Both the position numbers and the translations under genes were made by a program. A DNA stretch of 64,000 nt, taken from the IMG/VR virus record IMGVR_UViG_3300044712_000123, one strand, 5' to 3'. The DNA comes from a virus. Lineage: Duplodnaviria > Heunggongvirae > Uroviricota > Caudoviricetes. Of this stretch, positions 1-64,000 are shown piece by piece. The notes beneath the pieces were generated by a model that ran no database searches, was not told the origin of the DNA, and worked only from the letters and a program-made list of their open reading frames with translations. Position 1 is the stretch's first letter; the number at the start of each line of letters is the position of its first letter.

Positions 1-8337: not shown

Positions 8338-9093
8338 TTATTTTGCTTTCTTGTTCTTATTATCTAACATGCCACGCTTGTTAGCAGTTGCCCATGCAAT
8401 GTTCTCTGCCTCTTTCTTAGTGTGACCTAATTTCTTTTCTGACTTAGCGATGTGCTTGACCATGCGATCTACTTTAGCACCCTCATATTGAGGGCCACCA
8501 GCGATAACTCCAGCACCACTCATTTCGTCTACCATCTTTTCGTCATAGTATTCTTTGACAGCATTTAAATAATCGTTTGCTTTGATTAGTTTTTCTTGTA
8601 CCCAACCTTCAAGTCCTTCTTCTTCACTACGATTTTTAAGTAGTGCATAAAGTGCTTTGGCATTTTTGATTGTCGCTAATACATCACTACGAGCCATTTC
8701 AACTTCATGATCTACCCGACTTTGGCCACGTGGCACGAAACCAGTCTTGCGTTTAGATCCTCGACCAGGAACTACGATAATATCATCTTCTTGTAAGTCA
8801 GCTTCATTGACTGGCTCTGGCTTAGCTTTTAAAGCAGTACGTGCTTCTTGTTTAGTCTTCTTGTATTTCTTTTTGAATTCTTCGTCTTTGAGGTCTTTAA
8901 GATCCATTGAAAGTTGTTTCATTGCACCTTCAGTTAAGCTGTTAGCATAGGGACCTTTTTTCTTACCACCCAATTGCTGGATGGGTTTTAGACCTGCAAC
9001 TTCAGGGCGTGATTGAACTTCCCCCAGTGCTTTTGAAACGGTAGCTACTGAGCCGGCAGTAGTAGTTTCATTAATGATTTGATTGATTTTCAT
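8338..9093 (-). CDS. Modular probable internal head protein
   Basis: Likely start ATG 9093 (MKINQIINE) rather than TTG 9105; modules separated by LTE/VNE/VDE/YE sites; C-terminal EAENIAWATANK is ChaB-like. Confidence 0.65.
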   Translation of the reverse strand: MKINQIINETTTAGSVATVSKALGEVQSRPEVAGLKPIQQLGGKKKGPYANSLTEGAMKQLSMDLKDLKDEEFKKKYKKTKQEARTALKAKPEPVNEADLQEDDIIVVPGRGSKRKTGFVPRGQSRVDHEVEMARSDVLATIKNAKALYALLKNRSEEEGLEGWVQEKLIKANDYLNAVKEYYDEKMVDEMSGAGVIAGGPQYEGAKVDRMVKHIAKSEKKLGHTKKEAENIAWATANKRGMLDNKNKKAK

Positions 9094-9112
9094 ACGGAAT
9101 TCCAAAGTAATA

Positions 9113-9132
9113 TAGTATTTATCAAAATACTA
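9113..9132 (-). promoter_or_regulatory. Late promoter GATAAATA within 8-bp hairpin
   Basis: TAGTATTT(9113-20)/AAATACTA(9125-32) stem; TAAATA at 9116-9121. Confidence 0.55.
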
Positions 9133-9137
9133 CGTAA

Positions 9138-10133
9138 TCAGAATTTGCCGTCGGGTCTCGCTGTTGGTGGAATGCCTGCCCTGTCAGTCAACCAAGCAAA
9201 TGCCTTTGCATTCTTTTTGATACTGTCAGGCTTAACATCTACTGTTAATGCTGTCTTAAAACGAGGGTCGTTTTTCTCTTTTTCGCTTGGGATGTAGCCA
9301 CTTGCTTCATAGATACCACCACGGAATTTATTGTCTTTTATGCCAGCATATGGACTAATGGCTGCTGTTTTTTCGGCAGCAAATTCTAGTGGGGCTTCCT
9401 GTATCTTAACTGGATCTTGATACATTGTTTCAATGGTCAGTACTTCACTGTGTAACTTGTCTCTCAAGTCATATAACTTAGTGATGTATCCTTGACTACG
9501 CAATGCTTTATATGCTAAGTTTTCAGGACCAAACTCGCCCCCTTTGTCTAGTCCTGCTTGTCTATATTGTTTAATCTTGTTGGTAATCTTTTGAACTTTT
9601 TTCAAGTCTTTACTTTTTAGGGCGATTTCAATTAATTGTAATAGTGTTTCGTACTTCGACTTAGTACTTGATTGGTCAAAATTTGCTCTGCGCTTAGTGG
9701 GCAATCTAAGCCATTTATCCTGCATTACACTGTACTCTCCTAGACTTACGACTGGTTCTCTAGAATCTTGTACGTATACTTCTACTGGTACCCCGTGAAT
9801 TTTAATGTCGTGTGCTTCGTTGTATAATGATTTTTTAGCGTGAAAGAATTCTTTGTAAATGTCGTCATCGAAACGACTCAAATCAACTAATAAATGTAGG
9901 TCTAAATCAGAGTGAGGTGTATAGCTGTATGCAGCGTTAGAACCACTGACAGTGATATCTTTTACTTCAACATCACTAATACCTAACTCAGATAAAAAGT
10001 CTTCTGCGATGATTAACAATTGATCTTTCACTTCTGGACGAAGGTGATTGTTTCTCCACAACTCGGGATTAAGTTCATCGTGAAATGTAACTGCATCAGA
10101 CAGTTTGAAGGAATCAAGCTCTTTTAAAATCAT
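9138..10133 (-). CDS. Nucleotidyltransferase (DNA polymerase beta superfamily)
   Basis: ITVSGSNAAYSYTPHSDLDLHLLVD = hGS..x..DxD signature; a third acidic residue in VEVYVQD; helical C-terminal domain. Confidence 0.8.
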   Translation of the reverse strand: MILKELDSFKLSDAVTFHDELNPELWRNNHLRPEVKDQLLIIAEDFLSELGISDVEVKDITVSGSNAAYSYTPHSDLDLHLLVDLSRFDDDIYKEFFHAKKSLYNEAHDIKIHGVPVEVYVQDSREPVVSLGEYSVMQDKWLRLPTKRRANFDQSSTKSKYETLLQLIEIALKSKDLKKVQKITNKIKQYRQAGLDKGGEFGPENLAYKALRSQGYITKLYDLRDKLHSEVLTIETMYQDPVKIQEAPLEFAAEKTAAISPYAGIKDNKFRGGIYEASGYIPSEKEKNDPRFKTALTVDVKPDSIKKNAKAFAWLTDRAGIPPTARPDGKF

Positions 10134-10140
10134 AGTATAG

Positions 10141-10148
10141 TATTTATC
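10141..10148 (-). promoter_or_regulatory. Putative late promoter GATAAATA
   Basis: In a 6-bp hairpin AGTATT/AATACT (10139-10154), 8 nt upstream of the start at 10133. Confidence 0.55.
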
Positions 10149-10153
10149 AATAC

Positions 10154-10237
10154 TTACTGTGAAGGCTTATTGTTTTTAGTGTCTGGTACCGGCTCATGCG
10201 GTGGGTTTTTAGGTGGTTTATGTCTGTACCAACTCAT
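10154..10237 (-). CDS. Small Pro/Lys-rich peptide (27 aa)
   Basis: Not in track. GGAGAG RBS, then ATG: MSWYRHKPPKNPPHEPVPDTKNNKPSQ*; fills the gap between the terminator and the next promoter. Confidence 0.5.
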   Translation of the reverse strand: MSWYRHKPPKNPPHEPVPDTKNNKPSQ

Positions 10238-10272
10238 AGTTCTCTCCTATGTTTCTGTATTTAGCAGCCGTG

Positions 10273-10292
10273 AAAAAGCCCCTTTCGGGGCT
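10273..10292 (-). terminator. Rho-independent terminator
   Basis: Minus strand AGCCCC-GAAA-GGGGCT-TTTT right after the stop of 10296..11180. Confidence 0.85.
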
Positions 10293-10295
10293 ATT

Positions 10296-11180
10296 TTAGA
10301 CTTCTTTGCCGTCTTGATCGATGATCTTGAAGCCTTGTTGCTTCTTACTATCGATGTACATTGGTCCGATTGTGTTCATCAAGTGTTCTTGGTTCTCCAT
10401 ACAGAACACATATGATCCTGAGTGACGCAATAGAACACGTTTGTCCATCCAAATCTTACCACCCATATCACGCCAGTTTTCACAGAACGTCCAGTCTTCA
10501 CTGTAGTAACGGTTCTGACGAACTGCGGTGTCAAAGTAAGTCTTCAAGTGTGCATCATACTTAGGATCTAAACCAATGTCGTTCTTGTACTGCTTGACTG
10601 CAGGGTGAGTCTTCATCTTTTCAAATACGTGCTTCTTAATCAACAAGAAGCCAGTACCTGCTTTAGATACTTCTTGTAGACCATCGGGTCCTTCTTCTGC
10701 ACCTTCAAAGCCGTTAACTACCCACTTGATTGGCATAGTCTTCATTGGGTACAATCCACCGATAACGTCAACGTCACGGTTCAACAATACCAACAAGTGC
10801 CATGGCTCCCAACCAATGTCAGCATCGACAAAGAACAAGTGAGTTGCGTCAGGCATGTCTAAGAACTTTGCAGTTAGTGTATTACGTGCGCGGGAGATGA
10901 GTGATTCGTTGACCATTGTTTCCAATGTCCAATCGATACCCAATTGACGGGCTGTGTTAGCCCACTTGATAAATGACATGAATGTAGATTCAGTCAACAT
11001 GCCACCATAGCATGGCATTGCAATGTGTACACGTGTTGTTTTTAGAAAATCTACGTTAACTTGCACTTGACCTTGTTGCGGTTGCTGTGCTTGCTCTTGA
11101 GCCGCTTGGTCAGCGATTTCTTGTACTTTTTCTACTGGAACAGTTTTTTCTTCTGTTGCTTTGGTTTTCTTTGTTGCCAT
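10296..11180 (-). CDS. GT-A fold (GT2-like) glycosyltransferase
   Basis: VHIAMPCYGG, ESLISRARN, LFFVDADIGW (DxD), GTGFLLIK, YYSEDWTFC; Lys/Glu/Gln-rich N-terminal tail. Confidence 0.8.
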   Translation of the reverse strand: MATKKTKATEEKTVPVEKVQEIADQAAQEQAQQPQQGQVQVNVDFLKTTRVHIAMPCYGGMLTESTFMSFIKWANTARQLGIDWTLETMVNESLISRARNTLTAKFLDMPDATHLFFVDADIGWEPWHLLVLLNRDVDVIGGLYPMKTMPIKWVVNGFEGAEEGPDGLQEVSKAGTGFLLIKKHVFEKMKTHPAVKQYKNDIGLDPKYDAHLKTYFDTAVRQNRYYSEDWTFCENWRDMGGKIWMDKRVLLRHSGSYVFCMENQEHLMNTIGPMYIDSKKQQGFKIIDQDGKEV

Positions 11181-11185
11181 AAGGT

Positions 11186-11223
11186 CCTCTTAAATGATGT
11201 AGATATTTACATCAGATAAGAGG
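11186..11223 (-). promoter_or_regulatory. RBS-sequestering hairpin with late promoter in the loop
   Basis: CCTCTTA/TAAGAGG and TGATGTA/TACATCA stems; TAAATA at 11204-11209; the SD AAGAGGA lies in the 3' arm. Confidence 0.7.
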
Positions 11224-11230
11224 GGTCGAA

Positions 11231-13843
11231 TTATTTTTCGTCTATATAATCAGACGATTCGGCTACCTTAGTTTGGGCTTGTAGTTGATCTACTTCTTGC
11301 TCCAAATCTTGGATCTCATGATCCTGACGAGAATCGTCTTGTTCAGAGTGCTTCAAGGCATGCATAACATACTTGACAAATGCAGCTTGTTTGTCTCTCA
11401 TATTTGGATAGTGTTGTTGTGCAAAACGATAGACTTGGTCCATTTCTGTATCGGAGTCTTCGCTTATGCTTTGTTCTGATGGCTTAGCTGCCTTGATTTC
11501 AAAGTGATTTACAATTTTGCTACCATCAATTTCATAATGATCGCCAACCTTACTAACACGGGTAATTTTACCTACACCGTTTCCACCTTCTTGTGGAGGA
11601 TCCATTTCATACTTTACAATCTGACCAACATGATACTTGTTAGTAGGGGCACGGCCCATTACTTTACCAACGACTGTATCCATATGTCGCTTGAAGTCAG
11701 TTACGTTGAACGGATTACCAGGAACGTATCCTTCGTTAATCTGTTGCTTCAATGTATTCAACGCTTCAATCGCAAGTTCCATTTCTGTCTTGTTTGGATT
11801 GTTAGTGCATGTATCAATGATAGTATCCATGACATGTTCATCACCATAACGTGAGAAAATTTCTGGCTTCTTAGTGTGAATCAACATAGCAACCTTGTTT
11901 GCAAGATTGTTACTTGAAGGTTCACCTAATTCATTCAACTGACGTTTAGCTTCTAATAGTTGATTGTAGATTTTAACCTTCTGCTCTAGTGATGCGTGTT
12001 CTAGCAATGGCTTGATACGTTCAATAAACTCTTTTAGTTTACGACCTTTTGGCTTAGGCATGTTAAACTTAGCTAAGTTTTCTTTAGCTGTGTTCATCAT
12101 CTGTAGTACTTCTTGGTCACTTAATGCAGAACTCATTGCTTGACGCCATACTGCAAACTGTTCTTGTTCGCTCTTGTTGGGGTCTAGTAATACTTCACGC
12201 ATTGGTGTAGCACGTGGACCTTCGTGATAATCTTTTTGTGTTGGATCACTACCAGGAGCTTTTGTATCTTGTCTACTCATAATCTGTAGACTGTTCAATC
12301 CAAACTTCTGATAGGGAGGAACACCGTCTTTAGCTGGGCGTGTTAGATAACCAAACGCTTCTTTCTGATCTGCTCCTACAACTAATGTTACATCACTGTA
12401 ACCTTTAGTTGCTAACTTAGCAAGTACATCATTCAATGTTGGTGCATCCGGTGATGGCAAACTAAACATCTTACTGTACTTAGGAAATTTCTTCTGATAC
12501 AATGCTAGTTTAGTTTCTGGTGGAATGGGGTCATCCTTGCCAAAACTACGAGATACAACAAAGAAGGGAGATGCACCTGTTTGCTCCGCTTGATGAATGA
12601 CTGATGTAACTAATGCATCGTGGCCAGTATGCCCCATTCCGCGACCCCAACCAATGACTGCCTTCTTGCCACCTTTAGCTTCACTCACTACTGATTCACG
12701 TGGCTTCCAGTTAGTCTGGTCAATTGTCTTAACGAACTGTCCAGGGATATCATACTTGAACTTTGCACCAGGGTGTGCTTGTGCATACCCTTCTGGTTTA
12801 GTTTGCTTGATACCACCGTGTAAACCTTGACTTAGTTGACCGATCAATACATTCTTCTGCTTACTCAATCCTTCAACTGCACCTAATGTAGCTTGCAATC
12901 CTTTAGGATCGCTTAACAGTGTCTGTGCTTTCTTTGCACTCATGTTAGCATTAGCCCATGCTGGGAAGTCTGCAAGTAATCCTTCTGTACGCAAATGCTT
13001 GTTCAAGTAGCTATACAACTCACCACCTGGATTACTTAGTCCTGGCTTAGGTGCTAGATAGTTGTCGATTAGTTTTGCATTCTTCTTAACAAATGCTTCT
13101 AGGTTAGAAAGACCTTGAAAGTCTAACTCAACTGGATCTTGTACGTATGTTGTACCTTGAACGATGATACCAGGAACACTTAATTTCGTTGCATCAGGAA
13201 AACGTTGTTCATCACTAGAACCCATTGAAGAAAAATATCCGGTAGCAGCTACCATCATCTTTGACTTTGGAATCTGCTTACCTAACTCACTGTCTACTGG
13301 GATGTGAAACGTTGTGATATTAGGAGTGAAGTCATATGTACCTGTCTCTTTATTAAGTACTGGCATTGCTGATTCACCGTCGGGTTTAGTACCCGGATAG
13401 AACAACAAGCCACCTTCTAAATAGCCCTGCTTAGGACTGATCTTCTCAAAGTAAGGCCACAAACTAGCGAACTGTTTAGCAAAACCCTGTCTTGCTGACG
13501 GATCACCTGAGCCTGTACCCAAGATGAATGCTTGTACGTCTTCGGGGCTTTTCATTACTGTGGATGCACCGCTGCTGGTTTGTGTTTGTCCACGTTTTAA
13601 GTACGCCCAAGCATTCTTAGGGATCATGCTGAAATTACCAGCTTCATCTCGGCCCCAGTATACTACTGGCATGCCATCCCATTTCAATTCAATTGAACCA
13701 CCTTCTTCACCCATGTGCTTTAAACGCTCAATGGCGTGCATAGCACCGTGACTACCATCGCTTAATACTAAGTCTTCGATGTGTTGATATTTGCGACCTA
13801 CTTTTGGATTCGCTGCTTCATTTAGTAAGTGCGTAATTTTCAT
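11231..13843 (-). CDS. Fusion: ligase-like KxDG domain + HIGH-superfamily (cytidylyltransferase-like) nucleotidyltransferase + C-terminal modules
   Basis: Starts MKITHLLNE; HIEDLVL..ELKWDGMP (motif I of the ATP-dependent ligase fold); GWGRGMGHTGHDAL (HIGH), DVTLVVGADQ, HEGPRATPMRE. Confidence 0.7.
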   Translation of the reverse strand: MKITHLLNEAANPKVGRKYQHIEDLVLSDGSHGAMHAIERLKHMGEEGGSIELKWDGMPVVYWGRDEAGNFSMIPKNAWAYLKRGQTQTSSGASTVMKSPEDVQAFILGTGSGDPSARQGFAKQFASLWPYFEKISPKQGYLEGGLLFYPGTKPDGESAMPVLNKETGTYDFTPNITTFHIPVDSELGKQIPKSKMMVAATGYFSSMGSSDEQRFPDATKLSVPGIIVQGTTYVQDPVELDFQGLSNLEAFVKKNAKLIDNYLAPKPGLSNPGGELYSYLNKHLRTEGLLADFPAWANANMSAKKAQTLLSDPKGLQATLGAVEGLSKQKNVLIGQLSQGLHGGIKQTKPEGYAQAHPGAKFKYDIPGQFVKTIDQTNWKPRESVVSEAKGGKKAVIGWGRGMGHTGHDALVTSVIHQAEQTGASPFFVVSRSFGKDDPIPPETKLALYQKKFPKYSKMFSLPSPDAPTLNDVLAKLATKGYSDVTLVVGADQKEAFGYLTRPAKDGVPPYQKFGLNSLQIMSRQDTKAPGSDPTQKDYHEGPRATPMREVLLDPNKSEQEQFAVWRQAMSSALSDQEVLQMMNTAKENLAKFNMPKPKGRKLKEFIERIKPLLEHASLEQKVKIYNQLLEAKRQLNELGEPSSNNLANKVAMLIHTKKPEIFSRYGDEHVMDTIIDTCTNNPNKTEMELAIEALNTLKQQINEGYVPGNPFNVTDFKRHMDTVVGKVMGRAPTNKYHVGQIVKYEMDPPQEGGNGVGKITRVSKVGDHYEIDGSKIVNHFEIKAAKPSEQSISEDSDTEMDQVYRFAQQHYPNMRDKQAAFVKYVMHALKHSEQDDSRQDHEIQDLEQEVDQLQAQTKVAESSDYIDEK

Positions 13844-14559
13844 TTTAGAATATCCAATGTTCTACGGAACCACTCTTGTACAGTAGTAGCTCCGTAATAT
13901 TTGTCATGAATAGCTTTATACTTCTCAGGATATTGCTTCAATGCTGCCATCATCTTAGTTGGATTACCCATGTCATCTGCACTTGCAGTAGGTCCAATGA
14001 TGATCTTGGCAATCTGATCTTTGTTGCTAGTTACCAATTCTTTAGTAGCTCTATCCATCAATCCTTTGTATGGACTCATCATCAAACTTTGATGACCATT
14101 AATACTACTCATGTTAGCCAAGTCAGCCCACATTGCATGTAGAGTACCACCCTTCATAGATGAATCAGTGTAATCGTGTACGTGTAGTGGTTGTGCATCT
14201 TTAGCATTTTCAACTGCCATCAAGTCAACTTGAACTACTTCATCATTGACTCCAGTTGGTACTCCAACGTGAACACTAACGCCAGTACGTGCAGCAAACA
14301 AGCCTTTTTGTTTTAGATAATCTTCTAGTGCTTTGCGACTTAGCTTCAATTCCTTAGAAGGAAATGCTCTCATCAACTCACCTGCATCAATCAATGCATC
14401 GATATCAGAACTGACTTCTTTGTGACCAGCACTGCCAATAGGATACAAATTGATACCCTGTGGTAGTATTTTCTGTAGATTTGCAACTGCTCTAGGAAAG
14501 TTTTCTTTCTTTAGAGGTACTGCGTTCGGGACAACGTTTCCACCTTCGAATAATTTCAT
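13840..14559 (-). CDS. Nucleotidyltransferase (Pol beta superfamily)
   Basis: LYPIGSAGHKEVSSDIDALID (GS..DxD) and VQVDLM third Asp; starts MKLFE. Confidence 0.75.
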   Translation of the reverse strand: MKLFEGGNVVPNAVPLKKENFPRAVANLQKILPQGINLYPIGSAGHKEVSSDIDALIDAGELMRAFPSKELKLSRKALEDYLKQKGLFAARTGVSVHVGVPTGVNDEVVQVDLMAVENAKDAQPLHVHDYTDSSMKGGTLHAMWADLANMSSINGHQSLMMSPYKGLMDRATKELVTSNKDQIAKIIIGPTASADDMGNPTKMMAALKQYPEKYKAIHDKYYGATTVQEWFRRTLDILK

Positions 14560-14560
14560 G

Positions 14561-14947
14561 TTAGTAACTCAACTTAACGTAACTGACTCCGCCACCTGCG
14601 AAGTCTTTGATCTTTGCTCTCATGAATACAAAGTTACCGGTAACGTTTGTATACATACTTGCGTTGCTTGCTAATTGTGGTGCTGAGTTAGAAGCTGCGT
14701 TAGCGTTCGCTTCCAGTTCATAGACCTTGAACCAATCGTTATCTGTTGGTGTGCTAGCTAAACTTGCTTCAATGACGATGTTACCAGTTAGGTTAGTTGC
14801 ACTCAAGCTGACAGTTTGTAAGTCTCTGTTACCAAGAATGTACGCTGCTGCCGGTTGGCTACTACCAGTCACTGTATAAGATGCACCGTTGCCTGGATTA
14901 AGATAGCTTGTCTGTGGCAACAGTATAAGAGTGGTATTCTGGCTCAT
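14561..14947 (-). CDS. Hypothetical protein, probably virion-associated beta-sandwich
   Basis: Thr/Asn-rich 128 aa; GNIVIEASL..DWFKVY..FVFMRAKI pattern. Confidence 0.55.
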   Translation of the reverse strand: MSQNTTLILLPQTSYLNPGNGASYTVTGSSQPAAAYILGNRDLQTVSLSATNLTGNIVIEASLASTPTDNDWFKVYELEANANAASNSAPQLASNASMYTNVTGNFVFMRAKIKDFAGGGVSYVKLSY

Positions 14948-15114
14948 TACGCTCTCACTACTTCAACGACTACTGCATCACCGACTAGTTCTTGTGCTAC
15001 TTGCTCAAGTGCTGCCTGAACGTCGGAACCAGCGATACCAGAAACTTCTGATTCGCTGTCCTTAACGATTTTACTAAATTTGATGACTAATACATCTTCG
15101 ACAATCTTTGCCAT
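14947..15114 (-). CDS. Small hypothetical protein (55 aa)
   Basis: Not in track. GGAG RBS, MAKIVEDVLVIKFSKIVKDSESEVSGIAGSDVQAALEQVAQELVGDAVVVEVVRA*; TAATG coupling to the next gene. Confidence 0.75.
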   Translation of the reverse strand: MAKIVEDVLVIKFSKIVKDSESEVSGIAGSDVQAALEQVAQELVGDAVVVEVVRA

Positions 15115-15117
15115 GGT

Positions 15118-15146
15118 AAATACTCCATTATTATAGAGTATTTATC
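15118..15146 (-). promoter_or_regulatory. Late promoter GATAAATA overlapping RBS-sequestering hairpin
   Basis: AAATACTC(15118-25)/GAGTATTT(15136-43) stem; the GGAG SD lies in the 3' arm on the minus strand. Confidence 0.6.
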
Positions 15147-15149
15147 TTT

Positions 15150-15857
15150 TCAGACAGGATCAGGTCGTTTTTCTAATTTGTACTTTTTACCTAGCATTTT
15201 ATCGTACATTAATGCAAGATAACTGAGGGTGGATTCATCATCATAGTCTATAAAGTGACTAGCACTTGCCCAACGCCATTTCCAACTACTTCGTTCTTTT
15301 AGCCAGTTCATAAGCGCAGGACTAGGGTGTAGGCCGGGCATACGTTTGAATAAATCTAGCATTTCTTTAGGGAAGTCTTCATCAATTCGCTTAGACTTGA
15401 GATAGATACGATACTTGTGTTTAGGCTCGTCCACAAAGTACTTGATACCTGCATACTGACCAGTTTGCACTTGTGTGTAATCTGATGTATAACCTGCGCC
15501 TAGCTCATCGCAAATAGTTTTCAACTCATCAAGATCGTTACTAAAGACAGCCACTGTATTACTCTCAATACGTAAACCTAAGTTTTTAGACTTACGTGTG
15601 TTTTGCAGTGTTACTATCGCTTTTAATGCAGGAAGATTGTCAGTAACCTTTTGTTTATCTCTTGATACGACACCCCACCCACGACCTCCACTTGTTAATT
15701 TCTTATCTAAATCCTCGGGTGTCTTGCACCAACGTGTGTATCGAACACCCGGGATAGTGATACGTAATCTATAGTCATACTTACCATAGAACTGCTGATC
15801 TCGATATTCATAGAAATCAAGACCCGGCACATTATCAACTGACTTCAATAATGCCAT
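15150..15857 (-). CDS. Hypothetical protein
   Basis: 235-aa ORF overlapping the clpA 3' end; no motif recognised. Confidence 0.6.
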   Translation of the reverse strand: MALLKSVDNVPGLDFYEYRDQQFYGKYDYRLRITIPGVRYTRWCKTPEDLDKKLTSGGRGWGVVSRDKQKVTDNLPALKAIVTLQNTRKSKNLGLRIESNTVAVFSNDLDELKTICDELGAGYTSDYTQVQTGQYAGIKYFVDEPKHKYRIYLKSKRIDEDFPKEMLDLFKRMPGLHPSPALMNWLKERSSWKWRWASASHFIDYDDESTLSYLALMYDKMLGKKYKLEKRPDPV

Positions 15858-18099
15858 CTTCGCCTACTTTAGCTGTTAATTTCTGTGAGACTTCGAAAGC
15901 AATCTCACCGTTCTCAACCACCACATTGACTGATGCATTCTTGATGCGCTCAAACAAGATTTTCTTCGAGAGAGGTACACGTACCAACTCGTCAATCTTA
16001 CGTGCAAGAGGTCTAGCACCCATCTTCTTATCGTAACCCTTTTCAGCAAGATACTCAACTGCTGGTTCGCTGAGGTTAAGTACGATGCTGTGCTTCTCAA
16101 GCAATTGCTTCTTCAAGTCTTCGGTGAACTTGATAACAATTTTCTTGATAGCAAGTTGATCCAATTTACCAAACTTACAGACCAAGTCAAGACGGTTTCT
16201 GAATTCAGGCTTAAAGAACTCTTTCATTGCTTTGTCGTCTTCACCAGTCTTTTCAGTACTACCGAAGCCGATATTAGCACGTTCACTGTCAGCACTACCC
16301 AAGTTACTAGTCAAGATAATGATAGTATTCTTACAAGATACTTTCTTACCATTACTACCAGTGATTGTACCTTCGTCAAGCATCTGCAAGAAGATGTTGA
16401 AGATATCAGGGTGAGCCTTTTCAACTTCGTCAAACAACATGATAGCGTGAGGGTTCTTACTCAAGTCGCCGATCAAACGACCACCACCAACTTGACTGTC
16501 ACCGAAGCCAACATATCCAGGGGGAGGTCCGATCAAACTGGACACAGAATGTTTCTCTGAATACTCTGACATATCGTACTTGAGCAAAGGCATGTCAAGA
16601 TTCTTACTCAACAACTTAGCAAGTTCAGTTTTACCTGTACCTGTTGGGCCCAAGAACAAGAAACTAGCTTGAGGCTTAGTCTCATTACCGATTCCTGCGT
16701 ATGAAACATACACACGTTCCAACACTTGTTGAACTGTTTCGTCTTGTCCGTACAACTTGCCCTTGATATTTGTATCAAGATTTTGAATCAAGTCTAGGTT
16801 ATCACCTTTGAGTTTGTCTGCCGGAACACCAGTAAACTTCTCAACTTGATCGTACACAAGTTCCTTAGTGATGACAGCATCTTTGTTACCTGCAACACGT
16901 TGTTTAGCACATGCGGCATCCAACAAGTCGATACTCTTATCAGGGTTCTTACGTTCGTGAATGTAACGACCTGACATTTCAACTGCTGCCTTGACTGCAT
17001 CGTCAGTGATATTAACACTGTGGAACTCGTTCAGTCGTGCTGCCAGGCCACTCAAGATACGAATAGTAGATTCGTTGCTTGGTTCGTCAACTGACACACG
17101 ATAGAATCGGCGCATCAAAGCACGATCCTTCTCGAATGATTCGTAGTATTCTTCCCAAGTTGTACTTGCGATAACTTTCAGTGTGCCTTTAGTGATCGCT
17201 GGCTTAATCATGTTTGCAAAGTCGATTGAACCACTGTTGGCTGCACCTGCACCTTGCATAGTGTGTGCTTCGTCAATGAACAAGATAGCTTTCTTTTTGG
17301 TGTTCAATGCCTCAAGAACATTCTTGACTTTTTCTTCGAAGTCACCGCGATACTTTGAACCGGCAAGCAGTGAACCAATCTCAAGACTGTACAATTCATA
17401 ATCGTGTAAGAACTCAGGGCATTCTTTGTCAAAGATTTGTTGAGCGAGACCTTCTGCGATAGCAGTCTTACCGACACCAGGGTCACCAACCATCAATACG
17501 TTTGATTTGAACTTCTTGGCCAAAACGTTAACAATGTCGTCAACTTCTTTAGCACGACCGATCATTGGCTCAAGTTTACCTTGCTTAGCCAAGTCAGTTA
17601 GATTGATCGTGTATTCTTCAAGGATTTCGTCTGCTTGATTATCTGTCAAGCTAGTTGTATATTCTTCACCCTTGTAAGTTTTTTGCCAGTGAACAACAAA
17701 CTCATTCTTAGCGACACCGTACTTCAATAGGAAGTAGTGTGCATGGCTGTTACCTTCACTCATGATACTGAGATACAAGTCTACTGTAGTAACTTGTCTG
17801 CGACCAGTGAACAACACTTGTGTAATACTGCGATTCATCACACGCTCCAAGCTCAATGTCTTGCGGGTAATGTTATCTGGATCTTGTGATACGATTGCAT
17901 GAAGACTATCGATGTATGCAGTTACATCATTAATCATTGAATCAGAATCTGCTCCGAAGTTGTCCAAACACTTTTTGAATGGTTTGTGACTGACAAGTGC
18001 TAAAAGCAAATGTTCTACTGTGCAATATTGATGCTTTCGGTCTTGTGCAAAGACAATAGCTTGTTCAATAATGCTCTCGATTTCGGGTGAATTGTTCAT
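15835..18099 (-). CDS. clpA: ClpA-type AAA+ chaperone/protease subunit
   Basis: Start ATG 18099 (AAGGAG RBS). Clp N-domain (HQYCTVEHLLLAL); Walker A GDPGVGKT and GPTGTGKT; Walker B LFIDEAH and LFDEVEK; ClpP-docking IGF loop (ANIGFGS); no ClpB middle domain. Confidence 0.9.
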   Translation of the reverse strand: MNNSPEIESIIEQAIVFAQDRKHQYCTVEHLLLALVSHKPFKKCLDNFGADSDSMINDVTAYIDSLHAIVSQDPDNITRKTLSLERVMNRSITQVLFTGRRQVTTVDLYLSIMSEGNSHAHYFLLKYGVAKNEFVVHWQKTYKGEEYTTSLTDNQADEILEEYTINLTDLAKQGKLEPMIGRAKEVDDIVNVLAKKFKSNVLMVGDPGVGKTAIAEGLAQQIFDKECPEFLHDYELYSLEIGSLLAGSKYRGDFEEKVKNVLEALNTKKKAILFIDEAHTMQGAGAANSGSIDFANMIKPAITKGTLKVIASTTWEEYYESFEKDRALMRRFYRVSVDEPSNESTIRILSGLAARLNEFHSVNITDDAVKAAVEMSGRYIHERKNPDKSIDLLDAACAKQRVAGNKDAVITKELVYDQVEKFTGVPADKLKGDNLDLIQNLDTNIKGKLYGQDETVQQVLERVYVSYAGIGNETKPQASFLFLGPTGTGKTELAKLLSKNLDMPLLKYDMSEYSEKHSVSSLIGPPPGYVGFGDSQVGGGRLIGDLSKNPHAIMLFDEVEKAHPDIFNIFLQMLDEGTITGSNGKKVSCKNTIIILTSNLGSADSERANIGFGSTEKTGEDDKAMKEFFKPEFRNRLDLVCKFGKLDQLAIKKIVIKFTEDLKKQLLEKHSIVLNLSEPAVEYLAEKGYDKKMGARPLARKIDELVRVPLSKKILFERIKNASVNVVVENGEIAFEVSQKLTAKVGEDGIIEVS

Positions 18100-18100
18100 T

Positions 18101-18892
18101 TTACTCCTTAGCTTTCTTAATAGCGTTAATGATCTGTTCGTCAATTATAGCAGGCACGAACGGTTTTAGCAATATTATTTGGTCTCCAAACAATACTGTT
18201 CCTGGTTTTGGTAACCCATGTCCTGCAACTTTTAGTTGCATATGGGGCTGAGTCATCGGCGGCACTGTAACTTCCAATGTTTTCCCACTCAAAGTAGTAA
18301 ACTCAAAACTAGTGCCCACAATCAAATCAAGTACAGAAACTGGGTGATTACAGTATAGGTCGGAACCTCGTCTATCATACTTTAGGTGAGGATGAATCCT
18401 AAACTCTACAATGAGAGAAGCGCCGTCCAGTACATTATCGATGCGGACCTGATGACCGTCATTGATACCTTTGGGTACTTCTACTTTTACGGGTTTAGTT
18501 GTAGTGGGTGTTTGTAGATTGATAATCTGTTCACCACCGTAATATACTTGTTCCAAAGTGATAGCAATCGTGGTTCTAAATATTTGCTGTTGCGGCCTAC
18601 GTTGCTGTTGTCTGTTAAACATTTCAAAAATGTCTTCAAAGCTGCCACCATTTGTATGAAACTGAAAACCTCCGGGGAAGCCACCAAACGGATTACCTTG
18701 TGGCATTGGGTTATCATACTCTTGACGTTTTTGTGGGTTTGAAAGAATGTCGTATGCAGTTTGAATCTTTTGAAAGATAGCAGTATCACCACCCTTATCA
18801 GGGTGATGCTTACTTGCTAATTTGCGATATGCTTTTTTGATTTCGTCAGGTGTAGCTGTTTTAGCTACCCCGAGAGTTTGATAATGTTCCAT
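18101..18892 (-). CDS. dnaJ: DnaJ/CbpA-type co-chaperone (no Zn finger)
   Basis: J-domain YQTLGV..IKKAYRKLASKHHPDKGGD, G/F-rich linker, C-terminal RRGSDLY..VSVLDLIVG domain. Confidence 0.9.
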   Translation of the reverse strand: MEHYQTLGVAKTATPDEIKKAYRKLASKHHPDKGGDTAIFQKIQTAYDILSNPQKRQEYDNPMPQGNPFGGFPGGFQFHTNGGSFEDIFEMFNRQQQRRPQQQIFRTTIAITLEQVYYGGEQIINLQTPTTTKPVKVEVPKGINDGHQVRIDNVLDGASLIVEFRIHPHLKYDRRGSDLYCNHPVSVLDLIVGTSFEFTTLSGKTLEVTVPPMTQPHMQLKVAGHGLPKPGTVLFGDQIILLKPFVPAIIDEQIINAIKKAKE

Positions 18893-18923
18893 TAAGTGAG
18901 TTTAGCACTTAACTAGATATTTG

Positions 18924-19529
18924 TCAAGCCGCGCCTGCGACCTTTTCTTTCGTTCTGCCGTATGCTGCGATACCTAGAACTGCTCCCATTGCGATGTGGT
19001 AAAGACCAGCACCCTGTAGAGTCAACGGCATCCATTGACTTGTTACGTTGCCCTTACTTAATGCTTGTAGCAATGACCATAAGATCGGGAATACAACAAA
19101 GTCTGCTGTACAGGTCATCATGTAGACCCATCCCATAACAGGACGCCATTTCTTATTGATCCAATCAGTAGAATCTTTATCGTGTGCTACCAGTACATCT
19201 GCCCCTTGTGCAGCATTTGATCCGGCTGCATTGAGATTGGGTTGTGGTTGTGGTTGTGGTTGCTGTAAACTTCCGAAATTACCGACTGCGGTTGATTGGA
19301 AGCTGGGGCTTGGTGAACCAAAATTACCGGATGAGCCGAAGCCTCCTGTTGATGAAGAGCCAAATGCTGAAGGCCCGCTAGATGATGTGTTGAATGCATT
19401 AGAGCCTCCAAATGTACTTCCTTGAGGGAAAGCAGATACTGTTGGATCTGCTGATAGTGCTTCGTGATGCTCATCATCCGTAGCAATTGGTGTTTCTTGT
19501 CCTGCTCGTCTAGCTAATAGTGTTTCCAT
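18924..19529 (-). CDS. Holin of 3TMs family protein with low-complexity N-terminus
   Basis: Likely start 19529 (METLLARR). Ser/Gly/Phe-rich N-terminus; DWINKKWRPVMGW..FPILW..LYHIAMGAVLGIAAYGRTKEK is the family pattern. Confidence 0.7.
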   Translation of the reverse strand: METLLARRAGQETPIATDDEHHEALSADPTVSAFPQGSTFGGSNAFNTSSSGPSAFGSSSTGGFGSSGNFGSPSPSFQSTAVGNFGSLQQPQPQPQPNLNAAGSNAAQGADVLVAHDKDSTDWINKKWRPVMGWVYMMTCTADFVVFPILWSLLQALSKGNVTSQWMPLTLQGAGLYHIAMGAVLGIAAYGRTKEKVAGAA

Positions 19530-19530
19530 A

Positions 19531-20136
19531 TTATAATCCTGCCATTGCTTTGAATGAACGCAATTCTGCGTCTTGTTCTGTAAATAGATTCTTTGGAGAG
19601 ATACCTGCAGCGATTCGCATCTCATTCATTTCTTCTTGATCTGCTTCTTCAGGTTCTTCATCAGTGTCAATACTATCTTCACCGTCATCTTCTTCGTCCC
19701 CGTTTTCTTCACGGTATTCATGAGGACTAAGAACCATCAAACTCTTTAATAGTTCTTCATCAGGTGTGTATTCTTTTTCTTCAATCTCAATAGTCCAATC
19801 GTCTAATGAGAAGGATGTGAGCGTTTCTAAGTCTTCTAATAATTCTATGATTCGTGCAGGTGCTGTTGAACGACGGTTCATCTCAACAAAAACTACGTAC
19901 TTACCAATTGCAAGTTCACCTTCGCTTAAACTAGCATCTAAGATAAAGCTGTAACCACGCTCGAACCACTCAACTAAGTCATTACCAGCAGCTTCGCTAT
20001 TGACTATAAAAGCTAATGTAATTACGTGTGCATTATCACCCATCTTAGCTACGTACTCATCGACGGTAACCATAGGCTCCATTTGACCAACCAAATCTTG
20101 ATAATCTAAGCCTTCATTAATTATTTGTCTTGTCAT
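19531..20136 (-). CDS. Hypothetical protein with acidic C-terminus
   Basis: Starts MTRQIINE; acidic tail; in operon. Confidence 0.65.
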   Translation of the reverse strand: MTRQIINEGLDYQDLVGQMEPMVTVDEYVAKMGDNAHVITLAFIVNSEAAGNDLVEWFERGYSFILDASLSEGELAIGKYVVFVEMNRRSTAPARIIELLEDLETLTSFSLDDWTIEIEEKEYTPDEELLKSLMVLSPHEYREENGDEEDDGEDSIDTDEEPEEADQEEMNEMRIAAGISPKNLFTEQDAELRSFKAMAGL

Positions 20137-20145
20137 TTGTTATCC

Positions 20146-20748
20146 TTAGATTGGAGGTTGTTCTGGCATTTGACCAGGTTCATTCATTTGCCCCATGCCC
20201 TGATCTTGTTGATTATCTTCTTCCATGTTATCGTCTTTATCTAGATCGTCATCGTATGCATCATCCAACTCACCTAGATCAAGGTCTTTACCTGCTAAGT
20301 CAATTGAACCTTCACGAATTTCATCTAGTAATTCATTTGGAATTTCGATAAGCACAAACCAAACTGGGCGCTCTTGCATCTTGGGGTAACGAGTTCCAGC
20401 TACATAATCGTCATAGTCTTTGATTTCAACTGGAACTTTTATTTTGCTCTTAGCAAATCTGACTTTACACCCAACGGATGCTAGTCTTTTACCTCCCTTT
20501 GGATCGGGCATTAATTTGTAGGGCCACATAAAGGTACATGACACTGAGTAACGTTTTACATCAGGTCCTTGTACTAATTCACCTAAGTCCCAGTTTCTAA
20601 ATGCATATAGGTCTGCTTCATCCAAAACTCGCTCGAAGTCAAGGAGAGTGGACATTGAACCATCACTGGTATAAATGCCCTTGATTGTGTCTATGATACT
20701 TACATAGTCCACACTGTCAAAAAAGTTGTCTGCGGTTTCGTGCTTCAT
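20146..20748 (-). CDS. Hypothetical protein
   Basis: 200-aa ORF directly downstream of GATAAATA (20754-20761). Confidence 0.65.
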   Translation of the reverse strand: MKHETADNFFDSVDYVSIIDTIKGIYTSDGSMSTLLDFERVLDEADLYAFRNWDLGELVQGPDVKRYSVSCTFMWPYKLMPDPKGGKRLASVGCKVRFAKSKIKVPVEIKDYDDYVAGTRYPKMQERPVWFVLIEIPNELLDEIREGSIDLAGKDLDLGELDDAYDDDLDKDDNMEEDNQQDQGMGQMNEPGQMPEQPPI

Positions 20749-20753
20749 TATAC

Positions 20754-20761
20754 TATTTATC
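20754..20761 (-). promoter_or_regulatory. Putative late promoter GATAAATA
   Basis: 5 nt upstream of ATG 20748. Confidence 0.55.
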
Positions 20762-20875
20762 TTTCATTGTATATATGAACGTTTAACCACAGTCGATATA
20801 AATTATCACGGAGCCTAATATTTAGTCAGAATTTTTGTGTTAAAAGTACGCTACATTACACACTCTTCCCGACCT

Positions 20876-20904
20876 TAAATATCTTTGAGTGTTATGAGCA
20901 CTCA
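20876..20904 (+). promoter_or_regulatory. Late promoter TAAATA + 5' UTR hairpin of phoH
   Basis: TAAATA at 20876-81; TGAGTG/CACTCA stem at 20886-20904; AGGAG RBS follows. Confidence 0.5.
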
Positions 20905-20926
20905 CGCTCTACAAAGGAGAAGTAAC

Positions 20927-21718
20927 TTGAGCAAACGCAAAACTAGCGCCCTACGCACCCAACAGCAAGACACACGATTCACACAGGACAAAAAACACAA
21001 CGGACAAACTTTTTATACGAAAGAATCTAAGACTATCGATTTCGCACAAGCACAACGGGACTTAAAGGTCAATAAGCGACCAGTCCAACTTATCCCCAAA
21101 TCATTAAATCAAGAGAAATACATCCTAGCATTGCTAGACGAACACATTGATATTGTTGTCGTCGGCGGACCAGCTGGAACGGGCAAGACCTATCTAGCAA
21201 TGCAAGCTGCAATTAAAGCTATGAGAGCAGGTGAGTGTGATAGAATTATCCTTACTCGCCCTGCAGTAGGTGTAGATGACGAGAAGCATGGATTCTTGCC
21301 AGGTGACTTAAATCAAAAGATGGAACCTTGGACAAGACCTTTGTTAGACGTACTCAGAGAATATTACACAGCAGCGGAAATCGCCCACATGCTAGAAGAA
21401 CAAATTGTAGAAATCGCACCCCTAGCATTCTGTCGAGGTCGAAACTTTAAAAATAGCTGGATCGTATTAGATGAGGCACAGAATGCAACTCCTAGTCAAC
21501 TCAAAATGATTATGACTAGAATCGGCGTTGGCAGTAAGATTGTAATTACTGGCGACATTGAACAAGCCGATAGAAAAACAGCCGACAATGGGCTACTTGA
21601 CTTACAAAATCGATTGGGAAAGGGGGTGATTCCGGGTCTTCAACTATGCCACTTTGATATCAAAGATGTGCAGAGACACCGGATCATCGAACACGTACTC
21701 AACTTGTACGGTCAATAA
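20927..21718 (+). CDS. phoH: PhoH-family ATPase
   Basis: TTG start after AAGGAG. GPAGTGKT Walker A, IILTRPAV, GFLPGDL, EIAPLAFCRGR, LDEAQN, TGDIEQAD. Confidence 0.92.
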   Translation: MSKRKTSALRTQQQDTRFTQDKKHNGQTFYTKESKTIDFAQAQRDLKVNKRPVQLIPKSLNQEKYILALLDEHIDIVVVGGPAGTGKTYLAMQAAIKAMRAGECDRIILTRPAVGVDDEKHGFLPGDLNQKMEPWTRPLLDVLREYYTAAEIAHMLEEQIVEIAPLAFCRGRNFKNSWIVLDEAQNATPSQLKMIMTRIGVGSKIVITGDIEQADRKTADNGLLDLQNRLGKGVIPGLQLCHFDIKDVQRHRIIEHVLNLYGQ

Positions 21719-21743
21719 AAAAGAGGGCTTATGCCCTCTTTTT
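21717..21743. terminator. Bidirectional Rho-independent terminator
   Basis: AAAAAAGAGGGC-TTAT-GCCCTCTTTTT between convergent genes. Confidence 0.9.
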
Positions 21744-22626
21744 ATATTATTTCCCAACTCAACACTTTAGTGGCTGCTATCTTATTTCTAAAAACATGCC
21801 TTTCAGTAATTGTTTTTGGAATAGCATAATCTACTTCACTTATAACTATACTCGATAGACTTCCTATCTTAACATATCCAAAAGCAATCTTTGGATCGTC
21901 AATCTCCATTCCCCAAAATTCTTTACCACGTTTATCATAGAATGATTTCCATACTGTTGGGTTTATGTAAAAATCATCAGTGAAATGCATTCGGACGCTG
22001 GCTGAATAGCTATGCTGCGGGATAAATTGATCCGACGGACAAATTGTATCTCTTGCTAAGAATAGCTCATGTGCATGTCTACCAATGTGTGTATAGTGAA
22101 GTTTTAAATCACCAAATAGTGTATGGGGATCAAACAACTTATACGCAGATTCCGGTAGTTCACTGAAGCCTGTATTAGATTTATTAAAATCTAGAGTAAT
22201 TCTAAATAACCCAGACTCTGAAATGTTAGCGTTTCCCCAACGCATTTTTGCAGTAGATTCAATCCAATGAATAAGGTCATTGTACTCAGTTAGTACTGAC
22301 CATATATCAATATACTTTTCGTCATTCTTCAATTCTGGAAAATGCACATGCATAGTATTGATTGCATCTTGATAGTTATCTTTAGTAATCTCTACCTTAA
22401 TTACTCTGTCAGTTACATGGGCATTAATAATGTCTGCTAATTCATACAAGCGTTGTATGCGGTCACTAAGGTGTTGATCTGGAACATAGCCGATATAATG
22501 ATTGATGGGACAACAATCATTAATAGTTCGTGCTTTTATCTTGTTAGTCCAATCATCAACAACCTCTTCGTTTACTAAATCATATATTAAAGTTATGTCA
22601 TCCGTAAAATTAATTTTGAACTGCAT
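21742..22626 (-). CDS. Hypothetical protein
   Basis: 294-aa ORF in operon; no motif recognised. Confidence 0.6.
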   Translation of the reverse strand: MQFKINFTDDITLIYDLVNEEVVDDWTNKIKARTINDCCPINHYIGYVPDQHLSDRIQRLYELADIINAHVTDRVIKVEITKDNYQDAINTMHVHFPELKNDEKYIDIWSVLTEYNDLIHWIESTAKMRWGNANISESGLFRITLDFNKSNTGFSELPESAYKLFDPHTLFGDLKLHYTHIGRHAHELFLARDTICPSDQFIPQHSYSASVRMHFTDDFYINPTVWKSFYDKRGKEFWGMEIDDPKIAFGYVKIGSLSSIVISEVDYAIPKTITERHVFRNKIAATKVLSWEII

Positions 22627-22867
22627 TGTTCTTCTCTAGTTGATCTATCAATGCCGGATAAACCTTCTTGTAGTACTCTGACATTTTCTCAAAGTCAGTA
22701 TCAACTTTTTTCCCTTCAATGACGCACTTATCAACCTTCTGTTTCTGATAGTCGATGATAACACTACAGGTTTGAATGTCAGAAACTTTGACTTTCTTTG
22801 ATACTGTTACTTGTTCGTCAATCTGTCCACCTGGCTTACGCAGGTATGTAATTAGTAAATATCTCAT
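22610..22867 (-). CDS. Hypothetical protein
   Basis: 85 aa; ATGA-coupled to the clamp loader gene. Confidence 0.6.
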   Translation of the reverse strand: MRYLLITYLRKPGGQIDEQVTVSKKVKVSDIQTCSVIIDYQKQKVDKCVIEGKKVDTDFEKMSEYYKKVYPALIDQLEKNNAVQN

Positions 22868-23790
22868 GATGTTAGTTCCACTAGTGTTGCTGCCAATGAA
22901 ATCTCAGGGATTCCAACTAGAGGCAGTTGTGCAAGACCGTTTCTGATTGTAATGATGCTTGCGTCTTTTCGTTCTTGATCCTTACCCCACAAATCCAAGT
23001 TATCGTACATCCACTTGTAAGTGTCTTCGATACGAGTTGGATAAAGTGCGATATATTGCATTAACTGTTGTCTTCCTTCAAGAACTTTGCCCGATTTGAA
23101 CAACTGTGTTGCATCAATCAATAGTTCATGTTCACTAGAACCTTCAGCAAGAGGTGCAATCAACTTACCTGAGCTACTGTTCACTTGTAATTGATTCAAG
23201 CACTTGCGCAAGTCAGGATATGAAACACGAACATAGCTGTCTAGTACGTCTAAATCAAAGTCGATACCTTCTGTAACCAGTACAGTTGCGGCTCGTGCAG
23301 TGAATTCAGTACGATCTGGCTTGCTGATATGAACTTTGTGACAACGTGATTCACGCAATGCAGGGATAATCTTGTGTTCGTAGTTACAAGTCAAGATGAA
23401 ACGAACAGTTTCAGCATATGCTTCCATATCGTTACGCAACGCAGCCTGAAATTCTGCTGAGGTATAGTCAGCTTCGTCTAGTAGGATGATCTTGAACTTA
23501 CCAAAAGGCATTGTTTGTGCGAATGTACCAATCTTGTTACGCACGATATCAACACCGTTCTCACGTGATGCGTTGATTTCTAGAACGTCATAGTCTTCTA
23601 CACCAAGTTCATTGATTAGAACCTTTGCAAGTGTGGTCTTACCAGTACCCGGATCACCACTCAATAGCAAGTGAGGAATCATTCCATCAGTTACCCAACC
23701 TTCTACTTGCTTCTTCAATCGTTCGTCAACGAAAACGTAGTCACTAACTGACTTCGGACGATACTTTTCTACCCAGAGTTGATTCTTCAT
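22864..23790 (-). CDS. Sliding-clamp loader large subunit (T4 gp44/RFC-like)
   Basis: LWVEKYRPK, GDPGTGKT, INASRENG, KIILLDEADY, RFILTCN, LRESRC (SRC arginine finger). Confidence 0.92.
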   Translation of the reverse strand: MKNQLWVEKYRPKSVSDYVFVDERLKKQVEGWVTDGMIPHLLLSGDPGTGKTTLAKVLINELGVEDYDVLEINASRENGVDIVRNKIGTFAQTMPFGKFKIILLDEADYTSAEFQAALRNDMEAYAETVRFILTCNYEHKIIPALRESRCHKVHISKPDRTEFTARAATVLVTEGIDFDLDVLDSYVRVSYPDLRKCLNQLQVNSSSGKLIAPLAEGSSEHELLIDATQLFKSGKVLEGRQQLMQYIALYPTRIEDTYKWMYDNLDLWGKDQERKDASIITIRNGLAQLPLVGIPEISLAATLVELTS

Positions 23791-24116
23791 CGCTTTAATG
23801 CTTCCATAGTTACAATATGACCTAATTCTTGTCCCAAGTCTTTGTCGCTTGAGATTACATACAATGTATTCTGATTTCTGTCGGTGCTCTCATTGTAGCT
23901 ACGTAGTTCTACTACAGTACCACCGTTTGCATTATACAATGCAAAATTTGTGCTCGGGGAACGCAGTCCTTCATCCCTAGACACACGAGGGCGACCAGTT
24001 GATAATCCACCGACGACTTTATTTGCGTACATGGGCTCTGACTCTGCACCTTCGTTTTGAGATTCTTGCCACGCTTGTTTGCATTTATTAGCAAACCACT
24101 TATCAAACCATTTCAT
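23787..24116 (-). CDS. Hypothetical protein
   Basis: 109 aa, coupled in operon. Confidence 0.6.
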   Translation of the reverse strand: MKWFDKWFANKCKQAWQESQNEGAESEPMYANKVVGGLSTGRPRVSRDEGLRSPSTNFALYNANGGTVVELRSYNESTDRNQNTLYVISSDKDLGQELGHIVTMEALKR

Positions 24117-24117
24117 A

Positions 24118-24495
24118 TTAATATACCTGTGTGCTCATTGTTTCGTCATACATCGGCTCGTCTGATACTAATAGTATATCTTTAGGATCGACTTTACGCA
24201 ATGTTTGTTTACCCGAAGGAGTCTCGACAGTGATACCACGAGTCCAGCGACCATGGCTGATAAGAATGTACTTACCAATTGCATATTGAGGGTCATTTTG
24301 ATCTGGGCCTAGACCATAAATCTTTGCCCAGCGTGGACGAATACCTGCAGACTTTTTATCATCATTCATTAAGATGATACCACCATTGGTGATACGATCC
24401 TCAAAACTCATTTCGGATACGATAACGTGGTCACGAAAGAACTTTAGACTGTCCACTTTTGTAGGACTGAATGCTGGTTTACTGAATTCGCTCAT
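24118..24495 (-). CDS. groES: GroES-like co-chaperonin
   Basis: RDHVIV..ITNGGIILM mobile loop, AKIYGLGP, ILLV pattern. Confidence 0.75.
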   Translation of the reverse strand: MSEFSKPAFSPTKVDSLKFFRDHVIVSEMSFEDRITNGGIILMNDDKKSAGIRPRWAKIYGLGPDQNDPQYAIGKYILISHGRWTRGITVETPSGKQTLRKVDPKDILLVSDEPMYDETMSTQVY

Positions 24496-24848
24496 TTTTT
24501 ACCTTTTTTCAACTGTTCCATTTCCATTGCCTTGATCTGTTCTACTACTTCATCATCATCAAGTTCTCGATCTAAATCAATTTCATGTTTAGACAATTCT
24601 TCTTTAGGAATTGTTTTTGTAGCGACAGGTTGTTGTACCTTGTTTGCAGTTCTTTGTTGATGTTGAACAGTCTTAGCGTATTGCTCGTTTACTTTAGCTG
24701 TAGCTGGTTTGATGATTCGACCTTGAGAGTCAATCGAATCTCCGCGGGCATTGACACCCATGTTGCCAACGGCTCTTGTTTTTTCATTTCTTGCAGCTAA
24801 TGCTGCCATATCAACGGACTTACCCATTGCTGTACGATAATTTGACAT
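24492..24848 (-). CDS. Hypothetical protein
   Basis: 118 aa; YRTAMGKSVDMAAL..AVGNMGVNARGD motif; AGGA RBS. Confidence 0.6.
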   Translation of the reverse strand: MSNYRTAMGKSVDMAALAARNEKTRAVGNMGVNARGDSIDSQGRIIKPATAKVNEQYAKTVQHQQRTANKVQQPVATKTIPKEELSKHEIDLDRELDDDEVVEQIKAMEMEQLKKGKK

Positions 24849-24857
24849 ACGTTTTCC

Positions 24858-25367
24858 TTATTTTAAAAACTCATCTATGGATAATCCATAGTACAGACTA
24901 TTTATCCTATGTATTCCTATCAAAAACAATACATAGCTGGCCACACTACTACCGCGACCTACTCCCCAGAGTACGTTCTTTTCACGCATTGTATCAACAA
25001 GATACTTCAAGTAACAGAGCAAAGGGAACATTTCACGTTCTTGGAACATGAGAAGTTCTTGTCCTGCTCGTTGTAGTTCTTCTTCTGTCTTGCACTTATC
25101 CAAAACAAACTTAGCAATATCAAAGTTTCTGTATTCTTCGGGCATGTACCAAGTTGACTGTCTCAATTCATCGAACTTAGCAACCGAAAGATCGGATTCA
25201 ATGTATTCTACTAGTCTGGGGATGTTTTCTTCTGTGATGATAGTGTCATCGAAGTTTATGTTCCGATCAACGAATGCACCATTGATGATACGGGTAGGAT
25301 CTTGCATGAATAAATCACACAAGTCTGATTCGTTTAGAATTTGTTGACCGTAAATATCTGTTCGCAT
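24858..25367 (-). CDS. Stand-alone fragment of DNA polymerase III alpha (DnaE-like)
   Basis: ELLMF..YLVDTMREKNVLWGVGRGSSVASYVLFLIGIHRINSLYYGLSIDEFL matches DnaE 'GPGRGSAAGSLV..LGIT..DPL..L.FERFL'; ends before the catalytic DxD. Confidence 0.8.
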   Translation of the reverse strand: MRTDIYGQQILNESDLCDLFMQDPTRIINGAFVDRNINFDDTIITEENIPRLVEYIESDLSVAKFDELRQSTWYMPEEYRNFDIAKFVLDKCKTEEELQRAGQELLMFQEREMFPLLCYLKYLVDTMREKNVLWGVGRGSSVASYVLFLIGIHRINSLYYGLSIDEFLK

Positions 25368-25411
25368 TTAACGATGATAACATAGTTGCTCTATGAAAGC
25401 AACAACATTGG

Positions 25412-26005
25412 TCACTTGTCGTCAGTGCTAAAGATGATTTCGGTAGGAGATGAGTTCTTCTCTTTCCAATCCAAATCAAGTGCTGTCCATTCGTTGATCG
25501 TTTTAACCAACTTGACGACTTTCTCTCGTTTGGCAACTTTTTCAACATTTGTGATGTTAGTATTAGCCTCAAGCCACCATCCTTTTTTGAATGGATTGCC
25601 CTCTGTGACAGATTCAATGTCGTAGATAAACTTGACTCCGTCGCTTAGTTCACTCACTAATACAATGTCAGTTACTAGTAATCGACCTTCAGTGATGGCA
25701 TTCAGTTTCATCAATAGAATTAATGTAACGATTTGGTCGTATGGCTCCTCAGGCAAAGCACATACTTTGATTCCAGCAGCTTGAAACTTCTCAATAGCTT
25801 TCTTTTCTGATTCTTCTACAAACACACTACTCTCTAAACATTCAGATAAAAAGTACTTAATGCGATCCATCGCAATATTTTGTTCTCTGATAGAATCAGT
25901 TTCGACTAACATAGACAATGAAATGTCGTATACGTTCATCATGAACTTACCCTCAAAGTAAGCTCCTGCTTGAAATACAAATTCACGTTCAATTTGAGTA
26001 GACAT
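25412..26005 (-). CDS. Hypothetical protein
   Basis: 197 aa; TGATG coupling with upstream gene. Confidence 0.6.
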   Translation of the reverse strand: MSTQIEREFVFQAGAYFEGKFMMNVYDISLSMLVETDSIREQNIAMDRIKYFLSECLESSVFVEESEKKAIEKFQAAGIKVCALPEEPYDQIVTLILLMKLNAITEGRLLVTDIVLVSELSDGVKFIYDIESVTEGNPFKKGWWLEANTNITNVEKVAKREKVVKLVKTINEWTALDLDWKEKNSSPTEIIFSTDDK

Positions 26006-26238
26006 CAGTTATCCTTTTCAATGTTGACTTGGGTGTCGATGTTCTGTTGTTTCATTACATCATCCATTTGCCGTGTGTGTTCTTTTCTATAGCTTTCTAG
26101 AGCCATATGAAGTTGGTTAATCAAGGGCTGATTACGAGTGCGGTAAGCATATGTGAGCTTACGATTGAGATCAGAGATCGAACTCTGGAGTTCATCCAGA
26201 GTTTTGTCAGATAAGTCGTTAATAAATGGATGTTCCAT
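26005..26238 (-). CDS. Hypothetical helical protein
   Basis: 77 aa, downstream of TAAATA at 26244-26249. Confidence 0.6.
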   Translation of the reverse strand: MEHPFINDLSDKTLDELQSSISDLNRKLTYAYRTRNQPLINQLHMALESYRKEHTRQMDDVMKQQNIDTQVNIEKDN

Positions 26239-26250
26239 TCAAATATTTAG

Positions 26251-26994
26251 TTAGAATGCACTTAATGATATTCTTTTCCAAATAGCAGTCGAACCGTTAT
26301 AAGTACCGGTACAAACATACAGATAGCTTGAATCGGAACACATAGTACCTGCTACATCACCTCGAACACCTACGTTCGCAGGAGTTCTAGTAGGGATTTG
26401 TGTTGCTTTCTGCGGTCTATTTGTAGGAGCAACTGTGATTGTGTTACCACAATCAATGGTACTAAAGCAATAATCTAACTGAGTTACACCTGAAGGAGCA
26501 AACACTGTATTAGAACTATAATTCTCTAACTCAGTCTTGGTCGAGTCAACGTTTGTACCTGTAAAATTAATGTAAGAGTTGCTATCATTGACGTTCAAAA
26601 TCAATTGCACGTTGCTCTGAGTTCCTGAAGGTGCCCATGAACCAAACTGTAATGTTATATTACTATTGGCTGCAACTGTACCATAATGAACGTCTCCTAA
26701 AGACACATCAACTAGTACCGTACCAGATAGTGCGTTACCTAGATTGTTCGTACTTGCTCTGAAGCTGCGTGTCAATGCGTTGCTAATAAGTGTATTAGCC
26801 ATGTCATTATTAATCGTAGTTCCAGTCAATGCTTGTTTTACAACTACTTTATTTTGCAGGTCTGTTAATTCAGTTGCTGCTTGATCTAAGTTAGTTTTGA
26901 TTGACGCAAAATTATCTCTAAAGCCTTGGCTGTTATTGTTAACTCCAGGTACTGGATAATTTACGTTGATTCCGTTTGTGTTGATTGTACTCAT
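26251..26994 (-). CDS. Virion structural protein (baseplate/fibre-associated)
   Basis: INVNYPVPGVNNNSQGFRDNFASIK..AATELTDL N-terminal motif, related to the start of 30161..33871; TAAATA at 27013-18. Confidence 0.6.
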   Translation of the reverse strand: MSTINTNGINVNYPVPGVNNNSQGFRDNFASIKTNLDQAATELTDLQNKVVVKQALTGTTINNDMANTLISNALTRSFRASTNNLGNALSGTVLVDVSLGDVHYGTVAANSNITLQFGSWAPSGTQSNVQLILNVNDSNSYINFTGTNVDSTKTELENYSSNTVFAPSGVTQLDYCFSTIDCGNTITVAPTNRPQKATQIPTRTPANVGVRGDVAGTMCSDSSYLYVCTGTYNGSTAIWKRISLSAF

Positions 26995-27015
26995 GCTTTG
27001 TATTCCGTTATATAT

Positions 27016-29517
27016 TTAGTATTGTGTCTTGTCTGGTAAAATTGTTTGTCTAGGGAACAATACGTAAAAGTCCTTACTATCAAGTGGATCGGGTGAGGGA
27101 GTTGCACTAGGCAATCCTGTCCAAGATGGAGGTGATAGATTTGTATCGTAGTTGTAAGTTATACTCTTATTGACAGTGAATCTATCGATTTGGAAATTGA
27201 TACGATTTAGTGTGTATGGTACGAACTGGTTATTCAACAAGTAGCCCCATTTTTGTTCAATATTGCGCTTGATAGTTTCTGCTTTACCGGGCTTAGTATA
27301 AGCAATAACCCATGCTTGAGTATAACCCAGAGTGTTACCATCTGCCTGTTGGCTTGTCATCCACTGTGGCAATAATTTACTATTGTATTCTTGTCCCAAC
27401 ACAGACGCAACTTTATTGCGCATATTGAATAGACTGTTAGGATAAAGGATACGTGCATAACCGGGGGTTAGACTTGTATAATATTCTTGACCAAGGATAT
27501 CTTCGTAGCTAGTATATGTGTCGGTGACACTAGTATACCAGGGACCCAGTCCCAAATCAATAGGTCTAGGCCAATAAATTTGACTATTGATACTTACTCC
27601 CTTAGGATTAACCAAGTTATCAATTATTTCACTGTAAACTACTTCATAAATAATTTCACCAGCATCGTTCTTTGCTACAGCAGTCTTTAGTTGACCTAGA
27701 GTGATGTTGCGCCAATAATGGTTAGTAGTAACAGACGCAATGTATTGATCGATGCCACTAGCATAAATGCCATAAGCATGTTCGTATATTACGCTACTTG
27801 CTTTACCAAAATATACGTCAGATGGTCTATACAAGTCAGCTTCAGGTATGATATTTTCATCTGACAATAAGCTGTCAAGAATCATTCTATCTTCTACACT
27901 AGGAGACGCCTTAATATACAGTATATCAGTTGGTTGACTGAATTCTTGATATACTGTTACATTGAAAGTTTTAGTAGATTGAACTGACGGAAATTCAGGT
28001 GAATATGCCTGAACTGTGAACGTAAAATCTGTACTTTGACCTTGATTTAAAAATGCAGTAGTAGGTTGATTTGCAACTATTCCAGTTAGTTCACCGTTAC
28101 TACCTATGCTTAAATTTGGCGGCAGTGTACCTGACACAAACTTATACTGCAACGTAACATCAGATTCTGCGAGAACATTTAACGTACTAACTGTACCATT
28201 CAGAATGGTTCCCAAACTACTTGGGGTAATCCAAGTAATAGTACCGTTCACTTCATTGCTTACAGTATATTGAAAGTTGAAATACTGAGTAGTGATTGAA
28301 GGCTTAGTTTTCTTCCATACAGCAACGCTGAAGTTATAATTACTGATACCAACTGATCCCAACGTAGGGGTACCAGTTATCCATCCTGTAGTAGTATTGC
28401 CTGTTAGTTCTGTAGGTAAATCCGAGAAAGAATAAGTTATATCACTTCCATCGAAGTCATAACCAATAATTTTGAAAGCAAAGAAATCACCACTCTTGAT
28501 TGTACCTATATTTGCTGGCGTCGAAGGAGACACCGGTGGCAATATGTAGTATCCATAGTATGGGTCAGTTGTGATATTGAAGTTTAACGGTCTAGTATTC
28601 AGAATACTAGGAATTCGAGTGTTAGGTTGTTTTCCAGGACCTCCTTGAGTTACTGGTGTATTTTGATTAATAACGGTAATAGAGTAGGATGCAGTAGAAG
28701 AACCTAATAGACTTGATAGCTTCAATGTAAATGGATAAGTTCTAATAGTAGGTTGACCATCAGATATGCTAATTAAGTTAACACCCATTACACCAACAGC
28801 ATATGTCAATGCCAATGCGGGTCCAAACTGTGTGGCAGAAATACTGAATGTTGTACTAGATTCAATGCTTTTAACATAATATGTAGTATTAGGTTCTACA
28901 CTGCCAAAGACTGCTCCATAAAATATTATTGGACGACCCGGTGTGAATCCAGTAGTACTGACACATGTTATTAAATTAGTGCTTGAAGATGTTTCTGTTG
29001 CAGTAGTAATTACTGCTGGCAATGTTACGCTAACTGTTGGTGGATTAGGATAGCCCCTAATATTACCAGCATCATTTATTTCCAACCCAGGTGGAAGCGT
29101 ACCCTCTAGTAATTTAATTACTACAATATTGGTTGGGTCAGGATTAGAATATTCAACATCTATATCAACCCAAACACTATCTTGTGTATTCAATAAACTA
29201 CCTGAGGCAGTAGTAAAACTAGGTATAGCACTACCTGAGACATTTATAGAAAACGTTCTGTCTTTAATACTGTTTAAGTTGTCTGTTGCTCTAATAGTAA
29301 ATGTACTCTTAGTGTCAACTGTTACTAGATCAGGAATACCATAGATCAATCCATCAGATGTGAATGATACTCCGGGTGGCAAAGAACCACTCAATAGTGT
29401 ATACCTAATACTAGAAGCAGGTAATACTGCTGATGCTGACAGTTGAAATGTCATAGGAATAGTAGATGGGAATGCCCCTATTGACCCAGCTGCGGTGTTC
29501 CAAATTGGTTGTGCCAT
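27016..29517 (-). CDS. Baseplate/tail protein with putative Ig (He_PIG-like) domains
   Basis: Repeated YTLLSGSLPPGVSFTSDGLIYGIP / EGTLPPGLEINDAGNIRGYP / SGTLPPNLSIGSNGELTG motifs. Confidence 0.7.
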   Translation of the reverse strand: MAQPIWNTAAGSIGAFPSTIPMTFQLSASAVLPASSIRYTLLSGSLPPGVSFTSDGLIYGIPDLVTVDTKSTFTIRATDNLNSIKDRTFSINVSGSAIPSFTTASGSLLNTQDSVWVDIDVEYSNPDPTNIVVIKLLEGTLPPGLEINDAGNIRGYPNPPTVSVTLPAVITTATETSSSTNLITCVSTTGFTPGRPIIFYGAVFGSVEPNTTYYVKSIESSTTFSISATQFGPALALTYAVGVMGVNLISISDGQPTIRTYPFTLKLSSLLGSSTASYSITVINQNTPVTQGGPGKQPNTRIPSILNTRPLNFNITTDPYYGYYILPPVSPSTPANIGTIKSGDFFAFKIIGYDFDGSDITYSFSDLPTELTGNTTTGWITGTPTLGSVGISNYNFSVAVWKKTKPSITTQYFNFQYTVSNEVNGTITWITPSSLGTILNGTVSTLNVLAESDVTLQYKFVSGTLPPNLSIGSNGELTGIVANQPTTAFLNQGQSTDFTFTVQAYSPEFPSVQSTKTFNVTVYQEFSQPTDILYIKASPSVEDRMILDSLLSDENIIPEADLYRPSDVYFGKASSVIYEHAYGIYASGIDQYIASVTTNHYWRNITLGQLKTAVAKNDAGEIIYEVVYSEIIDNLVNPKGVSINSQIYWPRPIDLGLGPWYTSVTDTYTSYEDILGQEYYTSLTPGYARILYPNSLFNMRNKVASVLGQEYNSKLLPQWMTSQQADGNTLGYTQAWVIAYTKPGKAETIKRNIEQKWGYLLNNQFVPYTLNRINFQIDRFTVNKSITYNYDTNLSPPSWTGLPSATPSPDPLDSKDFYVLFPRQTILPDKTQY

Positions 29518-29518
29518 A

Positions 29519-30148
29519 TTAACCTTGACTTGTTAAGAAGTGCATTGCTTCGTCAAAATGGTGTTGTCTATCTGCTAGGCCGATAGTGCCACCGTTGATA
29601 CGTTTTGTAAGAGTCACAAAATCACCAGAATCACAATACTTGTTCAAGTTATTATTGTCCCAGAACCAACCAGCACTTGATACGGCACCATTGGGTGTCT
29701 CTAAATATTTAATTGTTTCTTCGATACTGATACCCAAGTCTTCCGCAAACTTAGTATAGTTTGCTCGACCGGTCAATTGAATCAGTCCACGACCGCAGAA
29801 ACGATATCCATCACCACTTGCTTCGTCACCGTTACTCATACGATTAGCATAAACACGATTAGCAATCTTCTCTGGCTTGCGTTCATATTGCTTTGCTAAG
29901 TCTTCTGTGGGGAAATATTTCTTAAATGTGTTCATCAAACCCTTTGCAGAATAGTTTAAATTTTCTTTAACTGCGGTAAAGCCACCTGATTCGTGTGCAA
30001 TCTGTGCTAAAAATCCTGCCAATCTTGCAGGATTAGCAGTCATTTCATAGTATTCAGCTACAGCATTCAATGGCTCGACATACCCTTCTAATATAGAAGT
30101 TTTTGTGTGCGGGCACATAGTGCGCAATAGTTCTAATGTTACTTTCAT
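29519..30148 (-). CDS. GH19 chitinase-like endolysin
   Basis: LAGFLAQIAHESGGF..ENLNYS, GDGYRFCGRGLIQLTGRANY, AGWFW, TKRINGG; no signal peptide. Confidence 0.92.
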   Translation of the reverse strand: MKVTLELLRTMCPHTKTSILEGYVEPLNAVAEYYEMTANPARLAGFLAQIAHESGGFTAVKENLNYSAKGLMNTFKKYFPTEDLAKQYERKPEKIANRVYANRMSNGDEASGDGYRFCGRGLIQLTGRANYTKFAEDLGISIEETIKYLETPNGAVSSAGWFWDNNNLNKYCDSGDFVTLTKRINGGTIGLADRQHHFDEAMHFLTSQG

Positions 30149-30160
30149 TTTCTTTCCTTA

Positions 30161-33100
30161 TTATGCGAATGTTGCGCCTACTGTATACCATTGTGTAGTT
30201 GTTGGTGCAATAAATTGTAAAGTGCCACCAGGAGCTTGAGAGAATCCAACGTTTGCAGATAGTGAGTTAATCGTTCCGCCGGCTGCTGGATATACTAACA
30301 ATGCATTAGCACTAGTGTTAGTGATAGTTAATACCATACCAGCAACTGCTGTGGGCAACACAACACCTGCGCCTGATGCTACAGTTGACACTACATTGAT
30401 TTCTTTAGTGATTGCAGTAGCAGTACCTTGTGTTGTACCTGCAGCACTTATTGCAGTTCCAACTGAACGAATATGATATGCAGTTGCAATAACGTTAGCA
30501 CCAGTGATGTTACCACTAGATGACACACTTGTTAAAGTACCTGTACTTGTAATGTTAGGCTGAGCATTCGTTGTTACTGTACCTGCAGTAGTAGCACTAG
30601 ATACAGTACCAGTTACGTTTGCACCTGCAATAGCACTCAATCCACTACCATTACCAGTAAACACCCCAGTGTTAGCTGTAAATGCTGTTGCTGTTACTGT
30701 TCCATTGACACCTAACGATGTTAATGTTCCAACTGAAGTAATGTTAGATTGAGCAGCGGTCGTTACTGTACCGGCAGTAGTTGCAGATCCAGCACTTGTT
30801 GCAAATGTTGCGTTAGCAACAGTACCTGTTACGTTTGCACCCGGGATACTTGTTAAGCCTGTTGCTGCACCATAATGTGTACCAGTAATGTTAGCACCAG
30901 TGATGTTACCACTAGATGATAAACTAGTTAATGTACCAACTGACGTAATGTTAGGTTGTGCATTTGTTGTTACTGTGCCGGCTGTAGTTGCGCTCGTAGC
31001 TGCTCCACTTAGTGCACCAACGAATCCAGTAGCTGTAATATATCCGTTTGCTAGGTTAGCAGAGAAAAGAGCATTAGATATATGAGCATAGTTACCATTT
31101 GCCGTTGCACTGATGAATGGAATATATACTGTACCAGTAGATGCTAAGTTAGTCAACAATGCGGCTGCGTTTGTAGCACTTACTGCATTAGTTGCGTTAG
31201 CTACTGTGCCAGTTACGTTAGCACCGGTAATAGCTGTCAGTGAGCTACCTGTACCTGTTGCTAATAGATAGCTTGCGGCTGCGGTTCCGCCCAAGAAACT
31301 TGCGTTGTTTGCTGTTGCTGCATTCAAGTTAGCAACTACAGTAGTAGATGTTACAACTAACGGTGCAGTACCGGTTGCAACACTTGATATTAGTTGACCA
31401 GCAGTTCCTAAATTACCAACGTTAGCATTACCAACTACGCTAAGAGTGTTACCTACGAATAAAGCATTAGTGGTTTTGTTAAATGTAAACCCTGAAGTTG
31501 CATTTGCTAATCCTGCATCATTAAACAACACTTGTGTGTTTGATCCATTAACCGTTAAATTACCACTGATGTTACCCTGTACGTTACCAATGAAATACGG
31601 AGCAGTAATATTACCTGTAGCAGTAAGAACACCAGTTCCTATGTTTCCAATATTAGCATTACCAGTGACAGTCAAGATGTTACCCGACAATACGTTACCG
31701 GTAATGTTGCCTGCCGGTACATTAATGTTTGCAGCACTAATGTTAGCTTGGACTACCATTGCTGATGTAATTGTACCAACTGATGTAATGTTTGGTTGAG
31801 CACCAGTTGTTAATGTACCAGCTATATAAGTTGCTGATACGTTAGCAGAAGTTACTGTACCTGTTGCTGATAGGTTACCAGCAATTGCATTACCACCTAC
31901 AGTCAATGCACCAGTGGTCTTGTTGAATGTTAAATTTGCGTTACCAGCATATGCAGAACCACCGTCGTTGAAAATAACTTGAGTGTTGGCACCTTGAGCA
32001 GGGGAAACAGTAGTAGTCGTCCATGTCATGTTACCCAAATTATCGGTTGACATTAGATAGTAACCGTTACCTGCAGCGCCTGTAACTTTAACGTTACCAA
32101 CTGGTCCCAAACTAGTCACACCACTTACAGTTAAACCAGTCAATGTACCTAAACTAGTAATGTTAGCTTGTGCTGCGGTTGTGATGTTACCACTGATGTT
32201 GCCGCCTGTGACGTTACCAGTATGATTACCTACAAACGTAGTGGCACCCAAGTTACCTACGTTAGCATTACCACTCACGCTAAAAGTACCTGCAATGTTT
32301 GCACCTGTAGAAGTAACGGTAAGAACGTTTGATACAGCAGCAACACTTATAGTGACGTTACCACTAACTCCCACAATATCAACGTTACTAGTACCGTTAC
32401 CAATACTAGAAACACCAATGTCACCTGCTTGTAGTAAACCTGAAACTGTCAAGTTACCCAATGTTGTATTTCCGCCTGCGCTCAATGTACCTGCGGTTGC
32501 TAGATTACCACCAGTAATTGTTCCTGTAGCTGTTATTAAAGCTGTACCCAAATTACCAACGTTTGCATTACCAGTAGCACTTAAGGTAGTTGCAAATACA
32601 CCAGTAACACCTAAGTTACCTACGTTACTATTACCTGTACCAGATAAATTACCTACATGCAACACTGCGCCAATATTACCAACGTTTGCATTACCGGTAG
32701 CACTTAGTGTTGTAGCAAATACACCAGTAACACCTAAGTTACCTACGTTACTATTACCTGTGCCAGATAAATTACCTACGTGCAATACTGCACCGATGTT
32801 GCCAACGTTAGCGTTACCTGTTGCACTCAATGTTGTAGCAAATACACCAATAACACCTAAGTTAGCAACGTTAGCGTTACCTGTTGCACTCAATGTTGTA
32901 GCAAATACACCAGTTGTGCCCAAATTACCTACGTTACTATTACCAGTTGAACTTAGTGTAGTTGCAAATACACCAGTTGTGCCCAAATTACCTACGTTAC
33001 TATTACCAGTTGAACTTAGTGTAGTTGCAAATACACCAGTGACACCTAAGTTAGCAACATTACTATTGCCGGTTGAACTTAGTGTAGTTGCAAATACACC

Positions 33101-33871
33101 AGTAACACCTAAGTTAGCAACGTTAGCGTTACCTGTTGCATTAAGAGTTCCAGCAACGTTTACACCAGTTGACGTAATGACTAATTCATTAGTAGCCCCA
33201 GCAGCAGAGATATTGATGTTTCCGTTAGCTGCTGGAATTGAGATACTAGAGTTTCCATTTGCAAAGATACCAATCAAGTTACCACCAGTGATGTTACCAG
33301 TAGCTGTAATTACACCACCTGTGATGATGTTACCACTAGTCAAGTTACCAGTCGAACTAATAGCGCCGGTGGTAGTTAAATTGCCGCCGGAAACGTTTCC
33401 AGTTGCACTAACTCGTCCTGCAGTAACTAAATTAGCACCTTGAATATTACCAGTTGCTGTAATCAATCCCCCAGTAGTAATGTTTCCACCAGTAACGTTA
33501 CCAGTAGCACTTAGATATCCAGATAAATTGATGTTTGCAATATTAGCAATGTTAGCAGGTAAATCTAAAACAAGTGTCTGACTTGATGAAACTAACGCAG
33601 CAGTAGTACCACCGTTACTACCTACACCAATGCTTAGAGTACTTGTACTTACTTGAACACATGCTATGTTTGCTGTAACGATAACGTTACCTGTAGGGCT
33701 GTTAACCGTAATACCAGCGCCTGGGTTTCTGTTAATAGATGTAACACTCGCGCCAGCGCCTGCATTATATACTTCCGTGAAGTTTTGTTGTACCTTGTCA
33801 AACGCCGTTCTAATCGCATCTGCATCTGGATCGTCTGGGAATGTTCCAAAATTAATATTCTGTTGTGCCAT
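30161..33871 (-). CDS. Long Asn/Gly/Thr/Ala-rich tail fibre-like protein
   Basis: N-terminal QQNINFGTFPDDPDADAIRTAFDKVQQNFTEVY attachment motif; extensive GN(V/I/L)TGGN repeats; C-terminal beta domain. Confidence 0.8.
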   Translation of the reverse strand: MAQQNINFGTFPDDPDADAIRTAFDKVQQNFTEVYNAGAGASVTSINRNPGAGITVNSPTGNVIVTANIACVQVSTSTLSIGVGSNGGTTAALVSSSQTLVLDLPANIANIANINLSGYLSATGNVTGGNITTGGLITATGNIQGANLVTAGRVSATGNVSGGNLTTTGAISSTGNLTSGNIITGGVITATGNITGGNLIGIFANGNSSISIPAANGNINISAAGATNELVITSTGVNVAGTLNATGNANVANLGVTGVFATTLSSTGNSNVANLGVTGVFATTLSSTGNSNVGNLGTTGVFATTLSSTGNSNVGNLGTTGVFATTLSATGNANVANLGVIGVFATTLSATGNANVGNIGAVLHVGNLSGTGNSNVGNLGVTGVFATTLSATGNANVGNIGAVLHVGNLSGTGNSNVGNLGVTGVFATTLSATGNANVGNLGTALITATGTITGGNLATAGTLSAGGNTTLGNLTVSGLLQAGDIGVSSIGNGTSNVDIVGVSGNVTISVAAVSNVLTVTSTGANIAGTFSVSGNANVGNLGATTFVGNHTGNVTGGNISGNITTAAQANITSLGTLTGLTVSGVTSLGPVGNVKVTGAAGNGYYLMSTDNLGNMTWTTTTVSPAQGANTQVIFNDGGSAYAGNANLTFNKTTGALTVGGNAIAGNLSATGTVTSANVSATYIAGTLTTGAQPNITSVGTITSAMVVQANISAANINVPAGNITGNVLSGNILTVTGNANIGNIGTGVLTATGNITAPYFIGNVQGNISGNLTVNGSNTQVLFNDAGLANATSGFTFNKTTNALFVGNTLSVVGNANVGNLGTAGQLISSVATGTAPLVVTSTTVVANLNAATANNASFLGGTAAASYLLATGTGSSLTAITGANVTGTVANATNAVSATNAAALLTNLASTGTVYIPFISATANGNYAHISNALFSANLANGYITATGFVGALSGAATSATTAGTVTTNAQPNITSVGTLTSLSSSGNITGANITGTHYGAATGLTSIPGANVTGTVANATFATSAGSATTAGTVTTAAQSNITSVGTLTSLGVNGTVTATAFTANTGVFTGNGSGLSAIAGANVTGTVSSATTAGTVTTNAQPNITSTGTLTSVSSSGNITGANVIATAYHIRSVGTAISAAGTTQGTATAITKEINVVSTVASGAGVVLPTAVAGMVLTITNTSANALLVYPAAGGTINSLSANVGFSQAPGGTLQFIAPTTTQWYTVGATFA
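32555..33150 (-). repeat. Coding tandem repeats (~63 bp; GN(S/A)NV(G/A)NLG(V/T)TGVFATTLS(S/A)T)
   Basis: About eight near-identical 21-aa units, two of them extended by IGAVLHVGNLSGT. Confidence 0.85.
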
Positions 33872-33891
33872 TTTTATATCACCTTATCTAT

Positions 33892-33899
33892 TATTTATC
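33892..33899 (-). promoter_or_regulatory. Putative late promoter GATAAATA
   Basis: Between the terminator and the fibre start codon. Confidence 0.55.
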
Positions 33900-33923
33900 G
33901 TTATCGATAAAACAGATGCCCAA

Positions 33924-33953
33924 AAAAATACCCGACGATTGCCGGGTATTTTT
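33924..33953. terminator. Rho-independent terminator
   Basis: AAAAATACCCG-N8-CGGGTATTTTT downstream of 33967..36507. Confidence 0.8.
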
Positions 33954-33966
33954 AGTTAGTTTAGTA

Positions 33967-36507
33967 TCACTTGATACCAGCTAATGCTTTCCAGTCTGTT
34001 AACAAGTTAGCAGATTCTTGCATAGGATTACCTAATCTACTTGCTTGACTTGCAACTACTGGGATAGTAGACTGACCTGTTGACTTCTGTTTGTTTAAAC
34101 CACCAGAAATAACCTTTGTCATGAAGTCCATATCAGCTTGGAATGATTCATCATCAAAATCTTTAGCTGCTTCACCTGCATCATTAGCCCACTCAGTGAC
34201 TTGCTCTGAATCTTCTGCTTCATCATATTCAGCAGCAGATTGATTAGCTTGTGCTACATCAGCGTCTTCTTGTTCAGTTTCAGTTGCACCAGAATTGTCA
34301 GCAGCATCTTCTGCTACTTCATATTCCATTTGGTCTTCTGATTCTACTTCGTCAACCACTTCTTTACCATCTTCACATTCACATTCCATCATGCCACATT
34401 CGTTACATGTTTCTTCATTAGTGTGCTCATGTTCATGTTCTTCTTCACCATGATCTTCTGATTCTTCATCTGACCCTTCTTCATCGGCGTAGTCTTCTGA
34501 TCCTTCTTCGCTACCTTCTTCTCCGTCAACAAAACCACCTTGAGGAGCTTCTGGCTGAGAGCCGGTAACTTTCTTAATTAGATCCATCATACCGTCATGG
34601 TCATCAACTACACCAATCTCAACAGCTTCTGGTTCACCATCTACAGCAACTGACATTGGACTAGATTGACCTGGTTGAGTTGGTTCGTCACCACCAAATA
34701 GTCCCATACCTGCTGACTTCAACAATGATAGCAATTGATCTGCTTCACCATCTTGTGCAGTTACAGAAACTGAATCAGGGGAACCTTCGTTACCCTTAGA
34801 GATAGAAACACTCATGCCTTCAGCAACAGTATCTTTACCTTCTAATAACGCATTTAGTTCTTTGTCCCAATCACTGAATGATTCGCTCATGCTGAATGGG
34901 TTAGCTTCTTCGATAGCTGAACGATCTGTAAAAGTTTTGCCACCTACTGAGAACTTGCCACCTGCCGGTGTCTTTGCTAATGCACCAGTGAATGCGTTAC
35001 CTTCATCAGCGATCTCAGGAGTATGTGCTCCGTAGCTTGCCATATCTTCAACTTCTTGACCAACACCTTCCATCGGCATCTGGCCATAACATTCGTCAAG
35101 ACCTTGCTTGTAACCTTCGTGATACTGACGAGCTTCTTCCATATCATCATAAGCACAGTTATAACCTTGCTTTGATAGAGCATGAGATTTACCTGCGTGG
35201 TGCGCAGCTTTTAGTCTGTGATCCATACCTTCTTTAACTTTCTTTTTGTCTTTAACGGCTTTCTTGAATGATTCTTTCTCGTCACCGTCTTTATCTACGT
35301 CTAAAAAGTCTGGTTTTGCAGTTTCTTCTAGCTTACCTTGTTTAGCTAACTTAGCACGAACAGCACCTGCTACACGTTCTCCCGCAGCTTTAGAACCATA
35401 CTTTTCACCGGCACTCTTTGCAATCTTAGCAAAGTTCTTACCTGGTTTACCTTCATCTTTACCTTCTAGTGTAGTAGCACTACGGCCTGCACCTAAACCA
35501 GCACCTTCGTCACTGTCGTCAACTGGCAATGCAGCTTCATTCTGAACAGCTTGCGGTAACTTACCAGTTTGTGGCATGCCTGCTTTACGTTGCAAGTCAC
35601 GAATCAAGTCTTCATCACTTCCATGACCTAACTTATTCAATGCTGCGCTACCAACTTTCTTAGCTACGCCACCAATCTTCTTAGCCATATCGCCCAAGCC
35701 TTCTTCCATAGACTCTTCAGGCATCAATGTCATTTCACCCTTGCCAATAGATTGTTTAATCTGTTGTGCTAATTGTGGATTGTCAACTGTTCCTAATGTC
35801 TTGTTACCTTGAGCAATAACTTGTGTATTCTTTTGTGGTTGACCAGCTACTTGTTGTTGCTGTCCTGGCATTGAACTTTGACCTGGTTGTTTAGGCATTT
35901 GACTTGCTGGTTTGATTTGAATCTGTTCAGCTTCTTTCATAGTGTGCTTAGTAGTCTTGTTCTTGTCCCATGCAGGTAGTTTAACACCTTTCTTAGCACC
36001 AAACGCACTGAAGTCGTAGCTCTTTACTTCACCTGTTTCGTCAGCGTCTTTCTTAGGACGACCACGACCACGTTGTGTTGCTACTTTCTTAACACCTTCG
36101 TCACCGGCTTCATGTGATGTACCATAAGTACCTTTGTGAACTCGGCCACCTTTCTTCTCGATAGTTTCACCTTCGAGTAGAGCTTGATCTAATTGGTCAA
36201 AGTATTCTTTCAAGCTGTGCTTCTTAGATACTTTACCAACTTCTTTCTCTGGCTTTTTGCCACCACCAAAAACGTCACCGACGCTTTTAGTATCATATTT
36301 CTTTACTTCACCAGATGCATCAGCATCTTTCTTAGGACGACCACGACCACGAGGTGCAGAGTCTTGTTTAACTTTGTTACCTTCTTCGTCTTCATCGTCT
36401 TTACGACCATAACCACCTGGCTCAGCAGTATGCTTTAAACCAGTCTTAGTCTTCTCTGTAGCCTCGCTTAACTGGCTCATTTTTGCTAGCATGTCTTTGA
36501 AATTCAT
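33967..36507 (-). CDS. Large acidic/basic low-complexity head core/internal protein with two AT-hook motifs
   Basis: RGRGRPKK twice; EF-hand-like PDFLDVDKDGDEKE; many hydrophobic-x-E sites; very acidic C-terminal half. Confidence 0.6.
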   Translation of the reverse strand: MNFKDMLAKMSQLSEATEKTKTGLKHTAEPGGYGRKDDEDEEGNKVKQDSAPRGRGRPKKDADASGEVKKYDTKSVGDVFGGGKKPEKEVGKVSKKHSLKEYFDQLDQALLEGETIEKKGGRVHKGTYGTSHEAGDEGVKKVATQRGRGRPKKDADETGEVKSYDFSAFGAKKGVKLPAWDKNKTTKHTMKEAEQIQIKPASQMPKQPGQSSMPGQQQQVAGQPQKNTQVIAQGNKTLGTVDNPQLAQQIKQSIGKGEMTLMPEESMEEGLGDMAKKIGGVAKKVGSAALNKLGHGSDEDLIRDLQRKAGMPQTGKLPQAVQNEAALPVDDSDEGAGLGAGRSATTLEGKDEGKPGKNFAKIAKSAGEKYGSKAAGERVAGAVRAKLAKQGKLEETAKPDFLDVDKDGDEKESFKKAVKDKKKVKEGMDHRLKAAHHAGKSHALSKQGYNCAYDDMEEARQYHEGYKQGLDECYGQMPMEGVGQEVEDMASYGAHTPEIADEGNAFTGALAKTPAGGKFSVGGKTFTDRSAIEEANPFSMSESFSDWDKELNALLEGKDTVAEGMSVSISKGNEGSPDSVSVTAQDGEADQLLSLLKSAGMGLFGGDEPTQPGQSSPMSVAVDGEPEAVEIGVVDDHDGMMDLIKKVTGSQPEAPQGGFVDGEEGSEEGSEDYADEEGSDEESEDHGEEEHEHEHTNEETCNECGMMECECEDGKEVVDEVESEDQMEYEVAEDAADNSGATETEQEDADVAQANQSAAEYDEAEDSEQVTEWANDAGEAAKDFDDESFQADMDFMTKVISGGLNKQKSTGQSTIPVVASQASRLGNPMQESANLLTDWKALAGIK
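36047..36072. repeat. 26-bp direct repeat encoding RGRGRPKKD (second copy 36326-36351)
   Basis: tctttcttaggacgaccacgaccacg is identical at both sites. Confidence 0.9.
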
Positions 36508-36525
36508 TTCAGTTAGTCCTTTGAA

Positions 36526-37149
36526 TTATTTATGTGCGCCAGTTTGTGGCTTTGCAGGGCGTGTGATGTTAGTCATTGGACTCTTATCACCTAATGATTT
36601 ATCATCCAAGTATGGCTTGAACGGGTCAAACGCATCTGGAGTTTTCTTACCTTCATAAGGAATGTTAATCTTTGTATCCTTAGCTTGGTCTTTGATAGAC
36701 TGTAGGTATGAATCACCGTATGCTTTACTTGCTTCTTTAGCCCCTGGTTGTTCTTCTAACTCAGCATGAGTTAGAACTGGGCTATGTTGCATTTCATTAG
36801 CATATGCATCAGATTCAGTATTGATACTGTCATCAAATCCAGACTGAATAACACGAACCATGTTCACGTTATAACCTAACAGTTGAGCGATCTGTTGAAT
36901 CATTGGCTCAGTTGCTGGGTATCTGAATTCAGCTTTAATGATAGTCACTGGTTGATTAGTAATACCAACAAAACCGTAAGGGTCTTTTTGAATAGGTGTA
37001 GAGACTGGGTCGCTAATCTTAACTGGGTCAAATTTCTTCAAGTTAAACTTGAACATATCAATCCAATTCTTATCAACTTCTCCAGCTACTTTGATAGTGT
37101 AGTTGTAAGTTTTTACGCTTTCAACGATGTAGTGTTTTAGGCTTCGCAT
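36526..37149 (-). CDS. Hypothetical protein (probable head morphogenesis)
   Basis: Starts MRSLKHYIVE; GATAAATA at 37169-76. Confidence 0.6.
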   Translation of the reverse strand: MRSLKHYIVESVKTYNYTIKVAGEVDKNWIDMFKFNLKKFDPVKISDPVSTPIQKDPYGFVGITNQPVTIIKAEFRYPATEPMIQQIAQLLGYNVNMVRVIQSGFDDSINTESDAYANEMQHSPVLTHAELEEQPGAKEASKAYGDSYLQSIKDQAKDTKINIPYEGKKTPDAFDPFKPYLDDKSLGDKSPMTNITRPAKPQTGAHK

Positions 37150-37174
37150 GTCTTAATCCTGTATCTATTATTTA

Positions 37175-37657
37175 TCATTGGTCGTCTGATTTGGTAGCCA
37201 ACATCTTGAGTAGCTCATTACGATCTAATTCTTTGCCAGCACCCATCGGTGTATTGTCCAATTCTTCGACTTTTGATGCATTCTTTTGATCCAACTGAGC
37301 TTTCTTCAACTGTAAATCGATCATTTTGAGCTTCTTGTTGATCTTGGCTGTCTTCGCAGTGATAGCATGTCCTAGCATACTGCTGGCTGCGTTGAAGATT
37401 TCACTAGCAAAACGACTATCAACTTGCATTCCTAAGTCAACTAAGTCTTTGTAGCTGTTGGTTGCTAGGGTAGCTAACTCATCCATTTCAGTATCAGATG
37501 CATCTAAACCTCGCACCTGAGGTAACGCATTCTCGATCTTTTCTAGATTAGAGTATGCTTCTTGTGTGATAAGTTCTTGATCCAGAGGCTCTGGTTTAGC
37601 TAAATCTTCTACAACAGATTCAGGCAATTCAAATAATTCAGTGAGTTTTTTGGTCAT
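37175..37657 (-). CDS. Possible terminase small subunit (gp16-like)
   Basis: All-helical 160 aa with SRFASEIF..KLKMIDLQLKK and terminal DRNELLKML, loosely like T4 gp16; adjacent to gp4. Confidence 0.45.
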   Translation of the reverse strand: MTKKLTELFELPESVVEDLAKPEPLDQELITQEAYSNLEKIENALPQVRGLDASDTEMDELATLATNSYKDLVDLGMQVDSRFASEIFNAASSMLGHAITAKTAKINKKLKMIDLQLKKAQLDQKNASKVEELDNTPMGAGKELDRNELLKMLATKSDDQ

Positions 37658-37658
37658 A

Positions 37659-37676
37659 CAAGTATTTATTTACTTG
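37659..37676 (-). promoter_or_regulatory. Late promoter TAAATA in 6-bp hairpin abutting start codon
   Basis: CAAGTA(37659-64)/TACTTG(37671-76); TAAATA at 37663-68. Confidence 0.5.
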
Positions 37677-38104
37677 TTGCGACCGTTGTAGAAAAGGTCA
37701 TCTTCGGTGATGACTCTAAACGCATATCCTTGTGTCTTGCAGTAGGCCATCGCCGCAGCCCACTTAGCGTGGTTAACTGCAACAACTATCTTATCTCTAG
37801 CACTAGCACGACTTTCAACTAGACTTTGTTTCTTTGGTTTGATTTCAACAACTTCAGCAATGTTTCTACCGTGTTTATTTTGATAGACCACAAAGAAGTC
37901 AGGGATGTATTGATGGATCTTTCCATCTAAAGGGCTTCTGTATGGAATTTTAATAGCTTCACTAGCCCAATGTAAGATGTTATCATTAGAGTCGCAGAAG
38001 GTCATGAACGTTAGTTCCCAGCCACTGCGATACTTTGGAGCATGTTTACCTACATACTTTTCGGGATTTTTTGGTGTGTATAGACCTTGTGCCCACTTAG
38101 ACAT
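37670..38104 (-). CDS. Head completion nuclease (T4 gp4-like, TnsA-like PD-(D/E)XK)
   Basis: YTPKNPEKYVG, YRSGWE..FCD, WASE..IPY, YIPDF, EIKP. Confidence 0.88.
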   Translation of the reverse strand: MSKWAQGLYTPKNPEKYVGKHAPKYRSGWELTFMTFCDSNDNILHWASEAIKIPYRSPLDGKIHQYIPDFFVVYQNKHGRNIAEVVEIKPKKQSLVESRASARDKIVVAVNHAKWAAAMAYCKTQGYAFRVITEDDLFYNGRNK

Positions 38105-38106
38105 AG

Positions 38107-38469
38107 TTACTGAACAATGTTACGTTGAACAGGCTGATTAGGTCTTGGTGTTTGACCTACACCATACAATGAAGTTTTTGACTTGAAACTGTTTAGGTAG
38201 TAACAAATGACTTGATTCATTTCTAGTTTGTTAGAAGTACCTTTGAGTTGATCTAATAAATCTAGTGCAGGAATACCTGTTTCTTGACTAATTCTAAACA
38301 ACAGTGCAGTAAAATTGTCAGCGATTGACTTAGTAGAACACACAGATACAAAATATCCATGAATGATATCATATTCGTTTGGATTGACTACTAAGGTAGT
38401 CTGATAGAACGAGTCGAATATTTTTATTGTTTGATCTATACTTGATCTTAAATCTATAATTTTTGCCAT
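38107..38469 (-). CDS. Hypothetical protein
   Basis: 120 aa in the tail operon. Confidence 0.6.
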   Translation of the reverse strand: MAKIIDLRSSIDQTIKIFDSFYQTTLVVNPNEYDIIHGYFVSVCSTKSIADNFTALLFRISQETGIPALDLLDQLKGTSNKLEMNQVICYYLNSFKSKTSLYGVGQTPRPNQPVQRNIVQ

Positions 38470-38470
38470 G

Positions 38471-39649
38471 TTACTTGCCTAATATTTGTGTCCCTGCGTT
38501 GTTAGTGGGACTTACTTTAGTTGGATCGACTTGGCCACTACTAGGTGCACCAGCAGTGCCACTAGTTGACGGAGTAGATCCAAACTTAGGTATGTCCCAC
38601 TGAGTATTACGTGTGGGGTTAGAATTATTTAGCAATGCACCTTGTATGGCATTAGTAACTTCGGCTCGCAATGTATCTTTAAGATTGATATTTTTAAATG
38701 TGTTGTATGTAACACCTGCGATCTTCGCAGCACCTGCAAGATTACCCTCGGCTAATGCTTTAATTGCACCACCGGCACCTGCAACAGCACCGTTCTGGCC
38801 AAGAATGTTACCGTTACTACCAGGCACTGCGATAGGACTAACCGTTCTATCATAGTAACCCTTCTGTCCAAATCCAGATACAATATTATCAGGATTCTGA
38901 CCATCAATAGCACCCTGATTATAAACTACAGTCTCGTAGTCTACGGTCATCGAGTTTTCCATGGTACCATTACCTTCAGAATATGCATAAGTGTCATGTC
39001 CAAAACGAGTAATGATTGGATTAATCAACGTATATGCAATGAAGTTGTGTCTATTCATACCAAAGATGGTAATGTTCTTGAAGAACGGAACTTTAGTTGG
39101 GTTTGGACCAGACAATCGACTAGTCTCGCCTATATATCCCCAGCCTTGATTACCGGCATTTTCTAAAGTGTACTGTGTTCTAGTATCGTAATCATTCGTT
39201 GTACCACCAGTTGATTGAGGTCCGGCGCCTCTACTACCTTGAAATAGTACTTTTGGTTTTGTAGCATCATTGTAATAGTATGTGTAGTATCTATACCACA
39301 TACTATTGATTAAATTTCCATTGTCGTCATGGAATTGAATATCAATAGGATCGTATTTAATTTTACTTTGAACAATACGTTTACGATTGTATTGATTCAT
39401 CGTGTGTGTTTCAAAGTTGAATGACGGTAATTTAACTGTCTTAACTAATAAACTAAAGTTAGCGTCAACTGGTGCATTTACATCAGGGTTAATTTCAAAG
39501 TAAACATGAAAGTTGAACTTTAACTTAGGAGCATTCTCATACGTGTTAGTTCTAAAAACGTTACTTGCGTGTGTATAGTCACGTAGGTAATCGCTGCCGA
39601 AGAATGCTCCGGCAGCGTCACGTAGTTGATTTTGAATAAATCCAGACAT
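38471..39649 (-). CDS. Tail tube-like baseplate initiator/cap (gp54/gp48-like)
   Basis: VKTVKLPSFNF..NQYNRKRIVQSKIKYDPIDIQFHDD and TLINPIITRFGH..MTVDYE tube-fold motifs; follows the tube gene. Confidence 0.7.
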   Translation of the reverse strand: MSGFIQNQLRDAAGAFFGSDYLRDYTHASNVFRTNTYENAPKLKFNFHVYFEINPDVNAPVDANFSLLVKTVKLPSFNFETHTMNQYNRKRIVQSKIKYDPIDIQFHDDNGNLINSMWYRYYTYYYNDATKPKVLFQGSRGAGPQSTGGTTNDYDTRTQYTLENAGNQGWGYIGETSRLSGPNPTKVPFFKNITIFGMNRHNFIAYTLINPIITRFGHDTYAYSEGNGTMENSMTVDYETVVYNQGAIDGQNPDNIVSGFGQKGYYDRTVSPIAVPGSNGNILGQNGAVAGAGGAIKALAEGNLAGAAKIAGVTYNTFKNINLKDTLRAEVTNAIQGALLNNSNPTRNTQWDIPKFGSTPSTSGTAGAPSSGQVDPTKVSPTNNAGTQILGK

Positions 39650-39668
39650 GCTAGATTATTCTAATTTA

Positions 39669-40304
39669 TTATTGACCAGAACCGATACCAGTAGTAGATG
39701 CACCACCAAAAGCACGACCTACGCTTGTACCAACACCAGCAGTCAATGGAGACTGAACTGCGTTATCAAAACGAATAGTCAACGCAATAGTTGCAACTTC
39801 GTTTGTACCATAGTTCAATGTGTTGTAGTTAGCTGTCTGTAAGAAGCAACCATACAATTCCCATGTTTCTAATACTGCAGGAGCATTAGCACCGTTACCA
39901 CCATCAAGAATTTCGATGTTAGTTTGGAACTTATAGTCTTGACCTGTTGCAGCAGATGCTTGTTCAACGAAGTCCATTTGTTTCTGTAGTTGCTGACCAA
40001 TGATCTTAGAAACTGATCCATTTGCATCATCACGAATGTTGCAAGTGAATGGTTGCCATTGATGCTTACCAGCCAAGTACATTGTTGAGTTATAAACTGG
40101 CAATGTAATTTCTTGGAACTGTACGTTAGGACGTGAGCAGTCGATGACTTGTTTTGTTAATTCTACGCTACTAGCAGTTGCACCAATGTTCAAAAAGTTG
40201 ACTCTGAAGCGATACTGTAGCTTGGGCATTAGCAAGCCCTGATTGCCGCCAGCATTATCAGATGCTACGGTCATGTTAAACAATGATTGTGAGGCTGTTG
40301 CCAT
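39669..40304 (-). CDS. Tail tube protein (gp19-like)
   Basis: PKLQYRFRV, CSRPNV, YLAGKHQW, IRDD, WELYGCF, IALTIRFD; follows the sheath gene. Confidence 0.88.
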   Translation of the reverse strand: MATASQSLFNMTVASDNAGGNQGLLMPKLQYRFRVNFLNIGATASSVELTKQVIDCSRPNVQFQEITLPVYNSTMYLAGKHQWQPFTCNIRDDANGSVSKIIGQQLQKQMDFVEQASAATGQDYKFQTNIEILDGGNGANAPAVLETWELYGCFLQTANYNTLNYGTNEVATIALTIRFDNAVQSPLTAGVGTSVGRAFGGASTTGIGSGQ

Positions 40305-40325
40305 TTTTGTTTCTCCTGTTATTAA

Positions 40326-40333
40326 TATTTATC
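40326..40333 (-). promoter_or_regulatory. Putative late promoter GATAAATA (tube gene)
   Basis: Upstream of the AGGAG RBS of the tube gene. Confidence 0.6.
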
Positions 40334-40341
40334 TTTTTAAC

Positions 40342-40367
40342 TGAGTACCCCAGTTACGGGGTACTCA
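40342..40367. other. Perfect 10-bp hairpin after the tail sheath gene (no U-tract on coding strand)
   Basis: TGAGTACCCC-AGTTAC-GGGGTACTCA. Confidence 0.75.
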
Positions 40368-40374
40368 TAGTTAA

Positions 40375-43300
40375 TTAAGCACCTAAGCTAGCGATTCCAC
40401 CTGTGTTCAATACACGAACTGGGATGTAGATGAATTCAGCTGCCTTAACAGGTTCAACTGCAACGTCAATCCATAGTTCGTTTCTATCGATACGAGCAGG
40501 AGTGTTGTTGCTCTCATCACATACAACTAGATAGTCGTATAGACCGCGCTTTGCAACTAGATCAACCATCAATGATTGAACAACACCTTGAATCTGCTTG
40601 CGTGTTAACGAATCGTTAGGTTCGAATACGAAAGGACGTGCTGCCAATGTCAATTGACGACGGATATAAGCGATCAAACGTGCAACGTTAGTACGATCCA
40701 ATGCGCTTGAGCTATTGTAGCTTGTCTTGTTACCGTAGTTCAACAAACCGATACCAGTGAAGAACACTAGTGGGTTGATGAAGTTAGTGTACAATACATC
40801 ACGAATACCAATACGTGTCTTGATGACTTGGAATTCACCAGTCTGTGCATCAACATAACCAATGTTTGTAGCATTGTCAATGTTACCGCGACGAGTACCA
40901 GCAGCAGCTAACCAAGGATAAGACTTAGTATCGCTAGTCAAGAATGTACGCAACATCATGTGTGATGCAGGGACAGCAACTAAGTTACCATTCAAGTCTG
41001 GAGCAATACCACTTGGGTAGAATAGACCCATGTATGTGTTGCGAGTTACTAGACCGTCTTCACCTGTGCTTGTTGCACCTGCTGCGTTAGTAGCCCATGC
41101 TTGAATTTGAGTAGCATCATCCGCTAAACGTAATGGTGTATCACCAATAATATAACCAGTCTCACCGCGATCAGCGTTCAAGACAACCATGTTAGGTTGT
41201 AGTTCTGGATAGTTAGGTGTAGCCATCAAGTTGAAGAAGTTGTCTTCATCACGAATTGCTAGGTTAGTGTCAACTACTGAACGTAGAGCCTGAACAACCA
41301 TAGCACGTTGTGCCTTACGACCCATGTAAGGAGAACCATTTGACTGATTGCCGCTTACTGTTACCCATGCATCTCTCTGAGCAGGTAAACTTGCGCCAGG
41401 GAAAGATGTATTATTGAAGTAGTTGGTCTTAAACTGCTTGACGTTGTATCCTGAACGGCGTGTGTTAAACAACAACATACCTGTAGGATATGCAGATGGA
41501 CTAGGTGCATCTAAATCTAGATAATCACTTGTCAATAATGTTTTGATCGTTGGGATAGGATCATCAACTGGACTAACAGTACCATTTTGAGCCCAACGTG
41601 CATCCAAGAACGTGATGCCAGATGAACTTGTTTGGTCAGTATTATCAATTAGAACCCACTGATCTTCTTGACTGCCAGGCTCACCTACTGCTTGCCATCT
41701 AGAAATTACTGGATAGTTTTCTAGGTCGCTAGTATCAATCCACAAGTCACCGTATACTAGAGCAGTTCCATCAGATTGTAATGTAGGAGCTGTTGCTGAT
41801 ACGATAGGACCGTTAGGGTCAGTTGCATTAGAACCAGATGGTGTTGGGAAACCAGAAGAGTCATAATTGACGTTCTTGTATCCGTTCCACTGACCATCAG
41901 CATTAACCATAATATCAACTTGATCGATAACACTATAGAACCAATTGGTATTGTTAGCTGGTGTTGCTGCTGGAGCACCTTCGTTAGCGATATAGTCGAA
42001 ATTTCTCCAATTACTCAATTGAGTTTTATATGCTTGAGCTGGTTTTCCAGAAACATATGCAACAGATGTAACTGCATCACCAGAAACTGACGCAACAACA
42101 ACATATAGATCATTTGCTGGGCTAGTACCACCTAAAGCACTACCTAAGATTTTAATCGAATCACCAACTGCATATCCAGAACCACCTGAAACTAATGTTG
42201 AAGGAGAGAAAAGAATATACTCACCGTAACGAGTGTTAATTCCGCTTATAATTGCACCCGATCCAGTTGATGGGCTTACTGCAGTGGTTGCAACGTTATT
42301 AAACAAATAGTTTAGAGATGGTCCGTATGAAGCTCCTGGTGTAGTTCCAATAATGAAGCCTGCATCTTCGATCAATCCTGTAGACACTCCAGTGATAAGA
42401 TTAGTATCGACCAATACAATTTCACCACCTAAGGTGTGAGTTAGTTGTAGTGCGCCAGTAGAATCAATAACACAAGTTGTGTAAGGAATTGCAGCAGCAG
42501 ACCATGCAGTAACAAAATCTAGTGCATTAGTATTGTCGGCTAGTAATACTGTATATGTTGAGCTTAATGTACCAGAACCAGGCAAGCTAACTTGAACACG
42601 TAGACCATTATTACCAGTATAAGGACCATTTGTAAATTCTGGATCGATAACGCTACCAGAAATTACTGTTGGGCCTGTTGCAATTCTTTCCCAGAAATAA
42701 ACTGGGTTATCGCCTGGGCCAGTTACAGTATCTTGATCGAAAGCATACTGAGCATAGATAGAACCTGCTGGAATGTTTTTACCTCCTGCTGAATCCAATG
42801 ATGAGTTTGCTGACCATGCAGAATCTGCAAGAGTGACATTCTTATTAATCCAAGAATTAGTAGTAGAATTGAATTGTGAGACTACTGGAGAAAATCCATT
42901 GCCCGCAGAACCTATCTTAATCCAAACAGATCCGGTTGGGTGAGGTGATGCTTGAGAGCTTGACCATAATGGCATCTGTGAAGAAGTACCGTATACTAGA
43001 CCTGGTTGGTTATACACAGCAGGATTAATGCCCAAATCATCAAGAACTGTACCAGTACCTTCTGCAATAGTGACCGTACTAGCAAACTGACTAGTTGGTT
43101 GATTAGCAAAAATACAAAGTCTATTATTTCTAATAGCTGCCGAGATGTATGACCATCCTAAGGCGTTAATTGCTGATGCAACACCTGCAGGAGTATTAGT
43201 AGAAGGCACAGTAATAGTTGCAGTAACGTTACCGTTTAGGGTGATACTGAACGAGTCACCCTGAGTCAACGTAGATGGTGAGCTAGTTGCTTGAATTGTT

Positions 43301-43977
43301 GGCCAATCTACTGCCCATTCACGCTCTCCAACTGGGACCCATACGTTATTTGTTGTCTTATAAAAATAAGTTGCGCCAGGACCGCTTGGTAAGCTAGTTG
43401 CATCGATTGCATTAACTGCATATCCACCAATAGCGCCGATTGATGCTAAAGGAACACCACTACCGTCTAGGTTAGCAGCATCTGAAATCACGATTGGTGA
43501 TTGTAGTGTAAATTTACCAGTAGTTTGATTGAATTCATAGATACCCCATGTACTAGTAGTGGTATCTAACCAGTATGTACCGTTATCAGGAGTACCTACC
43601 GGACGACCTGTCTGACCTACCAAGCTAGCTAAGTCGATATCAGCACGTAAGATATACGCACGATTTGTTACGCCTAATGTAGAATAAGCAGCCAATAGAC
43701 CGTATTCGTTCAATTCATAACCTTGAATTGGTGTACCGTTAGAAGTAGTATAGAAGAACGGTGAACCATACAAGTTAACCAAGTCACGCTGACTTGTAAC
43801 TTGATACAACTTACCAGCATTTGCTGCGGTAGTAGCCTGTGCTACACCCGTACCAGACGCATCTGCTTTGTTTTGTGCTGTCGCAACTACGATTAGTGGG
43901 ACTGAGTTTGTTGGTGCAGGTAAGTATTGACTCTGGTCAATGATCGTTACTTCTACGCCTGGAGATGTTAATGCCAT
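40375..43977 (-). CDS. Tail sheath protein (gp18-like), enlarged
   Basis: MALTSPGVEVTIIDQS; C-terminal WLAAAGTRRG, INPL, YGNKT, ALDRTNVARL, FVFEPND, VCDESNNTPARIDRNELWIDVAVEPVKAAEFI. Confidence 0.93.
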   Translation of the reverse strand: MALTSPGVEVTIIDQSQYLPAPTNSVPLIVVATAQNKADASGTGVAQATTAANAGKLYQVTSQRDLVNLYGSPFFYTTSNGTPIQGYELNEYGLLAAYSTLGVTNRAYILRADIDLASLVGQTGRPVGTPDNGTYWLDTTTSTWGIYEFNQTTGKFTLQSPIVISDAANLDGSGVPLASIGAIGGYAVNAIDATSLPSGPGATYFYKTTNNVWVPVGEREWAVDWPTIQATSSPSTLTQGDSFSITLNGNVTATITVPSTNTPAGVASAINALGWSYISAAIRNNRLCIFANQPTSQFASTVTIAEGTGTVLDDLGINPAVYNQPGLVYGTSSQMPLWSSSQASPHPTGSVWIKIGSAGNGFSPVVSQFNSTTNSWINKNVTLADSAWSANSSLDSAGGKNIPAGSIYAQYAFDQDTVTGPGDNPVYFWERIATGPTVISGSVIDPEFTNGPYTGNNGLRVQVSLPGSGTLSSTYTVLLADNTNALDFVTAWSAAAIPYTTCVIDSTGALQLTHTLGGEIVLVDTNLITGVSTGLIEDAGFIIGTTPGASYGPSLNYLFNNVATTAVSPSTGSGAIISGINTRYGEYILFSPSTLVSGGSGYAVGDSIKILGSALGGTSPANDLYVVVASVSGDAVTSVAYVSGKPAQAYKTQLSNWRNFDYIANEGAPAATPANNTNWFYSVIDQVDIMVNADGQWNGYKNVNYDSSGFPTPSGSNATDPNGPIVSATAPTLQSDGTALVYGDLWIDTSDLENYPVISRWQAVGEPGSQEDQWVLIDNTDQTSSSGITFLDARWAQNGTVSPVDDPIPTIKTLLTSDYLDLDAPSPSAYPTGMLLFNTRRSGYNVKQFKTNYFNNTSFPGASLPAQRDAWVTVSGNQSNGSPYMGRKAQRAMVVQALRSVVDTNLAIRDEDNFFNLMATPNYPELQPNMVVLNADRGETGYIIGDTPLRLADDATQIQAWATNAAGATSTGEDGLVTRNTYMGLFYPSGIAPDLNGNLVAVPASHMMLRTFLTSDTKSYPWLAAAGTRRGNIDNATNIGYVDAQTGEFQVIKTRIGIRDVLYTNFINPLVFFTGIGLLNYGNKTSYNSSSALDRTNVARLIAYIRRQLTLAARPFVFEPNDSLTRKQIQGVVQSLMVDLVAKRGLYDYLVVCDESNNTPARIDRNELWIDVAVEPVKAAEFIYIPVRVLNTGGIASLGA

Positions 43978-43997
43978 TTTGTTTTTCCTTTATGTAA

Positions 43998-44038
43998 AAT
44001 TATGAGGGCTACGACCCTAAAATGCATACTATTATTTA
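43998..44038 (-). promoter_or_regulatory. Late promoter TAAATA and leader hairpin of the sheath gene
   Basis: TAAATA at 44033-38; AGGG-TCGTAG-CCCT hairpin; RBS TAAAGGAAAAACAAAATG. Confidence 0.55.
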
Positions 44039-44098
44039 GTAGAAAATTCAAAAAATGCGGTATAGCCGTGCCTTCGAAGGTTTCTAGCTAAATATAGA

Positions 44099-44452
44099 AT
44101 GAGCATTCAACGCCCTATCTGTCAGAACTGCAATAAGAACTACTGTGCAGTCAATTACATCCGTGCAGGAATTACTCACTATCGCTCATCATGTGACGAG
44201 TGTGGTAGAAAGAAAAACAAATTGAAGCCCAGAAAGGCCAACTGGTCAAAGAGTGGATATAAGAAAAAAGCCACATGTGACTTATGTGGCTTTAAAAGTT
44301 TGTTTACTTCCCAGATCACAGTCTTTCATATTGACGGTGATCTAGAAAATACTCAACTAACTAATCTACGTAGTATTTGTTTAAACTGTGTAGAAGTCGT
44401 CAAGAAGAAGGAAGTAACTTGGCGAAGAGGTGACTTAACTGTTGATTACTGA
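44099..44452 (+). CDS. Cys-rich Zn-binding/HNH-like protein
   Basis: CQNC, CDEC, CDLC; HIDGDLENTQLTNLRSICLNC resembles an HNH motif; TAAATA at 44089-94. Confidence 0.65.
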   Translation: MSIQRPICQNCNKNYCAVNYIRAGITHYRSSCDECGRKKNKLKPRKANWSKSGYKKKATCDLCGFKSLFTSQITVFHIDGDLENTQLTNLRSICLNCVEVVKKKEVTWRRGDLTVDY

Positions 44453-45067
44453 TTGAATCTGCTTGTGTAGATCATCAATCGTTCCGTTGTTGTCAATATA
44501 AAAGTCGTAGTTTATACCTACTGAGCTATATTCGCTTGCATGAACACGATGACGATCTAGTTTCATTTTACTGATAGACCAATTCATGTTCCCTACTTCT
44601 CCTTTGTTGTAGGACACCGCAGCATCGTACCACTCAGGAGGTTGACCTCGGTTGACTCTCATCGTGACACCACCTACGTTCTTGATTGCATTAACTTCGT
44701 TCTCAAATCTACAGTCAGTAATAACGATGTTGTCTTTGGTTTGTCGTAGTTTGTTCTCTACACTAGCAACCCAGATATCTGTATGAAAATGATTTCTGAG
44801 TACGTCAGTGCCCCAGTATTGTAAAACCCATCGAGGTGTTACTTCCATCCCCAATCGTTCACTCCACCATACATCCTTCTGTTCACGCCATTCTCTGCTA
44901 GTCTTTGTTGAGCCCTCTAGCAATTCTCTGTCCCAACCAAACACGGCTGAAACTGCATCTTTGAGTGAAGATGCAAAACTCACACGTTTGAACCCGTGAA
45001 AGGTTGTCAAGTAATCAGCAACTGTATCTTTACCAGATCCAATAAAGCCTGTTACGCCTATAATCAT
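44435..45067 (-). CDS. Deoxynucleoside monophosphate kinase (T4 gp1-like)
   Basis: IIGVTGFIGSGKDTVA, SFASSLK, TPRWVLQYWGTD, VITDCRFENE, HASE. Confidence 0.9.
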   Translation of the reverse strand: MIIGVTGFIGSGKDTVADYLTTFHGFKRVSFASSLKDAVSAVFGWDRELLEGSTKTSREWREQKDVWWSERLGMEVTPRWVLQYWGTDVLRNHFHTDIWVASVENKLRQTKDNIVITDCRFENEVNAIKNVGGVTMRVNRGQPPEWYDAAVSYNKGEVGNMNWSISKMKLDRHRVHASEYSSVGINYDFYIDNNGTIDDLHKQIQSVINS

Positions 45068-45128
45068 GTGGAAACTCCTATCAGATACTTAGTATAAGAC
45101 AGGAGTGTGACAAAAGAAAGTGTTTAGG

Positions 45129-45914
45129 TTACCCTTGAATCCATGTTAGTGGTTGGCTGTAATCTACATAGTTCTTCAAGTCCAATAATAATTGTTCTTG
45201 TAATTGTTTAGCTTCTGCTTTCATAGCAGTACCGTTCAATGTAGTTCCACCACCTGGCCCTGCGATAGTACCAAACTTTTCACGTGCTTCACCGATGATG
45301 CCTTTAAGGGTAGCCAAAATATAGTCACCAATCCAAACACCTGCACCCGGGTCTTGTAATAGTACTTCTTCGGTACGCTGGACGTCAGCCCAAATAAGTA
45401 CCTGCTCACCTGTTGCTTTAGGATCACGAACAATACGTAATACCTTAGTGACAGGATCAAATGTATAGACTACATAGCCACCAAACATACGTGCTGCTAA
45501 TTCAACATAACCTGCATAGAAGTCGTATGTTGCCATACCACCAGCAAAGTTATAGTTCAATAGGTATGTATTTAAAATCGCGGAACTGAACGGATCAAAT
45601 GCACTGGATCCTGGACCAGTCTCTAATCCAATTGTGCGTCTATATAAACAACGGACGTTGATAAACTCTTGAGGTAGTGTATAAACATCTACGTTCTTTT
45701 CCACGGTGAATAATGTGTATGATTCCGCTGTGGCATTTTGAGCCCTTTGTCTATATAACTTGATTGTGTAGTTATATGCCGCTTCGAAATGTTCAGGGTC
45801 AATCTCAAGATCAACAATACCATCTCCTAAGCGGTATCGAATGTTCTTGTATAATTCCTGTTTCAATTCATCGAGGGTCATTCCATTCGGGGTAGATAAT
45901 ATATTTGCTGCCAT
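45129..45914 (-). CDS. Neck protein (gp13-like)
   Basis: IRYRLGDGIVDLEIDPEHF, LKGIIGEAREKF, PGGGTTLNGTAMKAEA; GATAAATA at 45932-39. Confidence 0.85.
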   Translation of the reverse strand: MAANILSTPNGMTLDELKQELYKNIRYRLGDGIVDLEIDPEHFEAAYNYTIKLYRQRAQNATAESYTLFTVEKNVDVYTLPQEFINVRCLYRRTIGLETGPGSSAFDPFSSAILNTYLLNYNFAGGMATYDFYAGYVELAARMFGGYVVYTFDPVTKVLRIVRDPKATGEQVLIWADVQRTEEVLLQDPGAGVWIGDYILATLKGIIGEAREKFGTIAGPGGGTTLNGTAMKAEAKQLQEQLLLDLKNYVDYSQPLTWIQG

Positions 45915-45964
45915 ATGTGTTCCTATGTGTATATTTATCTGGTCTATGTGAATTGATATTCTTA

Positions 45965-46309
45965 GGCAATGGCGAGTAGATATGATCTACTCAAACCAAA
46001 GGAACATTCTTGAGGCGTTCAGGCGATGATGAATTAAAAGATTACAGTGGAGGATTGTCTATGTCTCACCGACCCCGTGAAGGGACTTTTCCGTATTCGC
46101 TGTTAAAGTGTAGGTATATTCATCAGGATTCTACACACAGCCCAGGCCCTCTATCGCAATTACTTTGACCTGGCATACTATCAACTATTAAGATATGGGA
46201 AACGTTTCTACGCAGGGGGTAGACGTTTAAGCATCAAAGGGTAGTCCCATAAATGTGATGTTGGTCGTCATCATCTACCGTCACTGCACGTTGAGGACGG
46301 ATTATTGCC
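45965..46309. ncRNA. Candidate large structured ncRNA (unclassified; strand probably minus)
   Basis: ORF-free ~430-nt gap in an otherwise gene-dense genome; closing helix GGCAAT/ATTGCC encloses at least seven further helices (see findings). Confidence 0.55.
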
Positions 46310-46345
46310 ACAGTTCGAGGTCGTGGGTTACCTATTGACCAATAA

Positions 46346-46570
46346 TTATGTCAGCACATCAAAGATTGTGCCGTACTCGTATCTATTCCAGTTATCCATG
46401 TCAACATATGTGTTGATATTGCGTCGGTACACAGTAGTGAGCCAAACTCTTTTGCTGTGTACTTTGACTGGATACCACGCAAACCACTTTTTCCAAGGTC
46501 CGATGGTATGTTTTCTAGGAACAAATCCATAACTCGGGGGAGGTGGGGCAGGATGAAAATTCATTACCAT
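46346..46570 (-). CDS. Small Trp-rich hypothetical protein
   Basis: Likely start 46570 or 46564; WKKWFAWYPVKV..RVWLTTVYRR motif. Confidence 0.6.
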   Translation of the reverse strand: MVMNFHPAPPPPSYGFVPRKHTIGPWKKWFAWYPVKVHSKRVWLTTVYRRNINTYVDMDNWNRYEYGTIFDVLT

Positions 46571-46571
46571 A

Positions 46572-46796
46572 TCATTCTTTGATCTTGAAAACCAAGAACA
46601 AGTCTTTGAGTGGATGATTCCACGGATCAGTGACACCGAATGCCAGGTGACCAAATCTTGTATCACCGTCAACTTTATCTATGTCTTTTTTAGATGTAGT
46701 TCCGTCGATGCAAGTAAGTTCAAATCCGTAGGGTAGTTGTTCATACTCCTCTGGAGTAAACAAATACAGATTAGTTTCTTTACTCCAGAGTTGCAT
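46572..46796 (-). CDS. Hypothetical protein
   Basis: Likely start 46796 (MQLWSKE), just after the MazG stop; LFTPEEYEQLP..DGDTRFGHLAFG. Confidence 0.6.
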   Translation of the reverse strand: MQLWSKETNLYLFTPEEYEQLPYGFELTCIDGTTSKKDIDKVDGDTRFGHLAFGVTDPWNHPLKDLFLVFKIKE

Positions 46797-46797
46797 T

Positions 46798-47235
46798 TTA
46801 GATATCGCCTTCTTTGCGATTCTCTGAATAGTGGGCATTGAATGTGCCACCGGGATAACGTGATTCTAATTTACGCACGTTTTCGTCAATGACTTCGTTA
46901 GGGTCAATGTTCAATGCACGACATGCATTAATCCAGTACCACATAACGTCACCAAGTTCACGCTTCAAGTGAAAGACTTCGGCATCAGTCAATGGCTTGC
47001 CTTGAAAGATGATCTTCTTGGGCACTTCAATGAATTCACCGGACTCTGCTGCCAAGCCGAAACATGCGGTCATCAACAATGCAATGTTGACTTTGGGACC
47101 TTGTGTATCAGTTGCTGGATCAAAGTTGTGATTCAATTCATCAAGGCGATCATGTAGAGTAGCCAAGTCATTGCTTGCTTTGCTGGTTACAGCCTCTACG
47201 AATTGTTTGTATTTGTTTAGATCGATATTGCTCAT
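46798..47235 (-). CDS. mazG: MazG-like NTP pyrophosphohydrolase
   Basis: GLAAESGEFIE..KK, LKRELGDVMWY, NVRKLESRYP. Confidence 0.88.
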   Translation of the reverse strand: MSNIDLNKYKQFVEAVTSKASNDLATLHDRLDELNHNFDPATDTQGPKVNIALLMTACFGLAAESGEFIEVPKKIIFQGKPLTDAEVFHLKRELGDVMWYWINACRALNIDPNEVIDENVRKLESRYPGGTFNAHYSENRKEGDI

Positions 47236-47544
47236 TTATTTCCATAGTTTAAGTAATGAAACAAACTCAGGATAGTCTGTTTCGGGTCTGGGTGATAGCA
47301 CGATTGCTACCTCTTTGCCGTCCAGTCGGCTTTCAGTCACAATGATATTATCGCTTACTTCCTTCAGCATTGCAAACTCTGCGGGCGTAACAGCGCAAGT
47401 AACTTTCTTGAAACTCTTTTTGAGCCAAGTTTCATAGTGCTCCTTACATTCATATTGCAAATGACACATCAATCCTGCATGTGCCGCAGAGTTCATTGCG
47501 ATACCCACTGGGATATCGTCTTTAATGCAAATATACATCTTCAT
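47236..47544 (-). CDS. Peptidyl-tRNA hydrolase PTH2-like protein
   Basis: MYICIKDD..GIAMNSAAHAG, TWLKKSFKKVTC, TES, PRP match the PTH2 layout. Confidence 0.7.
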   Translation of the reverse strand: MKMYICIKDDIPVGIAMNSAAHAGLMCHLQYECKEHYETWLKKSFKKVTCAVTPAEFAMLKEVSDNIIVTESRLDGKEVAIVLSPRPETDYPEFVSLLKLWK

Positions 47545-47897
47545 TCTTTAGTTCCTCTAGTTCTTACTGTTCGCAAAATTCTATCTACATTATCCACTGG
47601 AGGTTCTTCAACTCCGAAATGTTGTTTAATCTTATCTACAATTTGTTGGCTTTGCTGTATTCTTGCTCTATTCCAATTGGCATCATGTTCATTGAACACT
47701 ACCATATCCTCAACATACTTTTTCTGCCCATCTGCAATATTCATACATTCTCGAACAATCAACTCGGCGAACTTGGTATCACGGTCTTGATTATACTTGT
47801 TCTCATTTACTGGGCGACCATATGAATTTTCTCCTGGATTTTGTTCATACGCATAGCGACATGCTTCATTCAAAAGTTCTAGTATTCGTTTGTTCAT
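47541..47897 (-). CDS. Hypothetical phage protein
   Basis: MNKRILEL..KFAELIVREC..IKQHFGVEE pattern; coupled to neighbours. Confidence 0.65.
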   Translation of the reverse strand: MNKRILELLNEACRYAYEQNPGENSYGRPVNENKYNQDRDTKFAELIVRECMNIADGQKKYVEDMVVFNEHDANWNRARIQQSQQIVDKIKQHFGVEEPPVDNVDRILRTVRTRGTKE

Positions 47898-49084
47898 TAG
47901 AATGCTTTCAGTAGAATCATAGCTTCGTTGAAACGACCGTTAGGGGTAGTCGCAACTGCTTTGATATCAGTAAAGTACTTACGAGCCGCGGGCTTACTAC
48001 CCATAATTTCTTTGATTTGCTCACCGGGCTTACGCAGTGTCTTAACCTCACTCTTTGCAGTATCAAAGCCGAGCAAAGTATTGCCCTTAACAGTGAAACT
48101 CTTAGAGTATTCATCAGCAAGGTAGTGATGCAGTTTGCGCTTTGCAGTGTCATAGACCCATGCTTCGCTTGCACCATGCAGTTTTACAGGACTGATAGAC
48201 ACCAAGTCAAGTTTTGCGGCAGTATCTTTGAATGTCTTCAAGTACTTCAACTTGGCCACGATCTTTTCAACGGGCACAGCCTTACGTTGACGAGGAGCCT
48301 TGCTTGCTTTCTTGACTGAAATGTATGCGTTCAAGTCAGTGAGAACTTGGTCAATAAATTTGAGAGTGTTTCGTACTTGAATTTTAGTGAGGTGACTATA
48401 ACCCTCGACCAATTGCTTGTCTTTGCCTTCTTGCAATTCTGTAAATTCAGCTTGTTTTTTCTTCCAAACATCAGAAATCAATCCAATGTGTTGTGGCATC
48501 ACGTTGCATCGTGCAACAAGATCCATTGTCTTTGTCTTTGTCTTGCCCTCAGTGATGAATTCATCGAACACCCCTTCAAGCTCACCTGCGGCATCTTTTG
48601 CTTTGTCTCGCAATATTTCTTGAATGTTTGGACGAGCAGCCTCAACTACTACAACTTCTTTCTTTGCACCACCAGTGGCACTGGCTTCTTTGAATTCAGG
48701 TGCAGTGTGGGTCTTCAACAACCGAGTAATTTCTTCCTCAAGTTTGGTTTCTTCATCTACGGTAGTCTCAAGACCACGCAATTTCATTCGTGCGAGCCAG
48801 CAGTAAGTGTTGACAAACTCACCGTCTGCAACTTTTCGCATTGTTTTAGCTTCTTGGACACGACCAGTGAAGTCTAGGAACTGACACATCAGTTCTTTTG
48901 CATCTTTCTTACCATAAAACCAGTTGTACCAAGAGAAACCAGCAGAAAGGGAAGAGATACGACTATCACTTTCAGGCTGAATAACGTACAGAGGTTCCTC
49001 ACCCATGTACTTAGTGTCTGGGTTTTTTGGGTTCAGTGCTTTGACCTGAGAATGGTCTTCTGAATTGCGTTTGCGTGTAGCCAT
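47897..49084 (-). CDS. Hypothetical protein (early gene)
   Basis: 395 aa, Lys-rich; AAGGAG RBS and consensus sigma70 promoter upstream. Confidence 0.7.
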   Translation of the reverse strand: MATRKRNSEDHSQVKALNPKNPDTKYMGEEPLYVIQPESDSRISSLSAGFSWYNWFYGKKDAKELMCQFLDFTGRVQEAKTMRKVADGEFVNTYCWLARMKLRGLETTVDEETKLEEEITRLLKTHTAPEFKEASATGGAKKEVVVVEAARPNIQEILRDKAKDAAGELEGVFDEFITEGKTKTKTMDLVARCNVMPQHIGLISDVWKKKQAEFTELQEGKDKQLVEGYSHLTKIQVRNTLKFIDQVLTDLNAYISVKKASKAPRQRKAVPVEKIVAKLKYLKTFKDTAAKLDLVSISPVKLHGASEAWVYDTAKRKLHHYLADEYSKSFTVKGNTLLGFDTAKSEVKTLRKPGEQIKEIMGSKPAARKYFTDIKAVATTPNGRFNEAMILLKAF

Positions 49085-49111
49085 GAGGTGCTCCTTTACA
49101 TTGATTTATCA

Positions 49112-49140
49112 AGTATAACACATGCTCGATTTATTGTCAA
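49112..49140 (-). promoter_or_regulatory. Sigma70 (early) promoter TTGACA-N17-TATACT
   Basis: tgtcaa at 49135-40 and agtata at 49112-17 on +; exact 17-nt spacer. Confidence 0.85.
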
Positions 49141-49159
49141 GTTCTTGGGTGTTGAGCGA

Positions 49160-49165
49160 TAAATA
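49160..49165 (+). promoter_or_regulatory. Putative late promoter (GA)TAAATA
   Basis: 5 nt upstream of ATG 49171; no SD, so a near-leaderless transcript. Confidence 0.6.
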
Positions 49166-49170
49166 AGTAT

Positions 49171-50874
49171 ATGCCAAGATTATCCCTTTACCGCCCAAAT
49201 AAGCAAAACGATTACCGTTTTTTGGATAGAACCATATCCGAACAATTCACTGTGGGTGGGACAGACTTGTACATTCACAAATATCTAGGTCCTAATACTG
49301 GTCCTTCAATTGATTATACTCAACCAGAATACGCTAATGAAAGCCCAACAAATATTCAAGATTTGTTATTCTTAGAAAACCGTGATAGAAAGTATGATAC
49401 TAATATCTATCGTTTACGTGGACATTATAATGTACAGAACTTAGACTTTGATTTGAGTCAGTTTGGACTTTTCTTAAACAACGACATTATCTTTATTACT
49501 ATCCATTATAATGATATGATTGACTTAGTTGGTCGTAAGTTAATGGTTGGTGATGTATTAGAACTACCCCATTTACTTGATTATAATCCACTAGACGAAA
49601 AGATTCCAACCGCATTGAAACGTTTCTACCAAATCACTGATAGTAATTATGCGAGTGAAGGCTTTACACAAACTTGGTATCCTCACTTGTGGCGAATCAA
49701 ATGTGAGCCGTTAGTAGATAGTCAAGAATTCAGTCAGATTCTTTCTGAACCTGTACAACAAGACAACTATCTTGGTTTATGGGATGCGACAAAGACATAT
49801 CCTGCAGGTTACACAATCACATACGGTGACAAGATTTACAAGACTACTCAGGATGTACCTGTAGGTATTACTCCACCTGATCCTGCATATTTTGAATTAG
49901 TAACCGATGGAAGTTTGAGTGATATCTTGGCTACATACAATAAGAATATTAAAATTAACGATGCTGCATTACAAGAAGCACAACGTCAATTGCCTAAATC
50001 TGGCTACGATAGAAGCAAGTTGTACATTGTCCCTACATACGGTGAGTTCTCAACGAACAACACGTTGTCAGGAAAGTACAATCAGCCTGCACCACCTGTA
50101 AATGTCAATACGAGTGTAGGTGGCGGACCAATTGCTGCTGGACAAGTAGTAATGGTTCAAAACAATAACTTTGTAAATGCTAGTCCTGCAATTAGAATAC
50201 CGAGAGAAGTGGCAATGAGCATTTGGGATATGACTGCTGACGCTGATATCAATCAAATCACTGCCTTCAGTACAGTCAACATTGAGTCAGCGATGATCGC
50301 TCCTACGATGATCGGAAACGGAAGCGGTGCTCTCGAAGGGACTCCTGTACTAAGTGTATTTTCTATGGGACAAATCACTGGCCCTTATGGTACTGCTGAC
50401 AATACATACGCTACTGCCGACCAAGATCCTGAGGCAACTGGGTTCACCGGTGACATTACACAAGAAATGGACTATCGTGCAGACTGCGATCCCGCATATC
50501 AATTTATTGTACGCTCAAGTCCACGCACATTTGGCTATACTACTGGATATCTAGATGGCACAGGCGAAGCACCAAACGGATACCCTACAGGTGCTGGTAT
50601 TGCATTCCCGCAGAATCCACAAGTTGGAGATTACTTCTTACGCATCGATTACTTCCCACAATTGTTATATCGCTGGGATGGTCAACTTTGGGTTCGTATC
50701 TCTGCTAACGTTAGAACAGAGACTGGCTTTGCTACGACAGAAGCTACACAAACAACTAGCTTCATAAATAACACTAACGAAACTCAACTAACTGACGGTA
50801 CATTTGTACCACAAGCACAACCTCTATCAGGTATCTTACAGCTTGCACCCGATCCACTACCACCGGTAACTTAA
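49171..50874 (+). CDS. Neck protein (gp14-like) with C-terminal extension
   Basis: DLLFLENRDRKYD, YNVQNLDFDLSQFGLFL, VGRKLMVGDVLELP, YPHLWRIKCE; precedes the gp15-like gene. Confidence 0.75.
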   Translation: MPRLSLYRPNKQNDYRFLDRTISEQFTVGGTDLYIHKYLGPNTGPSIDYTQPEYANESPTNIQDLLFLENRDRKYDTNIYRLRGHYNVQNLDFDLSQFGLFLNNDIIFITIHYNDMIDLVGRKLMVGDVLELPHLLDYNPLDEKIPTALKRFYQITDSNYASEGFTQTWYPHLWRIKCEPLVDSQEFSQILSEPVQQDNYLGLWDATKTYPAGYTITYGDKIYKTTQDVPVGITPPDPAYFELVTDGSLSDILATYNKNIKINDAALQEAQRQLPKSGYDRSKLYIVPTYGEFSTNNTLSGKYNQPAPPVNVNTSVGGGPIAAGQVVMVQNNNFVNASPAIRIPREVAMSIWDMTADADINQITAFSTVNIESAMIAPTMIGNGSGALEGTPVLSVFSMGQITGPYGTADNTYATADQDPEATGFTGDITQEMDYRADCDPAYQFIVRSSPRTFGYTTGYLDGTGEAPNGYPTGAGIAFPQNPQVGDYFLRIDYFPQLLYRWDGQLWVRISANVRTETGFATTEATQTTSFINNTNETQLTDGTFVPQAQPLSGILQLAPDPLPPVT

Positions 50875-50877
50875 CAC

Positions 50878-52254
50878 ATGGCACAATTTTTCTACGACAA
50901 TCAAGTACGCAGATTCTTAATTCAATTTGCAAAAATCTTTAGTAACTGGCAAGTTACTAAAGGCAAAGATCCTGCAGGCAATGATATCTTAGTTCGTGTA
51001 CCAATCATGTACGGTGATTCAAGTCGTCAAGCAGCAACTATCATTGCTAACAACAGTGCTAGTAATTTACCTTCAGCACCTTTGATTACATATTATATCA
51101 CTGGTCTAGAATACGATCAGCGTAGAACACAAGATCCTACATTCATTGATAAAGTGAATGTTAGACAAAGAACATACAATCCTGACACTCAACAATATGA
51201 ACAGACCCAAGGTCAAGCATTTACTATTGAACGTTTGATGCCAGTTCCATACACACTGAGATTGAGTGTTGACTTTTGGACAACTAACTATAATCAGAAA
51301 CTAGAGATCATAGAACAGTTAGGAACATTGTTCAACCCATCATTAGAAATTCAATCAACTGACAACTTCATTGACTGGACATCACTATCGGTCGTCTACC
51401 AAGACGGACTAACCTTCAGTAGTAGAACTATCCCTCAGGGCACTGCTAACCCAATCGATGTGATGACTTGGAAATTCTATATCCCAATCTGGTTGAGTAC
51501 ATCAAGTAAGTTGAAGAAGCTAGGTGTTATCGAGAAAGTTATTGCAAGTATCTACAAAGGTACTGCACTACAAGACATTCAGAATGATGATCTATTGTTA
51601 GGTACTAGACAAAAGATTACACCCTATGGTTACAAGTTGTTATTGATTGGAAACAGTCTACAATTGTTACCAGCTAATGAAGCATTCTATCCACCTAACG
51701 AGGACCTCTCTGCACCCCCAGCTCCTAATACTGACTTGTATTGGTCTAGTTTACTAAACGTATACGGCACAGTTAGACCGGGTATCAGTCAAATCTGGCT
51801 ACAGAACCCGTTCATGGATACTGAAATCGTAGGTACTATAGTTCCTAATCCAACTGATGACAGATTATTAATATTCAACATCGACCCTGATACACTGCCG
51901 CAGAACACACTCGATCCAGTTGATAGCGTAATCAATCCATTGACTTCGAGTCCAAATGCAGGACTACCTGGACCTGTTAACGGTCGAAGATATTTAATTG
52001 TAGAGAACGTAGGCTCAGCAGGCAGCCCAACAGAAGCATGGGGAAACTTAGTAGCTAACGCTAATGACATTATTGAATATAGTTCAGCCGACAATTCTTG
52101 GTTCGTATCTTTCAATAGCTCTATTGTGCCACCGACGACAGTTGAATATGTTACTAATTTGACTACTCAGATTCAATATCGATATACTCAAGGCACATGG
52201 ATGAAGTCGTATGAGGGTTGGTACGATCAGGGAGATTATTCTATTGTGATTTAA
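50878..52254 (+). CDS. Tail terminator / sheath stabiliser (gp15-like)
   Basis: FFYDNQVRRFLIQFAKIFSN, VRVPIMYG, PVPYTLRLSVDFWT..QKLEIIEQLGTLFNP. Confidence 0.85.
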   Translation: MAQFFYDNQVRRFLIQFAKIFSNWQVTKGKDPAGNDILVRVPIMYGDSSRQAATIIANNSASNLPSAPLITYYITGLEYDQRRTQDPTFIDKVNVRQRTYNPDTQQYEQTQGQAFTIERLMPVPYTLRLSVDFWTTNYNQKLEIIEQLGTLFNPSLEIQSTDNFIDWTSLSVVYQDGLTFSSRTIPQGTANPIDVMTWKFYIPIWLSTSSKLKKLGVIEKVIASIYKGTALQDIQNDDLLLGTRQKITPYGYKLLLIGNSLQLLPANEAFYPPNEDLSAPPAPNTDLYWSSLLNVYGTVRPGISQIWLQNPFMDTEIVGTIVPNPTDDRLLIFNIDPDTLPQNTLDPVDSVINPLTSSPNAGLPGPVNGRRYLIVENVGSAGSPTEAWGNLVANANDIIEYSSADNSWFVSFNSSIVPPTTVEYVTNLTTQIQYRYTQGTWMKSYEGWYDQGDYSIVI

Positions 52255-52271
52255 TTAAGATAAATCATAGT

Positions 52272-52688
52272 ATGAACAACACAAGTGCAGGCGTATTCTT
52301 CTACTGCAAACACACCAAACGATATCTATATCTACTACGCACGGATCCTAAGAATCCGAGCAACTGGGGTATTCCTGGTGGCAAAGTAGAAGAAAATGAA
52401 ACTCTACTTGAGGGGATTGCAAGAGAGTGTGAAGAAGAAATGGGAATGTTTCCCGAAGAAGCAAAACTAGTTCCGATTCAGAAATTTGTCAATCACACAT
52501 TCACATACCATACGTTCTTTTGTGCAGTCGATTCAGAGTTTGCACCTACATTGAACGATGAGCATTGTGGATATGCATGGGTTGGTGAAGGACAATATCC
52601 TAAACCATTACACCCGGGATTATTTAGTACAGTGAACTTTGATGTAGTTCAAGAGAAATTGAAAGCACTAACGAAAAAGGGGACCTAA
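52272..52688 (+). CDS. Nudix hydrolase
   Basis: Likely start 52272. Nudix box GGKVEENETLLEGIARECEEEMG; LNDEHCGYAW. Confidence 0.9.
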   Translation: MNNTSAGVFFYCKHTKRYLYLLRTDPKNPSNWGIPGGKVEENETLLEGIARECEEEMGMFPEEAKLVPIQKFVNHTFTYHTFFCAVDSEFAPTLNDEHCGYAWVGEGQYPKPLHPGLFSTVNFDVVQEKLKALTKKGT

Positions 52689-52699
52689 GTCCCCTTTTT
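52674..52699. terminator. Bidirectional Rho-independent terminator
   Basis: AAAAAGGGGAC-CTAA-GTCCCCTTTTT between convergent genes. Confidence 0.9.
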
Positions 52700-53019
52700 T
52701 ATTTTAGCAGTGAGCCTAGAACATTGTGTCCTAGGGCACCGAGTGCTATACCTGCCCCCATCATCATCCAACGCCATTTTTCAAGTGAATTGATTTTGTC
52801 GTTCATGCCTTTGTGAGCAGTAGAGCTAGATTCCTTCATTTCTTTGAGCATCTTCTGATTTTCTTCAGCGTGATTCTCGATAGTCTTACGAAGGTCTCTT
52901 ACATCGTCTTTAATCTCCCCGACCTTGTCTTCAATATTTTGGACTTGGACTTGGAGAACAGCAACATCAGTTGCTGTCTGAGTAGATTTAAGTGCTCTTG
53001 CGGCTGGCATAATCTTCAA
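52699..53019 (-). CDS. Coiled-coil protein with C-terminal TM helix (XhlA/holin-like)
   Basis: Heptad VAVLQVQVQNIEDKV..LEKWRWMMMGAGIALGAL. Confidence 0.55.
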   Translation of the reverse strand: MKIMPAARALKSTQTATDVAVLQVQVQNIEDKVGEIKDDVRDLRKTIENHAEENQKMLKEMKESSSTAHKGMNDKINSLEKWRWMMMGAGIALGALGHNVLGSLLK

Positions 53020-53025
53020 TTACTA

Positions 53026-54270
53026 TTAAGCGTTGTTAATAGTTACGATTGGTAGAGGTTGACCACCATATGTATTAGCCGCATAAGCTGTACCAAATGT
53101 TGCTGTTACAGGAGTAGCATTCTGAATGTTTGCTTCGCTGTTGTTGAACAACAATGTGTTGTAGTCGCTTAGTGACTGAACATAAGCCGTACCAGAAGCT
53201 GCATCAGTTGACAAGATTGACATTGTGTTAGGTGTCAATGCTGCGTTTGCAACGTTTGCTGTGTAGCACTGTGCTGTCAAACCTGATGTCAAACCAGTAA
53301 CCAAATATTTTTGCTTACCTTTTTGACGTACAATATAACCAGCTTCATCATTTGCATATACGAAACTTGCTGCGGAAGCGTTAACTGCTGCGTTAGCTGT
53401 CAATACAACTCTATCTTGGACTGCATAAGAAGTAGCATCTTCATCAACAAGAGCAACGTTTGCGCCACCGGCAGTCAAAGAAACACTGAATGCTGCTGCG
53501 TTTGCGATAGTCTTAACAAAGTATGTTGTACCGGCAGTCAAACCACCAATATTAGCAGACAATACGACTGGCTGACTTGCAAACAATGTTTGTGCGTTAC
53601 CAACAGAAGTTAAGAAATTACCAGTTGCTGTAGCATTTGACAACTCGATATTTGCATAACCAGCAACTGATCCAGAAACAAAACCTAAGTTAACGAAGTC
53701 TGTTGACCCGTTGACGTTAGCAACTGCAACTTGAATTGCTGAACCAGCAGACAATGTATTTGCAAAATCAGTACCAGTACCAAATACATTAGCATTGCCA
53801 CTAGATGAGTACAATGCACCTGAACCAGTAACTCCCACAGCAACACGAGTTACTGTTTGAGTGCTGTAGATTCCAGTATTACCACCGACTACACCATAGC
53901 TTGCGCCTGGGTTAGTAGATGTGCCACCTGATTGTGCAGTTGAGTCTGGATTTTGGAAACCGCTGTCAACGATACCACATGATAGAATCACGGATTGACC
54001 AGATGTACCTGATAAGTTCACTGGTGTATTAGTTGGGTTAGCACTAGGTTGAGTAGCAGAAACAGTGAATGTTGATGCACCAGTTACTTCAAGTACCCAG
54101 TATGTTGTACCACCAGTAAGACCGCCAACAGTAGTTGCTGGTACGAAAGGTGTACCGGCAACAATACCAAGAGTCGATAGAGTTTGAGAAACAGTAACTG
54201 CTTCAGTAGATGCACCAGTACCAGTTAAGGTTAATAGAGTAGCTTTCGCTATTTTTAGAGGACGTCCCAT
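53026..54270 (-). CDS. Virion structural protein (tail/fibre-associated)
   Basis: MGRPLK start; two copies of GGLT(G/A)GTTY(W/F)V..F(T/S)VS module; GYIVRQKGKQKYLV; Thr/Ala/Gly-rich. Confidence 0.65.
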   Translation of the reverse strand: MGRPLKIAKATLLTLTGTGASTEAVTVSQTLSTLGIVAGTPFVPATTVGGLTGGTTYWVLEVTGASTFTVSATQPSANPTNTPVNLSGTSGQSVILSCGIVDSGFQNPDSTAQSGGTSTNPGASYGVVGGNTGIYSTQTVTRVAVGVTGSGALYSSSGNANVFGTGTDFANTLSAGSAIQVAVANVNGSTDFVNLGFVSGSVAGYANIELSNATATGNFLTSVGNAQTLFASQPVVLSANIGGLTAGTTYFVKTIANAAAFSVSLTAGGANVALVDEDATSYAVQDRVVLTANAAVNASAASFVYANDEAGYIVRQKGKQKYLVTGLTSGLTAQCYTANVANAALTPNTMSILSTDAASGTAYVQSLSDYNTLLFNNSEANIQNATPVTATFGTAYAANTYGGQPLPIVTINNA

Positions 54271-54360
54271 TTGTTTTTCCTTTATAATGTTCGCGGGTTC
54301 TAGCCGCTACGCAGTGGGTTACTGCATAAATTCTCCGAATGAGAATGTACATTCTATTTA
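54271..54360 (-). promoter_or_regulatory. Late promoter TAAATA followed by a multi-hairpin 5' leader
   Basis: TAAATA at 54355-60; hairpins TTCTC/GAGAA, GCAGT/ACTGC, GCGG/CCGC; RBS TAAAGGAAAAACAAATG. Confidence 0.55.
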
Positions 54361-54393
54361 TCTAACCGCATGGGAAAACACCATAAATACATT

Positions 54394-55623
54394 ATGGCAT
54401 TATTAAATTCAGCGAAAACACCACTAATTTGGACTTGGGCTAGAGCACCGGGAGACAACAACGGACCGGAGAATCGTATTGCATTTAAAGAAAGAAATCT
54501 TAGCATTGCTGAGGAAAATTGGATAGATGAGATTGACCGACGACTCGGAGACTATTACTATATAGAGTTTGTACACCATGATGCATTTTCAGTGTACGAT
54601 ATCACTACCCTTATTCCAGATGACATACTGGCCCGTATTAAATTAGGTGAGGTGACATTAATTTTAGCTACGACTGGTCATGGATATCACGAAAATGTTG
54701 AGGGGGTTTACAGAGATGTGCTAGTGAAGCATTCTATTGACCCCAAAAATATAATCATACGAAGTGAATCGGCTGACATGTTGGAGGAGATTAATGTCAT
54801 CAGTAGAAAGTACAATCTTCCTGTATGTAGATATGAGTGGGCTACTGAGTTTGAAAGGATGATGCAGGACTATCCTAAGTACACTGACCACATTATCCCC
54901 GTGACACTTCAAATTAAGGAGTATGAGAAGAAGTTTCTCAGTTTCAATGGTTTATGGAGACCACATCGAGGTGCTATTGTTAATTTGCTGTCGGCCTTAG
55001 GTGTGCTTGATAAAGGATTTGTTAGCTATAACTCAAAGGGTTCATATATGAATGGTAATGACACCTATGAATTCCTGCAGCAATTTTTAGGTTACAATAC
55101 AGAAGTGAAAAACTTGTTGGAGAATACCGAGAATGCACTAAGAAAACTAGACAAACTTATCATCGATATTGATGAAACTTCTTCTGTCAACGCTGCAAAC
55201 ATTCTTGCAACTGATAAGGATCTATACGAGAATAGTTACTTTAGCGTAGTGACCGAGACTAGTATACCATTGAAGCCATTCAGTCATCATTTTGAAAGTA
55301 ACACTGATACCGGTAGAATATTAAGCGAAAAGATTTTCAAGCCGGTAGCACTACGTCATCCGTTCTTAGTAGTATCTAATCCAAAGACACTAGACTTGTT
55401 CAGAAGTTTAGGCTACAAGACATTCTCACCGTTGATAGACGAGTCTTACGATGACGTAGACGATACGGCACAGAGATTATTGATGATAGCAAAAGAGGTC
55501 AAACGCTTATGCGAATTGACCCCTGATGAGTTAGCATATTTCTTAACCGAAGCTAAGAAGATTTGTGACTACAATTTAGATGTGATGACAAACAAGAAGT
55601 ATTTCATCCATCCACTCAATTAA
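54394..55623 (+). CDS. Glycosyltransferase-like hypothetical protein
   Basis: Probable start 54394 after TAAATA (54384-89). KKFLSFNG..RPHR, YENSYFSVVTET, LSEKIFKP..HPFLV, LGYKTF..IDESYD pattern of phage polysaccharide-related proteins. Confidence 0.5.
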   Translation: MALLNSAKTPLIWTWARAPGDNNGPENRIAFKERNLSIAEENWIDEIDRRLGDYYYIEFVHHDAFSVYDITTLIPDDILARIKLGEVTLILATTGHGYHENVEGVYRDVLVKHSIDPKNIIIRSESADMLEEINVISRKYNLPVCRYEWATEFERMMQDYPKYTDHIIPVTLQIKEYEKKFLSFNGLWRPHRGAIVNLLSALGVLDKGFVSYNSKGSYMNGNDTYEFLQQFLGYNTEVKNLLENTENALRKLDKLIIDIDETSSVNAANILATDKDLYENSYFSVVTETSIPLKPFSHHFESNTDTGRILSEKIFKPVALRHPFLVVSNPKTLDLFRSLGYKTFSPLIDESYDDVDDTAQRLLMIAKEVKRLCELTPDELAYFLTEAKKICDYNLDVMTNKKYFIHPLN

Positions 55624-55985
55624 ATTGTGAAACCACCATCGCCGTAGTTCTTGCGTTCTTTGACCGGATCGTTAAGTTTATCAGCGATGACATTCTTTAG
55701 CACATAACGTTCTTCCATAATATCTCTACACTTCAACGCTCTACGGCCTACTTCTGCTAAGTCGAACATCTTTTCTACTCGATACTTTTTAAAGTCGTCT
55801 TCTAGTTCCCACACACGTGCATGAACGTCATACAACTTATCAAGTTCCTCTTTGATTAACTCAAAATCGATATCTTTTAGTTGATCCGTGTAGAAGTCTA
55901 GTTCTTCTTTGTTGTTGCCAATCTTTGCGAACTTCAATTTTGCGATACAATACCGGTCTACTAATTCGATTACTGGGAATTTCAT
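55620..55985 (-). CDS. Hypothetical helical protein
   Basis: 121 aa; coupled to the methyltransferase gene. Confidence 0.6.
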   Translation of the reverse strand: MKFPVIELVDRYCIAKLKFAKIGNNKEELDFYTDQLKDIDFELIKEELDKLYDVHARVWELEDDFKKYRVEKMFDLAEVGRRALKCRDIMEERYVLKNVIADKLNDPVKERKNYGDGGFTI

Positions 55986-57184
55986 TTTACATCTACCTCT
56001 GGGAAATATTTTAAGAACAGATCATGTGGTTGGTCACGAACTTTCTTGATACGCTGACTAATTTCGTCAAAGAAGTTCCATGCAAGTGGCATGAATAGAA
56101 TTTTGTCATTTGGGGAGAAGTTCATTAGAGCTTCGATTGACTTGATAGGAGTGTTGTGTCCTGGACAATACATATCTTGTTTCAAAGGACTATCATCAAT
56201 GATGAGATCAAGTGGAGTCTTGATATAGTTCAATAATGTATTTCCCTTTGCTGCTGCCCCGTAACCAATAATCTTATACCCTTGTTCACTGTATGCGTTC
56301 AAAACTGACCTCAGTTGCCACGTGTTTTGATAAACAACCTTCTCCCATACTTTGTACGTTGTCGTGTCAAGTAACTTTGATTCGTTCTTTAGAACGTTTG
56401 TCATGTGGAAGAAACGTTGTTTGGTCTTGCTTAATACAAACACATAACTATTACCATGAATCGGCGTCTTGATTACATCAATAAGATTTAAGTTAGCACG
56501 TTTGGCTAGTTCGTTCATGCTATTACTGTTGAAGAAATTGATATGCTCATGGTAGATTGTATCAAACTCATTGTTCAATACCATGTCAGCCTGACTAGTT
56601 TGAATGAACAATAATGTGTGATCGTCCATCAGTTGCTTGCATGTTTCTAAGAACTCTAATGGATTAGGATTATGAGCAAAAACATTCTGTGCAGTGATAG
56701 CATCGAAGCTACTATGAACTTTGTCTACGATATTAGGACCAAAGTAGTCACAGATTACGTTGTGATTCTTCGAGCTTGTTGGATATATGTTCTCTGCCGG
56801 GTCGATTCCAAAGGTGTTGATGCCTAGATTTCTAAATGAGTTTAGTTGAGTACCGTCATTACATCCAATGTCCAGTACGTTGTTTGTGGTATTAGTCATT
56901 GTCTCTAGAACATAACCAGCAAACCAATCGCTGTAGTCTTTTAGAGTCTGACTAGTACCAGCCACATATAGATAGTTTGAATAGATTACTTTAGGGTCTA
57001 CTGTATGTGACAACTGCAAGTGACAGCAATCTTCACATAGGTTTACAGCAAGTGGATATGTATCTTGTGTCTCTGGAGCATACTTTAAGTTGTTTGCTAG
57101 TGGCTGATTGCCTAAGTTTAATGATGATGTTAGATTAGTGCTACCGCAAGCTAAACAAGTTTTATTTTCTGTTACGTTACTCAT
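55982..57184 (-). CDS. NDP-sugar C-methyltransferase (Zn-binding, class I SAM)
   Basis: Likely start 57184. CLACGS..LGNQPLAN, CEDCCHLQL, VLDIGCNDG, NVFAH, FDTIYHEH, IHGNS, GYGAAAKGNTLLNY, LAWNF. Confidence 0.88.
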   Translation of the reverse strand: MSNVTENKTCLACGSTNLTSSLNLGNQPLANNLKYAPETQDTYPLAVNLCEDCCHLQLSHTVDPKVIYSNYLYVAGTSQTLKDYSDWFAGYVLETMTNTTNNVLDIGCNDGTQLNSFRNLGINTFGIDPAENIYPTSSKNHNVICDYFGPNIVDKVHSSFDAITAQNVFAHNPNPLEFLETCKQLMDDHTLLFIQTSQADMVLNNEFDTIYHEHINFFNSNSMNELAKRANLNLIDVIKTPIHGNSYVFVLSKTKQRFFHMTNVLKNESKLLDTTTYKVWEKVVYQNTWQLRSVLNAYSEQGYKIIGYGAAAKGNTLLNYIKTPLDLIIDDSPLKQDMYCPGHNTPIKSIEALMNFSPNDKILFMPLAWNFFDEISQRIKKVRDQPHDLFLKYFPEVDVK

Positions 57185-58082
57185 ATTTGATAAATTGATT
57201 TCTGTTCGAGAAGTTAGCCTTCTCGAACTTATCAACGAATTCTGTAACAATGGATTCTACTGTATCAGTGAATTCAAAATCATATGTACGCTTGAACTTA
57301 GATGTATCCATAATAAAATCATACGCACCAGAAACGTTGATGGTCTCTTGTACCTTTGCATCTAAGATTTTACTTACATAACCACTTATGTTTTCTACCG
57401 TATCAGCAAAGCTAGATATATTATAAACTCCTGAGATTGGTTTGTCAACTATAGATTTAACCGCGCGACTAATATCATTGATACCCAAGATTGGTCTAGT
57501 GATTGTCTTGTTATTGATTGTGACGGTGCCATCATACAATGACTTTTTGGTCATTGCGTTAATCATCAATTCTTCACGTGTGTTTGGACTCCAACCATTG
57601 ACAGTTCCAAATCGTAACCCAATGATAGTGTATCCATCTTTGATAAACTTCTCTGCTTGTACGTCAAGCGAATACTTAGTTAGGTCATAGTTGTTGATGG
57701 GTTTGAACTGTAGTGGGATATCCTCAGTTGAGATAGTATTACTTGATCCATAGACACTACCACTACTCGCATATATTAGTGTCTGAGACTTGTCTAGCTT
57801 ACTGACCAAGCCAATGAAATTGTTTACGTTATTCACCCAGCTTGAAAGTACTGGACCATCACACATTTTAACAGAGCTATGTCCTGCTAACAGTATGATG
57901 GCGTTGTATTGTGATAGTTCTTGCTTAGATAACCTATTATAGTCTCTAACCTCTGTATGAGAATCGGGTTGACCAAACCAACAAATATCGACACTATGAA
58001 TGTCGTATGTGTTGTGTAGATCGTGAATCAGTCTTGAACCAATATATCCGTTTCCACCAATAATAAGAACTTTTTTAGCCAT
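57177..58082 (-). CDS. NAD-dependent epimerase/dehydratase (extended SDR)
   Basis: VLIIGGNGYIG, YASSGSVYG, YDLTK (YxxxK), LRFGTVNG. Confidence 0.9.
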   Translation of the reverse strand: MAKKVLIIGGNGYIGSRLIHDLHNTYDIHSVDICWFGQPDSHTEVRDYNRLSKQELSQYNAIILLAGHSSVKMCDGPVLSSWVNNVNNFIGLVSKLDKSQTLIYASSGSVYGSSNTISTEDIPLQFKPINNYDLTKYSLDVQAEKFIKDGYTIIGLRFGTVNGWSPNTREELMINAMTKKSLYDGTVTINNKTITRPILGINDISRAVKSIVDKPISGVYNISSFADTVENISGYVSKILDAKVQETINVSGAYDFIMDTSKFKRTYDFEFTDTVESIVTEFVDKFEKANFSNRNQFIKYE

Positions 58083-58102
58083 ACGATATTTAGTATCGTA
58101 TG
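58080..58102 (-). promoter_or_regulatory. Start-codon-sequestering 9-bp hairpin with late promoter in the loop
   Basis: CATACGATA-TTTAG-TATCGTATG; TAAATA at 58087-92; ATG at 58082. Confidence 0.7.
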
Positions 58103-58108
58103 TAAGCC

Positions 58109-58396
58109 TTATTCAGTTCCTGTAGCAGGATGATTTGCGCCCAAGTCAGTGATGCTAAATGCACCAGCAGTGCCAGCAACGTTGATATATGCAATATAGT
58201 TACCTTGACCTACATAAAAGTCACTCTCAACTGTATTTGCCGGTATGATTTGGCAAGCTGTCAAGTTTGCTGTTACGCTAGAGTTACCTGTATTAACTGC
58301 AATAGCCGATGTGGTTGTTGAAATTTTTACTTTGTCTGTGGTGCTTGCTGCGGTACGTTGACTTGTACCGTTTGCTGTATAAATTACTGATGCCAT
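58109..58396 (-). CDS. Small virion structural protein
   Basis: 95 aa, Thr/Ala-rich beta protein; AGGAAAACAAAATG RBS. Confidence 0.6.
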   Translation of the reverse strand: MASVIYTANGTSQRTAASTTDKVKISTTTSAIAVNTGNSSVTANLTACQIIPANTVESDFYVGQGNYIAYINVAGTAGAFSITDLGANHPATGTE

Positions 58397-58409
58397 TTTG
58401 TTTTCCTAA

Positions 58410-60791
58410 TTATAATCTTCCGACGGCGACTTCGATTACGCCCTCAATACCGTCAAAGTCTTCTAGTGCTTTGCCGATAACCATACCCATCTGTGGGTTG
58501 TTCCATGGTCTTGCAAAGCCGTTGCCTGCACTAACCATCATATCACCTTTACGTACTTTGCCTCTTACTTTACACGGCACACGACCTTGCAGAGCGATAG
58601 CTACCGCAATGCCTGGACATTTTGCATTCATTGCATATGCTGGATCAGTTGATACTACACCTGCTACTCTTGTTGTGCCGTCTTCTGCGATAGTAACTTC
58701 TTTTTCACCACCAAATGCTAGAACAGTTCCTGGATCATAAACTTGATCTGCTTCATAATATTCTGCCAAGTCAGCGTATGTTGCTTGCATTCTAGAACCT
58801 GCAGTAAGAATCCAATTACCAGTGATATTACCTACAGTAGTGTTTGCACCTGTAGAGATATCAGTAGTAAGAATGTTACCACTATGTATACCCGAGAACG
58901 TAGTTGCGATCAGTGCACCGTTAGCCATGTTTGCACTGAAAATTGTATTTGCAGTTTCAACGATATTACCGGTAACTGCATTTGCAAAGATTGGGTATAC
59001 AATACCAGTTGTACCAGTAGTGACATTAATAAAATCAGCAACGTTTGCATATGCAACGTTTAAGTTAGCAACACGTGTTGTACTTGACACTGCTAAAGGT
59101 GCAGTGCCTGTTACCACTGTGGTAATTAATTGTCCTGCAGTAATGACGTTACCTGCATTTACGTTACCAGTTGCAGTGATTAGTCCCGCAGTTCCTAAAT
59201 TACCTACGTTAGCATTACCCACTGCACTTATAGTGTTACCTACGAATAGTGCATTTGATGTTTTGGTAAATGTGAAACCTGATGTTGCGTTTGCTAATCC
59301 CGCATCATTAAACAATACTTGAGTATTTGAACCATTGACAGACAAGTTACCACTAATGTTACCTTGAACGTTACCAATGAAAAACGGAGCAGTAATATTA
59401 CCTGTAGCAGTAACTATGCCGGTTCCTATATTTCCCAGATTAGCATTTCCAGTAATAGATAAATTAGCACCAACCAAGAAAGCAGTAGAACGAATGTTGC
59501 CAGTAGCAGTAATCAAACCACCGGTATTGATGTTACCACCGCCAATATTACCTGTAGCAGTGATTAATCCGCCGGTACCCAAGTTACCTACGTTAGCATT
59601 GCCACCTGCGCTCAATGTGCCTGCGGTTGCTAGGTTACCGCCAGTGACAGTACCAGTAGCAGATAATAATGTTGACTTAAATAATCCAGTTGCTGCATCT
59701 ATTGAGATATTAGCATTAGAGCCCAACGCATAGTTAGCGGTTGTATTTCCGCTAACGAATACAGGATAGAAGGTTCCTGTAGTTTGAGTAGTTGTAACCC
59801 CAAAATCACTTACGTTTGCGTAAGCTACAGATAAGTTAGCTACACGGGTTGTACTAGTGACAACTAAAGGTGAGCTACCAGTAGCAATGTTTGATACTAA
59901 TCGAGATGCAACTATGTTTGCAGTTCCATTAATGTTACCAGCAATGTTGGCATTACCATTAACCGACAAAATTCTATTGTTGAAATCCCAAGTGATGTTG
60001 CTATCACCTGATAAGATTCCTGAGTTATTGAACTGAATAGAGTAAGTAGAACCGTTGGCCGCAGCAGCGCCACCGCCACCTACGGATGTAATCGCTAATG
60101 CGTTTGGACTATTTGTATACGTCAATGATGTACCTACTGCTGCTGTTGATAGTACAGAGTCTGTATACAAAGTTACGTTGCCTGACGTAGGGAAGTCGTT
60201 TGCAACTTTAACGTAGAAAATTTTACTGTTGACGTTACCGTTTGCAGTACCGTTAACACCACTGATAGTGACTGAAGTTCCGTTTGTGTATGGAATACTT
60301 GTTGCAACGCGCATCACGATCGGAGTTGCATTGGATAATGCAATGATATTAGCGGTGATTGTGCCTTTACTAGACCAAGTCAAGTTCCCAGTACCGTCAG
60401 TTTGAAGCACATAACCAATAGCACCACCACCTAGCTTAACGTTACCTACGTTACCTAAGTGAATATTGTTTGTAGTGTATAATGCTGTATTGCCGGGCTG
60501 TAAACTATTACCACCTGAGTTTTGCCAAGTACCAGTGCTAGAAACATATGTTAAAAATTGACCAGTCTGTGCATTGTCAATATTTAAGTTACTGCCACCG
60601 CTTCCAGTAACTTGACTGAAACTGATGTTTGAGTAAGACGTTAGTACTTCAATGTTCTCGTTAGGTACAGACTTACCTATGAACAAGCGTTTAGCATCTG
60701 TGGCCCAGCCGAACTCAGCCTCGTCTAATTGCGGTAGATCAACTAGGTTACCTGTTCGTTGCTGGATTTTTGAGATTTGTATGATAGCCAT
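58410..60791 (-). CDS. Tail fibre-like protein with C-terminal chaperone/autoproteolysis-type domain
   Basis: N-terminal IQQRTG..LPQLDEAEFGWATD..RLFIG; Asn/Gly repeats; C-terminal YADLAEYY..GTVL..VAGVVST.PAY.MN..IALQGRVPCKV..VIGKALE. Confidence 0.8.
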   Translation of the reverse strand: MAIIQISKIQQRTGNLVDLPQLDEAEFGWATDAKRLFIGKSVPNENIEVLTSYSNISFSQVTGSGGSNLNIDNAQTGQFLTYVSSTGTWQNSGGNSLQPGNTALYTTNNIHLGNVGNVKLGGGAIGYVLQTDGTGNLTWSSKGTITANIIALSNATPIVMRVATSIPYTNGTSVTISGVNGTANGNVNSKIFYVKVANDFPTSGNVTLYTDSVLSTAAVGTSLTYTNSPNALAITSVGGGGAAAANGSTYSIQFNNSGILSGDSNITWDFNNRILSVNGNANIAGNINGTANIVASRLVSNIATGSSPLVVTSTTRVANLSVAYANVSDFGVTTTQTTGTFYPVFVSGNTTANYALGSNANISIDAATGLFKSTLLSATGTVTGGNLATAGTLSAGGNANVGNLGTGGLITATGNIGGGNINTGGLITATGNIRSTAFLVGANLSITGNANLGNIGTGIVTATGNITAPFFIGNVQGNISGNLSVNGSNTQVLFNDAGLANATSGFTFTKTSNALFVGNTISAVGNANVGNLGTAGLITATGNVNAGNVITAGQLITTVVTGTAPLAVSSTTRVANLNVAYANVADFINVTTGTTGIVYPIFANAVTGNIVETANTIFSANMANGALIATTFSGIHSGNILTTDISTGANTTVGNITGNWILTAGSRMQATYADLAEYYEADQVYDPGTVLAFGGEKEVTIAEDGTTRVAGVVSTDPAYAMNAKCPGIAVAIALQGRVPCKVRGKVRKGDMMVSAGNGFARPWNNPQMGMVIGKALEDFDGIEGVIEVAVGRL

Positions 60792-60825
60792 AAGTGAATT
60801 CTTTAAAGAGTATCACTTATTTATC
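60790..60825 (-). promoter_or_regulatory. Late promoter GATAAATA overlapping a start-codon-proximal hairpin
   Basis: ATAAGTGA(60790-97)/TCACTTAT(60813-20); TAAATA at 60818-23. Confidence 0.55.
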
Positions 60826-60833
60826 TTATATCA

Positions 60834-61520
60834 TCACAGGAACTTCATGTAGAATTGTTCGACTCGACGGAACCACATATCAGAATATTTGTTGAATTCT
60901 GCGCCCTCGATGATGAATTCTTGATATACTGAGTTAGGGTCACACATAAAAATGACGCCTTTTTGAATCTTTGTTCCGTGAACTTCGTTGTGAGCATTAG
61001 CATATGCTGCTAATTGAACAAAGTAATCATCGATCCATTCACGCTTTTTGGGCTTATTTGTTTGTTTATGATCCATAATAGCTTCTGCCCCACCATGAAC
61101 ACCGCATAAGTCAGTAGTACCGGCATACACCTTAGGAAAATATAGTGGAACTTCTGTGCCCCAATATTCAGTGCAGTTAACCATACCTTGCATGATGATA
61201 GAGCGAGCCATACTGTTGCTTTGGATACTGTACGGGTTAGAACCGGGTTCTCCTAGAACACCTGTCTTAACATAGTCTTCAAGCCACTTGTGCATACGAG
61301 TGCCTCGGCCAGCAGCTTCGGTAGTGATAGCTTGCGCTTTCTGTGTTCCCACACGCTTCCTCCACTCGTTAAGTGCTTTTTTGGATTCTTCTGATTTGGT
61401 TGCGTCTAAGATCGTAGTGACGCTGGGTAGCTTTTCACCATCAGGTGTTGCATATCTACGCCCTTCAGGTGTGTCAATGCGTTTGATGGCTTCATATTTA
61501 AATTTGTCTGGTATGTACAT
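60834..61520 (-). CDS. PD-(D/E)XK exonuclease (phage Cas4-like)
   Basis: RRYATPDG..LPSVTTIL, RGTRMH, YAGTTDL, IMDHKQ, YFVQLAAYA. Confidence 0.85.
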   Translation of the reverse strand: MYIPDKFKYEAIKRIDTPEGRRYATPDGEKLPSVTTILDATKSEESKKALNEWRKRVGTQKAQAITTEAAGRGTRMHKWLEDYVKTGVLGEPGSNPYSIQSNSMARSIIMQGMVNCTEYWGTEVPLYFPKVYAGTTDLCGVHGGAEAIMDHKQTNKPKKREWIDDYFVQLAAYANAHNEVHGTKIQKGVIFMCDPNSVYQEFIIEGAEFNKYSDMWFRRVEQFYMKFL

Positions 61521-61563
61521 ACGTTATGATAACATCATCTATAGAGTATGTCTATGGATTAGG

Positions 61564-62340
61564 TTATATCCAATCAGGGTTAATATCCGGTATTGACCTA
61601 TGATTAATTTTAAAAGTATCTTTAGTCGTCACAAACGATGTTGCAGGCAACACTTTGATGTCACCGTGAAGTCGTTTAATTTCTTCATTGACATAATCAG
61701 ACAGAACTACTTGAGCTTCAAGTCCATCGTGACCGCATGGTAATTTTGGACTATCATATGTAACTTCTACAAAACTTCGATTGGTGTAATAGTCAATAGA
61801 GTTCGCAGCATAGGTTGTAGTAGGTAACTTTGTTCGAGCTTCCTCTAAACCCTCATGCCTAAAATCACCTGAATAGTCTGACATAAGATAAGGAATATTG
61901 TGTGATTTGAATAAATTAGCCAAAGATAGCTTATAGATCATTGTTCTACGATAGAAGTTTTCGTGGCTCCAATGTTCTAATAGATTTTTCTCTTCTGGGC
62001 CTCTAGGGGAACCCTCAGGCATACAGATCAGCTTGTAATCGTTGAGTTTAAAGGTAGCCCTTTGTCCGGGAAATATATTAAACCATTGCTCTTGGCGCCA
62101 ATACTGGCTCCAAGCAATGATTACTAATGGTTTACTACCTGTAGGGAGATTCTCGTACACATACTCATAGGTACGACGGTGAATACTGTCATTGCCGCAC
62201 CCTTTAAGGGCCAAATTGACTATTGGTACGCCTAATTGTTTAGCAACTAGTGCTGGCCAGGCTTGTTCTTTAGGATTATCTAATCCCTGTCCGTATGTAA
62301 AACTGCAACCGTTAGTTACTAAATGTGTTATTTCTGTCAT
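61564..62340 (-). CDS. SGNH/GDSL hydrolase-like protein
   Basis: Likely start 62340. LVTNGCSFTYG (block I), NLALKGCGN, IAWSQ..R, CGHDG. Confidence 0.65.
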   Translation of the reverse strand: MTEITHLVTNGCSFTYGQGLDNPKEQAWPALVAKQLGVPIVNLALKGCGNDSIHRRTYEYVYENLPTGSKPLVIIAWSQYWRQEQWFNIFPGQRATFKLNDYKLICMPEGSPRGPEEKNLLEHWSHENFYRRTMIYKLSLANLFKSHNIPYLMSDYSGDFRHEGLEEARTKLPTTTYAANSIDYYTNRSFVEVTYDSPKLPCGHDGLEAQVVLSDYVNEEIKRLHGDIKVLPATSFVTTKDTFKINHRSIPDINPDWI

Positions 62341-62714
62341 GGATGCTTCTTTCGATAGTCTTCTACCGCAGCTTTGATTGCATCTTCTGCTAAGATAGAA
62401 CAATGTATCTTAACTGGTGGTAATGCTAATTCTTCGGCGATTTGGCTATTACGAATGTTAACAGCATCATCCAAATGCATTCCCTTAACCATCTCAGTGA
62501 CAAGACTCGAACTGGCGATTGCTGAACCGCATCCATATGTCTTGAAACGAGCATCTCTAATAATGCCATTTTCATCTACCTTAATCTGTAATTTCATTAC
62601 GTCACCACATGCGGGTGCTCCAACCATACCTGTACCAACAGTATCGTCTATTTCGAATTTACCCACGTTGCGTGGATTTTCGTAGTGATCTACTACTTTG
62701 TCTGAATAAGCCAT
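62337..62714 (-). CDS. iscU: Fe-S cluster scaffold IscU
   Basis: Start 62714. MAYSDKVVDHYENPRNVG, GAPACGDVMKLQI, KTYGCGSAIASSS, LPPVKIHCSILAEDA. Confidence 0.95.
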   Translation of the reverse strand: MAYSDKVVDHYENPRNVGKFEIDDTVGTGMVGAPACGDVMKLQIKVDENGIIRDARFKTYGCGSAIASSSLVTEMVKGMHLDDAVNIRNSQIAEELALPPVKIHCSILAEDAIKAAVEDYRKKHP

Positions 62715-63034
62715 TATACTCTGAAACTTTCTCCACAACCACATCTATCACGTTCGTTGGGATTTCTAAACTCAAATCCCTCATTCAGTCCGTTACGTAC
62801 ATAGTCAATTGTCATGTTCTGTATATATGCACAGCTTTTAGGATCCACAAATAAACTACACCCTTCGCAGTCTATTTTTATATCTTCGGGGAAGGGTTGG
62901 TCAACGTACTCAAGTACATAGGCTAAACCAGAACAGCCTGTCGTCTTGACGCCTATTCTGATTCCTATGCCTTTGCCTCGCTTGGCGAGTGTTTGTTGTA
63001 CTTTTTTGCTTGCTTTGTCAGTAAGAGTTATCAT
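62714..63034 (-). CDS. iscA: Fe-S cluster assembly accessory protein IscA
   Basis: GVKTTGCSGLAY, FVDPKS, NPNERDRCGCGESFRV. Confidence 0.95.
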   Translation of the reverse strand: MITLTDKASKKVQQTLAKRGKGIGIRIGVKTTGCSGLAYVLEYVDQPFPEDIKIDCEGCSLFVDPKSCAYIQNMTIDYVRNGLNEGFEFRNPNERDRCGCGESFRV

Positions 63035-63363
63035 TACTTCATTGCTGATTTAGCCATTTGATTGACGATTTCTTGACTTTTTGTTTCGTCATTAGATGTG
63101 TTAGACATCTCTTGTTGGCCTTTAAAGATAACACTATCACCTTGGATGTTAGTGATAATGTTATTGAGTGGGGGAGTTTTGACCAAATCAAACAAATTAG
63201 ATTTGTCTAATATGATTCCGCTGTCATCCAAATATTGAATAAGCTCGTCGGTAGTCCAATCAGACTTTTCTTTGCCACTCTCGATGTTGCTTTTCAACTG
63301 ACCGAGAACAGCAATAAGTCTGATGGTTAGAGGATCAGGACCAGCTAGTTCGTATAGAAACAT
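63034..63363 (-). CDS. Hypothetical protein
   Basis: Starts MFLYE; 109 aa; TAATG coupling to iscA. Confidence 0.65.
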   Translation of the reverse strand: MFLYELAGPDPLTIRLIAVLGQLKSNIESGKEKSDWTTDELIQYLDDSGIILDKSNLFDLVKTPPLNNIITNIQGDSVIFKGQQEMSNTSNDETKSQEIVNQMAKSAMK

Positions 63364-63368
63364 TGAGA

Positions 63369-64000
63369 TTATCTCTTTGCTCTACCAACTCCGCCGACTG
63401 GCTCGATTTCTGGTTCTTCTACGGGACCAAGATCAGCACCCATGTCATCCATACCAGCATCAATATCGTCCATGCCTGCGTCTAAATCATCCATACCAGC
63501 ATCAATGTCACCTTCAGCGCCTAGATCATCTGTACCAAATGCTTCTGCACCCATGTCACCTTGACCAGTCAATGAGTTAACTGCTGACTTCAAGCCAGCT
63601 TGTACTTCTGACAATGTAGATGCTAGAGTAGACAATTGTTGAGTAACTTGGTCATTGAATGCTTGGCTTTCAGATACGCCAATTTCGGATTCAATACTTG
63701 TTACAAGAGCAGGAAGTTCTTTAACTTGCATCTGACCAACTTCTTCTAACATCTTCTGTACAGAATCAGAAAGGTCTTGAGCAGCCAAGTAAACTTGTGA
63801 CTTCTCGATTTCTTCGTTCTCAACAACGATACGTGCTTTAGGACGTGCGCTTAGTTCAGCAAAGTGTGCCGACAATGCTTGTTCCATGAATACCATCTTC
63901 ATATAAGAAGGGCTTGTTTGCTCTCTATAGAAGTTAGGTGATTGCTTAGACTCGCTCATCAATCCACGTACTTTACGTAGCATGGCTTTAGTAGCGTCCA
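63369..64000 (-). CDS. Partial gene (5' end beyond right edge); acidic coiled-coil, possible prohead scaffolding/core protein
   Basis: Frame is open from 63983 to the window edge; helical EKSQVYLAAQDL..EEVGQMQVKEL, then an acidic D/G/M repeat tail ending GRAKR. Confidence 0.55.
   Translation of the reverse strand, partial: DATKAMLRKVRGLMSESKQSPNFYREQTSPSYMKMVFMEQALSAHFAELSARPKARIVVENEEIEKSQVYLAAQDLSDSVQKMLEEVGQMQVKELPALVTSIESEIGVSESQAFNDQVTQQLSTLASTLSEVQAGLKSAVNSLTGQGDMGAEAFGTDDLGAEGDIDAGMDDLDAGMDDIDAGMDDMGADLGPVEEPEIEPVGGVGRAKR

What the first reader, a model, noticed from the sequence alone, without database searches (positions are those of the whole stretch)
45965..46309. Unclassified ~345-nt multi-helix non-coding element between neck gene and early operon
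This is the largest ORF-free gap in the window (45915-46345). Helices seen: closing GGCAAT 45965-70/ATTGCC 46304-09; GAGTAGA 45974-80/TCTACTC 45986-92; TCAC 46066-69/GTGA 46077-80; GCTGT 46099-103/ACAGC 46137-41 enclosing GTGTAG 46108-13/CTACAC 46131-36; CCAGG 46142-46/CCTGG 46169-73; AAACGT 46200-05/ACGTTT 46223-28 with CTAC/GTAG; TGATG 46256-60/CATCA 46269-73; CCGTC 46278-82/GACGG 46296-300. The tract 46243-50 (AGTCCCAT) can pair either with ATGGGA 46195-200 or with GGGACT 46082-87, which suggests a switch or pseudoknot. It does not look like tRNA, tmRNA, 6S or RNase P. Inference: a novel large phage ncRNA, or alternatively a structured replication origin.
Basis: partly seen in the sequence, partly recalled or inferred. 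Interest (0 to 1): 0.8.

Follow-up and report, generated by a model that had tools for sequence, protein, structure and literature searches.

The report
New large pseudoknotted phage RNA
The gene-free 430 bases in front of the neck gene of this uncultured giant lake phage encode a real, roughly 390-base, intricately knotted RNA (on the opposite strand to the one proposed) that recurs in many related phage contigs, matches no catalogued RNA family, carries a built-in two-state switch at its 3' end, and has no demonstrated function.

Summary
The gap is real and holds a conserved structured RNA. It lies on the minus strand, like its neighbours, at about 46345-45955. Across 39 diverse homologues, 83 base pairs in 16 helices (four of them pseudoknots) are 91.8% paired, against 36-46% for slid controls, and 45 pairs show compensatory changes. 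G.U outnumbers A.C 113 to 20, which sets the strand.

The "closing" helix, TCAC/GTGA and the proposed alternative pairing do not. Single-sequence folding energy is unremarkable.

No Rfam family matches, no cultured phage carries the RNA, and no paper was found. This scan had already flagged the same family on other genomes.

New here:
- The RNA always forms the tail of an early operon, at the border with late genes, in three different phage contexts.
- It is accessory.
- A loop "guide" pairs alternately with two co-varying sites. The second site is the 3' arm of the terminal hairpin, which in distant relatives is followed by a U run, like a terminator.
- Alleles with the RNA lack the hairpin that otherwise masks the neck gene's ribosome site on early read-through RNA.

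My best guess is a cis-acting read-through switch. A trans-acting ornate RNA is nearly as likely. Resemblance to group I introns is weak.

The parts
45955..46345 (-). Whole structured RNA, about 390 nt. Its 5' end follows the stop codon of the upstream gene directly, and its 3' end is the motif GCCUAAGAAUAUC.
   Evidence: nhmmer with the family profile finds one copy, 46345-45955, E 1e-118. Covariation is and the strand.
46261..46342 (-). 5' domain. Pseudoknot Pa pairs UUGGUC (46342-37) with the loop GACCAA (46266-61) of hairpin Pc (46272-46257). An H-type pseudoknot joins AGGU/ACCU (46333-30/46321-18) with CCAC/GUGG (46326-23/46311-08). There is also a hairpin CCGUC/GACGG (46300-296/46282-78).
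   Evidence: helices 1-4: 81-100% paired, with compensatory changes in 12 of 19 pairs.
46194..46251 (-). Pd helix UAUGGG/CCCAUA encloses the invariant GACUACC (46246-40) and the hairpin AAACG-CUAC/GUAG-CGUUU.
   Evidence: helices 5-7. Pd is 100% paired, with 4 of 6 pairs compensatory.
46142..46173 (-). Hairpin Pg (CCAGGUC/GGCCUGG). Its invariant 18-nt loop carries the 'guide' UUGCGAUAGAG (46159-46149).
   Evidence: helix 8 (99.6% paired, 6 of 7 pairs compensatory)..
46099..46141 (-). Hairpin Ph/Pi (GCUG...CAGC, GUGUAG/CUACAC). Its loop UGAUGAA (46125-19) forms pseudoknot Pj with UUCAUCA (46033-27).
   Evidence: helices 10-12. Pj changes completely but stays complementary in L202 (CCAAC/GUUGG) and in type B (UUCACU/AGUGAA).
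46036..46090 (-). Three-way element: Pl AAAAG/CUUUU, Pm CCC/GGG, and Pn CGGUG/CACUG with the near-invariant 17-nt loop AGACAUAGACAAUCCUC (46066-46050).
   Evidence: helices 13-15. The loop reads GAUAUAGUCAAUCC in more distant members.
46005..46027 (-). 3' module 1: site (i) AUCGCC (46027-22), which pairs with the guide (pseudoknot Pk), plus the motif GCCUCAAGAAUG (46016-05).
   Evidence: helix 9 (98.1% paired)..
45955..45992 (-). Terminal hairpin Po (GAGUAGAU 45992-85 with AUCUACUC 45981-74) and 3' module 2. Module 2 is site (ii) UCUA(C)UCGCCA (45980-70), the alternative partner of the guide, plus the motif GCCUAAGAAUAUC (45967-55).
   Evidence: Guide:(ii) is 99.7% paired with 2 compensatory pairs. 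It is fully compensated in L202, L225, L352 and L315. Po folds at -9.3 kcal/mol, z -2.7.
45932..45939 (-). T4-type late promoter core GATAAATA of the neck gene, just outside the RNA.
   Evidence: It was seen before the neck gene in nearly all alleles examined, with or without the RNA. The T4 late-promoter consensus TATAAATA is established knowledge.
45129..45924 (-). Neck or head-tail adaptor gene (261 aa) with its Shine-Dalgarno AGGAAC (45924-19). This is the constant downstream neighbour of the RNA in this clade.
   Evidence: PHROG 211 'head-tail adaptor Ad2', E 9e-24.
46346..47235 (-). Upstream early-type operon tail: MazG (46798-47235) and two small ORFs (46572-46850, 46346-46672). The RNA is most simply co-transcribed with it.
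   Evidence: No promoter-like site lies on the minus strand in the gap.

Best explanation
Shown: window 46345-45955, minus strand, encodes a conserved RNA of about 390 nt. It folds into at least 16 helices, including five long-range loop-to-strand pseudoknots.

Inferred:
- The RNA has no promoter of its own that I can see. In every context it sits directly after an early-type operon, on the same strand. It is therefore most likely made as the tail of early or middle transcripts.
- Its 3' end is a two-state device. A conserved 'guide' in the loop of hairpin Pg pairs either with internal site (i), leaving the terminal hairpin Po intact, or with site (ii), which is the 3' arm of Po, so that Po cannot form.
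- In distant relatives Po is followed by a U run, like an intrinsic terminator. The fold therefore most likely decides whether RNA synthesis stops at the early/late border or runs on into the late structural genes.
- In the window's clade the cassette has replaced the simple hairpin that otherwise hides the neck gene's ribosome-binding site on early read-through RNA.
- What flips the switch (a metabolite, a protein, another RNA, or just the order of co-transcriptional folding) is unknown.

I put the existence and strand of the RNA at about 0.95, the two alternative pairings at about 0.8, and the cis-acting read-through role at about 0.35.
For: Family and structure:
- More than 70 homologues, 54 distinct, were found by neighbour-gene and core-motif scans.
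- 91.8% of cells are paired, against 36-46% for slid controls. 45 of 83 pairs are compensatory, and no shuffle of 500 reaches the covariation score.
- G.U 113 against A.C 20 fixes the strand.

Position:
- The RNA is always directly upstream of the neck gene and on the same strand, wherever enough flank is held.
- Distant members lie after a RusA-like/SbcC-like operon (type B) or after small early-type genes (type A2). All are at a border with structural genes.

Switch:
- Guide:(i) is 98.1% paired. Guide:(ii) is 99.7% paired, with U-A/A-U at 24:13 and C-G/U-A at 35:4.
- Both pairings are re-compensated in L237, L202, L225, L352 and L315.
- Po is a stable hairpin in all types. It is followed by U5-U7 in L352, L382 and L315.

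Replacement of the masking hairpin:
- 41 alleles without the RNA have a hairpin of median -15 kcal/mol over the late promoter and the SD. 38 alleles with the RNA have median -4.
- On the neck-protein tree the RNA changes state at least 11 times (at least 5 on well-supported branches). The hairpin goes the opposite way in every independent pair.
Against: - In the window's own clade Po has no U tract, so it is not an intrinsic terminator there.
- The simple terminator scan did not call the type B hairpins either.
- In type B the next gene is convergent, so nothing downstream is obviously switched on.
- In several type A loci a terminator-like hairpin with a U run sits immediately before the RNA (L147, L109, L098, L124). 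This argues against simple co-transcription.
- The anticorrelation with the masking hairpin is partly explained by the RNA and its promoter region moving together as one recombination cassette (L121 and L151 against L011). The sign test reaches only p about 0.06.
- A simple hairpin does the masking job in relatives, so 390 nt of ornate fold seems excessive for that task alone.
- No ligand or partner is known, and there are no transcript data.
Confidence: 0.35

Rival explanations
1. A free-standing, trans-acting 'ornate' RNA: an RNA-protein scaffold, an oligomeric RNA particle, a decoy against a host defence, or a ribozyme acting on another substrate. On this reading it merely rides at the end of an early operon. 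The terminal hairpin is just its 3' end, and the guide:(ii) pairing belongs to maturation or the final fold, not to gene control.
For: - The RNA is large, has five pseudoknots and carries long invariant unpaired stretches, as in GOLLD, ROOL and OLE.
- It is accessory and sporadic among close relatives, like anti-defence and other accessory genes: only 15 of the 80 closest neck-gene loci carry it, and it changes state at least 11 times on the tree.
- It occurs in three unrelated gene contexts.
- In type B it ends in a hairpin plus U run and faces a convergent gene, so there is no downstream target.
- The two 3' modules change in parallel without any covarying internal partner, as expected if an outside factor reads both.
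- The same genome is rich in other unusual RNAs, according to earlier notes of this scan.
Against: - No protein gene co-occurs with it within 4 kb upstream.
- Its position is strictly fixed at the operon end, next to the late promoter, in every member seen.
- Two mutually exclusive, separately covarying pairings at the 3' end are the signature of a regulatory switch.
- The SD-masking hairpin is lost exactly where the RNA is present.
Confidence: 0.35
2. A ribozyme descended from the catalytic core of a group I (IA, td-like) intron. The strands would be connected in circularly permuted order: P7 5' strand, P7.1-like hairpin, P3' strand, S element, then a P2-like hairpin and the P3 5' strand at the 3' end.
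For: - More distant members carry GAGAUAUAGUCAAUCC. This matches the RF00028 consensus AAGAUAUAGUCuaauc, with p about 0.003-0.03 per sequence against dinucleotide shuffles.
- The invariant GACUA is followed by a small variable hairpin, as in td (GACUA-UCCCUUUGGGGA). The guide holds CGAUAGA, the td P3' strand. It pairs with UCUA(C)UCGC much as td pairs UCUAUC with GAUAGA.
- The order GACUA, then CGAUAGA, then S-like element, then P3 partner is a rotation of the group I order.
- Sporadic presence or absence at a precise site is typical of T-even introns.
Against: - The Rfam group I model finds nothing in the window RNA, in 17 homologue loci, or in the L203 RNA alone at E up to 10. It does find T4 td and nrdB at E 9e-8 and 2e-6.
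- The family profile against 49 kb of T4 gives no significant hit; the best hit in td has E 30.
- The R-like match is not significant (p about 0.5).
- The would-be P7 pairing shows no covariation. Its second pair is A.A in the window clade, A.G in L172 and U.U in L297.
- No P4-P6 domain, P1 or splice sites can be recognised, and the element lies between genes.
- The motif matches were noticed post hoc.
Confidence: 0.08
3. A structured DNA element, such as a replication origin or a single-strand initiation site, not an RNA.
For: - It is an intergenic site at a module border.
- G.T wobble would also be tolerated in folded single-stranded DNA.
- T4-type origins are dispensable.
Against: - There are no iterons or direct repeats beyond chance.
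- GC content is 0.40-0.445, like the flanks, and shows no skew change.
- Five pseudoknots and conserved U.G pairs argue for a folded single strand under strong selection.
- Type B members end with a hairpin and a U run.
Confidence: 0.03
4. A decayed or small protein-coding gene.
For: L002, L003 and L021 have an 83-aa ORF inside the element.
Against: - The window RNA has 6-12 stops per sense frame.
- The median longest open run is 43 codons.
- 378 of 386 indels are not multiples of three.
- Conservation follows helices, not codons.
Confidence: 0.01

Closest known systems
GOLLD, ROOL and OLE: large 'ornate' bacterial and phage RNAs (Rfam; cryo-EM in PMC12286853)
   Same: Several hundred nucleotides long. 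Many helices and pseudoknots, with long invariant unpaired stretches. Phage-borne, found in lake metagenomes, and of unknown function.
   Different: No sequence or structure match to any of them in Rfam 15. The RNA is smaller. Its position is fixed at the end of an early operon. It has a two-state 3' end.
Terminator/antiterminator leader RNAs (riboswitches, T-box)
   Same: A folded sensor domain shares one strand with a terminal hairpin, so that two mutually exclusive pairings exist. In type B relatives that hairpin carries a U run.
   Different: It sits at the tail of an operon, not in a 5' leader. It is far larger than known aptamers. The shared strand is the 3' arm of the hairpin. There is no U tract in the window's clade. 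No ligand is known, and no Rfam riboswitch or T-box match was found.
T4 late-gene translational masking hairpins (gene e lysozyme, soc, gene 49; from my own knowledge of the T4 literature)
   Same: Same genomic logic. A late promoter sits inside or next to a structure that affects how early read-through RNA is used. Alleles without the RNA have exactly this hairpin.
   Different: The RNA lies wholly upstream of the late promoter, does not itself contain the SD, and is 390 nt long rather than about 35 nt.
Group I introns of T-even phages (td, nrdB; Rfam RF00028)
   Same: Short motifs resemble td, and some resemble the RF00028 consensus: GACUA plus a following hairpin, CGAUAGA, and GAUAUAGUC-AAUC. 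Distribution among close phages is sporadic.
   Different: The covariance-model test fails, the connectivity differs, there is no P4-P6 or P1, the location is intergenic, and the putative P7 pairing is not maintained.
HK022 put RNAs (cis-acting antitermination RNAs; from my own knowledge)
   Same: A phage RNA element that would act in cis on transcription read-through without an obvious protein partner.
   Different: put RNAs are about 70 nt with two stem-loops and lie just after early promoters. There is no similarity in sequence or structure.

Membership tests
Any Rfam 15 family (including 6S, RNase P, tmRNA, GOLLD, ROOL, OLE, HEARO, riboswitches, T-box) | Covariance-model match at or near the gathering score | tested here: not met
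   Only freshwater-2 matches, and it lies elsewhere in the window. Nothing meaningful appears at E up to 10 in the gap, in 17 homologue loci, or in the L203 RNA alone. ARAGORN finds no tRNA or tmRNA.
Group I intron | Match to the RF00028 core model | tested here: not met
   No hit at E up to 10. The positive controls T4 td and nrdB hit at E 9.2e-8 and 2.3e-6.
Group I intron | P7 helix (R with S) maintained, with the guanosine-binding G-C and A-U pairs | tested here: not met
   GACUA is opposite UAGAC in the window (A.A). It is opposite UAGUC in L203, L237, L202 and type B, UAGGC in L172, and GUCUA/UAGUC in L297. There is no compensatory change.
Group I intron | Helix order P1-P2-P3-P4-P5-P6-P7-P3'-P8-P7'-P9, with flanking exons | tested here: not met
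   The covarying helices give a different connectivity. The element lies between a stop codon and a promoter.
Group I intron | Self-splicing or guanosine-dependent cleavage | not testable with these tools
   Needs an in vitro assay.
Transcription-attenuating leader or riboswitch | Mutually exclusive pairings, one of which is an intrinsic terminator | tested here: inconclusive
   The alternative pairings are supported. A hairpin plus U5-U7 is present in type B but was not called by the simple scan. There is no U tract in the window.
Transcription-attenuating leader or riboswitch | A co-directional regulated gene downstream | tested here: inconclusive
   Met in types A and A2 (neck gene; a 280-aa gene). 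Not met in type B, where the next gene is a convergent baseplate-hub gene.
Transcription-attenuating leader or riboswitch | Specific ligand or effector binding | not testable with these tools
   No candidate ligand; needs binding assays.
T4-type RBS-masking hairpin at a late promoter | A stem that holds the late promoter in its 5' arm or loop and the SD in its 3' arm | tested here: not met
   The window gives -0.7 kcal/mol. Alleles without the RNA give a median of -15 kcal/mol.
Replication origin | Iterons, an AT-rich unwinding element, or a change in skew | tested here: not met

The most novel reading that the evidence does not exclude
The RNA is a new ribozyme class whose core strands descend from a group I (td-like) intron but are joined in circularly permuted order. 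The duplicated 3' modules would be its two alternative substrates, so that it cuts, joins or circularises RNA at the early/late border of giant phages.
Probability: 0.08. Interest if true: 0.95.

Novelty: categorically new. Interest (0 to 1): 0.8.

Why it matters
Large, pseudoknot-rich RNAs with many invariant unpaired nucleotides have so far nearly always turned out to be ribozymes, sensors or the cores of RNA-protein machines, and only a handful of such orphan classes are known. This family has more than 70 natural variants for structure work. It has a fixed, interpretable genomic position, at the tail of an early operon next to a late promoter. It also has a clearly readable two-state 3' end. 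Together these turn "function unknown" into specific experiments: termination and read-through assays with compensatory mutants, probing of the two states, and cryo-EM. If it times the early-to-late transition in giant T4-like phages, it would be an RNA-based layer of phage developmental control that has not been described.

Tried and rejected
- **Rfam.** I searched at gathering and at permissive thresholds on the window, on 17 homologue loci and on one RNA alone. Nothing was found.
- **tRNA and tmRNA.** The ARAGORN scan found none.
- **Single-sequence folding energy.** It is not better than shuffles on either strand. It is uninformative here because pseudoknots are not modelled.
- **Cultured phages.** blastn of types A, A2 and B against 50,697 phage records found no RNA match.
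- **Own genome.** No whole genome is held for this window. The family profile finds one copy in the window.
- **Partner protein.** I looked for a co-occurring protein gene in the 4 kb upstream of 89 loci. Only small ORFs present in about a third of RNA-bearing loci are enriched, and none is obligatory.
- **Own promoter.** There is no minus-strand sigma-70-like site in the gap and no conserved motif in the 5' flanks.
- **RNA model.** I did not build a covariance model of the whole RNA. At about 390 positions it is far above what the tool's stated calibration times allow, so I used hand-read helices with the count of structure pairs instead.
- **Coding.** The 83-aa ORF in L002, L003 and L021 is rejected as coding.
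The closing helix, TCAC/GTGA and the alternative GGGACU pairing are rejected.
- **Linker pairing.** Pairing of the linker UCUUA with the AAGAAU motifs was considered. The linker does not covary with them.
- **SD masking by the RNA.** Pairing of the RNA's GUUCCU with the neck-gene SD is possible in the window but is not conserved in relatives (by eye).
- **Group I mapping.** Linear mapping is rejected. Permuted mapping is kept only as a low-probability lead.
- **Literature.** Three searches found nothing on this RNA. One search failed on term syntax.

Full report
**Setting**

The window is part of an uncultured T4-like giant phage, and nearly all its genes lie on the minus strand. The gap 45915-46345 lies between two minus-strand genes. 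Upstream in the direction of transcription is a small ORF (46346-46672) that ends a mazG-containing operon. That operon includes MazG at 46798-47235, a PTH2-like ORF and a 395-aa gene. Downstream is a 261-aa head-tail adaptor (neck) gene at 45129-45914, followed by dNMP kinase and a 1200-aa tail sheath gene. This is the largest gap between long ORFs in the window.

The sequence and most of the listed stems are there. The minimum free energy has z = -1.32 on the plus strand and -0.25 on the minus strand. Rfam finds nothing in the gap and ARAGORN finds no tRNA or tmRNA. The case rests on comparison with relatives.

- A scan of viral contigs with the neck protein gave 80 loci, of which 15 carry a homologue of the gap.
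- A scan with the invariant 17-mer GACATAGACAATCCTCC gave about 70 more.
- Together these are 54 distinct sequences at 68-99% identity.

**Structure and strand**

I read the helices from an alignment of 39 diverse members (A3) and counted them.

- 83 pairs in 16 helices are 91.8% paired, against 36-46% when the partners are slid by 1-3 columns.
- 45 pairs have changes on both sides.
- The covariation score is 0.317, against 0.05-0.07 for slid controls and 0.138 for shuffles (0 of 500 shuffles reach the observed value).
- Four of the counted helices are pseudoknots:
  - UUGGUC with the loop of hairpin Pc.
  - An H-type knot, AGGU/ACCU with CCAC/GUGG.
  - The loop of hairpin Pi (UGAUGAA) with UUCAUCA.
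  - The loop of hairpin Pg (GCGA) with UCGC.
- In these helices G.U cells outnumber A.C cells 113 to 20, and some U.G pairs are the conserved state.
- The element is not coding and has no iterons.
- The family profile finds a single copy in the window.

**Borders and position**

Three relatives have the same upstream ORF but no element (L040, L061, L078). In them the stop codon is followed at once by CCTGATAAATA. The element is therefore a discrete unit of about 390 nt between a stop codon and the T4-type late promoter core GATAAATA (45939-45932). This core was seen before the neck gene in nearly all alleles examined. Wherever enough flank is held, the RNA lies directly upstream of the neck gene on the same strand, over neck-protein identities of 67-96%. 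It is accessory. Most of the closest relatives lack it, and on a neck-protein tree its presence changes at least 11 times, at least 5 of them on well-supported branches. Within 4 kb upstream no protein gene is obligatorily linked to it. MazG and a 391-aa gene are found in nearly all loci, with or without the RNA.

**A wider family**

Motif scans that did not depend on the 17-mer found further members.

- Some lie in the same context (L203, L172, L237).
- Type A2 (L308, L297, L339) lies in front of an unrelated 280-aa gene.
- Type B (L225, L315, L352, L382) lies after a RusA-like and SbcC-like operon. It is followed by a convergent baseplate-hub gene and then a gp5-like hub/lysozyme gene.
- In all of them the RNA is co-directional with an early-type operon, lies immediately after it, and sits at the border to structural genes.
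- None of the three types matches any of 50,697 cultured-phage records.
- Literature searches found nothing on it.
- Earlier agents of this scan had already reported the same family on three other genomes as a new pseudoknotted RNA of unknown function. My results agree with theirs on its reality, its strand and the absence of an Rfam match.

**The 3' switch (new here)**

The 18-nt loop of hairpin Pg holds a near-invariant 'guide', UUGCGAUAGAG (46159-46149). It is complementary to two sites.

- Site (i), AUCGC (46027-23), abuts the Pi-loop pseudoknot.
- Site (ii), UCUA(C)UCGC-C-A (45980-70), is the 3' arm of the terminal hairpin Po (GAGUAGAU/AUCUACUC).
- Both pairings are maintained when the guide changes:
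  - GUGA goes with UCAC at both sites.
  - GCAA goes with UUGC at both sites.
  - The U/A just 5' of GCGA covaries 24:13 with the A/U that follows site (ii).
- In distant members everything changes together:
  - L202 has GGGUAGA with UCUACCC.
  - L225 has AUGGUAAA with UUUAC(C)CAU, including the bulged C.
  - L352 has GGGUAAA with UUUACCC.
  - L315 has GUGGA with UCCAC.
  - In each, site (i) is matched as well (ACCU, CAU, CCC, CAC).
- One guide cannot hold both sites at once, and site (ii) cannot pair with the guide and with the 5' arm of Po at the same time. These are therefore two alternative states.
- Po is a stable hairpin in every type. In L352, L382 and L315 it is followed by U5-U7, with an A run before it in L382, so it looks like an intrinsic (in L382 bidirectional) terminator. 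The tool's simple scan did not call these sites.
- In the window Po is followed by GCCAUUGCC with no U run.
- The two 3' modules (UCGCC...CCUCAAGAAU and UCGCC...CCUAAGAAU) also change in parallel, and I could find no covarying partner for their second halves.

**The masking hairpin**

In all 41 distinct alleles without the RNA, the late promoter and the neck gene's Shine-Dalgarno lie in the two arms of a 10-15 bp hairpin, median -15 kcal/mol. This is the arrangement known from T4 genes e, soc and 49. There, early read-through RNA is untranslatable, and late RNA that starts inside the hairpin is translated. That comparison rests on my own knowledge, and another reader of this scan noted the same hairpin. 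In the 38 distinct RNA-bearing alleles the hairpin is weak or absent, median -4 kcal/mol and -0.7 in the window. In every independent pair on the tree the hairpin goes the opposite way to the RNA. Part of this is linkage. The RNA and its own version of the promoter region move as one cassette, with variable crossover points. L151 keeps the inner stem, while L121 carries the cassette's version.

**Mechanism**

The following points are shown:

- A folded minus-strand RNA.
- Its position at the tail of an early operon.
- Two alternative 3' pairings.
- U-tailed terminal hairpins in type B.
- Loss of the masking hairpin wherever the RNA is present.

The following points are inferred:

- The RNA is made by transcription running out of the early operon.
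- The state of its fold decides whether the terminal hairpin forms, and hence whether RNA ends at the early/late border or runs on.

Several facts weigh against this. There is no U tract in the window's clade. The next gene is convergent in type B. Some type A loci have terminator-like hairpins just before the RNA. The fold is very large and ornate. No effector is known. I therefore give the cis-switch model about 0.35. A trans-acting ornate RNA (scaffold, particle, decoy or ribozyme) that only rides at the operon end gets about the same.

**Group I lead**

More distant members read GAGAUAUAGUCAAUCC in the 17-nt loop. This matches the most conserved group I element as printed for RF00028. GACUA followed by a small hairpin, and CGAUAGA in the guide, resemble T4 td. 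The order of these strands is a rotation of the group I order. However:

- The covariance model finds td and nrdB but none of these RNAs.
- The family profile does not find T4 introns.
- Only the S-like match beats shuffles, with p about 0.003-0.03, and the R-like match does not.
- The putative P7 pairing is not maintained.
- No P4-P6, P1 or exons exist.

I keep this as a low-probability reading (about 0.08) that is cheap to test.

**Verdict**

The finding is real and worth pursuing. It is a new, large, pseudoknotted phage RNA family with a readable two-state 3' end and an informative genomic position.

Noticed in passing
window 54268-54346 (-): Rfam freshwater-2 RNA (RF02980), 69.8 bits against a gathering score of 49.9. 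It lies between two divergent genes and is the only Rfam hit in the window.
   Followed up: no
L011, L014, L023, L078 and 37 other alleles without the RNA, about 45 nt before the neck-gene ATG: A 10-15 bp hairpin, median -15 kcal/mol, holds the late promoter GATAAATA in its 5' arm or loop and the neck-gene Shine-Dalgarno in its 3' arm. This is a T4 gene e/soc-type mask for early read-through RNA. It is absent or weak in all RNA-bearing alleles.
   Followed up: yes
L111, L148, L135, L156, L136: 20-60 nt after the RNA's 3' end: Two or three copies of AACCCAYAGAC lie between the RNA and the late promoter. The same CAUAGAC occurs in the RNA's invariant 17-nt loop and once in the window at about 45949-45943.
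   Followed up: no
window 46026-46005 and 45976-45955 (-): Two similar 3' modules (UCGCC...CCUCAAGAAU and UCGCC...CCUAAGAAU) change in parallel among relatives: AGUAAU in both in L134, and UGCUGAU in both in L100. No covarying internal partner was found, so an outside factor may read both.
   Followed up: partly
L225, L315, L352, L382 (type B) and L308, L297, L339 (type A2): Distant relatives of the RNA occur in other phage contexts. Type B follows a RusA-like resolvase gene, ends in a hairpin plus U run, and faces a convergent baseplate-hub gene. Type A2 lies before an unannotated 280-aa gene whose product starts with MC.
   Followed up: partly
L252, L174, L233: Partial profile hits share only the Pd-GACUACC-hairpin-AAAxG module and the UCUUAAUGGUUG linker, then diverge. 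This may be a second, related RNA family in other phages; L233 lies upstream of an HNH endonuclease gene and a tail-fibre-like gene.
   Followed up: no
window 44099-44452 (+) and 47236-47544 (-): A small opposite-strand ORF with a weak HNH-endonuclease match lies between the dNMP kinase and sheath genes. A PTH2-like (peptidyl-tRNA hydrolase) ORF, just below the Pfam cut-off, lies in the mazG operon.
   Followed up: no
L147, L109, L098, L124, L119: immediately 5' of the RNA: A GC-rich hairpin with flanking A and U runs (AAAACGGGC...GCCCGUUUUUU) abuts the first base of the RNA. Other loci have UUCG-capped hairpins without a U run at the same place. This is unexplained if the RNA is simply co-transcribed with the upstream gene.
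   Followed up: partly
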